A stretch of DNA of 64,000 nt from Lingula anatina. Lineage: Eukaryota; Animalia; Brachiopoda. Below are positions 1 to 64,000 of this stretch, piece by piece. Location of the stretch: NCBI GenBank assembly GCA_051362555.1, contig CM120647.1, positions 20,560,651-20,624,650 on the forward strand, written 5' to 3'. The notes below the pieces were generated by a model, which was given only the letters and a program-made list of their open reading frames with translations, did not search any database and was not told the DNA's origin. How positions within the stretch are numbered: the stretch's first letter is position 1; the number at the start of each line of letters is the position of its first letter. Made by a program: the position numbers and the translations under genes.

Positions 1-92
1 AAAAAAAGATCAGTACAACAGTTGAAAAGATGAAAACCAAGAGAAAATTTTGATACTCAGTCGATAGAATTTAGAATAGAATAAGTTCACTC

Positions 93-1163
93 ATGTATGT
101 GGGACCTGATATGCGTTTATTTATTTATTTGTTTGTTTACAGCTTCCTAACTGAGAGGAAACAAAGTGTGAAGATAGGTAGTGTGAAATCAGACTGGCAA
201 CGCATTAATGCTGGTGTACCACAAGGCACAAAACTAGGTCCAGTTTTATTTGTCATTATGATTAACGATCTCAGCACCAAATGTGACACATTCAAATATG
301 TAGATGACACCACAATTCTAAGCTACGGGAATACCAAACTGCAGGACAATCTCCCTGATGCAACAACAGAACTCACTCTCTGGTCCCATGCTAATAAACT
401 AACAATAAATACTACCAAGACCAAAGAGATAATATTTGATTTCTCCAAAAAAGGACAAAACTACACCCTTACAAGTAGATAATCAAAGGAATGAGAGAGT
501 GGGGTCTGCTGTCTTCTTAGGGGTTAGGATCAATAGTGATTTGAGCTGGGAAGGTCACATCTGTGATATTTGTAAAAAAGCAAGTAAAAGGCTACACAAT
601 CTTAAGCTTCTGAAAAGAGCGGGTATTCCAACCAATGAACTTGTAAGCTTTTATACATCAGTAATCAGACCTACATTAGAATATGCATGTCAGGTGTGGC
701 ACCCAGGTCTTACACAACAACAAATTGATAAAATTGAATCCATTCAGATTAGAGCATGTAATATTATATTCCCAGAGCTGTCCTACGATGGGTCACTTGG
801 AACATGTAAACTTATCACTCTTGCTTGTAGAAGAGATTAACTATCTAAACCATTATTGCATAACATGTACTCTGAAGGACACAAAATCCATCATTTGCTA
901 CGAGAGATAAATGAAAGTTCCTACACTTTGCGCTGGGTTTATAAGTACACTGTGCCAAAATTGAGGACTGTACGATCGTCAAAAACTTTTATCCAATGGG
1001 CTTTATCAAATTTTAAGAACTGATTTTTTTATGAATTTTTAATGTGTATCGAATCATTTTAACACTTACAAGTATATTTTCAGATTATGCATCTCACGAC
1101 TATTTGTTTTTATTGTAAAATCCAACTTTTTAAGTTGCGAATAAATACATATTATTATTAATA

Positions 1164-1220
<57 letters not shown>
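93..1220 (+). mobile_element. 5'-truncated, frameshifted non-LTR retrotransposon (CR1/L2-like) RT 3' end with (ATT)n tail
   Basis: ORFs 93-482 and 436-840 contain RT motifs GVPQGTKLGP, KYVDDTT, LGVRINSDLSW and IRPTLEYACQVW. They are split by a frameshift and a stop, and followed by AATAAA and (ATT)n at ~1150-1220. Confidence 0.9.
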
Positions 1221-1221
<1 letters not shown>

Positions 1222-1309
1222 AAATAGAAAACGCATGTGTACAATTCTCTCTCCAAGAATTCCTATTTCTAACTTTTTTTAGATGTGTGCCAAGCTTGTT
1301 CAGCCTTGG

Positions 1310-1332
1310 TCACGTGCACGGTCACGTGCACC
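1310..1332. promoter_or_regulatory. Tandem E-box pair (GTCACGTGCAC x2) upstream of the secreted-protein gene
   Basis: gtcacgtgcacggtcacgtgcac lies ~150 bp before the ATG. Confidence 0.4.
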
Positions 1333-1476
1333 GATTGTGACGACACAGTGATTAATCCGGATTTGTCGAGTCACAGGGATTGGGTAATAGACTGGTTTAA
1401 AAACCGCGACGGAATTCGTGCCCTTTTACATTCGGGACTGACAGCAAGACGTGAAGGAGACAAAAAAGATAAAAAT

Positions 1477-2553
1477 ATGAAGGTAGGCCTAATTGGTACA
1501 AACGAGTGAGTTATATCAGCATTAAAAGTCGCTGGTGTTGGTAAATTCGCAATTTATCTATTTTTTGTTTGCTTCTTTGGTATTGGAATATACTCTCCTT
1601 CTCTTAAAGTTTGGATATCTCTCAGAATAAAAATCAGATTTTGTTTATCAGATCCCTTTTCTTACGTTTTCTTTTTCAGAACTTTAGCACACAATTAGTC
1701 CTAGTAGTATTTCTCCTGATTTCTGGAGATATTTTGGAGGCTCAGGGCGGACGAAAAAACCAGGAACGTCGTCTAAAAAGGCTACTGCGCCTTCAGGCTT
1801 CATCGAGCGTCCCCCTTGCGAACGACGCGCCGGCTGCGGGCTCTGATGGCGATTCCTCGAAGGTGATAGGGCAACTACAGAGCACGGTGGGGACCTTGGG
1901 CAGGCAACTTATCATGCAGCAGCTGTTTGTAGAGGAAAGAATACGGTCTGAGGGGAGCTCGGGGATAAAACAGATCAGACTTCAGACGGACGGTGAGTTT
2001 TGGGATCTTAGTTTAACTTTATGATCCAGTGCAAATAAGCATGGTTTTAAAGAAATGCTGTTTTGAAGAAATTAGCAGTGCACCTTTGCTTGCTTTGCAT
2101 GGTCGGTGAAATACTTTGCCCATAGGGAAGTGTTGAAAACCGGTGTTTAAAAATTATCATATGAATATCATTACATAAAAAAAATTCCCGTAGTTGATAC
2201 GACCGCTAGAGCGTGATCCCTTCATTACGCGATGCTGGGCCTGTTTGCACCAACCGGTCGTAAGAAAGGCGTAGCAGTTGCGCCGGCGTAAATCGAGCGC
2301 AAAATGCCACGCCCAAGAAAAGCCAGTTGCACCAAACTAGAATCGTTTTTACGTCGGTCTTAACTTAATTTACGCCTGACACCTAGGTGGTGTAAGTCTG
2401 TCGTAGCTCGTTTTCCACTATGGCTAGGCAAGCACAGAGAGAGTTTGATGACAATTATCCTGGTTAACGTAGAAAATGTGGGTTGTTATTTGCTTTTTCT
2501 TACACAAAACTTCCGTCTGTATACATGTAACTGAGCAGTAGCTTGGTTTTAAA

Positions 2554-2590
<37 letters not shown>

Positions 2591-5500
2591 TACTAAATAC
2601 GTTATTTATGTAGCCTTCTTATTATAAATTTATGTTTGTTGAAATAAGATGAGGAAATTGTAAGCTGATATGTCAGTAATCTTAACAAATGCTTATGTAA
2701 AATTTTTAATATGGTAGGAGTACATAGGAGTAGCCATGTACATGTATTTGCGTATGTACATGTATATGTTTAAATTAAATCTTACCATTCATGTCGATAC
2801 GTCTTGGCTCTCAGCAGTACGGTTTCTTTCATTCTTTTCATAATTTTGACAAACCATAACTAACCACAGTCATATTTTCTTCACATTTTAAATTATTCAT
2901 ATTTTACTATATATAAACATAGAGACGAGAGCTTAGAATATCAACATTTTGAGGCTCATATGATATGTATTAGGTCTCTTGTATTTCTTAAGCCCCCGTC
3001 ACACTTATTCGGAATCAGCAGGAATCAAGCAGAATGAGCCTGAATGAAGAATTTTCAAAATTCGCACCACATTCTGGAAAAAAGTTGAAATTGACCTTAA
3101 TTATTGTAAGAGTACCGGCGGAATACTCAGAATGCGCTTGAATTTGAATTCGCCTGGAATGATTAGTGCACTTTCGGCTGTATTACATGTAGCTCTCAAA
3201 TGCAGTTCGAATGTAGTTAGAAAACTAGGAATATCTATAATGCTGTCAGAAGGAAGTCAGAATATTTTGAAAATACTTTGAATGGCGTACTACTGTAGTT
3301 CGATTGCTGGCTAAATTAATATAGAAATGATTGTTGACTTCAGAAAGAATAGAAATGTGAAAGAACCCATTCATATCAGTGGCACTGCAGTAAAGCAAGT
3401 AGCCAATTTTAGACTGCTGGGGGTAGAATTCAATAGCTCACTTACATGGAAGGACCACATAGACAAACAGTTAAAAAAAGCGAGGCAAAGGGTATATTTT
3501 TTAAGAAAGTTGAAGGATTTTACTTCAAATGAAATGATTTTAGCAAACTTTTACAAATGCGTTATAGAAAGTATATTAACATTTGCAATCATAGTATGGT
3601 ATGGGCGGGCCACTGTAGAAGAACGCAAGCGTCTAGATATGGTCACATCAACGTGCGGCAAAATCATCGGTCTGGAACTCCCCTCTCTAGGTGCCATCTA
3701 TACTAATAGATCAGTAACAAAAACAGAGGAAATCATGTCTGACTATACCCCCCCCGCACATGGGCTTTTTAAATTTTTACCGAGCAACTGCAGGCTTTTA
3801 ACTTTTAAGGGATCTAAAAGGTTTTTAAAGAGTTTTTACCCATCTGCTGTGTCTTATTTTAACAACAAAAATGGAAATTTATAATTTATTTATTTATAAT
3901 TTGTAACCCGAATAGCAGTCCAATTTCCGTTTTATATGAATTTTATATTTATATATTAATGGCTGAATAAACTCTTATCTTATCTTATCTCTTATCTTAT
4001 CTTATATCAGCTCATTCGAGGCACATTCGAAACATTCCGGCTGGATTTTCTACCCCCGTCACACTAGAGGCGGAATGATCAAGAATGGCGTCGGAAATAC
4101 AATTCTTTGTGCATTCCTGGATATTCGAAGAGCATTCCGAAAATTCCGAGTGCATTCCAAATATTTTTACCCATTCTTGTGGCCGGCTCGAATGTTTTGC
4201 TCATGTCAAAAACTTTCGAAGTGCATTCCAAGTGGAAAATTATCTATTGGCATTTGAACAGAATTTTATCTGCACTATGACTGCATTCTAAATATTCTCA
4301 GGGCATTCCGACAGCATTCGAAACATTATGATCAGTTACCATTCCAGTGGCGTTATTTATACACTCTGGGTACCGTGTTACATTCTAAACATGTTAGAAA
4401 GTAATTTTGAGTATTTTAGGTATATCAGCTGCATTCTGTTTGAATTCTTTATATTTCAAACCATCATTGGCAGCCACACCGGGAGCATTTGAGTTCGCTT
4501 CGTATATCATTCGAGGCACCTTCTTACATACTTCGGCCAGCAATCAAAACTCACTCGTATGGCATTTGAATTTCATTCGGACTGCATTCTAACAACATTC
4601 GCAATATTCCCTCCCGATTATGGCACGAATTTTTCAATTAATTCATTCCAGCTGGTTCTGCTTGATTCCTGCTGGCTCCGAATAAGTTTGACGGGGGCCT
4701 TAAGTCACGTGCCAGTTCGAATATCCCTCGAATGTGATCAGAATGTTCCGAATGTTGCCAGAATGCCGTGAGAATATTTAAAATGCAGTCATAGTGTAGT
4801 TAGAATACTATTCAAATGCCATTCAATAATTTTCCACTTGGAATGCACTTTGAAAGTTTTTTAATATTCGGGCCGACCACAAGAATGGGAAAAAATTGAA
4901 ATGCACTTGGAATTTTTAGAATGCTCTTTGAATATCCAGGAATGCACAAGGAATTGTCTTTCCGACGGCATTCTTGCTCATTCTGCTTCTAGTGTGACGG
5001 GGGTATTAAACTACAAGGTGTAAGCTCGATTGAATTAAATGATACCTCACGGTGTAACCATAGATAAGAAATTGTCGACACTGTTGTAAAATTTAAAAAA
5101 GAAAGCAATGTTGACGTTAAAGGCGCAATTTTTGCATTATTTTTAGACTTAGAAGTTTCAATAACAAATGCGAAGGTGTCCAAATCTATTAATAGGAATA
5201 CACACTGCCTCCATTGCGTTTTTCTCATTTACAACAGTTCTCAATCAATGAAAGATTTATTATTTTTTTTAGCATACTATAATAATATTTTAATTTGGAA
5301 TATATTTAAGATTTTATTGCTATATATCCAAGGTAACAGCAAAGTTAACATCTTTTAACGTTTTTATTTCTAAATCAAAATGGATTGATGTAGCTTATGA
5401 ATTTCTCCGTCACTGAAATGCTCCTTTTGTGTTTATTTTTGTCATCATTCCATTGTGACTACATCTGCGAACTCCTCATTTGCCCAGTTATTGGGCAGTG

Positions 5501-8500
5501 AGGCAACGGAGCGTTACTCGGGCGTAGTTAAGATGATCATTTTTTGTCTTGGTGCAACGGGTGTAAGCAGGGAGAGTAAACCTGGCGCACGGACGCCAGG
5601 CGTTGCGGTTTACGACAGGCGTAGCCGAGTAAATTACGCCCTGTTGGTGCATCCAGGCCCTGGTGCGTTAAAGTCACTGAATTCTTTTATATTATGTGTT
5701 GATTATAACCCCTGTTTTGTCAAATACTCTAACAAGAAGAATCGCTTATGCCTTTCTTTCTCAGCAGAATCAACACCTAGCACATAAAATATATGACCAT
5801 GTATGAGAAACTGACATCCTGTCTTTACTGAAATGTTACATTAGAGCAACTTTGAGTATTACAGTTTATATCACTGGAGACCGACCCCTATTTGCAGCAT
5901 GCCTATGTCTTTTCCTGTAAATGGAAAGGATAAGTTAATCGCTTTATCATTATCGTGCTGAACGAGATAAATCATAGTGAAGGCAAAATAATGTATGGGT
6001 CATACCACAAAAAAGGGAACATTTGAGTTCCGCCATTGACGCATACCTTTTATGTAATATCTGATCAATTGATTTTTTCACTTTTATATTCTTGTTTATT
6101 TCTCTCCATATTGGAGGGATCAAACAGCAAAAATAAAAGTTAAAATAACGAAAGTATTGCATAAAATTTGTGCATCACTGGCGTGAATCAAATGTCCTCT
6201 TCCAGTATTTCATCTTTATCAAACATCAAGACATTCAAACCGCATTACTGTCATTTGAAACGTTCACCAGAGCTTCATTAACGCACAATTTGCGTATGCA
6301 GGGATTATCAATAAATCTATTAGCATGATTTGAGTATTTAGACAAACCACCAAAAGTCATTTAGAAGACGGAGGACTCTAAAATGGACACTCAATTTTTT
6401 ACAGCTGATAATAGTGTTTGCTATGGTCTAGTTGAAGGGGCATTAGTTAATGCAGTAATATAAAATGGCCACAAAGCGTCGTAAATCAAAGAATAGAGGG
6501 CTACAATGCCATGCAGGACAACACTTATCTTCATTTTATGGACTTCGTTTTGACGAAAGCCTTTATTGACGAGGCATTTTTGCGTCTTTTGTCTTTGTCA
6601 GACGTGGCGGTCTTCTTATTCGTTAACATTTTCTGATATAAAACGACACATAAACCTTTTTTATTTTTTAATCAATTTACTTTTTTTTTCGTTTGATAAC
6701 TTTATTTTATATTTTGTTACTTATTTTTATTGCGCGCACGTGAAAGTACTTGTGTGCTTTGCAATACGCCGCATCAGCTTAATTATTTATCTGAACAAAA
6801 ATCCCACGAGCATTATTTTCGTTTTAACCTCGTGGATCTGCTTTCTAATCCATCATCATTACACACTTAAAACTGTCCATATAATTTCCTTAAATTTCCA
6901 CAAAATAAGTTAACAGCCGTCACGCTCTGAATATCATCATCATCATTTCCCCGAAAATTATATTTTCTTTAACCAAATAAATTTTAATTTGCATAAACAG
7001 GTCATCCTAGGGTCGACAATATTGCTCTCCGGTTCTTTTGCTGTGTTGCCCTTTTTGCATGGATATATGTTCATGTGCATGTGTCCATGAGAGAATGAGA
7101 TTGAGATTGATTTTAAAATGTCACAAAACCAAATTTGTTTCTCCAGGCACGCGGCCGTACCACTCCACGACGTACACCGGTAACAGCGCCGTCAGTATTC
7201 ATAACCATGCTAACTACGACCGCACCATAGGGATGGGAGAGTTTGCCGCCGTCTTGAACGGGGTGGAGTTCCGGACCAGGCATAACGATTACAAGTTCGT
7301 CATGCCGTGCCGGAGAAGCAAAGATTTTCACTGCACAGAGGATATCCCTTTCCCTGATGTGCCACCAGAGGTACTGTTGGCATCGTTTTCTAATTTTGCA
7401 ACAGTGTCAGAATATTTCAAGTGTGAAATAGTCTGTTTAGTTGTAATACAGATTTTTATTAGTAGCAATCTTTAGTTATCTATCTATCCAATCTTCTATT
7501 AATTTATTTATGCATTTGTGTTCGTGTTTTGCTATGTTTGTATTTTTATTTTGTCGTCTCGTTTTTTAAAATATGTGAATTAATTTATTTGTTTGTTTGA
7601 TTGTTTGCTTTATTAATTAATTAATTTATCTATCTATTAATAATTATTATGATTCATTGCTTATTCGTTGTTTAATTACCAACCATGTATTCATTCAGGT
7701 CAGGAATAAAGCCACGGTGCAGGAACAGATAGCGGAGATGAAGGAGTGGTTCAAAGCTTGGAAAAATCAGGACAAATCTCACAGAGATTACACTAAATAC
7801 TTCAAAGCCAACCTTTGTTACTTAGAAGGAGCCTGGATGAAAAGCTCAGGTAATGGAAAATTATCTGCGGAAAATAATGAAGTACTCAGAAAGCTGTGTC
7901 ATATGTAGAATCTGTGGGCCAGAATGTTACCAAATCCCCTATTCTTATTATCTATTATTTTGTTGTTTGTTTGTTTATTTCAAAAGAAAATATGTACTTA
8001 ATGATATTAATTAAGCAAACAACATTAATTTGTGTCGCACTCAAATCACTTAGAACTGAAAGTCTTCGTATTTTTCACTCGCAGCACCTTTAGAAGAATC
8101 CTTCGACAGAGACCGCCACTTTTTGGACGCCACGGACTGGTTTGACCTGCACGAGAAGGCTCGCTTCAGCGCGTACTCTGGTCGCAAGGACAACCTTGAG
8201 AACTTTGCCTATCTTCCCGTCACCATTTCCGATCTCATCAACGGCACGATTCCCGAGCTTGCGCAGTGGAACTACCGGATATTATGTCATCCTCTGAAGA
8301 AGGACATACCGTTCAGCCACTTCCGGACCGTGGACGACCTTCATTCCAGAATGGCCTACAAATCCAGCATGGCGCTACAAACCGGGTCACGAAGAGCGAG
8401 GTAAGGCCAATTACGGAGTCTGTAACACTACATTTCAATAATTTTTATCTATCTATTTATAGATTTTCAGTATTGAATGAGGTTTAATAAATATTTTGTA

Positions 8501-11500
8501 CAAGAAATAAATTTATCTTCTCATTCAACAATATCAGAAGATTTCATATTTGTAAAAATATGGATTAATTTTTGAAAAATATAATAAGTAATATAATTGA
8601 ATGTACTGTATAATATAATAAAAACTATAAAAGTATAAATATAATTAATTGGATACACTTATAATTGTCTGGATCATCCATTAAAAAACTAAATTACAAA
8701 ATATTTGAAAGGTTCCAACTAAACCCTGACAACCGCGGGTACTGGGGAGAAGAGAAGGCGTATCAGCGTAGTTTTCTGGACGAGCTAATGGAGCAGATCC
8801 CAGGCAAGGACAATTATCCAGCTAATATAACAGACGACATCTTTGGTTACACGGCCTTCACCTTGGACCCGGACGAAGACGGCAACGACCGCGTGCTGAA
8901 TGCCGGTTACTACCATCGTTGGTTTAAAGTCGCTAAAAGGGTGTGTTAATTCATCTTTGTTTTTTTTCCAAAATTACTCTATCGTCTGTTCTGTCGTTAT
9001 CCAATCATTTCATTTTTATCCAAACTTTTAACATTTATATTGACCCATATTCATGACTTTTTCTTTAAAAATAAACTGCGTTCAAAAGTTTCCATTTTTG
9101 TGGTAAGTAAGTTAGAAACTCGTCCAACCATAACAAGGATTTTATTTATGCGTTTTCCACTCGGTATTAGGGAGCAAACGGCTTAACACAGATGCATCGT
9201 AGCTATGCCGACCAGAACATCTTCATGGCTATGACAACACAAGAGAAAGTAGCCGGTCTAAGTATTAAAGATTGTAAACTAAGGAAGAAAAACAACAGAG
9301 GTAAGTAAAAAAACAATTTTTATTCAATTTTTGACGATACAATTTTTTTCTATTTGGTCTCGGTATTCCATTCTGCCTACGAAAGCAGAAGCAAGGTTTG
9401 ATATGTACTGTATAATAATAACATAAGGTACACATTTCTTCAACCAGTAACATTTTAAAACAGATATTGGAAACCGTATTCCTTTGAGAGCTAATAACTT
9501 AAATTAAGAATTGAATATAATAAAACTATGAATTAGCCTTAAAAGTGGACTTAAATTTTATACTGTGGGGATAAAGTTTTAAAAAATGGGTATTTGAGGA
9601 GGGATTTCAATTATATAAGAATGCAATTCAACAGTAAATTATCTGCATACGTTTTACGACAACAATTAAACCTCAGCTGAAAACAGTGCAGACCATCTCT
9701 AGAAATGATGTCTTGTGTTCGACCTGTTCCTGTATTTCTAATTCGGTACTTTTAGTTTAAAATTTAAACGTTGTGCATTTATTGTTTCCTTCTAAACTGC
9801 CAGTTACATGCACATGCAAACGGAAGACTTGAGTTTCAGTTGTCCGGCAGAAAGGAAGTATGATTTAAGATTGATAGGTTGTATTTTGTAGTGCAAGACT
9901 GCGGCGGAGTAGAACAGAAGTGGACCTATTCTATCCCCCTGGAGGTCGTGTATTCAACGCCTCAGCTTTCCTGGAACCCTTACAACCTGCACTTCAAAGG
10001 AGACGCCAGGTCCGACCTTGGGAAGACTGTGAGAGAGGGGCCAAACTGTAAGTACCGTGGGTGTAGAGAGGTGTCTGGTGAATTTTGGGCAAATTAAGTT
10101 GAACCAATTTAACCAGTATGCTGAAAGTCTTAAACTTCAAACCACCATTGCGGTTGGCTGATCCAGATGTTTTATGAAGACCATAAACTATAGTCCGCTT
10201 ATGCCCATTTACGCATTTATTTAAGCCCGGCTATAACCATTTTATGCACGGAAATGGATAATTTCGCCCCCAGATTTCACAATCGTATATTTTATCATAT
10301 ACTGCCGATCATCTACTATAATAATGCCTATATTTTTCTTTTCTGTTTTTAAAAGGGTCTGTCCGTAGTGGAAAGATGGAAGCCAACTTGGCATTTAATG
10401 GTACCAACGCTGCCCTATACTACCAAACTCCAGTAGAGTTCTACACCAACGAGGATAAGGACGCTGCAGACACCATGAGATATGGAGGCGTTGGAGTCTT
10501 GGACAGACAAGGTACAGTAATGATAAGAATTATGGTTATATTTTAACAATTTTAATTTAGTTTAAGGTCAACGCCGTGAGTTATTATCTTTTCTTGGAGT
10601 CCTGTACAGACAAGGTACAGTGATGAATAAAATTACAATTACACTTTAACAACTGAAGGTAACCTGTCACTTAGGCGTAGTCAGGCAAGTTACAGCAATG
10701 ATTAGGATTACAGTTATACTTTAACCACTAAAATCTACTGTCGGGCCTACGCTTTGAGTTATAATCTACTCTTGGACCCCATTCCCACAGATTTTAGATC
10801 GATCTATCCCCGTGGGGAGTCTCACTAGATTACTGTCAGCTTAGCCGGCTTAAATGTCTGTCCCACCTACTAAAAGCTGTAAGGGGGGTAATTAACTTCC
10901 GTGCGCGGTCGGCTGGCAGCAATAGAGGTTGTCCGGGTTCTCAACGAGAAGACCAAGTTTCCCCGTGATTTTACGAGATCTGCCTTGAGGTGGGGTTAAA
11001 ATATGGAGACCACAAGAAAGTAGAGCAGCTATTTCTTTACTTGAAAAATAGCTGAACTTACACATTTTTGAGCTACAGGCTTGTTCTTTTTTCACTTTAT
11101 AAAGAAAAAGTGTTGATATAATATGTACGTACAACTGACATGTTGAATTTGCCAAGCTAAGAGCCGATGACGCTTGGAAAGCAAAATTCGCCCGGAGGAC
11201 GTGCTACGCAGCAAAGGTCGCGTTAAACAGGCTACATCACCAGATGCTTGTGGTACAGGAAAATGACATTAGTTACCATGCCCGTTGACACGCATGCCTT
11301 TTAGATGAAAGTGGCTAGGATTGAATGAGAATCGGACGGATGATGCCCCGGCAGCTTCCAATTATTCATGTGGCCAATGTTAAACTTTGCCAGGTAAGGA
11401 AATATTTCTTAATTTATAATGAAGTGTATATCACATCTCTGTTAATATATTACTGATGTATGATACGTTTTGTCAGCTGATGCTTTTGAATCGTTTTATT

Positions 11501-14500
11501 CACAAACTAAAAAGGCCATCATTATCACTTTTAGTTTGAACTTCAATCTCTCAAAAAGCCAGTACTATATAGTGCTATGTTTAGTATCCGGCATGTCAAA
11601 TTTGTTATTGTGAGTGAACATAAATTATTCGTTTTTTTTCAGTGGGGATGCCATATAAAACATGCTGTGGCTCTAGCATCATATTGGACATACCCGGTAA
11701 AGGGGGGCTGGATAACTTCACATGCAAACTCTGGGATAAAGATGGATCACATTGCTTGGCAAATGTAAACCAGTCTAAATTGACTTGAATCCTCTAGCTG
11801 CAGGGATGGATCTTTGAAGATCAAATGCCTTAGTGTACATACAAACTTAACAAACCTTGTTTATATAACAGGGGCGGTATTGTTATTCATTTTGAATAGG
11901 AATGATGCACTTTCACAACTATATTTAATCACCTTTATGGCCTTTGCAGAGATTCATTTGCAACCTTTTTGTCACTTTATGGGAGTGGCATGACTGTTTT
12001 GCTTTCAATGAGATCAATGTTGAAAGTAGGTCCATGTACATTCTACAAGCATTGGACATTTGTAAATAAAGTAATCCAGTGCTGCCGAGGGCTTAATTGC
12101 TTCATTCTTAGGTTATCATAATTACTAAATTTAAATTATTAACTCCAGCGTATTGCAATATAAAATTTCCTACTTAAATTACTTAAATTTCCAATTTATA
12201 TTACTGTCTTTGGGATTTTAAAAAGATGCTTGTCTAAACATGCCAGTGGATGCAAAATAAATATTAAATATATTGTTCATTTTTGATTGTTCTTCATTGA
12301 CTGGTCATTTCATGAGATCCGTTTGAACAACAAAAGCTTTATAACTGCAAATAATTTTTCTTTATAAATGTTTTACTATTAAACTTTATTTATAAAGAAG
12401 TAAAATAAAATCATTTGACATTTCATTTACTGATGGATGGCATATCAGAACATTAGACTTGCCTGCATCTTTGTTTTAATTTTACTAAATTTATAGTAAC
12501 TAATTCAAAAGGCTCAAGTTTGATCATAAAGTTAATTTTCTTTATTTATTTACTTATGAAAATGATGCTATAGAAACTAATGGATAGCATTCACAAATTG
12601 TAAGTTTCATTGTGATTAGATCCGACTTAAATGACAGGAAAATGGACAACATATAAGTTGAAATTTTCACAAAATCATTGCATTTTATTGAAAGTTATAC
12701 ACAAATGCAACAAATAAACACATCACAGGCGAACTTGTATTTGTGATCTGAGTAAATGATATGAAAAACAGGTGTCATATAGTTATTTTAAAAAAGTCAC
12801 AACAGTAACATAAGAATGATACTAGCAAGAAAAATAATTTTCTTCATAAAATCACTAGTGCAGTACAATACATAGGCCTATATATATATATATATTCATA
12901 AAACCAAATATTTCATTTTAAAGTAATAAAGAAGATACCTGATACTGTAAGTGACACCCAGACAAAAATGCTATCTGTTGACTCCTGATATAATTAAGTA
13001 AACAACATAACTAAGGACATAAGAGATTAATATACAATGAGCAATCTTTAACATCTGATTATCCTGACCACATGACTCTCACAGTTCTTGCCTGGTTCAA
13101 TAACATGTGCTGTGTCTGTCATGCTCTAAAATAAATAAAAAATAACTCAGTTTTCTGAAATAAATATCATTATGTGATAAACGTTGTTGTAAAATACCAA
13201 CTCTAATTTCTACCTTACTTGCAATTATCATAACTGACCACCCGGCATGGAATGTTACAAATGCAACTGAACATTGTGTATGCTTGTGGAAGGTTCACCA
13301 GTATTTCATAATCAGGTACACGTTATATGGAGATAGGAATGGTACAAGCAAATTTGTCTGATATAGTTACCGTAAAAGACTATTAATCACAAGTACTAGG
13401 GCTGTATTACATTAATAAACCATGGTGTCCTGTAAACTACACACAAAACTTACTTATTAATATGCCCCTCGACCGTTGATGATACGTACTATACGGTGAT
13501 GCCATGGAGCCAGTGATGTGCCGGGTGCGAGTTGTCTGCAGTTGGTCCCTTTCTTTCTACAAAATACTGCGACCTGATCTGTACTTTAAATATGTCGGCA
13601 CTTAGTCCTTTTAATCTAATCAAGCCCAACTTCTCTTTCTTCACTTCACTTCTCTCGCCAGTCGTGTCCGTCATCCATGGTCATTTTCCTGGTTTCTTGG
13701 AGTCCTGGACAGACAAGGTAGAATGGTGATTAAAATTACTGTTATCCTTGAGTTTGTTCTTTTTTACATATTCGACATCTGAACATAAATTTTAGTCCAT
13801 GAAATTTGATGGTCTTGACGTACCATACAGACAAGGTGTAAATTGAGCACACTTTTTTCTAGGCGAAGTAAAATCGGTAGATGCCTCTGGTTTTCGAATT
13901 GAACTTAACATAAATGGTGTTGGTGAAATTCGTCAGAGATGGCCTATAATGCCCGTGTCGGTAGAGGGCAGCACCATAATGAAGGAGATCGAAGCACTAA
14001 AGGTATTATTTATTTATTTATTTTGATTGGGATACTTTGGAAAGTAGTTTTTTTAAGACTTTGTCATGCACGACTTCCAACGGTTCTTTGTTTCTTTTGC
14101 TAAGTATCTCTGTAAGCTGAATGATTTCAAAACAGTGGTATTAATACATGGAACATATACAGGAGGATTTTAATTATTGACAGCGTCTTAAACAAGACAT
14201 TACCTATGACAAATATTTCTGCAATTTTCACCCATCCTTTCTTAATCTTCTTTCCATTTTCAAATATATGTGTGCTTTTCCCTGTCCATATAATTTATTA
14301 TTTTCACGTGGTGAAAACTTCACCATTTATTTATTCATTTAATTATGTTTATAGGACATGGTCATGGAGCAGCGGAAGTACATCAGCTTGTACCGTGAAT
14401 TACCGATTGCCCTGTCCTCTGATAATGCCACGGAATATGCTCCAACTCTGCGCGACAGCGAGCTCGAAACAACGGTCGCCACGGAGGACCCGCCTGGCCC

Positions 14501-15314
14501 CCATACCCACATGTAAGTCTCAACCTCCTCCTCCCCCCCCCCCACCCCTGCCAACGGAGGTTATATGTTTAACAGCGTTGGTTTTTGGATGAGCTATTTG
14601 TATATTCTGCACTATATTTGTCGAAATTTTCTGAAATGACAGTTACTTAGGAGATAATGGGGGGAAAATAATTTTAACTAAATTTGGATTTCCTTATTAT
14701 TTTCAGAGAATTTTAACTGCTTTATTGCTGGGGAGGAGGGGTGCACCCTTGGGGGCCTCTAGTTAAAACATTTTATAACGTTGCGTTTTTAATGTACATT
14801 CATAAGTCAGGAAAGGGTTTAGTGTTAAAATCGTTTCAAATTAACACGCGCTCGTTTTTAATAGGTAAAAAAAAACATTGTAACTTTTGTATTGAAGGGT
14901 ACGACTGACTGCTGACCACATCAAAATCATGAAAGAAGATGGCCGCGCCGTCAATGTAATGACGTCAACAGACTTAGGGCATTTTCACCAGCTGAGGGTC
15001 AGATACGTTAAACGATGTGACTGCTTCCGCATATCTAAGTAAGTATAGCGAGCTTTATAAATTACTCACTTAATTTTTTTTCACTGGGAGCGTAGTCTAC
15101 GAGTGATTGAATTTTACTCATCTTCTAGTAAAAATAAGTTTTAACTAGTAGTTTGATGCAGCTGTGTTTTGATATTAAATGTCCACAAAAGAGAATGAAC
15201 TTATTGAAAAGAACATCAGGGTAAATGTGTCATAGTTAACAATGACGATGTTATAATTTCTGGTATATCTTCTCGACTTCGCCTATAGCCGAGTTTATTA
15301 TTATTATTGTTAAT

Positions 15315-15357
<43 letters not shown>

Positions 15358-15439
15358 TTATTATTGTGTTAGGTGTGACAACCAAAGAGGCGGTTGCTGG
15401 GACGGACACTCAGTGGAGCTCACCCCTACGGCAGGCTAA
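1477..15439 (+). CDS. 13-exon gene encoding an uncharacterised secreted protein, ~728 aa
   Basis: Hand-spliced exons: 1477-1482, 1680-1992, 7147-7370, 7699-7849, 8085-8400, 8712-8940, 9171-9300, 9892-10047, 10356-10511, 13863-14002, 14355-14512, 14898-15038, 15373-15439. All junctions are GT-AG, phases are compatible, and the total 2187 nt is open to TAA. The N-terminus MKNFSTQLVLVVFLLISGDILEA is signal-peptide-like. AATAAA at ~15724. Confidence 0.85.
2991..5005. mobile_element. Harbinger-like non-autonomous element(s) with long interleaved inverted repeats
   Basis: Termini agcccccgtcacac (2991), gacgggggcc (4699), tacccccgtcacac (4051) and gtgtgacgggggta (5005). TTA lies before 2991 and after both 4699 and 5005. 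2991-~3090 pairs with ~4610-4699, and 4051-~4300 pairs with ~4770-5005. Confidence 0.75.
3320..4004 (+). mobile_element. 5'-truncated LINE (Rex/Babar- or L2-like) RT C-terminus with (TCTTA)n tail
   Basis: ORF 3327-3884 reads MIVDFRK...FRLLGVEFNSSLTWKDH...KARQRVYFLRKL...IESILTFAIIVWYG...SFYPSAV. It is followed by AATAAA and a TCTTA repeat tail. Confidence 0.88.
10775..10897. mobile_element. One end of a MITE family also present at 37429-37653
   Basis: About 120 bp is the near reverse complement of 37530-37653 (cccattcccacagattttagatcgatc...aaaagctgtaaggggg). Confidence 0.75.
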
Positions 15440-16399
15440 TGAATGCGCATGCGTACAGACACCGGCTAGTTCCTGAAGGTTGTCAGACAATCTGCAACGT
15501 AGACACAGTTCATGAATAACCCAGACACCAATTGTTTACCTTATAGTTTTATGTGTAATAGAAGATCATGTGATGATTTTATTTTATTTATCTATTCATC
15601 TTTTATGGGGGTAGCTAGGAAATGGAGTTGGCAAGCACAAGTGTGGGATGATGTTTTATTTGTAGTTTAATTAATATTTGGTTGCATCCATTGTGAGTCA
15701 TTGCACGTTAGTAAACCGGTTTGAATAAACTAGCTTTTACAAACTGTCTTTACTGTTGTTAATATAATGTGGTTCTCAAAAGAAGGCTTTGAAACCCTTT
15801 GAATAAAACATGTTGCTATGGTTTCCCGCTCCGCTGTTAAAGAGAATCCCATTGGGTATTTTTGCTACCCGTGAAAACCACATTATATTGAGTGAAACGT
15901 TCATCTTTTTTAGCTTGAACCATGTACCACCCCCTTCCCGTGACTTGTAAATGCGGCTTTATTTAACCTCGTCCTTCGGCAAAGAAGTCATTATACCCGG
16001 TGATTTGTGATTTACAACTCGCCGGACTCGCATCTTCTATGAGATATGAATACATTTTTATTTCCTGTAATTTGTGATTTTATTTAACTGCGATCACTAC
16101 CCCCCCCCCCCCCCCCCCCCATGGAGCCCTCTTTAAAGGTTATTGGCAGCACTTCTTGTGCCCACCGTTCCTGCCACGGGTCCCTTGCATCACCTCTATT
16201 GACAAGGTGCCCATGTGCTGATGAACTGGTGAGTGTCCAGTGGCCTCCAAAACTAAAGGTGATGGCAGCCCTTCGTGCCACGTGGACTCTCTCCCTCACT
16301 CTCTCTCTTGATTTGTTACATGCACATAGTCTAAAGGGAAATAAACCATTTTTGATAACATGTAACATGTATTTAAATGAAGCATTTGCTTTGTCAATT

Positions 16400-17270
16400 G
16401 CCAAATACGAAAAAAACAAAAGCAAATATGCTTATAACAACTAGACAAAAACGTGCAAAAATACCAAAAACTGAACAGTAATTAAAAGTTATGTTCATTG
16501 GGGACATTTTAGATAATGTACAAACAGAAAAACTTTTAGGTGTATATATTAATGAAAATCTTAGCTGGAATGACTATGTGCAGAAACTTGAAAAAAGAAT
16601 TAACAGTAAACTTTCCCTTCTATCCAAACTAAAACGATACTTAACATTGGAAACAAGAAAACTGAAAACTGTTTTATAATGCACATATACTTTTTTTTTT
16701 TAAGATATATAAGTCTGTCCATCCACCACTTTTTTAGGTACTCCAATATGTCAACAGTGGTTGCCACCTCCACTTACCACAAATGTTATACTTTCTATGG
16801 TTATATGCCTATGTCAAGTTGATTCGGCAATAAACTATATATATATATATACTACCACATTTGGACTACTGCTCCATTATATGGAGCAGCTGTGCACAAC
16901 TAGAAAATATATACAAACTTCAGAAACGTGGAGCAAGAATCATTCTCGATATCCCAGAAAAAGAAGCCAAGAAACATCCAACAATTGAACTATTGAAGAA
17001 ACTAAAATGGCAAACAATCTATGAACGGATAGAATTTAAGAAAGCCACATTAATTTTTAAAGCTGTAAATGGACTTTCACCTAAGTACATCATGGATTTA
17101 CTGGGAATTACAACCATAGACACTACAGGCAGAATCACCCGATCAAATAATAAGGGAAATATCTATTTACCAGTTGTCATACATAAAGTCATACTAACTA
17201 AAGGCCCAATATGGACCTCGATCAAAATATGGAACTGCCTACACTCAGAAATCAAAAACTCCAAAGACAA
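16400..17270 (+). mobile_element. Degenerate CR1/L2-like LINE RT fragment interrupted by a 162-bp insertion
   Basis: EKLLGVYINENLSWNDYV, then FYNAHIL/PHLDYCSIIWS split by insertion 16692-16853 flanked by ATATACT direct repeats, then LQKRGARIIL...LKWQTIYERI. Confidence 0.85.
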
Positions 17271-17489
17271 CGTGACAACGTCGACCATGAGCAAAGTCAA
17301 TTCCGGGCAGAATGGACAAGTATAAGTTAGCATAATTTATAATTGTTCAAGGAATCATTGATTAGACAAATAGATGAAGTTACTGGTACATTATCTAAAA
17401 AAGTTGTTCAAATCACCGCATCAAAAAAAGCTTAAGAGTTCCAGCTGCTTCTCGGTGCATCACCTGAAAAAGAGGAAATAATTATTTGC

Positions 17490-17870
17490 ACATGAAGAAG
17501 ATTAAAGCGCGATAAAATGCCCTTGTAACTTGGCCAAGAAACTTAACTTCCATGAACGTCTACCATTTAAAGAAAGCCATATTTCGCGTCTTAATAAACA
17601 CAATTTTGGATCTCTGTCACGTCTACAGGCTCAAAATATCCTCTATCGGCGAATTGTTAAACAGCTGCAGTGTGTAGCGCACACGATCCAGATGTGACGT
17701 CATAGGTACGGAAGCAATCGGAAGTAGCCGAATAAACGTGACCCGTACACAGTTTGATACCCTAAAACTCCCTCAACCAGCGGTGGAACTGCAGCCTGTA
17801 TTTAGATTTTGTAGGCGCATTTCATCACTCTGACGTTGCTGTTGCATCATTGAAATTTGCAAAGGGGTGA
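17490..17870 (+). pseudogene. Orphan promoter/exon-1 remnant of the Cys-rich peptide family
   Basis: Shares cagctgcagtgtgtagc, tgtgacgtca, cagcggtggaactgcag and gttgctgttgcatcattgaaatttgc with the intact copies. The TATA segment is missing and no coding exons follow. Confidence 0.75.
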
Positions 17871-18064
17871 AATATTTGTTTTCACTTTTAACTTTCCCCT
17901 GATTTTGGTATTCTTTAACTCCGGTGAGTGGTATTGATAGTGGAACCGCGGGTAACTGCTTATGTAGTATAAAGAAAATTTTGGTCTTAGGACAGGGAAA
18001 TAAATGTTTTACAAGTGTTTTCAATGAACCGAAATAAATATTAGTTCGTAAATAAGTGACCCTG

Positions 18065-20120
18065 CACTGTAAAAATAGTGTTTAGCTCCTAAACACATTT
18101 CTAAGCGCCTGTTTTGTCTCACTTTTTCCACGCGTTTAGCTCCTAACATGTTTAGCTTCTTAACATGTTACACGCTTGTGTTTAGCAGTATGACGCGTTT
18201 GACGGCTTATAAATGTAGGGTGTATTTGTTTAACTTTTAGGTGCTAAGGGTTTCAACTGTTTCAGTCGCAAACGCGCGCGCGCGTGAACGCACACACACA
18301 CACACACACACGAACTCATGGTCACTTTTAACTGCTACACTTATCTCTTTCTATAACAGTGTACCGTGAACTGTCAACATCGTTGACTTCCCACTATCAT
18401 TTTTACAGCTGCAGTTATTCATCCTTGTGTTAGCTGACCTTGCGAGGAAGTTTTTTGGAATGTATTTCTGAAAAGCAGGTTAGGAAAATTCACTAGTTCA
18501 CTAAAGGCACGAAACAACTATCATATTTACTTTAAAACACCTTTCTCCATATTTTGATAAAATGCGTTACGGTATTGATATCTATTATTTTTTCCGGAAG
18601 TAATGAACAATAGAACATCAGGATGATGGTGCGGTATTCATTATAATACCTTACTTAAGCTTTCATCACATGCTGGTTATTTCGGTACCGATAGTCCGAA
18701 TATTTGCACCGCTCTAGTCGCCGACAAACCCCAAGCCCATTTTAGAATTAACCGCTAACTGTAGTTCAAACAGCATAAGGCGTGTTTTGGTTATTTATAT
18801 AAAATTTTTTCAAAATATTATATAATGTTTTTCCAGAATGTTATAAACACGCTGATAAAACTCCACAAAATGACGTTACATGTATCATAAAATTTTGTAG
18901 AAACGGTCTTCGAATCTTTTTACAAATTATAACGTTACTGTACATCATTTTGATCGGAGTTAAAACACCCATTACGTTACTATAATGTTCTTCTATACCA
19001 TTACTAGCATGTAACCATCTGATAACGTCGTGAAAACGTTATTTGTTATTTGGATTATTACTTAAAAGTACATATGAATCGAGCATCGGTGGAGCGTGGG
19101 TTGCCAGTAACACATATAAACCACCTCTCCTAGATTCTTATACGACTCAAATAAAGTCGACATGCCAAGGGACAAACTGAATAAATCACTCGATCAGCCA
19201 TAAAAGAGCTATAGACTGCTCTTTAAATTTTTGGTCAGAAATTTAACCTACTTATGTGACCTACTTTTCTGTCCCATGTATATACAGGATAGTAAGCTAA
19301 CAGAAAAATCCATTCAAATGTCATTTTTCGGGTAATATTAATCAATGCCTTCTGGCAATTTCCTTAATTATACTTTTTGAAACTATACTGGTATTTGGTT
19401 GGTTTTTGAGAAAAAAAATGACTTTGTATGCATCTTTCATAGGCCTATTTTAAATAAGCACGCGTTACTGCAAGGAAGGACACCAAGCGTTCGAGCAGAC
19501 TGCTCCACGCCTTCAACAGCTCCACATGTTTACAAGGGGAAATGTTAAGCCAAATTGTTGAGCCTTGTAATAAACTTATGGGACCGGTGAAACTAATCAC
19601 ATAGCTAAAAGTGCGACACTTCTAAGAATGTTAAACATTTTTATTTCTTCTGAAAGAAGCTTGAAAAGCTAAACTTGTTGCTCAGCTACCCTCTACCAGG
19701 GCGACAGATTGATTTTTCACAGATATGTCTCTAGATAAATAGATAGTCAATTTGGTCTGATGTCGCCTCAGCAAAAAATGTCCCCAAGAACTGCGGCCTT
19801 GATAGAGGGTATTGTTCAGCAGCTCCACGCGTTTAGGAATTCCACACCTATAGCAGCTCCATATGTTTAGCAGTCTCACGCGCTTAGCAGGGGAAGTGCT
19901 TAGCCAATGTGCTTAGCTTGTGATAGACTTATTATAGATCCATATACCGGTGAAGCTAAGCACATAGCTAAACGTGTAACACTGCCAACGTGTCTAGCTT
20001 TTTCTTCTGTGAAACGCTTAAAAAGCTATACGTGCTTAGCTTTTACACATATTTCTAAATGTGTATAGGTGCTTAACGTATGTTGTATGTATTTAAATGC
20101 TAAGCACTGTTTTTACAGTG
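18065..20120. mobile_element. Non-autonomous CACTA/EnSpm-like DNA transposon (~2.06 kb)
   Basis: TIRs cactgtaaaaatagtgtttagc and gctaagcactgtttttacagtg, a 2-bp TG TSD, and many subterminal ttagc/gctaa motifs. The paralogous empty site is at ~24970 (tgaccctcatgata). Confidence 0.85.
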
Positions 20121-20819
20121 TGATGATAATGAAATTTCCAAAATTTGCTGGTAAATATCGACATTCATTTTGTTGTTGATGTTTATTGTCATGGTGAGAT
20201 GACGTTATATCTTAACATCTTTACAGTTTCAATATTTATTCTGCTACATGTTACTTCACTATCTGCAGAACTTATGTTTTTTATTATAATGCCCTACATG
20301 TATATAATAAGACACTAACTATTTCGCGGAAGAATTGCAGCGGGGATCTTAAAATAGCTATAAATATCAGATCTACGGTATGTCATGGAGAATAAAAGCA
20401 TAAGAGGCAGTTTTGTGTCAAAATAATGCAACCTTTGTCATAAATGTCATACTAAGATATAGATATGCCATTCAGTGTGTTTGTAACTCAAGTGCCACGT
20501 TGTTCGTCTCTTTCTGAACACATTGACTTGTGTTAACCACATAGTCGACCCTTTTATCACGTTTTAAAGAGAAGATGACACCTTTTTGATGGTGGAATTC
20601 ACATCATGCGTTTTGTAGACGAATATTGACCTTGAGTGAAAGTATACAAGCGATTAATTAGTAAAGTACCTTGGGTGTTTATGGGGAAAAGACTGAACAA
20701 AGAAGACTGATAATAACTCTTCGTTTTGGCCCAAAAATGAATTTTACTGGAGTAAACAACAATTTTCCCATACTGACCAATGGTTAATGAATCCATTTTT
20801 ACATTCAAAGTTAGTCCCT

Positions 20820-20870
<51 letters not shown>

Positions 20871-21439
20871 AAAATGTGTTTTTTTTTTTGTTAAAATCTC
20901 TTAAGAGATTATAACAGAGTATAGCCATCAATGGAGGTCACGTGGTCCAAAGACAAGCTCAGATATCAGAATAATAGTTATAACTGCTGTTTTTGTCGTA
21001 AAACAGAATATATTATATTTCTATGAGTTTTTCACAATGTTTTTATTGTGACATATAGACCTCACACGAAGAGTTATTATCCCTTTACACATGAATACCG
21101 TATTACACCTAATATCGGCAAAGGCAAAATAAAATGCTGCAAAGGTAGAACATTTATTCTCACCTTATTTCGTGGCCATGTGTATAATGATTTCAAGGCT
21201 GCGTGGCGGGGATTGCACTTAAAACAATATAATAAAAGAAACAAGCAATAATACAAGCTTTGGCCAATTGCAAAATTAAAATAACACCGTGGGAATAAAA
21301 GACGACATAATTAAATCAAAGAATTATGTGAACATTAAAAAAAGGAATTTAAATTATAGTCCTAAAGAAGTTAAGTACTTCATCGGCATCAGTTGTGTCA
21401 CGTTAAAAAAGAATAATTGGCTTCGTATGTATACATGCA

Positions 21440-21885
21440 GATGGGTTGAAACGCAATAAAATAACATTGAAGCTCGGCCAAACACAGCTATCTCAGTCGT
21501 GCCACGTACACAAAGCAGTCATTAATACATTGAAGGAAACACGTGTGGATCAGTGTCACGTACACGTTTCCTATTTATCAGCTGCAACGTGTAGCACATA
21601 CGAGTCAGGTGTGACGTCACTTAAACGGAGAGAGACGAGTGTAGCCGAATGAATGTTATTGTACGCAGTTTGATATTCCTTATCACGCAGGTCCTTCAAT
21701 ACAGCGGTGGAGCTGCAGTATGTTATTTTAAGTTGACATCCCACATTTTAAATGTACCATATCACCTTGAACTGCAATGATGTTCAACTGCATATCTTAA
21801 CTGTGTATATAAACAGCAACACGTAAGGAGCGTAGGGCTATTTCATATCTGCTGCCGTTGCTAGTGCATCATTGAAATTTGCAAG
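21440..21885 (+). promoter_or_regulatory. Conserved promoter cassette of the peptide genes (also ~25840-26296, ~28910-29353, ~32220-32714)
   Basis: Each copy keeps gaa[ag]cgcaat, tgtcacgt, the CRE palindrome TGACGTCA, gcg(gt)gaactgcag, gtgtatataaac (TATA) and a short non-coding exon ending aG/GTGAG. Confidence 0.75.
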
Positions 21886-22626
21886 GTGAGCTGGTTTCGC
21901 TTTCTTTCTTTGATTTGCTTGAATTTTTTCTCTGAGCATGATTTTAACTGTGAACAACGAATAAGGGCACATGCCCAATGCTACTATTGGACTCTCGCTG
22001 AATGCAAACCGTGTGACAGATTACCACGCCTCCCCTTGTTTCCAACAAACTCGTATGATAACAGGGGTGGGTTAAGGCCGTGAACAACTAATAAGGGCAC
22101 ATGCCCAATCTTACTATCGGTCTACGAAGATAAACCTCTTCAGGGACTCTCGCTGAATGCAATCCTTGTAACAGGTAACCACGCCTCCCCTTGTTTCCAA
22201 CAAACTCGTATAATAACCAGCTTTTCTGTATTCTACTCAACTCCAGGAGGAACCGAGTTTATCTGTTAAATTGATTGCATTCAACGAGTCCGGCGGAGTT
22301 GGACAGAACTACGTAGTTCCAACGTGAAGAAGGAAAGCGGTGTTTACTTTTCAAAATATACTTGTATTCTTTGAAATGGTAGTTCTCATAAATTTCCCAG
22401 TTTACACTTGTTCTTAACTTTTCCTCTTTTACGTTGTTTTTTCACTTGAGTTTGGGCTGTGAAAAGAATCATATAATCTCTACGTTATTCAAGAAATAAA
22501 AATGCTTTTTTAATTTTTTACCTTATTTTTTGTCTGGATTATTTATCTTAGACACACGAATTTAGTGTCTTCATCATCTATAATTTGTATTTTAAACTAT
22601 TTTGTTTCAGATATTTCCCTGGTACC

Positions 22627-23206
22627 ATGTCGCCCAAAGTCGTAATATTAGCGTTCGCAATTCTGGTGGCTACATTCGTCCATGGTCCGAGTGAAGCGTT
22701 TCTATACGTAAGTTTCTGCTAAAGACAGCAGAGCTGTAGTTGTAGCTAGATCAGAAAGTCCATACCATATACTGCTTAAGTTGTAGCTAGATCAGGTACG
22801 CGCGTGATTTCAATCAAGTTTTCTTAATTCCTCTGGAACTCTTCACTGTTAATTAAGTGTCCTGCACTATAACTGCCGTCATCCGAATTAGAGACGTGTT
22901 GGGATCGCATGTTATTTATGCAATAATGTTCTGTCAGACGAAATTATTTCTCATACAATATGTATAAATTCATGAACGTACATTTAATGTAGCAACCACA
23001 TATTTCGTGTCCAGGCGCCAATAAAGCCTTTGTGTTACTGGATTTGTCAACCTCAACCTATCGGTGACCCCCTGGTCTGTGACCGCTGCCACTACCAAGT
23101 GGGGACATGTGTGTCCTTCAACTTCCCGAAATGCTATGTTACTGGACGGAACTGTGCTAGAAGCAACTGGTACGCCATCAAGTGCTGCCCTCACCACCAC
23201 TGTTAG
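22627..23206 (+). CDS. Secreted Cys-rich peptide copy 1 (90 aa, 10 Cys)
   Basis: Exon 22627-22707 encodes MSPKVVILAFAILVATFVHGPSEAFLY. Exon 23015-23206 encodes APIKPLCYWICQPQPIGDPLVCDRCHYQVGTCVSFNFPKCYVTGRNCARSNWYAIKCCPHHHC*. Phase-0 GT-AG intron; non-coding exon 1 ends 21885; TATA ~21806; AATAAA ~23348. Confidence 0.9.
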
Positions 23207-24426
23207 CTAGAAAGAAACCCACTGTTAAGGAAGAAACGTTACCAACGTGCTCGAAATTTCATTAGAGGTCGCCACACAGTGGAGCCTTTTAAACTTTATC
23301 GTGTATTACATCGAATCTGGTATTGCGGACAACTGCAGAGGCAGTGAAATAAAATGATTTGAAAAAAAAAACAAATGTTTGACAGATGTTTACAATTAAA
23401 CAAAACAAATTTGATTCATAAAACACTGACCCTGATGAAAATAAAATCCCCAATATTTTCTAGTATAGTTTCGCTTTGTTATTATTCTTTCTCTCTTTCT
23501 TTCTTTCTTTAATTTATTATTATTATTATTATTTTATTTTATTTTATTTTATTTTATTTTATTTTATTGAGATCGTGCTGCAGACGGTTTAAAGAAAGAC
23601 GTCTCAAACAGCACACTCTCTATATCGCGTAAGAACTGCAGCAGCTTCATGCCTTTGCAGCTTCGATATGGCGATCTAATAAGAGGCAAATTGTTTGTAT
23701 CTATATGAAGCATGTTTTATTATAAAATGGTATGACTTAAATAGTGATAAAATATATAAATAGATAGGATCAATTGGATTAAGTATCATTACAAGATGGT
23801 ATTATAATAATCTCGTTACGGCACTTTTCCACTTGTATCTTACGTTGATAATAGAAATAAACTGGTATGATATATACACGTAGATTAATGGAAACGGAAT
23901 AAAATGACCTTCTTTGACGAAGAAAACAAAACATCCGCTCGTGATTCAGTTGTGCCATGTAAAGAGATCAAGTGTGTATCTCAGTCACGTTTACAGTTCC
24001 AAAATATCCTGTAGCTGCAGTTTGTAGCGCGTGAGATGTAGGTGTGAAAGTGTTCAGAATATTTAACAGGGGATGTGGTTTTAGTGGTAGTTGCATCAGA
24101 TGGAATAACTTTTAATCCCTCTGTAACTCTTGAACATAGTGGCATTAACTGTGGATGGCGGGCCGAATAAACCCGCTTTGACAACAAAGTTGATCCGCGG
24201 ATCAAATCTGGTCGACCCATTTGAAAGCTTGCCGCGTGATGCCCGGGAGGTATCTTTTCAATGTCTTCTAGGGGATCATGCAGGAACCTTTCAAGGTTAG
24301 TCCGCGGATCAAACTGTTCAGAATGCACCCTAAGACAATTGGTAAGATCTCATCGTGATGCAGTAAATTACGTCAAATAAAATAAACCCCAAGTCGATAA
24401 GTATAATCGATCGTCAAGTAACTTTT

Positions 24427-24680
24427 ATTACCTACCTCCGCCAAGGAGGTCATGTTTTCACCCCTGTCTATCTGTCTGTCTGTTTGTTTGTTTGTTTGTC
24501 ATCAACATAACTCAAAAAGTTATGGACCGATTTTGATAAAATTGTCAGGGTCGGAAATGGGTTAACTTAGAAGTGATTAGTTTTTGATGGAGATCCGGAT
24601 CAATAATCAATCAATAATCAATAATAATAATAAATTGCTGCCTTGGCGGAGGTCTGCGCTCTCGGAGTGCTTTTCTAGTT
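24427..24680 (+). mobile_element. Helentron-associated (HINE/DINE-1-like) element
   Basis: Subterminal inverted repeats cctccgccaagg and ccttggcggagg, a (TCTG/TTTG)n microsatellite, and the 3' end gcgctctcggagtgcttttctagtt. A second copy is at ~37830-38098. Confidence 0.8.
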
Positions 24681-26890
24681 GCAGCTAGATTTCTTCTCTT
24701 CTTCCATGTAGACATATTCCGTTTTACTAAATAAAAGACATTTGCAGTGAATAGGAAATTTAAATATAAAAATTCATGGAATCGTACCTACATGTATCAT
24801 ATCTACAGGTGGCTCCTTTATGCTTCTGAAAATGTCAGCTCTTCCCGATCAGCAACCCCTTGGTCTGCGGCAGACGAGAGTACCAACAGGAAAACGAAGG
24901 ACAGGAAAATAAATGTTATACAAGTGTTTTCAACGAACCGAAACAAATATTAACTCGTAAATAGCTGACCCTCATGATAGCAAAATTTCCAAAATTTTCT
25001 GGTAAATATCGACATTCGTTTTCTTGTTGATGTTTATTGTCATGGTGAGATGACGTCATATCTTTACAGTTTCAACATCCTATCTGCTACATGTTACTTC
25101 ACTATCTGCAGAACTTATGTTTTTTATTATAATGCCCCATGTAATAAGACACTATCGGAAGAATTGCAGCGGGAATCTTAAAATAGCTATAAATCTCAGG
25201 TCTTTGTCATGGAAAATAAAAGCATAGGAGGAGTTTTTGTGCCAAAATAATGCACTTTTGTCATTAATGCCATGCTAAGATATTCAGTGTGTTCGTAACT
25301 CAAGTGCCACGTAGTTAGTCTCTCTTTGACTTCTATTATAATGGACCTTTTTTAACGTTGGAAAAGGGAAATAGCAGCCTTTTGATGGTGGAATACACAC
25401 CATGCGTTTCGTAGACGAACATTAACCTTGAGTGAAAATATATTCAACAGATTTAATAGTGGGGTACCATGGGTGTTTATGTGGAAAATACTGAACAAAT
25501 CTCATCTCATGGTCAAGAACACACGAATACCGTTTTATATTCTGATGTCGGTAAAGGCAAAATTATGATTTCAATGCTGCGTGGCGGGGATTGCACTAGA
25601 CAACAAAATAATAAAATATACCAAAAAGTCCTACAAGATTGGGCCAACTGCAAAATTAGAATATCACCGTGGGGAAGAAAGGATGAAATAAGTACATCAA
25701 AGCATTATGTAAAAATAAAAAAAATGCAATTTAAATTATGGTCTTAAAGAAGGAGTTTTAGTACTTCATCTGCATCAGTTGTGCCACGTTAAAAAGGAAT
25801 AATTTGCTGAAGTACGTTTGCATTTGCATGCAGATAGTTAGAAGCGCAATAAAATGACCTTGGAGCTTGGCCAAACACAAACGCGCCACGTAAACAAAGC
25901 ATTAATTAATACATTGAAGGAATCCCGTGTGGATCAGTGTCACGTACACGTTTCCAAAATACCCTCTAGCACCGCATGATTTATCAGCTGCAGCGTGTAG
26001 CACATACGAGTCAGGTTTGACGTCACTGAAACGTAGAAAACCGAATGTAACCTAATGAATGTTATCGTATACAGTTAGATATTCCTGATCACACAGGACC
26101 CTAAATACAGCGGTGGAACTGCAGCTTGTTATTATTTTACGTTGGAACATCCCACATTTTAGATTTACCAGATCACCTTGAACTGTAATAATATTCAACT
26201 GCATATTTTAACTGTGTATATAAACAGCAACACGTAAGGAGCGTAGTGCAATTTCATAACTGCTGCCGTTGCTGGTGCATCATTGAAATTTGCGAGGTGA
26301 GCTATTTTCATTTTTTTTTCGATTTGCTTGTATTTTTTCTCTGAGGAGTATTTTAACCGTGAACAATGCCCAAGGGCCCATGCCCAATGATACTATTGGA
26401 TACTGTTAGTCCATCTCTTCAGGGACTCTCGCTGAATGCAACAGATTACTACGCCACCTCTGGTTTCCAACGTTCTCGTTTATCATCTTTTCTGTATTCA
26501 AACCAACGCCAGGAGGAAGGGTGTTAATCTGTTAAATTGATTCCACTCAACGAGGTTCCCGTGGAGTTGGAGAGATCTGCCTATAGTTTCAGTGGGAATC
26601 AGACTTTAGATTATAGAAGAAAGAAGCGCTGTTTACTTTTCGAACAATATTTTTGCAATGGCAGTGCTCATAAATTTCGCACTTTACACCTATTCTTAAC
26701 ATCCCTTTTACTTTTTCAATAGAGTCTGGATTGTGCAAAGAAACATGTTATCTCTACGTAATTTAAGAAATAAATGTCTTCATTTTTTTCCTTATTTTTA
26801 ATATGTTTTCTGGATTATTTATTTTGTCGTGTTGGCATCATCCATAATTTGTGTTTTAAAATATTTTGTTTCAGATATTTCCCTGGCACC

Positions 26891-28237
26891 ATGTCGCCCA
26901 AGGTCGTAATATTAGCGTTCGCAATTCTGGTGGCTACATTCCTCCATGGTCCGAGTGAAGCGATTCAACCCGTAAGTTTCTGCTAAAGACAGCAGTGTTC
27001 AGAAAATCCATTCCATAAACTGCTTAAGTTGTAGCTAGATCAGGTACACGCTTGACTACAATCAAATTTTCTTAATTCCTCTGAAACCCTTCACTGTTAA
27101 TTAAGTGACCTGCACTGTAACTGCGGTCATCCGAGTTAAAGACGTGTTGGAATAGCATGGTCTGCATACAATAATACATATATTAATAATAATAATAATA
27201 ATTTATTAGATAAAATTGCAATCCTAATGTTGAACTTGTACAAAGAATGTTTAAAAGAAAATTGACAATAAACTTTAAATAATAAAACAATAAATTATTC
27301 CTAAAATACTACAAATTAAAAAGGCACCCATAAATTACTATAAGTTAAAGAGGCAATAATTAATAAAGGAATTTTTAAAACGTTCCTTCTTCACTTTTGG
27401 TTGTAAGAATTTGGTGTTGTTTCGTAAAGGGCGGGTGTTTCTTTCAGGCAATAAATGAACTTTGTCAGATAAAATGATTATTGCTCGAAATAGCTCGGTT
27501 ATGCCAGACATCAGTTTATGTTAGCTGCTACTGATTGGAAGATAGGAGTCGTGAGCTGACCGTGCGTGAATACTTGTTTTTGTTTTTTAACACATTTATC
27601 TAAAGTAGCTGAAAATAAACTGATAATTACTATGGCAATATAATACTAAGGGGGGTTCTGCAAAAAACGCCGGGGTATTTGGGGGTTGGATGGAAGAGTA
27701 GAATTGTTAATTGTACTTAACCGTTCTGTTTGCTCGTATTATTGCTGTGGTTTTTTAGTTGATGCTGAACCTGTGCTCATGTAAAAAATGGCCAAGACTT
27801 CTTACTGGCTGTTCTGTTTACCAGATGGCATTTCCGATGGCCAGTGGTATGTCACGTGACTATTCCCGCGGGATAAGAGGGCTTGGTTAATTAGCCCTTA
27901 CAACAATTATGCGGCCAGCTCAAGCTTCCTATTCCTCCCAATAAATTTATTATACAAACCATAATAATATTTTTCTGATACCATATCTACAGATTCATGA
28001 AGCTACTTTTACTGTAGCAAATGTCCATTTCGTGTCCAGGTGACAATACAGCCGTACCCTTTGTGTTACTGGATTTGTCAACCTAACCCTGTGGGTGACC
28101 CCCTGGTCTGTGACCGCTGCCACTACCAAGTGGGGACATGTGTGTCCTTCTACTACCCGAAATGCTATGTTACTGGACGAAACTGCGCCAAAAGCAACTG
28201 GTACGCCATCAAGTGCTGCCCTCATCACCACTGTTAG
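26891..28237 (+). CDS. Secreted Cys-rich peptide copy 2 (92 aa, 10 Cys)
   Basis: Exon 26891-26971 encodes MSPKVVILAFAILVATFLHGPSEAIQP. Exon 28040-28237 encodes VTIQPYPLCYWICQPNPVGDPLVCDRCHYQVGTCVSFYYPKCYVTGRNCAKSNWYAIKCCPHHHC*. TATA ~26217; exon-1 donor ~26297. Confidence 0.9.
27165..27960 (-). mobile_element. Insertion in peptide copy 2 intron, including a LINE 3' end on the minus strand
   Basis: About 800 bp absent from the paralogous intron of copy 1. It begins with (TAA)n and tttatt, the reverse of AATAAA-(ATT)n. Confidence 0.6.
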
Positions 28238-29734
28238 CTAGAAAGAAACCCACGTGTTCGAAATTCCATTAGAGGTCGCCACACAGTGGAGCCTTTTAAA
28301 CTTTATCGTGCATTACATTGAATCTGGTATTGCGGACGACTGCTGATGCAGTGAAATATAATGATTTGAAAAAAAAAACAAATGTTTGACAGATGTTTAC
28401 AATGAAAAAAAACAAATCTTGATTCATAAAATACTGACCCTGATGAAAATAAAATTCCCAATATTTCCTGGCAAAGTTTCGCTTTGTTGTTGATGTTCAC
28501 TGCTTGGTGATAACAAAGTGGCGACAGTATAGTTCTAATATTTACTCTGCTACGTGTTATAATTTTTATTTTGAGATCGTGCCGCAGACGGTTTATAGAA
28601 AGACGTCTTATCTAACAGCACACTCTCTACATCGCGTAAGAACTGCAGCAGGGATCTAAAATAGCTACATGTCATTGCAGCTTCGATATGACGACCTAAT
28701 AATGCTTGTATCTATATAAACCCGGTTTTATTATATATTATTGGTTTTATTGGTATGACTCAGAGAGTGATAAAAGATATAAATAGATCAATAAGATTTA
28801 GTATCATTACAAGATGGTATTATGATAATAATCACGTTACAGCAGTTTTCCACTTGTATTTGTGTCACATTGACAATGGAAATAATCTGGTATGGTATAC
28901 ATGTTTAGATTAATTGAAACGCAATAAAATGACCTTCCTCCTTGACGAAGAAAACAAAACATCCGCTCGTGATTCAGTTGTGCCATGTAAAGAGTTCAAG
29001 TGTGTATCTCTGTCACGTTCACAGTTCCAAAATATCCTGTACCTGCAGCTCGTAGCACGCGAGATGTAGGTGTGACGTCACAGGAACGGAAGCAACCGGG
29101 AGTGGCCGAATGGATAACAACCGTACACAGTTTGATGTCCGAGGTCAGACAACATCCTCAATACAGCGGTGGAACTGCAGCTTATATTAAGTTTATGTTG
29201 ACAGATCCCGTATCTCTAAAACCTACCGGGTCACCTTGTAATAGCATTGACACACGTACTCAGTGTTTGCTTTAGCTGTGTATATAAACAGACACATGCT
29301 AGGGGAGTAGATAATTTTACAACTGCTGTTGTTGCATCGTAAAAATTTGTAAGGTGAGTTGATTTCGTGTTTCTTTTCATTTCGCTGAACATTTTCTTTG
29401 AGCTTGCATTTTTTTTTTACTATGAACAATGACTAAGCATGAACAATGATTAAACGGCAAGAGAGTTGTGTTTACTTTTCAAGCTATATTCTCTGCAGTT
29501 TCATTGCTCATAAATGTCACAGTTTACTCTTGTTCTTGACTTTTCCTCTTTTTTACTTTTTCATCTGAGAGTGGGCCGTGCAATAAATCATATTATTTCT
29601 TGGTTATTCAAGAAATAAATACTTTTTGTTTATTTATTTTTTCTGATTGATTCGTCTCAACTACATAAACAGAGTGCCTTCATCACGTTACAAATAGTCT
29701 TTTGAAATTATGTTTCAGATATTTCCCTAATACC

Positions 29735-30401
29735 ATGTCTTCCAGAGTTTTGATATTACTATCCGTAATTCTGATGGTCACATTCCACGTTGGCGCGAGT
29801 TCACTTGCGGTAAGTGTTTTGCTAAAAATACCAGCGTTCATAATTTTAAACGTACTTCCGGTTTAGTTTTGTTAATCCACCTGTAACTTTTCAGCTAAGC
29901 CTACAGAACGGTTAGTTTTGTGTTTAATTGAAATATCTCTTTATTTATAATAATTATAATGATAACAATATTATTTTAGATTTCAGTTCATTACACAGCC
30001 ATGCAGTGCATATGTTCCTGGGTATCGACAAATTCCGTATAGGCTTTCTTAAATATAAGCATAACCGTCAATCAAGATTTGCTGTAGTCTTTATCTCGTC
30101 CTTACATATTTTGCCTTTTGCTAAAGACCTCCGTTGTGAAAACCAATACAGAGAGTGAAGAAAAAAAAGATTGATATAGCCTTACCTATTTTATATACAG
30201 GTAGACAACGTACAGGCGGTGCCTCTATGCTACTGGATATGTCAGCCAGGCCCTGTTGGTGACCCCCTGGTCTGTGACCGCTGCGACTACCAAGTGGGGA
30301 CATGTGTGTCCTTCGGCAGCCAAAAATGCTGGGTTGGTGGTCGGAATTGCGCCAAAAGTAACTGGTACGCCATCAAGTGCTGCCGTCACCACCATTGTTA
30401 A
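29735..30401 (+). CDS. Secreted Cys-rich peptide copy 3 (~91 aa, 10 Cys)
   Basis: Exon 29735-29809 encodes MSSRVLILLSVILMVTFHVGASSLA. Exon 30201-30401 encodes VDNVQAVPLCYWICQPGPVGDPLVCDRCDYQVGTCVSFGSQKCWVGGRNCAKSNWYAIKCCRHHHC*. TATA ~29281; exon-1 donor ~29354. Confidence 0.9.
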
Positions 30402-31424
30402 AATACCGTCAGAGGGCGCCAAACAGTGGAGCAGTAATATTGACTATGGAACTGTATGATTACTGTTCAGTCAGTATTAGTGGCAAATTAAGATTATAGA
30501 AAAGAGAGAAAACATTTTCAGTTGACATCTTCAAAGATACATAACGACACATGATGATCATTTATTGGTTCGCCTTAAAGATAATAAAATATTCAATATC
30601 TTGTGGTATATAACGACATCTGTTTCGTTGTTGATATATATTGCCATGGTGATTTTACCTCACATAATTTAAGCGTCACCATTCACTCTGCTACATGTTA
30701 TATATTAGAATATCTACAGATCGGACCACGGAGGGTTTTTAGCATGATGTCATATGTAACAAGACACAAGCTTTAACGCGGAAGAACTGCAGCCGGGACA
30801 AAAATATCTGCTCAGAACTTAGCTATGGAGAGCTAAGCATACGAGTCAAATTCTTTGTATTGAAATAACTGTTTTGACGTTTTCTCATTATCATAACATG
30901 CTACTTAGTCTGATTTTAACACGAGTGCTATGGAAAAATAAGGATAAAAATTTTACGTATCAACATGTACTGGTGTGTAATTTGGGTACTTGTATTTGAA
31001 AACGTTATCACATGGAATAGCAGTTTATCAACTTTACATAAGCAAATCGTAAATATCGGGACTCAATTTTAAAATGAGAAAAATGTTATCGGTTTTGAGG
31101 GCACAACTTATGCTATCGATTTTCGAGGCACACTTGTATTATTTATGACGTTTAAACGTTTGAATGCCACCACGAAAATAAATGATATGGAGTTGAATTC
31201 GTCTATTTACTGGAATGTATAATCCCCCACGAATTTTAGAAAAAAAAGCCTTTATCAAGCATCAAGTGCATTTTAAGCATTTTTATCTTTTTTTTTTTTT
31301 TTTGTTAGTAAAGCATATTTTAACTTGATTTACTACCACTAAAGTGTACAGCGTCTTTGCAAATAATAAGATGTGACATTTTGTACATAACCGTGACGCA
31401 TTTATGTTACTGTAGTCCATTTAA

Positions 31425-31646
31425 AGTTGCGGACGGGGGTGGGGGGGTGGGGGGGGGGGTGTCGGGGGGGGGGGAGTGGCTATCTTCTTGGCTGACCAAG
31501 ATATAACTTACGTAACCATTATGTAATAAAATAATGATATTAAACGAATAACTGTTGAAATAAGCTTTTTATTGCTATCCAGCATGTTGGTAAATCTTGG
31601 TCAGTTAAGAAGATAGCCACGTTCCTGGCTCCCCCTGTCCGCATCC
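31425..31646. mobile_element. MITE with TTAA target duplication (Kolobok-like ends)
   Basis: ttaa|agttgcggac...ggctatcttcttggctgaccaagat pairs with atcttggtcagttaagaagatagcc...gtccgcatcc|ttaa. Confidence 0.75.
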
Positions 31647-32979
31647 TTAAGAAAGCAACCATGTACCAGGTATTGAGTACCCGGCTTATTTACACTTTTC
31701 TTTTGGGCAAAGATATTCAAAACAGATAAATTCAAAACTATGCTAAACGCTCGTCTCAGTGTTCAGTTTGTTTATACGTGTACGTGTTGACTTGTTTTGC
31801 AAGCTTTTTAAAAGGAAATAAATCCCCTTTGTTTACTTGAAATTCAAATGATGCGGGTTTGTTAGGCGACAGTTCTAATTAACCTTTAGGGAAATATTAG
31901 TATTTGTTGGGTGTTTGAAGGAAGTAATCTCGTCTGCAGTTCAAGATCATATGAATATGCTAGCGGTTATGGCAAAATGGAATGCTAAAAAAGGGAGGGA
32001 AAAGTTAATCCGTGCATGTAACCAGAATTACAATGCTGATTTACTTTAATAACTATTTATGAGTTACACAAATAGGTAAATAGACTAGACTAATTACAAT
32101 ATAGTATTTCAATGATAATTGAGAAAGCAATTCAAATTACCATTTTATAAAACAAATTATAGCACTTTTTGGTCTGTAGGTTTGTCACGTTCAAAGAAGG
32201 AAATAATCTGTTGACATAAAGTTGATTGAAACGCAATTCAGTGACCCTGTAACTAGCCTAGGACACAAAACATCCGCCACTGTCTATGTGGTACCAGGTA
32301 TAGGAAGTCATATTTCACGTATTAAATACAACAAACGTGGTTCAGTGTCACGTACACAGTTCCAGAGTATCCTCTATCGGTGAATTATTTACTAGCTGCA
32401 GTGTGTAGCACGCATGAGTCAGGTGTGACGTCACAGGTACGAAAACACCCGAAGGTAGCCGAGCGAATGTTACTCTGAGAGAATTTGACGTCCGAGGTCG
32501 CACGACACCCTCATAAGAGGCGGAACTGCAGCCTGTATTAATTACACCATGGTCTATCCCGTATCTCCAGAATAAGAAAGGTCACCTTGAATTTTAATAA
32601 TATTCAATCACGTACACAGTGTTTGCTCAAGCGTGTATATAAACGGCCTTGTGTAAAGAGCGCAGGCAATTTCTTTACTGCTACCGTTGCTGTTGCATCG
32701 TTGATATTATAAAGGTGAGCTGATTTTGATTTCATTTCACTTGATTTTTTCCTTTTTGAGCATAGTTATTTTATAATTCTGATCAATGACATTAAAGCAG
32801 GGAAGCGTTGCTTAATTTTTAAACTAAATTCTTTGCAGTGGCAATTCCTTAGCTAACACGCGCGCTTTACTTTTCATATACTTTTTACTGCTGAAAGTTT
32901 TATCATGGTGACCCGGATGAAGTGTCTGCATTACAATTAATTTTTTTCAATATTTGTTTCAGGTATTCCCCCTGGCGCG

Positions 32980-33394
32980 ATGTCGCTCAGAGCCGTAACG
33001 TTAGTATTTGCCATTCTGGTGGCTATATTCGTCCTTACTCCGATTGAAGCACAGGTAAGATTTTGCTCTCAAGACATCAGAGCATGTATAAAAGTAGCGT
33101 TTTGGTTTGAGCTGCAGCAGATAGACGCGCTTGAGTACAATGTTGTTTTGTTAATCCCCCTGTAACCGTTAATTTAAATTATTCCCATGGTAAGCGTAGG
33201 GCCAAATCAGAGAATTCATGAAATCACATCTTCTAACTGCAATTAATTGCTGCCAGATAATGTAGTATCTAAAAAACAGTTTGCATAATCCATAACTGAT
33301 TTTAAATGCAAACAACTCTGGTTTTTCTTCAACCTCTAATTAATATTAGGCCTTTTACTTTAGATATCCGAAGGGAGGAAGATTCCGATCACTC

Positions 33395-33428
<34 letters not shown>

Positions 33429-33631
33429 TAAGACTACCATTTTGTGTACAGGATGACTGCTATTGGATTTGTCAACCTCAACCTATCGGTGACCCCCTGG
33501 TTTGTGACCGCTGCCACTACCAAGTGGGGACATGTGTGTCTTTTGACACCCCGAAATGCTGGGTTACTGGACGTAATTGTTGGAGAAGCAACTGGTACGC
33601 CATCAAGTGCTGCCCTCATCACCACTGCTAA
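32980..33631 (+). CDS. Secreted Cys-rich peptide copy 4 (84 aa, 10 Cys)
   Basis: Exon 32980-33054 encodes MSLRAVTLVFAILVAIFVLTPIEAQ. Exon 33452-33631 encodes DDCYWICQPQPIGDPLVCDRCHYQVGTCVSFDTPKCWVTGRNCWRSNWYAIKCCPHHHC*. TATA ~32636; exon-1 donor ~32715; AATAAA ~33753. Confidence 0.9.
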
Positions 33632-34809
33632 GAAAGACAAGTCACCCACTTGTGCGAAATTTCAGTTGAGAATGTCACATAGTGAGACTTTTAATCTATA
33701 ACGCGTATTACACTAAAAAAAGTTGATAATTGTTTAGCCGGTTACAGCTGCAAATAAAGATGTTAGAAAAGAAAATCAAATGTTCTACAGACGTTTTCAA
33801 TGAAAATCAACAAATTATGATTCGAAAATAAATGATCCTAATGATAAAAGCATGCCCATATTTCCTGATACATGTATATATCGGCAGTCGTTCAGTTGTT
33901 GTTTTTCAAGGTGTTGTTTCGTAATGAATTTCTGAAGAACTGTAGCCGTGATCTGAGTATAGCCATATACATCTAGAATTCTATTCTCTTTATTTCGGTA
34001 CAAAACAAACTCATAGTTCAAGGTGGAACCAGTTGTACGCGGGTTCGAGTTCTAGAATTTGAAATATGAATTTTTTGCTCAGTTATGTCTAAAAATTAAA
34101 AAAATTTGAGGAAACTCGTACGAACGGTTGGTGGGCGGGTCAGCCATGTCACAGTCGGTAGCGTGCATGGATACAAAGAAACATTCAAATTCGTCGTCAA
34201 CCTTGGTAACGAAAAGCCAAGAGTTCGTGTCCCGGATGATGCACGTCTGTCAGCTACACCAATACCCAGGGAAGTCACGGGAACGACTGAGGGTCCCCGT
34301 GGGTCCGGCCAATTTACCTTTTGCATATAAAACATGGAATACTTCTTGGGATTATCAGCAAGAAAAGTTTTTCTTCTTTTTTTTCAAAATTCATCATCGC
34401 TGCTGTTGCTTTCACACATTGCAACGTTTTTAATGATTCCATCTTGTTAGGGGCTTGCTAATACTAAAGCCATCCTGGTGTGAACGGTTCTGGATCTCAT
34501 CCTGTTCGTTATCTACCCACAAGATGCGTTTCCAAACTCTCGTTAACATTCCGTGGCCAGTCACTTTTTTCCATCTTATGCGATTCACTTCTATTAATTA
34601 AATCATCGCGTTAGCTGTAGCGAATTGTCATTTTACTCATGCATGTAAATTGTATATGTCAGACGGGGAGGGGCGGGGGGGGGGGCGTCAATTGATAAAA
34701 AGTAAGCTAAATACTACATAAAAAAGGGCAATTTTTGCCAAGATATTTTGGTTTAGTTCCATCATGCACCGACCTTTGACCTAGACAGGAACAGCGTCGG
34801 TTAGCGTAA

Positions 34810-34848
<39 letters not shown>

Positions 34849-35063
34849 AATAATAATTTAGCACATGTAAAATTCGAGCTTGGTTTACGCACGTACACTG
34901 TAGTTTGCACAATGCAGATTTATGGTGGATGTTGAATAATTCACGTTTCACGAAGGCAAAGAGTGTCATGCATAAAACCTCAAAGGCCACACTGTTCTTG
35001 GCGTTGAATAGAAGTAGACGTGCTCAGTTTATATCTACGATAGAGAACTTCTCCTGCTTCAGT

Positions 35064-35649
35064 ATGGGATATCAGATAAAGCTGCTGATGTTGCTGTTTT
35101 TGCTAGCAGGAATAAGTGAAAGGGTGAGGCGTTGTTTAAAATATACCTAAGTTTTCTCAATTCTCCTCTGCTTCTTTTTGTTATTCTTCTCTTCTTCACT
35201 CCTCCCGTCTTTCTCTTGGTCTTTCTCCTCTCCCTCTCTCTGTTCTCCCATCTCCTCTCATCTTTAAGTCATGCCATCGTTTTCTTTCTCAAGAAATTAA
35301 ATATTGGAAAAAGGCACTTGGGTGTTTAAGACGCTCTAAGGTACAGCTAATATAAACGCACACACACATGCACACGCTCAATTTCTCACATCAACCTGTA
35401 CATAATCCTGTGAACATTCCTTCGCCTTATTGAGTTATTCGCCCGTAATTGTTTACGTGTCAGGCGGTAGCTCCTCCCTATTGTTTCTGGATGTGCCAGA
35501 GCCAAGCAGAACTGGGTCAACCACTGGAGTGCCCCGCCCTGACGCGCGTGCAAGTTGGCATGTGCCTGTCACCTAACTCATCATGTGACGTCATAGGAGA
35601 GAACTGTGTCAATGGAAACATATTTCTTGCCATCAAATGTTGCCCATAG
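35064..35649 (+). CDS. Divergent secreted Cys-rich peptide copy 5 (81 aa, 8 Cys)
   Basis: Exon 35064-35123 encodes MGYQIKLLMLLFLLAGISER. Exon 35464-35649 encodes AVAPPYCFWMCQSQAELGQPLECPALTRVQVGMCLSPNSSCDVIGENCVNGNIFLAIKCCP*. Same phase-0 intron and the same C[YF]WxCQ...QVGxC...AIKCC framework. Confidence 0.85.
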
Positions 35650-37169
35650 TGACACTTGAGGGTGAGACGAGATGACAACTTAATTGACAACAGGAAAAAA
35701 TACAATGATATAACATAAGGAAAAATCTTTGCTATAACGTGGACCTGATGGCTAAAATTTCAACAACAATATAAAGAAGAGAATGAAATTTGTTGGAAGC
35801 CATACCTGGAAAAATTACACAATAGAACTTTTGGACATATTTCAACCTATGTTCCTCTTCACAGAGATCTGACTATACATACTTTACATTTAATATAGAA
35901 TGTATTTTTTTTTTCAATTCATTCACGGCTTGGTATTGAAATCAATAAGAAAATATTTTCCGTCTGTTATTGAAATGATTTATTGTTTTTACTTTCAAAA
36001 TATTTCTTCATGTGGTTATATGTCTTGAAACGGGACAATACAAGTGTGCAAGCTGTTTTATCACAGCTAACGACAGTAATTCTCAAACCAAAGAAATTGG
36101 CATTTAGGGAAAAAAGTCATTATGTCAATATGATTGAAGTTTTGAATATATTAAATAAATTCCACATGCCCAATTCACAACTAAATTATTTCATTGCCTC
36201 TGTTACTACAGGCCATATTTTGGCAACGTACATTTTTGTACACTGGTCCTGTGCACAGAAAATCTGCCACATTTCACGCATTTCACATTGATCAATTTGA
36301 AGCAAGGTGACAAAATGAATAGGCGGATCAATATAATAAAAATGCAAATATTTGTTTGAATAAACCCTGGAACCCTTTATTTCACTTAGCTAAATCAAAC
36401 GTATACATTACATGTGCGACAAGAATGGTAGTCCTAAAAATGAAATCCGCGTTTCAATATAGTAAGTAAAGGTTAGGGTTAGCCAGAAGTATCGGGGTCA
36501 GTAATATGGGATGAATGTCATCTGCACAAAGTAAAGGGGAACGCTCTCCTCCTCCTGGCGTTAATTAGAGTGTAGAAAAAACTGGTGATTAGAGCAAGTA
36601 CATTGGAAACTTGAGGTGGTGTGTCAGTTTGTTAATCTGCAGACAGGAAGAGTCCCCGCGGAGCTGAATCTAACTAAGATTAGATCATCTAGACCGGTAG
36701 TTTTATTGGGAATGAACCCTTATAGTATTCAAACACGTAAATGTTGCGTTTATTTCACAAATAAACAGCCATTCGTTAGGAGCGTAGGTATTATATCACA
36801 ACCGCCGTCGATGTCGTTGCTTTTGCATAATTGAAGCGTGCAATATGAGTCTCAGCCACACCGTGAATCATCTTTTTTAAACAGTTTGTTAAAGATATTC
36901 CTCTTGGCGCAATGCCTCTCAAAGACGTAATATGCAATGCTGGTGGCGACATTAATATATGGTTTCGGTCCCAGTGCGAATGCCAGTGAGGTTAAGATTT
37001 TGGTGAAAACACCAGCATTGCGAAATCTCATTAGAGAATCCTTGAGATCTCATCTTTATGTCAAAATCTTCTGTCAGGTAACCTTTTTTCTATAGCACTA
37101 TTAACATGATGAAAAATTTAATGTATGTCCGTCCACAAATATACACTACGCCTTTGACTTAAAATAGTC

Positions 37170-37745
37170 GCTGGAAAAGGAATATCATGAATTAATAATA
37201 ACCTGGATGCTACTGGATTGGTCTACCTGATAAAGCCTTTGGCAGTTAGGCCTTTTTAAAAATATATCTTACTTTTTCTTTTTCTCTCTACTTTCTTATT
37301 ATTCTCCCCTTCTTAACACTTCTCTTAGTCTTTCTCCTCTTCCTCTGTTCCTCCGTCTTATCCTTATGACACTTCACCATTTTCTTTCTCAATTAATTAG
37401 ATATCAAGGGTGGGCTTTTGCTGTTTAAGGGTGCATTCCCAGAGATTTAGATCGATCCAGAGATATAGATTTAGATCAACCTAACTCCCTTTGGGTTCAC
37501 GCTAAATTGCATTCAGCCAAGCGGGCACCATAGTTGATTACCCCTTTACAGCTTTTAATAGGCGGGACAGACGCTTAAGCCGGCTAAGCTGACGGTAATC
37601 TAGTGAGACTCCCCACAGGGAAAGATCGATCTAAAATCTATGGGAATGGCGTCTAAGAAGTTCTAAGGTACTGCTAACATAAACGCACGTCACATGCCAA
37701 CATCATCTTGTATAAAATCCTGTGATCATTCATTCATTCAACTTA
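37170..37745 (+). pseudogene. Remnant paralog of peptide copy 5 (intron-homologous sequence, no intact coding exons)
   Basis: 37255-37735, minus the MITE, aligns to the copy 5 intron 35130-35420 (CT-rich tract, ctaaggtac[at]gctaa[tc]ataaacgca, aatcctgtga). No Cys-rich exon follows. Confidence 0.6.
37429..37653. mobile_element. Harbinger/Tourist-like MITE, 225 bp, TAA TSD
   Basis: TIRs gggtgcattcccagagatttagatcgatc and gatcgatctaaaatctatgggaatggcgtc, with TAA on both sides. The empty paralogous site is at ~35326 (tgtttaagacgctctaaggtac). Confidence 0.85.
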
Positions 37746-37827
37746 TCATAGGGATAAAAGCGTCAGTATAGCAATAATTCTTTAAGAAAAAAAAATTAAT
37801 TGTCAAAAAGATAGCAGTAGTGTTTTA

Positions 37828-38098
37828 ATACCACCGTCAAGGAGGTTATGTCTTGCTTGTTTGTCTGTCTGTCTGTCATCAACATAACTCAAAAAGTTAT
37901 GGACCGATTTTGATGATATTCTCAGGAACTGTCAGAAGTGGGCCAATGAACAGATGATTAGTTTTTGGTGGTGATCTGGATCAGTAATCAATCAATAATC
38001 AATAATACAAAATATCGAAAATTTAAGGGTGAAATGGAATTGGATGGAGACTTCGCTGCCTTGGCGGAGGTCTGCGCTCTCTGAGTGCTTTTTTAGTT
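37828..38098 (+). mobile_element. Helentron-associated (HINE/DINE-1-like) element, second copy
   Basis: Shares aacataactcaaaaagttatggaccgattttgat and ccttggcggaggtctgcgctct with 24427-24680. Confidence 0.8.
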
Positions 38099-38670
38099 TT
38101 TAAAATATTTTTCTTGTCCTAGTAGGTTTATGTGTATTGAAAAGAAACAATACAGAAGTGATATCCATTTTATTATGAGATGTAAAGTTCTCCATCAGCC
38201 AAAACTACCAAACCAAATAATTTGCATTTGAACAAAGATTTTCACCAATATGATAAAAAGTTTAAACAAAACATCAAATTGCTTCTGTTTTGGCTTATTT
38301 TGACCACATAATACATCATCAACAAGAACAAGAACAACAAAATAACCAACAAACTCAACAAAATTTATAAAGTAAAATACTATTTGTAAGAGAATCATAG
38401 TAGAACACTTCAGTATTCTGTGCCAGAATCCTTTTAGTTCACTGGTCCTTTGCAACTCAAGGGTCTAAAGTATATGTTACATGAAGCATTTCAAATTGGA
38501 ATATTTTAAATTTACTGTTTTCCACTATTAATTTAAAACACAACAAAACAACCAATGCACTTAAAATATTGTAGCCCAATATCCTACAACCCACCAAAAT
38601 ATTTACCACAAAAACACCCACTATAAAGCTATGATTAACTTAACCCATGTGGTACATGTAAGTTGCACTT

Positions 38671-38853
38671 ACAGTGCATTCAGAACAGTGGACTAACAGA
38701 TCTGCGGATCAAATATGGTGACCCGCTAAAAAACTTGCCGCTTAATTCCAGATATGACATTAAATAAACTCCACGCTGAGATTACGCAACAAGCATTCAT
38801 ATGTTGGCCATATTTGGTCTGTAGATCTGTTAGGATGCTGTTCTGAGTGAGCT
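38671..38853. mobile_element. Small MITE in the VPS13B 3' UTR region
   Basis: Imperfect TIRs cagtgcattcagaacag..ctaacagatct and agatctgttag..ctgttctgagtgagctc. A related end (ctgttcagaatgcaccc-taa) is at ~24313-24333. Confidence 0.55.
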
Positions 38854-39260
38854 CTAAGATTACAAATAAGCAACAGGCAATAATACTGATGTGTTATATA
38901 TTTCAGAAGATTCATTTTGAATGAATGTGCTTACTGTTACACAGTCGACATAATTTTTTTAATCTTTTACAAAAAATCATAATAATAATTTTAAAAAATT
39001 AATTAATTAAATCAAATAAAAATAAAATATAAATAATAAAATAAACAAAATTTGAAATGCAGTTATTTGCAATATTCACTGTTAGCTGCACACCTTACTA
39101 AGCATCCAAAATACACTGTGCTACTGTTATTTTTTTGTCAATTGACCAAATTCTTGTTTATTTATACAAGAATTCTTGTTTATGGACTGAACTGTCATTT
39201 AAAGCTTTTACATATCATTTGCTAATGAAAACAAAAATTCCGATGCTATTTTTAACCAAG

Positions 39261-40961
39261 TTATAACTGAAACCCCTTTCCTAATAATTTGTCCTTTGCT
39301 AGCTGAAACAGTCCCACAAACAGTTCTGTTAGTTTGGGATCAGCTTGAAAGCGATGCTGTATTAATTTTTTTGGTGATGGATTGGAGACCTCCGACTGAT
39401 TGTCGCTAACGCTTACAGAATCTCGATGCTGTGTCTGGGATGGGTAGCCATGAATGAACTCTGCAATCCTGTCTTGGGTGGTATGTGTTGCCTCCTGGTG
39501 TCAAAAATAAAAAAAATCAGATTCAGAGAGTTGCTCATGCAAGAATATCCCTCTGATAAAGGGTGGAAATGTGATGCCACAAACTTAAGTTAAAGTTATA
39601 AAGTTTATTTAGAAGCCTTATAATATTTTACAACAAACAAAAAAAAAATGATAAAAATAAAAAAAATCAGTCTCACCTGCCTCAAATTAATTTAAAAAAC
39701 ACAGTATATTTAGAAACATTTTATGTTTTTACAAAAAAAAAAAAAAAAAAACAAAAAAAACTCCAACTCACCTCCTCAACATTGCCCCCATCTAGATCCT
39801 GCACATTAAGATAAAGCATCCATGGGTTCCTACTCGACTGTCTCACTGAGATCTCTGAGACTGCAAACGCCTGCTGCTGGAGGTCTTCTTCTACGCTCAT
39901 GATGAACAGGATCTCAGAGGTCAGGAGGAGGGTGATAGGAGCGCCATCTATGGACGAGATATGCTGAGTGGCAGGCAGCTCCATGACTAGCTCCACACTT
40001 GGGAGTGTGTTAAGAAGCTTGCTGTAAATTTTAAGAAAAGGAAAGTCACCACCAGATTTTCATCTGAAATTTTTCAACAACAGTAATGCTTTTTTCCCCT
40101 ACCCATAATTGTAAGGCCTTTTACTCAAGACATCACTGCTGTCTTGATTTCCTGTAGCACATTAAAATGTATTGTGGTTATTTGGTAAATATCTATTTTC
40201 TTCACCACCATTTTAGAAATCTAAATCTTTCATAAAAATATTATATAATTAAATAAATTTAAAAAAAACTTTAAGAACACACCTGACAAATTTGAGATAA
40301 GCATTTGGCCAATCCTCCGCCAGCCTCACAGTGGGAGAGTACCTTGGCTCTGGAAGACGACTTAATCCTGTACCCTGGAGCAACCCTGGAGATGAAAAAT
40401 ATTACTTCTAACTCAACTATCTGAATATAACTGTCAGATTATGAGAATCATCAAAGATATCCCATAGTCTTGTGACTAGCATGGAATTAAATCAGATTAA
40501 GGGGGAGTTTGGTGCTGTTAAAACTAACGCAATTTTACTATATTGTAACTACATGTATTGTGTTATCACAGCTTAAAGAAAATGGTAATTCGTAAGATGA
40601 AATATTGCTAAATCCATCCTCAAGACACCAAAATAAGTGAGTAAAATGCTTAAAATTACTGTCCACTAGAGGAAGCACATTAAAAAGAAAATCATTTTCA
40701 CATCTGTTTACAGTTGTATATGATCTTAATGAACAGGCATCACTGGGCAAAAGAGCATAACTTGGGCTCACCTTGACCTGTTTGTGACACAAACTCTGCA
40801 GCGCCACCTATGGGTTTGGTGACAATTCCCATCAGCCCCTTCCCAACCCCTGACACAATGCCTGTAGCTTTCTGTGCAGGTGAGGTTGGAGTCTGGGTTA
40901 TAGTGGTCAGACTCTGGATGGGTTGGTCTGCTATACCTGCTATGGCACCTGATGGGCAAAG

Positions 40962-41008
<47 letters not shown>

Positions 41009-44000
41009 GCAAAGCACAAATTCCTTAAAACTACTTATTGTTAACTACATGACCCTGTCAAAGGTGGCAGCTCTGTCTGCTAAGTGGTTCTCTTACACCA
41101 TATCCAGGCTATTAAGCAGTCAATATTTCAAAACCTTATACCACTTATGAAATTCCACAGTATAATTATGCTCAATTTAAAAAGGTTCTCTGTTTCTTAA
41201 AATCATACTTTATGTAATTAGCAATGACCATATATAAATATCTTATACAGAGCTCACCAAGTAGACTCAGCCCAAATCCAGTGAACCCCTGTTTTAGTCC
41301 AGAGGACACCCCTACTGGATGATGTCGTCTGCTGTGTTCCTGTCTCTCAGAATGGTCAGTGTCCAGCGAAAGACGGTCCATGTTCCTGGATACACTGGAT
41401 GCAAAACTGGTGATAGATGAGAGAGTGCCTGAGAGAAAAGGAAAACCAAGGATAACAATGAACTGAAAAAAATTTGTGTTTTTTGATTTAAACTTTTTTT
41501 CATAAGGCACTGTCTTGAAAGAAAATAAACCACATAGGTTCACATTATTGATAAACTGAAGCTCAATTCTGTTTGTCTGCAACAATGGTAAAATACTTTG
41601 ATATACTGATGATTCGTACATAAAATACAATAGAAAAAGTATATTTAATCTTACAGTGACAACAGCTTCAATTGCATAAAATCAAAATGGCAAAAAAAAA
41701 AAGAAATACCTCTCAGTAAAGACTTATTTCACAAGTAGTAAAAAATAGCTTATGTTGTAAAATCACAACAAAACAAATACTGAAACACATGTACACAAAC
41801 ACAGAAATCCAATGCTCACAAGCACACATGGGCACAAGCACACCTTCACACTCACCCCCCCACACACACGCACACAATCAAAACAGTCTATCTCAATGAC
41901 AAATATTTCATCCACACTCACCTGCCGTGACATTAGCCAACAGTGACCCCATGCCCTGTGTCACCCCCCAACAAACACTCACCTGCTGTGACATTAGCCA
42001 ACAGTGACCCCATGCCCTGTGTCACCTCTCCAACAAACACTCACCTGCTGTGACATTAGCCAACAGTGACCCCATGCCCTGTGTCACCTCTCCAACAAAC
42101 ACTCACCTGCTGTGACATTAGCCAACAGTGACCCCATGCCCTGTGTCACCCCTCCAACAAATGCCCCCGGTCCTCTTGAGAGTCCAGCATACGGCATTCT
42201 GAAGAGGTCGGCTACTCCTGTCCCGATACTTCTGACCAGTCCAGTAGGGTTGCCTAGCAACTCTAGTGAACCGACCACCCACCCTGGAAGAAAATGTTTC
42301 ATGTAAAATAACCTCAATCTTTTTATTTTCTTCTATGCAGCTGATATACAGTGTGGTGCACTAGTATATACTCACTTAATTAATTTTAATTTTTTACTAA
42401 TCAATTTTAAAAAAGACAAAGAATGAAAATATATATATAGATATTTTCTTAACTTCATAAATTCAAATGCCAGCAAAATATGTTAAGAAAACAAAAGTAA
42501 ATGAATCATACTTATTACCTTTTAATGACTCAGTTCAATTCCATACCTAGATATTATGTTAACTGAATAAATCTTAAAATAAACAAGTTAGGAAGAAAAA
42601 AATAAAACAATTCAAACCAAACCCAGCATAAGAATTCAATCATCTAGAAGCATAAAACCAGAACCCAAAGTACCTATTTCAAAAATACCTGCTCTAAAGA
42701 GGGCGCCAGTGGCATAATGCATGGCTAGGGTCCTGATCAAAGTGCGGCTGGTTGTATGAAGGTTGTCAACATCAAAGTGTCCAAAATTCAAAGGGGTGTT
42801 GTCTGATGAAAGGAACAGCTTTAGAGAGGCATGGACACTAAGCTGCAAGCTCATTGGTTGGATTGACAGAAGCCGTAATCTAATTGGTTGACTGATGCAC
42901 ATAGCTTCGGCCAACACAGACCTGGGAATCAGATGTTTTGTTGGAAGATTTTTCTTCGAAAGTGGTACTGGAATGAAAGTGTCAATTTTCTTGAGCATGT
43001 CATAAACAAAGGTGTCCTCGATATACAGAGACATTGGTTTCATGGCAACATTGACTTTTTCCACCATCAAGCTGCCATCTTGTTGATACAGTGTCAAATC
43101 CACCATGACTAAGCAGTTTGGTTTCATATATGTCAACTTTTCAACTGTCAGTAGTTGTTCAAACTCAACACCAAGATGGCAGCCTTTGAAAGATGCCTGC
43201 TTCTGCAACACAACAGGAAAATGGTAGTTTCCAGTGTTGTACATCTGGTTATCAACCTGCAGGTTCCCAACGCAGACTGCAAATGTCCTCTCACCACTAG
43301 GTGGCACTTGTGTCACCCCTATAGGATAGTACGCGATGAAGATGTCGTCTGCTGTGATTCGCAACACTTCAGTGCTCTTTCTGGGATTTGTGACATCATC
43401 GGAAAGAATGCAGCAGACCAGTTTACACATAACAGCTGTTTCAATATGCAATCCCGGAGAATCTCTGTCTTCATTAGTAGCAACCTCTCCAGCATTGGTC
43501 TTGCCTTCTTCTGTGACATCCACTGGAACCAGATGAAAGGATTCAGAACTGGCACGTTTCTCCTCTTTTCCTGTCTCCATAATGACTGTGGTTGTCTGCT
43601 GTGTTATCCTGCTACGTATTTCTTTAGCTGAGACTTCTGCCCTGCTTACTGTGTTCACAAACACCTGGACAGTATGACCTTTGTGTTCAACATGAACTTT
43701 AACATCCTTAGACGCTGGTATATGCACAAAACTTTCCCGTGTTGACTCCAAATCAATACCCTGGCTCCACAACATTGTATTTTGTGCCCCTGATTCCACC
43801 GCCAGATGGAGCTTCAGGTGCTTCCCTTTGTTCTGGCCAATGGCTGGAAAGCTTGCAGAGATTTCTGGGAAGGTATAGTGGACTCTTCCATGAGGAGGGG
43901 CCAAAGGTAGTTCCTGGAATTGTTCCTGCTCTTCATGGACAGTGACCCCTACACCCAAGAAGGTAAGTAAATAAGTACTTAATATATGATCATTAATATG

Positions 44001-47000
44001 TGCATTACTGTAAATAATTACTGAATTATGGAAAAAACAGAAAAAGTCCCACATTAATCTCGAAAAAAGAGCAAACTTTTCATTGGCCTTGTAATAAAAA
44101 TTTTGAATGCCTTAAAACTATTGCAGCAGAATGGACATTTATTTTTCCAAGAAGCAATAAGTGTGATGATTTATGCAAAAAAGCATCTTAAAAAATTAAA
44201 ACCAGTACCTTTCATTTCGGGAGTCAGGCAACCCTGCCCAAAGTACAATACAGTATCTGTGTTATTATGCAACAATATAGATGGCGCCGGGTCATCCTGT
44301 ATCACAATATATGTCACTCCTTTCTTCACATGATGTGTAACCACACATGCACAACTCTGCCAAGCACCTTCAGAATAGAATGGGAACGTGCAGGTTGACC
44401 TTGACCCAGATTCTGGTAACCTTGACCCAGATTCTCCAACCTTCACCCTCAGGGGGACACTCCACATGAATCTGTGTGTGTCTGTCTTAAAGGGACTTGA
44501 CTCCTGTTCTACACTGCTGATTTCTTCACAATGAAGTTTGAAAAGAAGATATTTGGCATGATCTTTGGCTTGAGTGTCAGGGTCCAGTCTGGTCCAAGGA
44601 GAGAGTGGACGTAGTCCTGGTTGACCGCTGCTTGACCTTGACACGGACACAGCTTTGGAATGGTCCAGAGATAATGAAGTGTACTGGAATGATCAAATAT
44701 TCATTATGCAAACTGGGGAGGCACTTAGATTTATACAACAAAATAGTATTCAAAAAGAGCAGATACATTATTTAAACACGACACTGAACACAACCTGAGA
44801 AATACAAGAAAATCAATATGCATGTCTATAATTAGACTTATAATATTCAAAATAAGTAGGTCTATTATGTAACATGTTATTTTGAATAGAATATTATTAT
44901 AAAATGTGTTACTGTTAGAATACCACCTGAGAACTGAGAAAATCAATATGTATATCTGGCTATATATAATGTCTCAAACTTTCCAATTCCATTCCACTGA
45001 ATCTCCGATGGACAACGTGATTACCAGACAAACTTCATCTTAAAACTAAATGATATTCTGGAAGATTTGAGACTGTGATTGCAAAGAAATGCCAGTTTGT
45101 CAGACTAGAAATGTGCAGACTATTTTTAATATTCATAATAATTTAAACTTTAATTTTTACAGAATGTAGCATCCCTGCTGCTACACTTACTTTGTTCTGT
45201 CCAAAAGGCACCTCAGCACATAAGACCATAAGGTCAAGCTGTGACTGGTTGACCAGTTGGTACGTCTCCTGTATGGTCAGTACTCTCATGTGGTGGTGGA
45301 CATCTGATGTCAGGGTCAAGTAGTGGACCTGGAGACATAAGTACTCGTATGTATTAAGGTATGTCAAGAATGTAATAGTATGGTAATACATTATGGGGTA
45401 TGTACTGGTATGTGGTTATATGATTTAATGAACTTTTTGCCTATCTCTTGCTCCTTTCTCTCTCTTCTTCCTGACTTCATCCACCTTTGTCCCCTTATTG
45501 CACAAGCTCTCTCTCTTTCTCTCTCTCTGATCATGCATGCACATTAAAAACAAGTCCTCTCCATGCAAATCACGTACTTGGTTATATGATTTAATGAATT
45601 TTCTGCCTCTCTCTCTCTTTCTCCTCTCTCTCTCTTTCAACATCATCTTCCTTTCTCCTGTTTTGTAATAACAAGCTCTCTCTCTCTCTCTCTCTCTGTC
45701 TGTGTGATCAAACACATTAAAAACAAGTCCTCTTCATGCAAATCAAACAGTAGCTTTTTATGACCAGTAAATGAAAAATATGATTAGATCACATTTTTAT
45801 AAGCCACACCCTCTTCACTGTTCAGTATAACCAAATGATAACCTAAACACAGCTTATGCAGTGACTGGCATATCAGGCACACCTCTTTAATGAACATATC
45901 CTCTGTAACACAATGCTACCCTACCTGATCATCCACAATGATGGACACATTGGTCACACCCCCTTTGTAGACCACGCCCTCCACTCTTGGAAGATAACCT
46001 CGATCTTCTTCTGCTTCATCTGATAGCACCAGGATGTTTGAGCTATAGATGGCGCTGTTCTGTGTAACTCCAAGACGGAATCCACCCTGAAGTTCCAGGC
46101 AGCATTATTTAATTTTTACAATTTTCAGTATATTCATAATTCAAAATTTACATATTGCCATGCACAATTCCATAGCACTGTCCAATTAAAATTTTCTTTC
46201 TACATATAGTAAAGAATAAAATTCTAAATATAATAATACAAAGGAATTAAAATTTAAATCTAAAAGGTAAAAATAAACAAACACATAAAAAGAGATATGT
46301 CAAATCATACCAGATTTGAAAAACTTGGTTACTAAGGATGTAAACGACTTGGTACATGAACTCACTTCTAGTGGTGGTGGGGCCATCATCTCCCCACTCC
46401 TTATCACCCACACCTTCTCACTAGAACTGTCCACTATGGCCACGCTCATCCCAGCCCTGTTGACCACTAGTGACCAGGGGGTAATGTCCAACAACAGGGT
46501 ATTGCATCCCGGCCATCTCTGACTAAGGTGGACCTGGAGGTCTATATTAGGGTGTGGCTGGCTCAGGTCACCCCCCAGGGTGGGGGTAAGGGTAGGGGTG
46601 GTTGCCTGAGGGGTAGGGGTGGGATGGGAGTACGGCTCTGACTGTCTGGAGTCTGGAATGTTGGGACTGAAAAATGTGGTAAATTCAAAGTGATAAATTT
46701 TCATAAGAAAAATAACTCTTAAAAATATAAATGAATAATAAAAAACCCATACAACTGTAACTGTTATATGTAAATACTTTAGCAGACAACATTATTTTTC
46801 AGTCTAGTCTTTTCTCTCTCCATTATGTGGTTTTAGGTGATTTTTTCAAAAAATACCTGAAATCTTTGTCAGTGTATGGCCAGTGTGTATTACTCTCCGT
46901 ATCCCAGCTATAGCACTCTTTCTCTATGTCCAATGTGTCCACTGACTGATGAGTGACCTGGTCCGTCATCCCTGCAGACAGCGACAATGGAGGACTGGAC

Positions 47001-50000
47001 GGCTTCATGCAATCTCTGAGATTAAATGGTATAGCATAAGAAATGTTTAAATAATGCAGTTTGTCAATTTGAAGCATAGGTAAAATATTAAGTATTTGAA
47101 GATGGATACAAAATATGCTTGTCCAAAGCAAGAACATGTATGTGCTCAAAATGTGCAAGCTAATAAATAAATAAATTAATTAATAAAGCACTGAATGTTT
47201 AAAGAGACTCTAATTCTGTACCCTTTAACATATCTGAATTAAAAACTCATGTCCACAAACCCTTGTTGAAACGTCAACATGTGCGTCACGTCCCCACCCA
47301 CACACTGCAGCTGCTGCTCTACACCATGTCCTGGTAGTAGCAACTGTTGCATGCTCTTCATGCGCGGCGTATCCACATTCACAATCAGCTGTGATGGCAG
47401 GTGTGCTCTTAACACAAACAAAGGTGTGAAAAGTACCTGAGGGGGGAGAAAAAATGTCCAGTTAAGTGATACTTTGTCTAAACTGGCAACAAGAAAGGAG
47501 AGGGAATAGCATCAGCATTTTACAGATAAAGAGGAGAAAATTTACTTTTGTCAACAGTTTTTGATATGGTATACTGATATACCTGTGTCACATAAATTTA
47601 ACATACATGTGAAAGGTGTTATGTAGAATTCTCATGTATGTGGACAAATAGACAAACAGAAAACACTTACCACAGTCTGTGTGACATCACCATAAGATTT
47701 TACACTGCACCAGACATGTAGAAAACACTTACCACAGTCTGTGTGACATCTCCATAAGATTTTACACTGCACCAGACATGTAGAAAACACTTACCACAGT
47801 CTGTGTGACATCACCATAAGATTTTACACTGCACCAGACATGTAGAAAACACTTACCACAGTCTGTGTGACATCTCCATAAGATTTTACACTGCACCAGA
47901 CATGTAGAAAACACTTACCACAGTCTGTGTGACATCTCCATAAGATTTTACACTGCACCAGACATGTAGAAAACACTTACCACAGTCTGTGTGACATCTC
48001 CATAAGATTTTACACTGCACCAGACATGTAGAAAACACTTACCACAGTCTGTGTGACATCACCATAAGATTTTACACTGCACCAGACATGTAGAAAACAC
48101 TTACCACAGTCTGTGTGACATCACCATAAGATTTTACACTGCACCAGACATGTAGAAAACACTTACCACAGTCTGTGTGACATCACCATAAGATTTTACA
48201 CTGCACCAGACATGTAGAAAACACTTACCACAGTCTGTGTGACATCACCATAAGATTTTACCAGGACACTGCACCAGACATGTAGAGAACCATTTTTATC
48301 TGATGTTGACAGCTACAACAAGAAACAATTTTGAAGTGCATAAAAATGTTGAAAACTATTTTTTTTCTTGACTACTAAGTACACATAAAAATGGTAAAAA
48401 ATTAATACTGATATCTTTTATATTCCATCATGTTCACGAAACGTAACTAAATGATAATGAATATTAAATTCATTTGTTCATTTCAAAATGGTGTGGAAGG
48501 CAAAAACAAGGAATGGATGGAATCAGAAAAAAAATGGAAACAGTAGATGATGGAGGAAAGGAAATTCCAAGAAAACAAAATACAAGGAAGGATATACCAA
48601 GAGCCTACTTTTGAACCTAACATTAAAATACTTTAATTCATCCATTATTATTCAAACATGAAACCAAGACTACCTTCACCATCTTGTTTTCCTTCATCCC
48701 TTCTCCCGTCACTTCAATATCAGTAGACCAAGCCATCTTAGGTCCCATCAGTCTGACCTTGACCCCTGTGATCTCTGACCTCTCCATAACGAGGCTGGGG
48801 AGGGTCTGCTTAGCTCCAAGGATGTGTGGTGTCTCCTTGGTCAGTTGTTGCTGAAGGACCTTCACCTCAAGATGCTGGGTCAGTCTGTTGGCTATGACCA
48901 ACTGGCCACTGATTATAACCTGTTTTATTTTAAAGAGATAACAACTGTTAGTAAGATATCCATATTTCACAATAAATACATTGTAAAAAGTTCATAGAAA
49001 TATAATTAATTCCATTTTACCACCAAAAACAGTGGTTAATGCAATTATTCTGGAATTTGTGCTTGCCATCACATTATGTGACCTCCATAGATGGCTACTA
49101 GTACACTCTGAAATAATCTCTTAAGAGAATATAACAGAAAACCAGACTTTTTAGAAAAGGGTCTAACTTTGAATGTGGGAATGGATTCACTAACCATCAG
49201 TAAGTATGGGGAAATTGTCCTTTACCCCAGGAAATTCATTTTTTAGCCAAAATGAACAATTGTTATCCATTTAATATACATATATATTAACTAAAATGAA
49301 AAGTTATATAACACTATATAAAATATGGATAATTTATATAACTTTATATAAAATATGGATAATTAACTGACAGCAACCTGTGTCTGAAACATTTATTAGC
49401 TTCCCATTAATCATAACCTGTTCAATCAATTAAAACAGAATGTGTGTGACACTTAACTAACAGCATGTCAGTGGTGTGAATGATTGTGGTGAATAAAAAT
49501 CACAATAGAGGAAGGGCTTAATATGATACAGAATGTATAAAGAGAGTAATTTGAACTTGTTTTGATGTTTTTGAACTGATATCCAATATCAGCACCCATA
49601 TAATTTGCTTCAGAACAAAATTTTCATTAAGCTTCATTTTTCTGCTGGAGACACTTCATGCCTTTATTAAATACCATTTCTTAATTATTTGCTGTTAAAA
49701 CAGTGTAAAGCTTAATCTGTCACATACAGTTACAAGTACAATCATAATAAATTGCTGTGCTAAAGAAATAGAATTTGCTTCACTTTTATTAGACATTTTT
49801 AAAACAGAACTCAAAACATATCTATTAAAAAAGTTATGAATTTTTATAAGTGATTTGATGAAGTAACATTAATTCTACAATTCATTAAAATCAATTTACT
49901 TGTAATCAATTCCAATTTTGCTTTTCTTTGATCTCCCTATACATTAAGATTTTTGTTCACAATGCATTGTAAGATCTACTAAACAAATAGGATAGAAAAT

Positions 50001-53000
50001 TAATCAAATAAATAAATTAAACAAGTAAACAAATAAATGAATAAATATAAGCCAGAAATTTAACGTAAAAGCCTTTAATATTTCCTCTACAGTTTAACTA
50101 CATTCAACCATTGTGTCAGAAGGGATCTACTATACTTCAGTGATAAGGCTGCAATGTCATAGATCTATTTATAGCCTGGGCAATTCCACTGTCTACACAC
50201 ATCCTTTATATTGTGCTTGTTACAAAGTGCAGCTATACACAGACGAAATATATATATATGAGCTTGTTTGAGTTTGCTTGAGGAAGCGAAATGTTGTAAA
50301 GCATAAAAAGATTGAGGGAATTTCTTACATGAAGTCAAGAGAGCACCTGAAGACATTTACAAGTAAGTAAATGCAATCAATCAATCAAAGTCTCTGTTAT
50401 AGGGCTATTTGACTTCTGTGAAAAGTCAGACAAATTTGAAATAATAGCCACTCTTTTACAGTGATCCCCAAAAATAGGTCCATGAAGAAAGAAAAACAAT
50501 GTTACCCACATATGATGGGGGAAAAATCTAAAGCCTGAATATAATGTAAAACTAATAAAGCCCACCATTTGTAACATTGCAGCTTGATATATACTATATG
50601 CACTTAATGTTGCACATGTGGACAAAGCGGCCAAATAAAAATAAAAGGTGAAGGCATTCATTGAAACCCCAAATTCTTCAGAACAGAATAAATACAAGTA
50701 TCTGTTAGCTTTTTTTGTATATCTTAAATTCAACTTGTCTTTTTGGATCTGACCTCCAATCATAAATTTTTTCCACATTTATGCCTAAGCTAGGTCATGG
50801 GAGTAGATAGTGTACTTCCTAGTTAGATAAACTGTCATCATGAGACCATTACATTTTTATGGGTTGAACACATACACTATTTGTAAAACGCACTTTCACT
50901 TTGTCGTGTTTATTTTGTGTCTGTTCAGATATCTGATTTTATTAATACAGTCAGCTAATAAATAATATAGATTCTCTATGAAAGGGGGGGGGCAGGTTAC
51001 GAAAAACACTTAACACATCATTTAAGCATTATAATATAATTGTACCAAACACCAGCATTCCATTTTCAAATTTTATGTCACATTAAACATGTGTATCTGG
51101 CTAATTTAGAGCAATTGAATCAAAACTCACTTTGTTTTCAGATCTTGTGACTGATCAAAATTCTAAACCCTGTGAACATCACCGATGTCAGAGCTTGAAC
51201 AAAAGCTGATTTGATTGGCTGTGAACATTAAATGCAGTTGTCGGACACTTTTTCTGTGTAGTTTTCATACATAACTGATAATCAGTATGAGCCAGTACTA
51301 CCCTAAACTGTGTGGGTTGGTTATAGACCATGGGGCACAGGCTCTGAGGAATTATATACAAAACAACATTGTTGATGTGTGGATACAGCAACAGCAGGGT
51401 CAGCAGCAGCAGCAACAACAACAACCATCTTCAAATCAGCCATCTCAAGTGCTACTTCAGCAGCAACAGAATTTACAGCAATTTCTCCAGGCAAAGAAAT
51501 ACATCTTAGATCAGCTGTACAAAAACAAAAAGTTGCTCAAGAAACATCAGTACGACCTTCTGTTTCCACGGCAGCAAAACCAACAACAGCAGCAGCAGCA
51601 ACAACAAAAAAAACAACAGCAACAACAATCCAATCCCAACATTGCAGAGTTTGACATCACTCTCCTCTTTTTTCTAATCCGTCAACTCCACCCCAACCCT
51701 CCCTTCCAGCCTAACAGCAAGGAATGGGATGTCCCTGCTATGGCTAAAGGAAAACCTAGTCTTACCGCCGACCTGGAGGCAGCCATACACATCAAAATGT
51801 ACAGAAACAAATTTGCCCATCCAAAATCAACTGACATGACACAAAAAGACTTTGAGGCATCATGGGCAGAGATATGCCAGCATATCATACAGCTGGGGGT
51901 GCCACAGTGTGACCTTGATGCCTTGAAGGTCAAATCCCTTGACCCAGCTTTGGAGAGATCATTCGTGGAAAGAATCATAACCCAAGAGAAAGAGGATGCA
52001 GAAATAAAAGCAATCCTGTCACAGATTTTGGAGCTTCTCAAACCAAATCCCTTCGCTTTACCACCACCATTACAAACCACAGAGCGAACTATCAACCAGG
52101 CAGCAGAACTGACAGGTAGGTTGAACAATGTGTGAAAACTATTTGTTGTCATAGCAGCCCATGATAAGCACCACATGAGTTACACCAAACAAGCTGATGA
52201 CACTGTAGATCATTGAGACCTTATAAACAAGTTGTTTTTAAAAAACCATCATATTAAAGTAACTTATTGTAAACAACAGCTAAAATAAAAAAATGAACTT
52301 TTTTTCACAATATTCTGTCTATCAGGTAAGTTTCCTTCATTAGGGAATAAAGAAACATAAGATTGTAAAAAAGTAATTATGATTTACTTCTGCTGTTGTT
52401 TAGAATTAACTGATAACAGCGACTGATATTGACTAGATTGTAATGGTTACTTTAACTCAAGTATTATATCATTGTATCTTCCTAAAGTGAGAGGGTAAAA
52501 ATTTCATTACATTCTAGCCTCTTATCTCAAATCCCAATTTTGAAATTATAATGTTTTTCAAGTTTCTTGTACACTCAGGTTAACAGCATAGTGTCATTTT
52601 TATTTCAGAGGCTCAACTGCATCAACTCCAACTAAAACTGGCTTCCCTGTATCAGAAACGCTACAGTCGTATTCCAGTGATCCCTTTTGATCCAAAAGAA
52701 ACCATGGATATTGAACAAATTTATATTGAGTTAAGACTCCTGAAAGATGCCAACTCTACTTTGGGACATTTTTTCAAACCAAATATTGTTCCACTGAATT
52801 CTTACTTGGATTTGTTTGAAATAGAAAATGGAAAATCTCCTCGGCGAATTGTTGTGCGCGGTGAACCAGGAAGTGGCAAGACAACCCTCTCTATGAGAAT
52901 TGTGACCCACTGGGCAAACAGAATTCTGTATCTTTATAAAAATGAACAATCTCAATGTCAGTCCAAGGAAAATGAAACCTTTAAAGACAAACTACTCAAT

Positions 53001-56000
53001 ATCTTCAAACCTTCAAAAGATACACCACCAAGTTTGCAGATGACATCACTTGACCAGTTCCTGCTCATTCTTCCAATTTACTTAAGAAATGTCCGGGAAA
53101 ATATGACTTTCCCTGAGATTTTAGATGAGAACATATTCCAAGAGGCTGACTTGGCACCCACGGGAATCACATTGCAGGACATATGGCAATTTATTAACTC
53201 TAACCCTCAGAGTGTGCTGTTGGTGTTAGATGGTTACGATGAACTGAAAAGTGGCTCAAATGCTGACCTTGAAGGTATCATACAGGACAGTAAAATGAGA
53301 GACATGACCATCATCACTACCACTCGCAACTGGAAGGCTGAGTATCTTGCTGATAAAACAAAGACTGATGTTCATGCTGAAATTGCTCCAATGAGCAGAA
53401 AGCATGTGCAAGAACTAACATGTAAATACTTTTCTATTCTAGCAACTGCAATTGAATTCAAACATGGGTGCTGGAGAAAACAGACATTTACAAAGGATAT
53501 AAATGAGTATGCATCATTAATAGCTGCATGCAAATTTCTCAACTTCCTTGAAGCAAACTCCATGGCTGAGAAGATCACACCACTAACTTTGTTATACACT
53601 TGCCTTCTGTGGCAAAATGGTGAAGAAATCCATGTACCAACAACCAAAGCTAAACTCATTTCTGCAGTGCGTGAATATAGTTTGTTGCGTTACTGTGAAG
53701 CCCAACCTGATCCAAGCAAAGCAAAGGAAGAGGTGAAAAAAGAGATCCTCCCAAAACTTCAAAAGATGTTTTTTGACAGTGTTCTTGAAGACAAGTTTGT
53801 TTTCAGCACTGAAGAGATTGATGATGAAAGACTCTTCAGTGCAGGTCTGATAACTCAAGAAGTACGAGTTAAACCAATTTTACCTACTTTATCATCTGGT
53901 GAAGAAGAGGGGCAGTGGGGGAGATACAAATGTAAATATTATGAACCTGTTTATCTAAGAACAGCAGTTGAAAGTCATGCAGCAGACTACTTTGTGCAAA
54001 GAGCTCTACAAAATAGCCAAGACCCTCATGTTCAGAAATTCTTAAGGTACATCAAATCTGATGAAGGAAAACTGCGCTTGGGGAAAGTAACTGAATTTAT
54101 TTTGGAACAGGCACCAAGCCTTTCTGAGCTATTTGAATGAGAGTATGAAATTAATTTTAATTGTAACAGTGGCAGAAATCCCTTTCCACTTTTCTACAGT
54201 GCAACAAACATGATAAATGTAGGGAAAACTAAATTAAGTTCTTTAAAACATCTATTACTGGATGGGCAATTTAGTTCAATTGACAACACTGCAGCATCTC
54301 TGCAGTGACTTCAGCCAGTCAACAGAGAGGAATTATTCTGACTTATTATGTAACGAGCACCTGGAGTCACTGTTTTGTACCATTTTTGATAAAATACCAT
54401 GATTCATTTAGACTACCATGTCTCCCTGGCATTTCAGAAGGGAAACCCCATATCAAGTGCTTAAATCTGAGGGGTTTTATCATTTTAAGGTATGAATTAA
54501 GAAATATATGGAGCTCTAAGGGCATTCAGACATAAAAATGACCTTGGCCCATTAAAAATGTGTATATATTATATCTTTAAGTGTTTTACCTTAACAACCC
54601 CTAAATCATCACTGAAAATACTGAAGGTAATTTGATAAACCAAATGATGACCAAATAGCAAGTAATAAACAACCAACCTGTCTCTGAAGCCCAGATATGA
54701 CCTTGACCTTGATGAGGAAGGTGACCTTGTGACCTTTGTGGTCAATGGTCCTGATGACGGTGCCAGGTTTCTCAATTTCAAAAGGATCACACCACTTCAT
54801 GTTTTTACCCTCCAGACACACCTGGAGAACCTGGAATTTAATGAGGAAAAATAATTGAAGTTAAATCTCAGATCACAATTTTGACTTTGGCTGAGGTCTC
54901 CTCTTGGCTAGGTTCCCACCCAAAGCTGGGATAATTGACCTTTGCCTTTGGTGTCAGTCAATTATCCCTGCTTAGGGTTGGACCTAGCCATGAGGTGACC
55001 AAAACACTTTGTGATATGATTATTAAGTTTTATGATCAGAACTCTGAGAGCATAACATGGCTAATAAAAATCTCTGCTGGAATCTTACAGCCTTATCTTT
55101 TTTATTTCAATTACAAAATCCTTTTTTAAGAAACCACTACCTGTTGTTTCTTGTGGCTTCTCCAACTGTATGCATGCATTTCTCTGCTCTGTAGAGAAAT
55201 ATTTTCATCAGAACCAACTTGGCCAAACCTAAAATTGCCAAGAAAAAAAAAGGCATTCATCAAGTCATCCATATTCAAAGTGTTCGCTCAGTATGGAGAC
55301 GAAAGTGGCAATTTATTGCCACAACTTCTTACAAATCTTGGCCACCTTTTCTGAACTTTCACCTTATGTCCACTGTCAGAAATCCGTGTCAAAACTTCAA
55401 GGAAATATGTGTAGATATGAGGACATTTTGCATTTTTCTCAAAGATGTAATAATTGAAAAAAAAAAAAAAAAAAAGAAACAACATGAAGTAGAAATATTG
55501 TTGGTTCACGAACAAAGAGTTGTTTTTTTGTTGTAGTTGTAATTATACAAAATGGCTGGAAATACCTGATAGTGCTTAAGGTATCGTTACATATCATGTA
55601 ATAATTCACTATCACTTTCTCGGCTTGGGCAGTCTGCTGCAACTGTGCCCAGGTCTGAACCATGACTCCCAGGGTGTGAACTGTGCTCTGTCCTATGTGT
55701 AAATACACAGGGTCAATCTTCACATCACATTCTAAAGTGGACTGAAATAGTTAGAAAAGACACATATTTAGTTGTGACTCCCAGGGTGTGAACTGTGCTC
55801 TGTCCTATGTGTAAATACACAGGGTCTATTTTCACATCACATTCTAAAGTGGACTGAAATAGTTAGAAAAGACACATATTTAGTTGTGACTCCCAGGGTG
55901 TGAACTGTACTCTGTCCTATGTGTAAATAGATAGGGTCTATCTTCACATCACATTCTAAGGTGGACTGAAATAGTTAGAAAAGACACATATTTAGCCGTG

Positions 56001-59000
56001 ACTCCCAGGGTGTGAACTGTACTCTGTCCTATGTGTAAATACACAGGGTCTATTTTCACATCACATTCTTAAGTGGACTGAAATAGTTAGAAAAGACACA
56101 TATTTAGTTGTGACTCCCAGGGTGTGAACTGTACTCTGTCCTATGTGTAAATACACAGGGTCTATTTTCACATCACATTCTTAAGTGGACTGAAATAGTT
56201 AGAAAAGACACATATTTAGCCATGATTCCCAGGGTGTTTTTATTGACCCAGTTATATATTTCTTAAAGACAATGCAAACAAATTTTGTGCAGTTGCAGAA
56301 TAAAATTTTAAGTACCACGACAATTCTGTTATAACATTTATCAAAAGTTTACAAAGTTAAATCTCCAGGGAAAAATTTACTGATCATGATAATTTCATGT
56401 AAACTTGCCCTAGAGCAATGAAACTTTTGGTTTATGTAAATGGCTCAGCTCTCATATCTAGTTTTCTCACCTCTGTCCCCAGGGTATATTGTAAGCTAGC
56501 ACTAGCAGCCACAGGATCCACTAAGGTTTGGGTCGTCAGATTTCTGTATTCCACAATATCACACTGACCAATGCCAGTCACCTGTAATTATGACACAATT
56601 ATTATATTCCACCCTGAATTCTGAGGAGTGCTGGAATACTTATATATTTTTCAGAAATAACAGAGTTATTTAATTTGAATAGCATGTTAAACTCAGGGTG
56701 GTTGTGTAGCACTGGCAGAATTTCCCATTGACAAATGCTTGGTACTTGGCAGAAAAAAACATAACGGTAATTGTTCAGACAATATCATAATCATACTTTT
56801 AAGTTTGCCATTCTTTCATATAACATTCCAAATAAGAACTTTTCAATAAAAAATCAGCCATATGTAAAATTATATCTAAAAAGTTGTTTCAATTTTTTCG
56901 GTTTACATTAATCAAAACCGGTCTTCAAAACAACTGAGTACTTCTATCCTTTAACTGCCCTTGTGACCATAACTCTCACCTGTCCAGTGGTCTGTAGAGT
57001 TTCATCCATCCATATGGACATGTCAAAGCTTGGGTCATCTACTGTAATGGTCAAGACATCTTGGTCCGAGGGGCTACAATTGTCCAGGTAAAATGGACAC
57101 AGCTTGCTGGGAGTTGCTGGGGGTGAGAAAAAAAAAAAAAAAAAAAAACAATCTATATTTTTATATCCGTATGGGATAAAATAAGGTAATTTAATCCAAT
57201 AATGACAATATATTTTCCAAAATGGTTGAAGTGGTTTTTCATGCTAACATTGTTAATTCTATCCAAATACTATTTTTCTATGCTAAAAAAATGTGTTATT
57301 TTTAACTTATTTTTGATACAGATCAAAAGGTTGATTTTTCGTCATTTGTCCCTCTTGGGTCAAAACATTGTAAGTAGTTCCCATAGCTTTGCCAATTTCA
57401 TTATCAATTTTGCTAAACTTTTTGATTTTCTTAATATTATCCATCTCTGTACCTAAAACTAAATTACCTCCTTTGTCCTGATATTAGTAGTAGATCCCAT
57501 AATTTTGCCATTCCATTATCATTTTTGTTAAAATATTTGATTTTTTAAAAATATTATCCATATCTGTGACTAAAATAAAAGCACATTTGCCAAGATGTTA
57601 GTAGTTCCCATAGCTTTGCCAATTTCATAATTAGCATTATTAAAATTTTTAATTTTCTTAATATTATCCATCTCTTTGACTAAAGAGAATAGTTAGTACA
57701 TGGAGGGACCCTACCTTTGCCAAGATGTTGGAAGTGGTTACTCATTCTCATCACCAGTAGCGAGGCAGTACACTGAAATCTCACAGCTGGGACCAGTGCT
57801 GGTAAAATACAGGAGTCCACCCTCATAGAGGCTGCTAGTGTCATTGGTGACACAACTGGGTCAGGGCTCTCAGACTGGGATCTGTTTCAGGAATAGTATC
57901 TATTGATTATTTACATATATAATAAATATAAGTTTTATTTTCAAAATTTTCGGTTATAAAATTCCTCCAAAGTATAACCTCAAACATTTTGCTAAAATCA
58001 ATTTTTTGCTTCTAGCTGTAGCTGACAGTACTCTTAAGTATAAAGTACCCCATGAGCTTTGCTGAAATCAAGATTTTCTAATTCTAATTCTGAAATTACG
58101 CTCAAGTCCAACCCCTTGCCTTTTGCTAAAATCATTCATTTTGTCTAGAAAACTAGTTCTGATACTTAACTCATCTTTAACTCTTTTAACACCATAGAAT
58201 AAATATCTTGAACTACCATCAGGAATGCCTTCTATATAATGGTAATGCTACATAAAACTTTAACTCAGACCCTATCTTCAAGTCAAAAATAAGTGAAACT
58301 GCTCAGACCATACGGTTTTTCATCAGCATCAAGTATGAACACATCCCTAATCCATGAACCACTTGTCTTAGTTTCATTCTTTGTTTTACTGAGAAAAATT
58401 ACGCAGAAAATACACAAACAAACACACATCACAGCATCTTGTAGTTGAAAAAAAAACCCTAACCACATGCAGGCTCTCATATAATCACATTAAATATTAA
58501 TAAATTAATAAATTAGTTAACAAATACATCAGTTAAGTTGTGTTAACCTTTCCTCCCTGTCTCCATGATAGATAAGTACTCTCCACACTTGAGCTACTGT
58601 GGGCTTGTCTTGTAAACCTGGCAGCTCCACCTGGCAGTCGTTTCCCTCTGTGATTTGGAACTGTTGGTAGTCAATGTAGTTTTTGTTCAGTATGCACCAG
58701 TACTGCAGAACACAGTCAACCTAGAAATATTACATTAGAATATATGAAATTTATTGCTACTATGATTTTTACACCAAGTAATGCTTGTTCAATGTAAAAC
58801 TTTCTACAACTTATCCATCTCTCTTTTCACTTGTGGTAACATACATTTATCTCTTAACTAGTATAAAACTCAGAATCTCTAAAAAGTAAAATGAAATATA
58901 AATGTACCATTTCGATAAGAGTTAAATAACATCAGAATCCTTTGAAAATAAAAGGAAAGGTGAATGCAAAAGGAAGTGAAATGATACATTAACACACAAT

Positions 59001-59508
59001 CATCTCTCTTTTTCTTTCACCCAAACCCTGCTAGCAGTATCACACACACACACACACACACACACAGGCACACACACACACACAGGCACACACACACACA
59101 CAGGCACACACACACACACACACAAACCTTGCCAGTGAGGCTTAGCTGGCTGGTGCTAAAGGGAACTGGTGTTATGTGGACTTTGGTTAGTAGTCTGGCC
59201 TCTGGATAACACCAGGCCATGAAGGCCACATCCTCTTCTTCATCAGATCCAAACACTATCTCTCCAGCCTCGGGGGTGACATCTGGGGTATCTAAGTACA
59301 CCAAATCAGAATAATGCACTTATTAATTATACAGATTTTTTTTATACTCACTTTAATATTAAATAACTTTTTCAAGATTTATTCTTATGGTTACTCACAA
59401 ATATTAAATTTTCTTTTTCATCTATAAGCCCAACTAGAAATTTCTATTTCTTAAGGCATTATCTAAAAATATAACAGGCAGTAAACCTGGTCAAATTAGT
59501 TGAAATCC

Positions 59509-59575
<67 letters not shown>

Positions 59576-62500
59576 GAGGGAGGAAGGAAGGGAATAAAGA
59601 AAGAAGGTGAAAGCAGACAGATTAAAAGGGCAGCAGATTAAGGTTCTAGGTAAGGAAGGAAGAGTTAAAAAACACAAGAAAGAAAGTAAATTAAGAATGA
59701 AAGGAATACTTAGCTAGGACCAAGGACATGCTTACCATTAGTAAAGACATATTGGAATGCCCCTGTTCTAAGATCATCCACAGAGCTGACTCCCTGGTCA
59801 TTTTTCCTGGTTTTCTTGGTCTTCTCTCTCCTCCTCTCTCTTGTTGATCCAGACTTTGTGTGGACACTAGTTGTCTGTTGTAGAATCTGAAATCCACAGA
59901 TCTTAGTTTAATCTGATATCTGGGAATGATCTCCCAGCCTTAGCTTGACCAACATTTTTTATGTAATGTAACCATATTAGCACATCCAAACCCCATATTA
60001 CCCAGTTGTATAGTATGAAACAATCTTCTCATTTAATCTCATGGACACTGCAATAATTATTAAGTTTTGTGTAAAAAAATGAAGATATGATCCTTGGACT
60101 GAGATACCCAAGCATCACTTTTGAAACTTTTATTGAGGATGAAACAAATAAAATATATTTAAATAGTAATATAATATAGAATATAAACAATTAATAAGAT
60201 CAAAATAAGACATCATGTATGGATGGTCATACATAATGGCAACAGAATCCAATAATTTTCCTACCTTGTTGTAAATACTCCAATGTTTAGCCAACGTCAA
60301 CATGCACAGTGCATGCTCTTGTCCGACACAAATCTGCACGGGCCCACACTCCACGCTTGCACACACCTGTGGCAGCCATCTTGGTCCACTGTGCAGTATC
60401 CACTGTAACTGGGCGTCCATGCTGGTGGACAGTGGTCCCAGGAGTGGACGGACAGTGGTCTGGTATCGAGTCTTGACCAGTATGTTGCTAAGCCAGGCTG
60501 ATATGCTGACTACTGAGAGAGCACCTGAAATATTGTGTAAATCATTATTTTATGCATTTTTCATCATTAAGAAAAACAATACAGATCCCTGTACTCCCAA
60601 AACAAGACGGGTTGTTGCAAGTTTTTATGGTTTCTTTAGGGGTCATATATTAAAGCCATGTTGAACTAGGTAGTGTTCATATAGTGTACATGTATATCAC
60701 AGCATAGAAGTGTCCAAGATAAAGTAGGATATATAAAGTACAGCATTTTGGTCAAGTGTTCAATATTGATGACTAACAATGACAATGACACGTTTCACAA
60801 AGAAGAACTAAACTGTGAATCAAAATAAGATATAATGTCTCGAAAATAATTTTTTTTAATATCAACCTACAGACTAATGCTGAAAGTGTATTATTCCTCT
60901 CAATGCCTGACAGTGGAAATGTCAACCACACCCTCCCCTCAGGCTTCTCACTCCTCTATTTTTTTCCTACATCTTACCCACCTTCATCAGCTTCTAGCTC
61001 GATACCAGCCTGGAACTGTGACAGCGCCATGAGTATCCCAGCATGCTCCTCATGTGGCACTGTTGTCATGGCAACCACCAGCTGGACTGTGCCTATCTTG
61101 ATATTGCGGATAGCACCGAGGTATCTCACATAGGCTGGTACTGACCCTGAAGCCTTCTCTGTGGACTCTAAAGTGAGGCAAACACAAAAATACAATATAC
61201 TTGAATTACAAAATGTGATGATGTTAGCCATTACAGAATATGTGGCATCCTTGGATTTTTTAAAAACATTGAGGATTTTTTTTATAAGTAAATACAATAA
61301 ACTTAAATTACAGATGCTGTTTACCATTACAAAATAAGTGATATTCTTGGATATTTCTCATTTTTGAGGATTTTTTTTAAAAATACAACATATTTGGCAG
61401 AATGTTGATGAATTAACAGTATTATAATTATAGTAATAAATATCAACAGTAAAAGAAAATATTTTGCTGTAAGAGTAAAGTCACCAGAGAAGACCAATTT
61501 CGTACCAGCTGGATCAGAATCTGAATCTGTCGTCAGTTCCTTTTCTCCAGTTGTCTGCTGCACAGTTTCTGATGACTGTCCCGCAGCAACTGTCGTCTCC
61601 TCCCTTTGTCTCAGTTGTTCCAGTGTCTCCTGCACTAACTCTTTAACTTGCTCCAGTAGCACCAAGCTAAGGTTCAGCTTCAGAGGCCTCTCTATACTCA
61701 CAGTAAGTCCAGCTTTGGAATAAAGCACAGTATAATTTTATAAGAGTCAATTTGAGAATAAGTTAATGAGACTGAATACTTGCTGCTCATCTTTTATGGC
61801 CAATATTTCTGAATATTTCAAAGAAAGAACCAAGAATAATTTTGTAGAATGTTTACCATTTATCTTATTCAACTGTCAATACTTTTCGTAACTTCACCTG
61901 AGGATACAATAAATATTTCCATATGCTTACCTTTCCCAGTAAGAAAGTTTTCTGCTTTAAAAGTATACAGACTTGGAGGTATGCCCGTCTTGGGATCAGT
62001 CTCCCCTGCACGTGTCTCCACCCAGTGGGCAGTAAAGTCACCAAGGTCTGGCAACATCTTGAAAGGGTCTACAACACAAAAAATGCTGACCTTATCAAAA
62101 CCACAATTATAAGAAGAGCATATTCTTGTCTTTGACTCAACACCAACACAACAGGAGCCATCCACTGTATGCGACATACAAGAGTGTAATTATATCAAAG
62201 TGCAGCCTCAATATAATTTACATTGTACACACTAAGTATTAATATATGGTACCTATGTAACTGTTTGGTCATAGCCTTTGTAAATTGTGCTAGAACTAAT
62301 AAAGATTATTAATATTAATAATTTGTTTTTGAATGACAGCTGTAGACAATGAGTAGCTGTAACTGACTAATTCCATGATTGGGGCTTTGAACAACAGAGT
62401 GAACACACTGAAGCATATTAAAATATAGGATAGCATGTAAGCAAAATAAAAGAAACTAAACCCTATTGTTCAAAGTGCTGGCTGTGAGATAAAGCAAATA

Positions 62501-63751
62501 ACAGGAATTATAGTGTAAGAATAACTGATTATGTAATTGTGAAGTTACCCAAATGGTCCTTACCTTCTAAAATATACCCAGACTTTGCTCCCTTTAGAGT
62601 GACATCGTAACAAGACATCTCCAGTTTCTGTCTATCTGGATGACAAGATGCCACGCTGTGAGGCTGAGAGAAATATGCATAGAAATATGGCACCGTATCA
62701 ATAACTCCTTCATCCAACTGTCCAGCTTGACCACCATTATCTTGGTCCAAGTTTTCCTCATGGATTGCTTCACTCATACTGTTCTGTGGGGTGTAATACA
62801 CACTTTCACTTCGCTCAAAACTACAGAATGACTCAGCACTTTTGTCTTCCTCCATTTTGTCCAAGGGCTCCTCAAGGTCACTTCTCTTTCTAGTGGCCGA
62901 GTGACCGCTTGCTTTTATCTGTGAAAGTAAGTTTTCAAGAGTTGAGTCTTTCCTGCAGTGGTCCTTTGCTACTCTGTGAGAGTAACAAGTAAAGGAGATT
63001 CGCCCTGCTGTTAGCAAGATGTCAAAGGGGGTGACACCCTTCAAAGGATTCACCCCTTTTTCTTGGGAGCTGAATCTCTGTGAAGATGTTGCCTCGGCCC
63101 TTTGGGTGGTGCCATCAGAAATGGTGCTTTGCGTTTCTGAAATTTCGGATGACTTAGCTTTGGATATGGCCTCTCTTGTAGCATGATGCCCCCTATCTTT
63201 TTGGCATTGTTGTTTCACTGTGCCTGATGTGATGTTAGTGGTGAAAATGTCCCAGAAAAGCCCCACCTGGTTTGTGCTGAGGTAGAAATCCATGTCACTG
63301 GTCACGTTCACTTCAGCAGAGTAGCCGCACACTATATTGGACTATAAAAGAAAAAAGTCACGTAATGCAAGGGAAAATCAGCTAAAAACATATACAAAAT
63401 AATAAGATTTTTGATTAAAACTTTTTTTTTTCATATTATTAACCTTGACTAGTCTGAAAAGAAGCACAAAAACAAAAATGAAAGTATGAAGCATAAATAC
63501 TGACAAAATCAACATACAAAATAGCAGATGTGTTAAAAATGACATATTAATAATCAAATGTCTTTTTCTGAGGAGATATACACGTGCTATGTAATCTAGG
63601 GTTCCTTTTTCAAATTTTAAACAGGAAAAAATCACCAAAAATGCCAGATTTTCTCACCTTTGTGACACTGGTTTCTACAATGGCTGGAGCAAGAACTATT
63701 CTTAAGTCACAACTGGCACACAATGGGAACACTTTTACTTCAGATTCCTCA
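39261..63751 (-). CDS. VPS13B: VPS13B (Cohen syndrome COH1) orthologue, 3' portion; the gene continues beyond the window end
   Basis: Spliced C-terminus ...[65 protein letters not shown]...[19 protein letters not shown]...[17 protein letters not shown]...[27 protein letters not shown] matches my recollection of VPS13B. Over 25 GT-AG exons, e.g. 63658-63751, 62564-63341, 61931-62068, 55565-55741, 54678-54830, 48674-48919, 48229-~48312, 42689-~43950, 42107-42283, 41258-41428, 40771-40949, 39771-40021, 39261-39494 (stop TAA). Some internal boundaries are approximate. Confidence 0.93.
41914..42160. repeat. 62-bp tandem repeat x4 comprising an exon 3' end plus splice donor of VPS13B
   Basis: Unit acactcacctgctgtgacattagccaacagtgaccccatgccctgtgtcacctctccaacaa at 41914, 41975, 42037 and 42099. 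Confidence 0.95.
47657..48286. repeat. 62-bp tandem repeat x10 comprising most of a VPS13B exon plus its donor
   Basis: Unit agaaaacacttaccacagtctgtgtgacatc[at]ccataagattttacactgcaccagacatgt, with cttac every 62 bp from 47670 to 48228. Confidence 0.95.
51287..54140 (+). CDS. NLR-like protein: N-terminal DZIP3-like HEPN domain with polyQ inserts plus NACHT NTPase, ~786 aa; nested antisense in a VPS13B intron
   Basis: Exons 51287-52115 and 52609-54140 join through a phase-1 GT-AG intron; 2361 nt is open. HEPN hallmarks are [28 protein letters not shown] and YRNKFAH. NACHT hallmarks are the pre-NACHT IYIELRL, Walker [10 protein letters not shown], Walker [16 protein letters not shown] and [13 protein letters not shown]. 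Confidence 0.88.
55663..56237. repeat. 112-bp tandem repeat x5 comprising a VPS13B splice acceptor plus exon 5' part
   Basis: Unit tgactcccagggtgtgaactg...gtggactgaaatagttagaaaagacacatatttag at 55663, 55775, 55887, 55999 and ~56112. Confidence 0.95.
57370..57700. repeat. Diverged ~113-bp intronic tandem repeat x3
   Basis: agtagttcccatagctttgccaatttcat...aatattatccatctct recurs at ~57373, ~57488 and ~57600. Confidence 0.75.
59040..59123. repeat. (CA)n microsatellite
   Basis: Directly visible. Other microsatellites: (TG)n 2555-2588, (GA)n 59515-59572, (TAA)n 40962-41005, (ATT)n 15297-15365, (TAAA)n 34808-34850, poly-T 20822-20864. Confidence 0.95.
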
Positions 63752-64000
63752 CTGAAATGACAAAATTTACAAAAAGAACCATCTCAGTCTTAGACTTATT
63801 GAAAATTTAGTTAATATCAGGGCATTAGTCAAGCGACTGTCCATCTGGCTTTTGGACTGTTATTTTTTAATGTATGTATTAATTAATCTATTCAGTTCCT
63901 CAATGGATCATGCATCCATTTTATTGATGGACTACGAAATATTCAGTTCTAATTGTCATTATAATTATTTTGAAACCTGTGCTTTTTCTGACAATGAACT

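Follow-up and report, generated by a model that had tools for sequence, protein, structure and literature searches.

A transcribed HEPN-NACHT gene of Lingula anatina without leucine-rich repeats, most of HD2 and the winged-helix histidine

Described HEPN-NACHT proteins and related switches

Few immune-like gene families of corals and bivalves have expanded as much as HEPN-NACHT. Proteins that carry HEPN_DZIP3 and NACHT have been described from corals, anemones, bivalves, hemichordates and amphioxus (PMC3710099, Table 1; PMC9646362; PMC8260672; PMC10236652). RNase activity has been predicted for HEPN-NACHT proteins since 2013, and a HEPN RNase switch in NLR-type proteins was proposed earlier (PMC3710099, PMC9646362, PMC8662601). 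In published tables, HEPN-NACHT forms without an LRR call are common (19 of 29 rows in Actinia), and other rows are marked as C-truncated. Thus, the architecture of the gene reported here is not new, since published work on corals and oysters already covers HEPN_DZIP3-NACHT proteins, their predicted RNase role and forms lacking an LRR call. Furthermore, it is plausible that an NLR-type switch activates a HEPN RNase, but this idea is already in print and hence not a discovery. In the literature searched, we found no animal HEPN-NLR that had been put to a bench test. The usual obstacle to testing the RNase is that the trigger is not known.

In NLRC4 and in two bacterial NACHT proteins, the change H443L/P or its counterpart is activating, according to bioRxiv 10.1101/2022.07.19.500537; bNACHT16 and bNACHT25 natively carry this histidine of the winged-helix domain (WHD), and its mutation is toxic. 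As described there, bacterial NACHT anti-phage proteins resemble the Lingula protein in joining an enzyme effector, HEPN among them, to NACHT, and the short bNACHT01 clade with its SNaCT tail is repeat-less and functional, with fast-varying C-terminal regions. In contrast, the Lingula gene is animal, contains an intron and is closest in sequence to animal NLRs. Human NLRP6 (PMC13672055) also naturally lacks the WHD histidine, having Asp at this position, yet it is autoinhibited and, unlike the Lingula protein, keeps HD2 and the LRR. Both NLRP6 and NLRP10 signal via a pyrin domain and caspase-1, whereas the Lingula protein has a predicted RNase instead. NLRP10 is a functional NLR without LRRs.

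Gene structure, genomic setting and transcription

In the window (the whole 64,000-nucleotide stretch analysed), a reading frame on the + strand runs from an ATG at 51287 to a TGA at 54138-54140 over two exons without an internal stop and encodes 786 residues (Table 1). The intron has a GT donor at 52116 and an AG acceptor ending at 52608. The uninterrupted two-exon frame given in the preliminary description is thus confirmed, with its intron spliced out in 14 reads. The spliced joint links the exons, so that a single polypeptide carries HEPN_DZIP3 ahead of NACHT. Contrary to the earlier statement, the gene is not hidden: it is annotated as Lingula anatina LOC106166828 (RefSeq XP_013400937.1), with 785 of 786 residues identical.

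A long minus-strand ORF at 42639-44030 matches VPS13B (E 2e-55). Twelve X7 reads run from the VPS13B exon ending near 54677 into sequence that matches the exon near 48.9 kb, and the two exons join in frame over the intron. Therefore, the proposed antisense nesting in a VPS13B intron holds. No second NACHT gene was found in the window.

Table 1. Features of the HEPN-NACHT gene and its host intron, in window coordinates
Feature	Position	Strand	Basis
Coding exon 1: aa 1-276 and first base of E277; HEPN domain and linker	51287..52115	+	ORF/translation, read cover in X7-X9
DZIP3/hRUL138-like HEPN domain, ~aa 1-250, with two polyglutamine-rich inserts	51287..52036	+	Pfam PF18738; all-helical model, pLDDT 89
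R173-N174-x3-H178 (RNKFAH, aa 173-178), predicted RNase motif	51803..51820	+	Invariant in 31/31 aligned HEPN-bearing proteins
Phase-1 intron, GT..AG, 493 nt	52116..52608	+	14 joint reads, X7/X8/X9
Coding exon 2: aa 277-786 and TGA; NBD, HD1, WHD, HD2 stub	52609..54140	+	Translation, structure alignment to NLRC4
Walker A GEPGSGKT, aa 361-368	52860..52883	+	Translation
Walker B (hhhhDGxDE), aa 480-488	53217..53243	+	Translation, alignment
Sensor-1 R516, kept	53325-53327	+	Alignment
~25-residue insert at HD1 start, aa ~552-581; beta-hairpin and helix start in model	53433..53522	+	Spacing, copy comparison
Leu726 at the WHD ADP-latch histidine column (NLRC4 H443 equivalent)	53955..53957	+	Relatives alignment, independent profile
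3' untranslated region, covered stretch	54141..54660	+	Weakly but continuously covered in X8, partly covered in X7 and X9; no outgoing joint listed
VPS13B intron enclosing the HEPN-NACHT gene on the opposite strand, 5758 nt	48920..54677	-	X7 joint reads, in-frame join

Seven of nine raw RNA runs were used (X2 and X6 were left out), from libraries that appear unstranded. Transcription of the gene was evident in three of the seven (X7, X8 and X9), where both exons were covered and spliced as predicted and reads passed the stop. Sense-strand reads were absent in the other four, about 6% of each run being read. The depth in X7 was about that of the VPS13B exons. The reads are mostly 90-99% alike to the gene, and their source may be an allele or a near-paralog. 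In 40 of the 163 variant rows, 20 synonymous stood against 14 non-synonymous codons (pN/pS ~0.18, p 1.5e-6), and the same rows held no stop-gain variant, with codons 173, 178 and 726 and the stop lying outside the direct check. The corresponding counts for the VPS13B exons were 17 and 9. The read variants suggest purifying selection on the gene.

HEPN domain, NACHT module and C-terminal end

The N-terminus matches Pfam HEPN_DZIP3 (PF18738) with E 4e-25 and 88.7 bits against a cut-off of 27, over profile positions 2-142 of 144. An R-x4-H alone often arises by chance, 44% of 2000 shuffles of the same protein containing one, and therefore the HEPN assignment rests on Pfam together with the invariant R173, N174 and H178. 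A motif count of 33 of 33 was set aside as circular, because the regions counted had been chosen by the motif itself. The RNKFAH motif of the preliminary description is thus confirmed, in an N-terminal region that Pfam assigns to HEPN_DZIP3. The HEPN RNases Csm6, RnlA and AbiF have R-x4-H in common with it, but give no sequence-level match. The best structural match of the HEPN model was Csm6 (4rgp; Z 5.7, rmsd 3.8, 110 aligned), a weak likeness below the tool's reliable level, as were the several HEPN proteins within its top 50 matches. Foldseek with this model gave no solved match at E 0.001 or better, a single-protein sequence search of the PDB gave weak NLR matches only, and Pfam detected no death-fold domain in the protein.

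Relatives were collected by HMMER (662 matches at E 0.001, the best 150 used); beyond the two Lingula copies, word-based searches returned only two NACHT proteins, both distant. In the HEPN tree, the gene groups with longer-tailed paralogs in a clade of 8 Lingula sequences (support 100/99). Lingula paralogs include LOC106175254, LOC106172040 and LOC106162461. Some paralogs have LRR-like tails, and P0006 and P0020 retain the WHD histidine. The protein shares with other invertebrate HEPN-NLRs an N-terminal PF18738 with R-N-x3-H, the NACHT module, lineage-specific expansion and the predicted RNase role. It differs from them in its early end, its replaced WHD histidine, a variable HD1 insert and the antisense position of the gene in VPS13B.

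The NACHT module was recognized by Pfam (E 1.3e-20), and its Walker A and B motifs are complete, as had been described. HD1 retains P601, C608 and W611. Model residues 275-786 align continuously with NLRC4 93-507 (PDB 4kxf; Z 33.1, rmsd 3.0, 405 aligned), the NBD-HD1-WHD fold being common to both, whereas the Lingula protein has HEPN in place of CARD, has no LRR and stops where NLRC4 has residue 507. The model is nearer to closed NLRC4 (rmsd 3.0) than to active NLRC4 (11-12), although such models do not report state.

At the WHD histidine column, 106 of 112 relatives (among the best 150 of 662) have His, about three of the six others looking misaligned, whereas the Lingula protein has Leu. The register of Leu726 was the same with an independent profile, and the H443 motif of NLRC4 lines up with the consensus motif. 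The natural Leu thus equals the state of the NLRC4 gain-of-function allele H443L, but its effect cannot be carried over from NLRC4 because other WHD residues changed too; G661Q, A664F, F724V, H726L and Q730V replace residues conserved in 97-106 of the 112 relatives. Overall, 9 of 25 conserved columns are lost against a median of 1 in relatives, the changes at 537-538 not being counted because NLRC4 departs from the consensus there too. The near-copy P0002 has Glu at the Leu726 position and ends 5 residues later; therefore, truncation and loss of the histidine are common to the two copies. Both retain R-N-x3-H and all NBD motifs. By analogy with NLRP6, loss of the histidine need not bring spontaneous activity. 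The literature searched, which leaves out most subscription journals, held nothing relevant on natural loss of this histidine in LRR-less invertebrate NACHT proteins.

The protein ends 60 residues past the histidine column, while relatives continue for a median of 471 residues and for 100 or fewer in only 7 of 112 (among the best 150 of 662). Its C-terminus lies early in HD2, which we take to span about 465 to about 580 in NLRC4, and HD2 is incomplete. The absence of an LRR or other repeat sensor noted earlier is borne out, as Pfam found no repeat domain in the protein and a home-made LRR profile run on 2113 six-frame segments of the window gave nothing below E 0.16. When 102 C-terminal tails of relatives were searched by tblastn downstream of the stop, a single chance-level match (E 0.047) was returned, and no decayed HD2 or LRR remnant was found there. 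The downstream LRR exons for which the preliminary description proposed a check were likewise not found. RNA cover past the stop supports the short end of the protein.

Spacing at the HD1 insert is 51 residues, whereas 110 relatives (among the best 150 of 662) have a median of 26. Comparison of the two Lingula copies shows the insert to be hypervariable, with 13 of their 56 differences falling in aa 561-581, a clustering that 0 of 5000 shuffles reached. In mouse NAIPs, according to PMC8283967, ligand specificity is set by helical domains and not by the LRR.

Possible functions of the protein

We consider the chances about even that this expressed, lineage-specific HEPN-NLR without LRR, most of HD2 and the WHD histidine is an immune RNase switch under non-canonical control. 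The NBD would bind ATP and oligomerise like that of NLRC4, and the oligomers would pair HEPN domains so that their R-x4-H motifs make up a composite site for cleaving RNA of viral or cellular origin. Without the LRR, HD2 and histidine brakes, control could act in trans, through a binding partner or restricted expression. Alternatively, control might reside in the remodelled HD1/WHD, with the variable insert as a sensing or bait surface. A narrower version, which we hold only tentatively, is that selection has favored a pre-unlatched NLR nuclease, with His-to-Leu and no LRR, which only a partner or restricted expression keeps off and for which the fast-evolving HD1 insert is sensor or bait. The compact form may need no ligand to be active or to be easily activated; the RNase question would then become testable. 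If true, the pre-unlatched form would be a ready reagent for a first direct RNA-cutting test of animal HEPN-NLRs and would show animal NLR regulation without the canonical brakes. If the gene is merely a truncated member of its family, it is ordinary.

The five remodelled, highly conserved WHD positions could also break productive oligomerisation, as would suit a decoy or negative regulator whose truncated NACHT joins full-length Lingula HEPN-NLRs, or takes their triggers, and damps them. Longer paralogs do exist in the same clade, and the expression seen in X7 would be surprising for an unrestrained RNase. However, a pure decoy would not need the R-N-x3-H and NBD motifs kept in both copies, and we regard this reading as unlikely. 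Somewhat less likely still is the classical helper or executor of the preliminary description, which would be inactive unless nucleated by a separate sensor NLR, in the way that NAIP nucleates NLRC4. Candidates for such sensors would be the paralogs with LRR-like tails, and the effector motif and NBD are intact in a protein without repeats. However, NLRC4, the model helper, stays off via its LRR and H443, both of which are gone here, and the window holds no other NACHT gene. Thus, the sensor-less part of that proposal stands, whereas the helper part fits less well.

It is improbable that the gene is a decaying duplicate of a birth-and-death family, truncated and drifting toward a pseudogene. 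The many lost columns, the end inside HD2, the polyQ inserts and the four runs without sense reads would agree with decay, and in corals many truncated NACHT models are suspected to be annotation artefacts (PMC10236652). On the other hand, both copies are open, pN/pS is low in the rows examined, the losses cluster in the WHD while the catalytic motifs are kept, no remnant follows the stop, and transcripts are spliced in three runs. We judge it equally improbable that the HEPN domain binds RNA but does not cleave it, serving as a sensor or scaffold and leaving the signal to partners. A possible role of HEPN-NLRs as RNA sensors has been put forward (PMC8662601, section 7), and the lack of a solved relative by Foldseek and the weak best structural match agree with this. 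Nevertheless, R, N and H are invariant in all aligned HEPN-bearing proteins, Rx4-6H is kept in 194 of 202 pearl-oyster domains, and the protein lacks a death-fold domain for signalling.

An inverted repeat of 25 nt on either side of the gene (50989-51013 and 54577-54601) was considered as a transposon end and rejected, since 6 of 60 random region pairs match equally well. Judging from neighbouring accessions, the relative P0076 may represent the short isoform of a gene for which an LRR is called.

Gene model, host intron and transcription

The joined frame of the two exons encodes 786 residues without an internal stop, in agreement with the uninterrupted two-exon frame of the preliminary description. 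The gene had also been called hidden. However, RefSeq XP_013400937.1 (Lingula anatina LOC106166828, labelled 'uncharacterized') equals the predicted protein (P0001) at 785 of 786 positions, and the gene was therefore annotated beforehand. A near-copy, P0002 (LOC106168299, 732 aa, from a 26-kb contig), is 92% identical to the gene product and is an allele or recent paralog of the gene.

Coordinates of the gene and of other features of the window
Feature	Position	Strand	Remark
Start codon ATG	51287	+	gene under study
Phase-1 GT donor	52116	+	gene under study
AG acceptor	ends 52608	+	gene under study
Stop codon TGA	54138-54140	+	gene under study
Non-LTR retrotransposon-like ORF fragments	75-837, 3315-3881, 16834-17322	+	
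Probable exons of another gene	1608-2021, 7011-7472, 8060-8401	+	no Pfam match

By their motifs, we take the retrotransposon-like fragments to resemble a reverse transcriptase and its C-terminal region. An imperfect 25-nt inverted repeat flanks the gene (50989-51013 and 54577-54601) and was rejected as a meaningful feature, being no better than chance: among 60 random pairs, 6 match equally well.

The antisense position within VPS13B was confirmed. A minus-strand ORF (42639-44030) matches VPS13B, five CT..AC read joints lie between 54830 and 58548, and 12 reads of RNA-seq run X7 pass from an exon ending near 54677 into sequence matching an exon near 48.9 kb. The two exons join in an open frame, and the 5758-nt intron between them (48920-54677) contains the entire gene on the opposite strand. 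Reads of runs X1, X3 and X4 stack at 54881-55007 within an intron of VPS13B. Their ends are loose, and a joint on the opposite strand accompanies them; they probably stem from transcription, at other loci, of a small palindromic repeat element.

Seven of the nine listed RNA runs were examined: X7, X8 and X9, which make up study P3, at 25-30%, and X1, X3, X4 and X5 at 6%. The gene is transcribed in all three P3 runs, with both exons covered (summed depth ~1-10) and the intron spliced in 14 reads (5, 1 and 8 in X7, X8 and X9), besides three variant-junction reads in X8. Zero X7 cover at 50301-51200, in the part of the host intron that lies upstream of the gene, argues against a pre-mRNA background. 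Splicing to LRR exons was not seen: X7-X9 reads extend beyond the stop codon, in X8 as far as 54660, and no joint leaves exon 2, at a depth low enough to miss a minor isoform. The 6% of X1, X3, X4 and X5 held no sense-strand reads at the gene, where a few X1 and X3 reads run in the VPS13B direction. Tissue, condition, sampling depth or the presence/absence of the gene between individuals may explain its detection in P3 alone. The P3 reads, mostly 90-99% alike, differ in VPS13B exons too, so a diverged population is their likely source; an allele or near-paralog of the gene may be represented.

Domains and the short C-terminal end

Pfam placed both expected domains, HEPN_DZIP3 on exon 1 (E 4e-25) and NACHT on exon 2 (E 1.3e-20). 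The HEPN model is a helical bundle (pLDDT 89) whose closest solved structure, Csm6, is a weak match (Z 5.7, rmsd 3.8, 110 aligned); several other HEPN proteins stand among the top 50 matches, also with weak scores. Two polyglutamine-rich inserts lie inside this domain (51386-51470 and 51572-51628), the second being shorter in P0002. R-x4-H by itself is frequent by chance, in 44% of 2000 shuffles, but an alignment of 31 HEPN-bearing proteins has just four invariant columns, and R173, N174 and H178 are three of them. Around the HEPN motif (aa 171-183, 51797-51835), 7 of 13 residues differ between the two copies, R, N and H not being among them; these changes may confer different RNA preference.

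The absence of LRRs held up. A profile made from 63 repeats of relatives had no match better than E 0.16 when run on the window as 2113 six-frame segments. It scored controls such as P0005 at 1e-8 but another of the longer HEPN-NACHT paralogs, P0006, barely (E 0.065), and can therefore overlook divergent repeats. In the full-length model (pLDDT 82), residues 275-786 align to NLRC4 93-507 (Z 33.1, rmsd 3.0, 405 aligned). Given the NLRC4 domain boundaries that we assume, the protein therefore ends ~40 residues into HD2. Its tail beyond the winged-helix (WHD) His column is 60 residues against a median of 471, and tails of 100 residues or fewer occur in 7 of 112 relatives (3 of 23 HEPN-bearing ones).

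The gene product belongs to the invertebrate HEPN-NACHT family and is not a canonical NLR; NACHT was found in 29 of 30 HEPN-bearing hits scanned, with a Pfam LRR hit in six of those 29. A HEPN tree of 34 sequences places P0001 and P0002 inside a Lingula clade (support 100/99) together with the three longer HEPN-NACHT proteins P0005, P0006 and P0020, two HEPN-only proteins and one HEPN-amidase fusion. Since the clade includes longer members, and P0006 and P0020 retain the WHD His, the truncated form likely derived within a lineage-specific expansion.

Winged-helix and HD1 departures

The WHD comparison covered the 114 of 153 proteins with a recognisable Walker B and alignable length, 112 of them relatives. 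The motif F-x-H-K-S-x-Q-E keeps its His in 106 of 112 relatives; the gene product has Leu726 and P0002 has Glu. An independent profile reproduced this register (posterior high for P0002, moderate for P0001), and the H443 motif of NLRC4 lines up with the family consensus. Replacements also affect consensus G661, A664, F724 and Q730; Walker A, Walker B, sensor-1 R516, P601, C608 and W611 are retained. The preliminary description overlooked Leu726 and its WHD setting. Substitution of the NLRC4 histidine by Leu or Pro (H443L, H443P) is activating, as is the equivalent change in two bacterial NACHT proteins (bioRxiv 10.1101/2022.07.19.500537). At the position of the NLRC4 latch residue H443, the gene product naturally carries Leu, as in the activating H443L. 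NLRP6, which also lacks this His, has Asp and yet is still autoinhibited (PMC13672055), which cautions against over-reading the loss.

Also overlooked was an insert of ~25 residues at the start of HD1. Six of 110 relatives are as long there, and 13 of the 56 differences between P0001 and P0002 fall in residues 561-581 (reached in 0 of 5000 shuffles). In mouse NAIPs, ligand specificity resides in the helical domains and not in the LRR (PMC8283967), so the HD1 insert is, by analogy, a candidate sensing surface.

Possible roles and published relatives

There is about an even chance that the gene product is an immune RNase switch whose canonical brakes are gone and whose control has moved elsewhere. 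ATP-driven NACHT oligomerisation would pair HEPN domains, and their pairing would act as an RNase switch in immunity. With canonical brakes absent, control would shift to a partner, restricted expression or the remodelled HD1/WHD. That it is a decoy for full-length paralogs, or regulates them, is distinctly less probable; longer paralogs share its clade. The classical helper role, also raised in the preliminary description, is slightly less probable again. We consider a decaying duplicate improbable: among 40 of the 163 read variants, 36 are coding, changing 20 codons synonymously and 14 non-synonymously, none gains a stop, and pN/pS is ~0.18 (p 1.5e-6 vs neutrality). VPS13B exons hold 17 synonymous and 9 non-synonymous variants among the 28 listed. 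Equally improbable is a non-catalytic RNA binder.

The proposed RNase switch is not new: PMC3710099 already contains the HEPN_DZIP3-NACHT fusion, the proposal of an RNase-based role in defence and the bacterial STAND parallel. Pearl oyster has >50 HEPN-NACHT proteins, with Rx4-6H kept in 194 of 202 domains (PMC9646362), and anthozoans have 17-83 each (PMC8260672). In part 1 of 4 of the latter's Supplementary Table 5, 19 of 29 HEPN-NACHT rows of Actinia (isoforms counted) and 15 of 15 of Acropora have no LRR call. Of 30 rows sampled from the 323 in file 17 of PMC10236652, 28 are HEPN-NACHT, and 3 of these carry a C-truncated label; its authors suspect annotation artefacts. PMC8662601 (section 7) urges molecular tests of HEPN-NLRs. 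The literature searched, with most subscription journals outside its coverage, yielded no such tests and nothing relevant on invertebrate forms that lack LRRs and have naturally lost the His. The architecture is thus known; what the gene adds is an RNA-backed truncation with a natural activating-type substitution, making it a good reagent for asking whether animal HEPN-NLRs cut RNA.

Two other Lingula models bear mention. P0009 (LOC106150941, 930 aa), a HEPN-CARD-NACHT protein that branches separately in the HEPN tree, is a second LRR-less model and ends 32 residues past a retained WHD His. P0023 (LOC106156274, 428 aa) joins HEPN_DZIP3 with an intact R-N-x3-H to a hydrophobic stretch resembling a transmembrane helix and then to Amidase_2 of the peptidoglycan-recognition type; it is possibly a bacterial-wall sensor joined to a predicted RNase, or a fused gene model.
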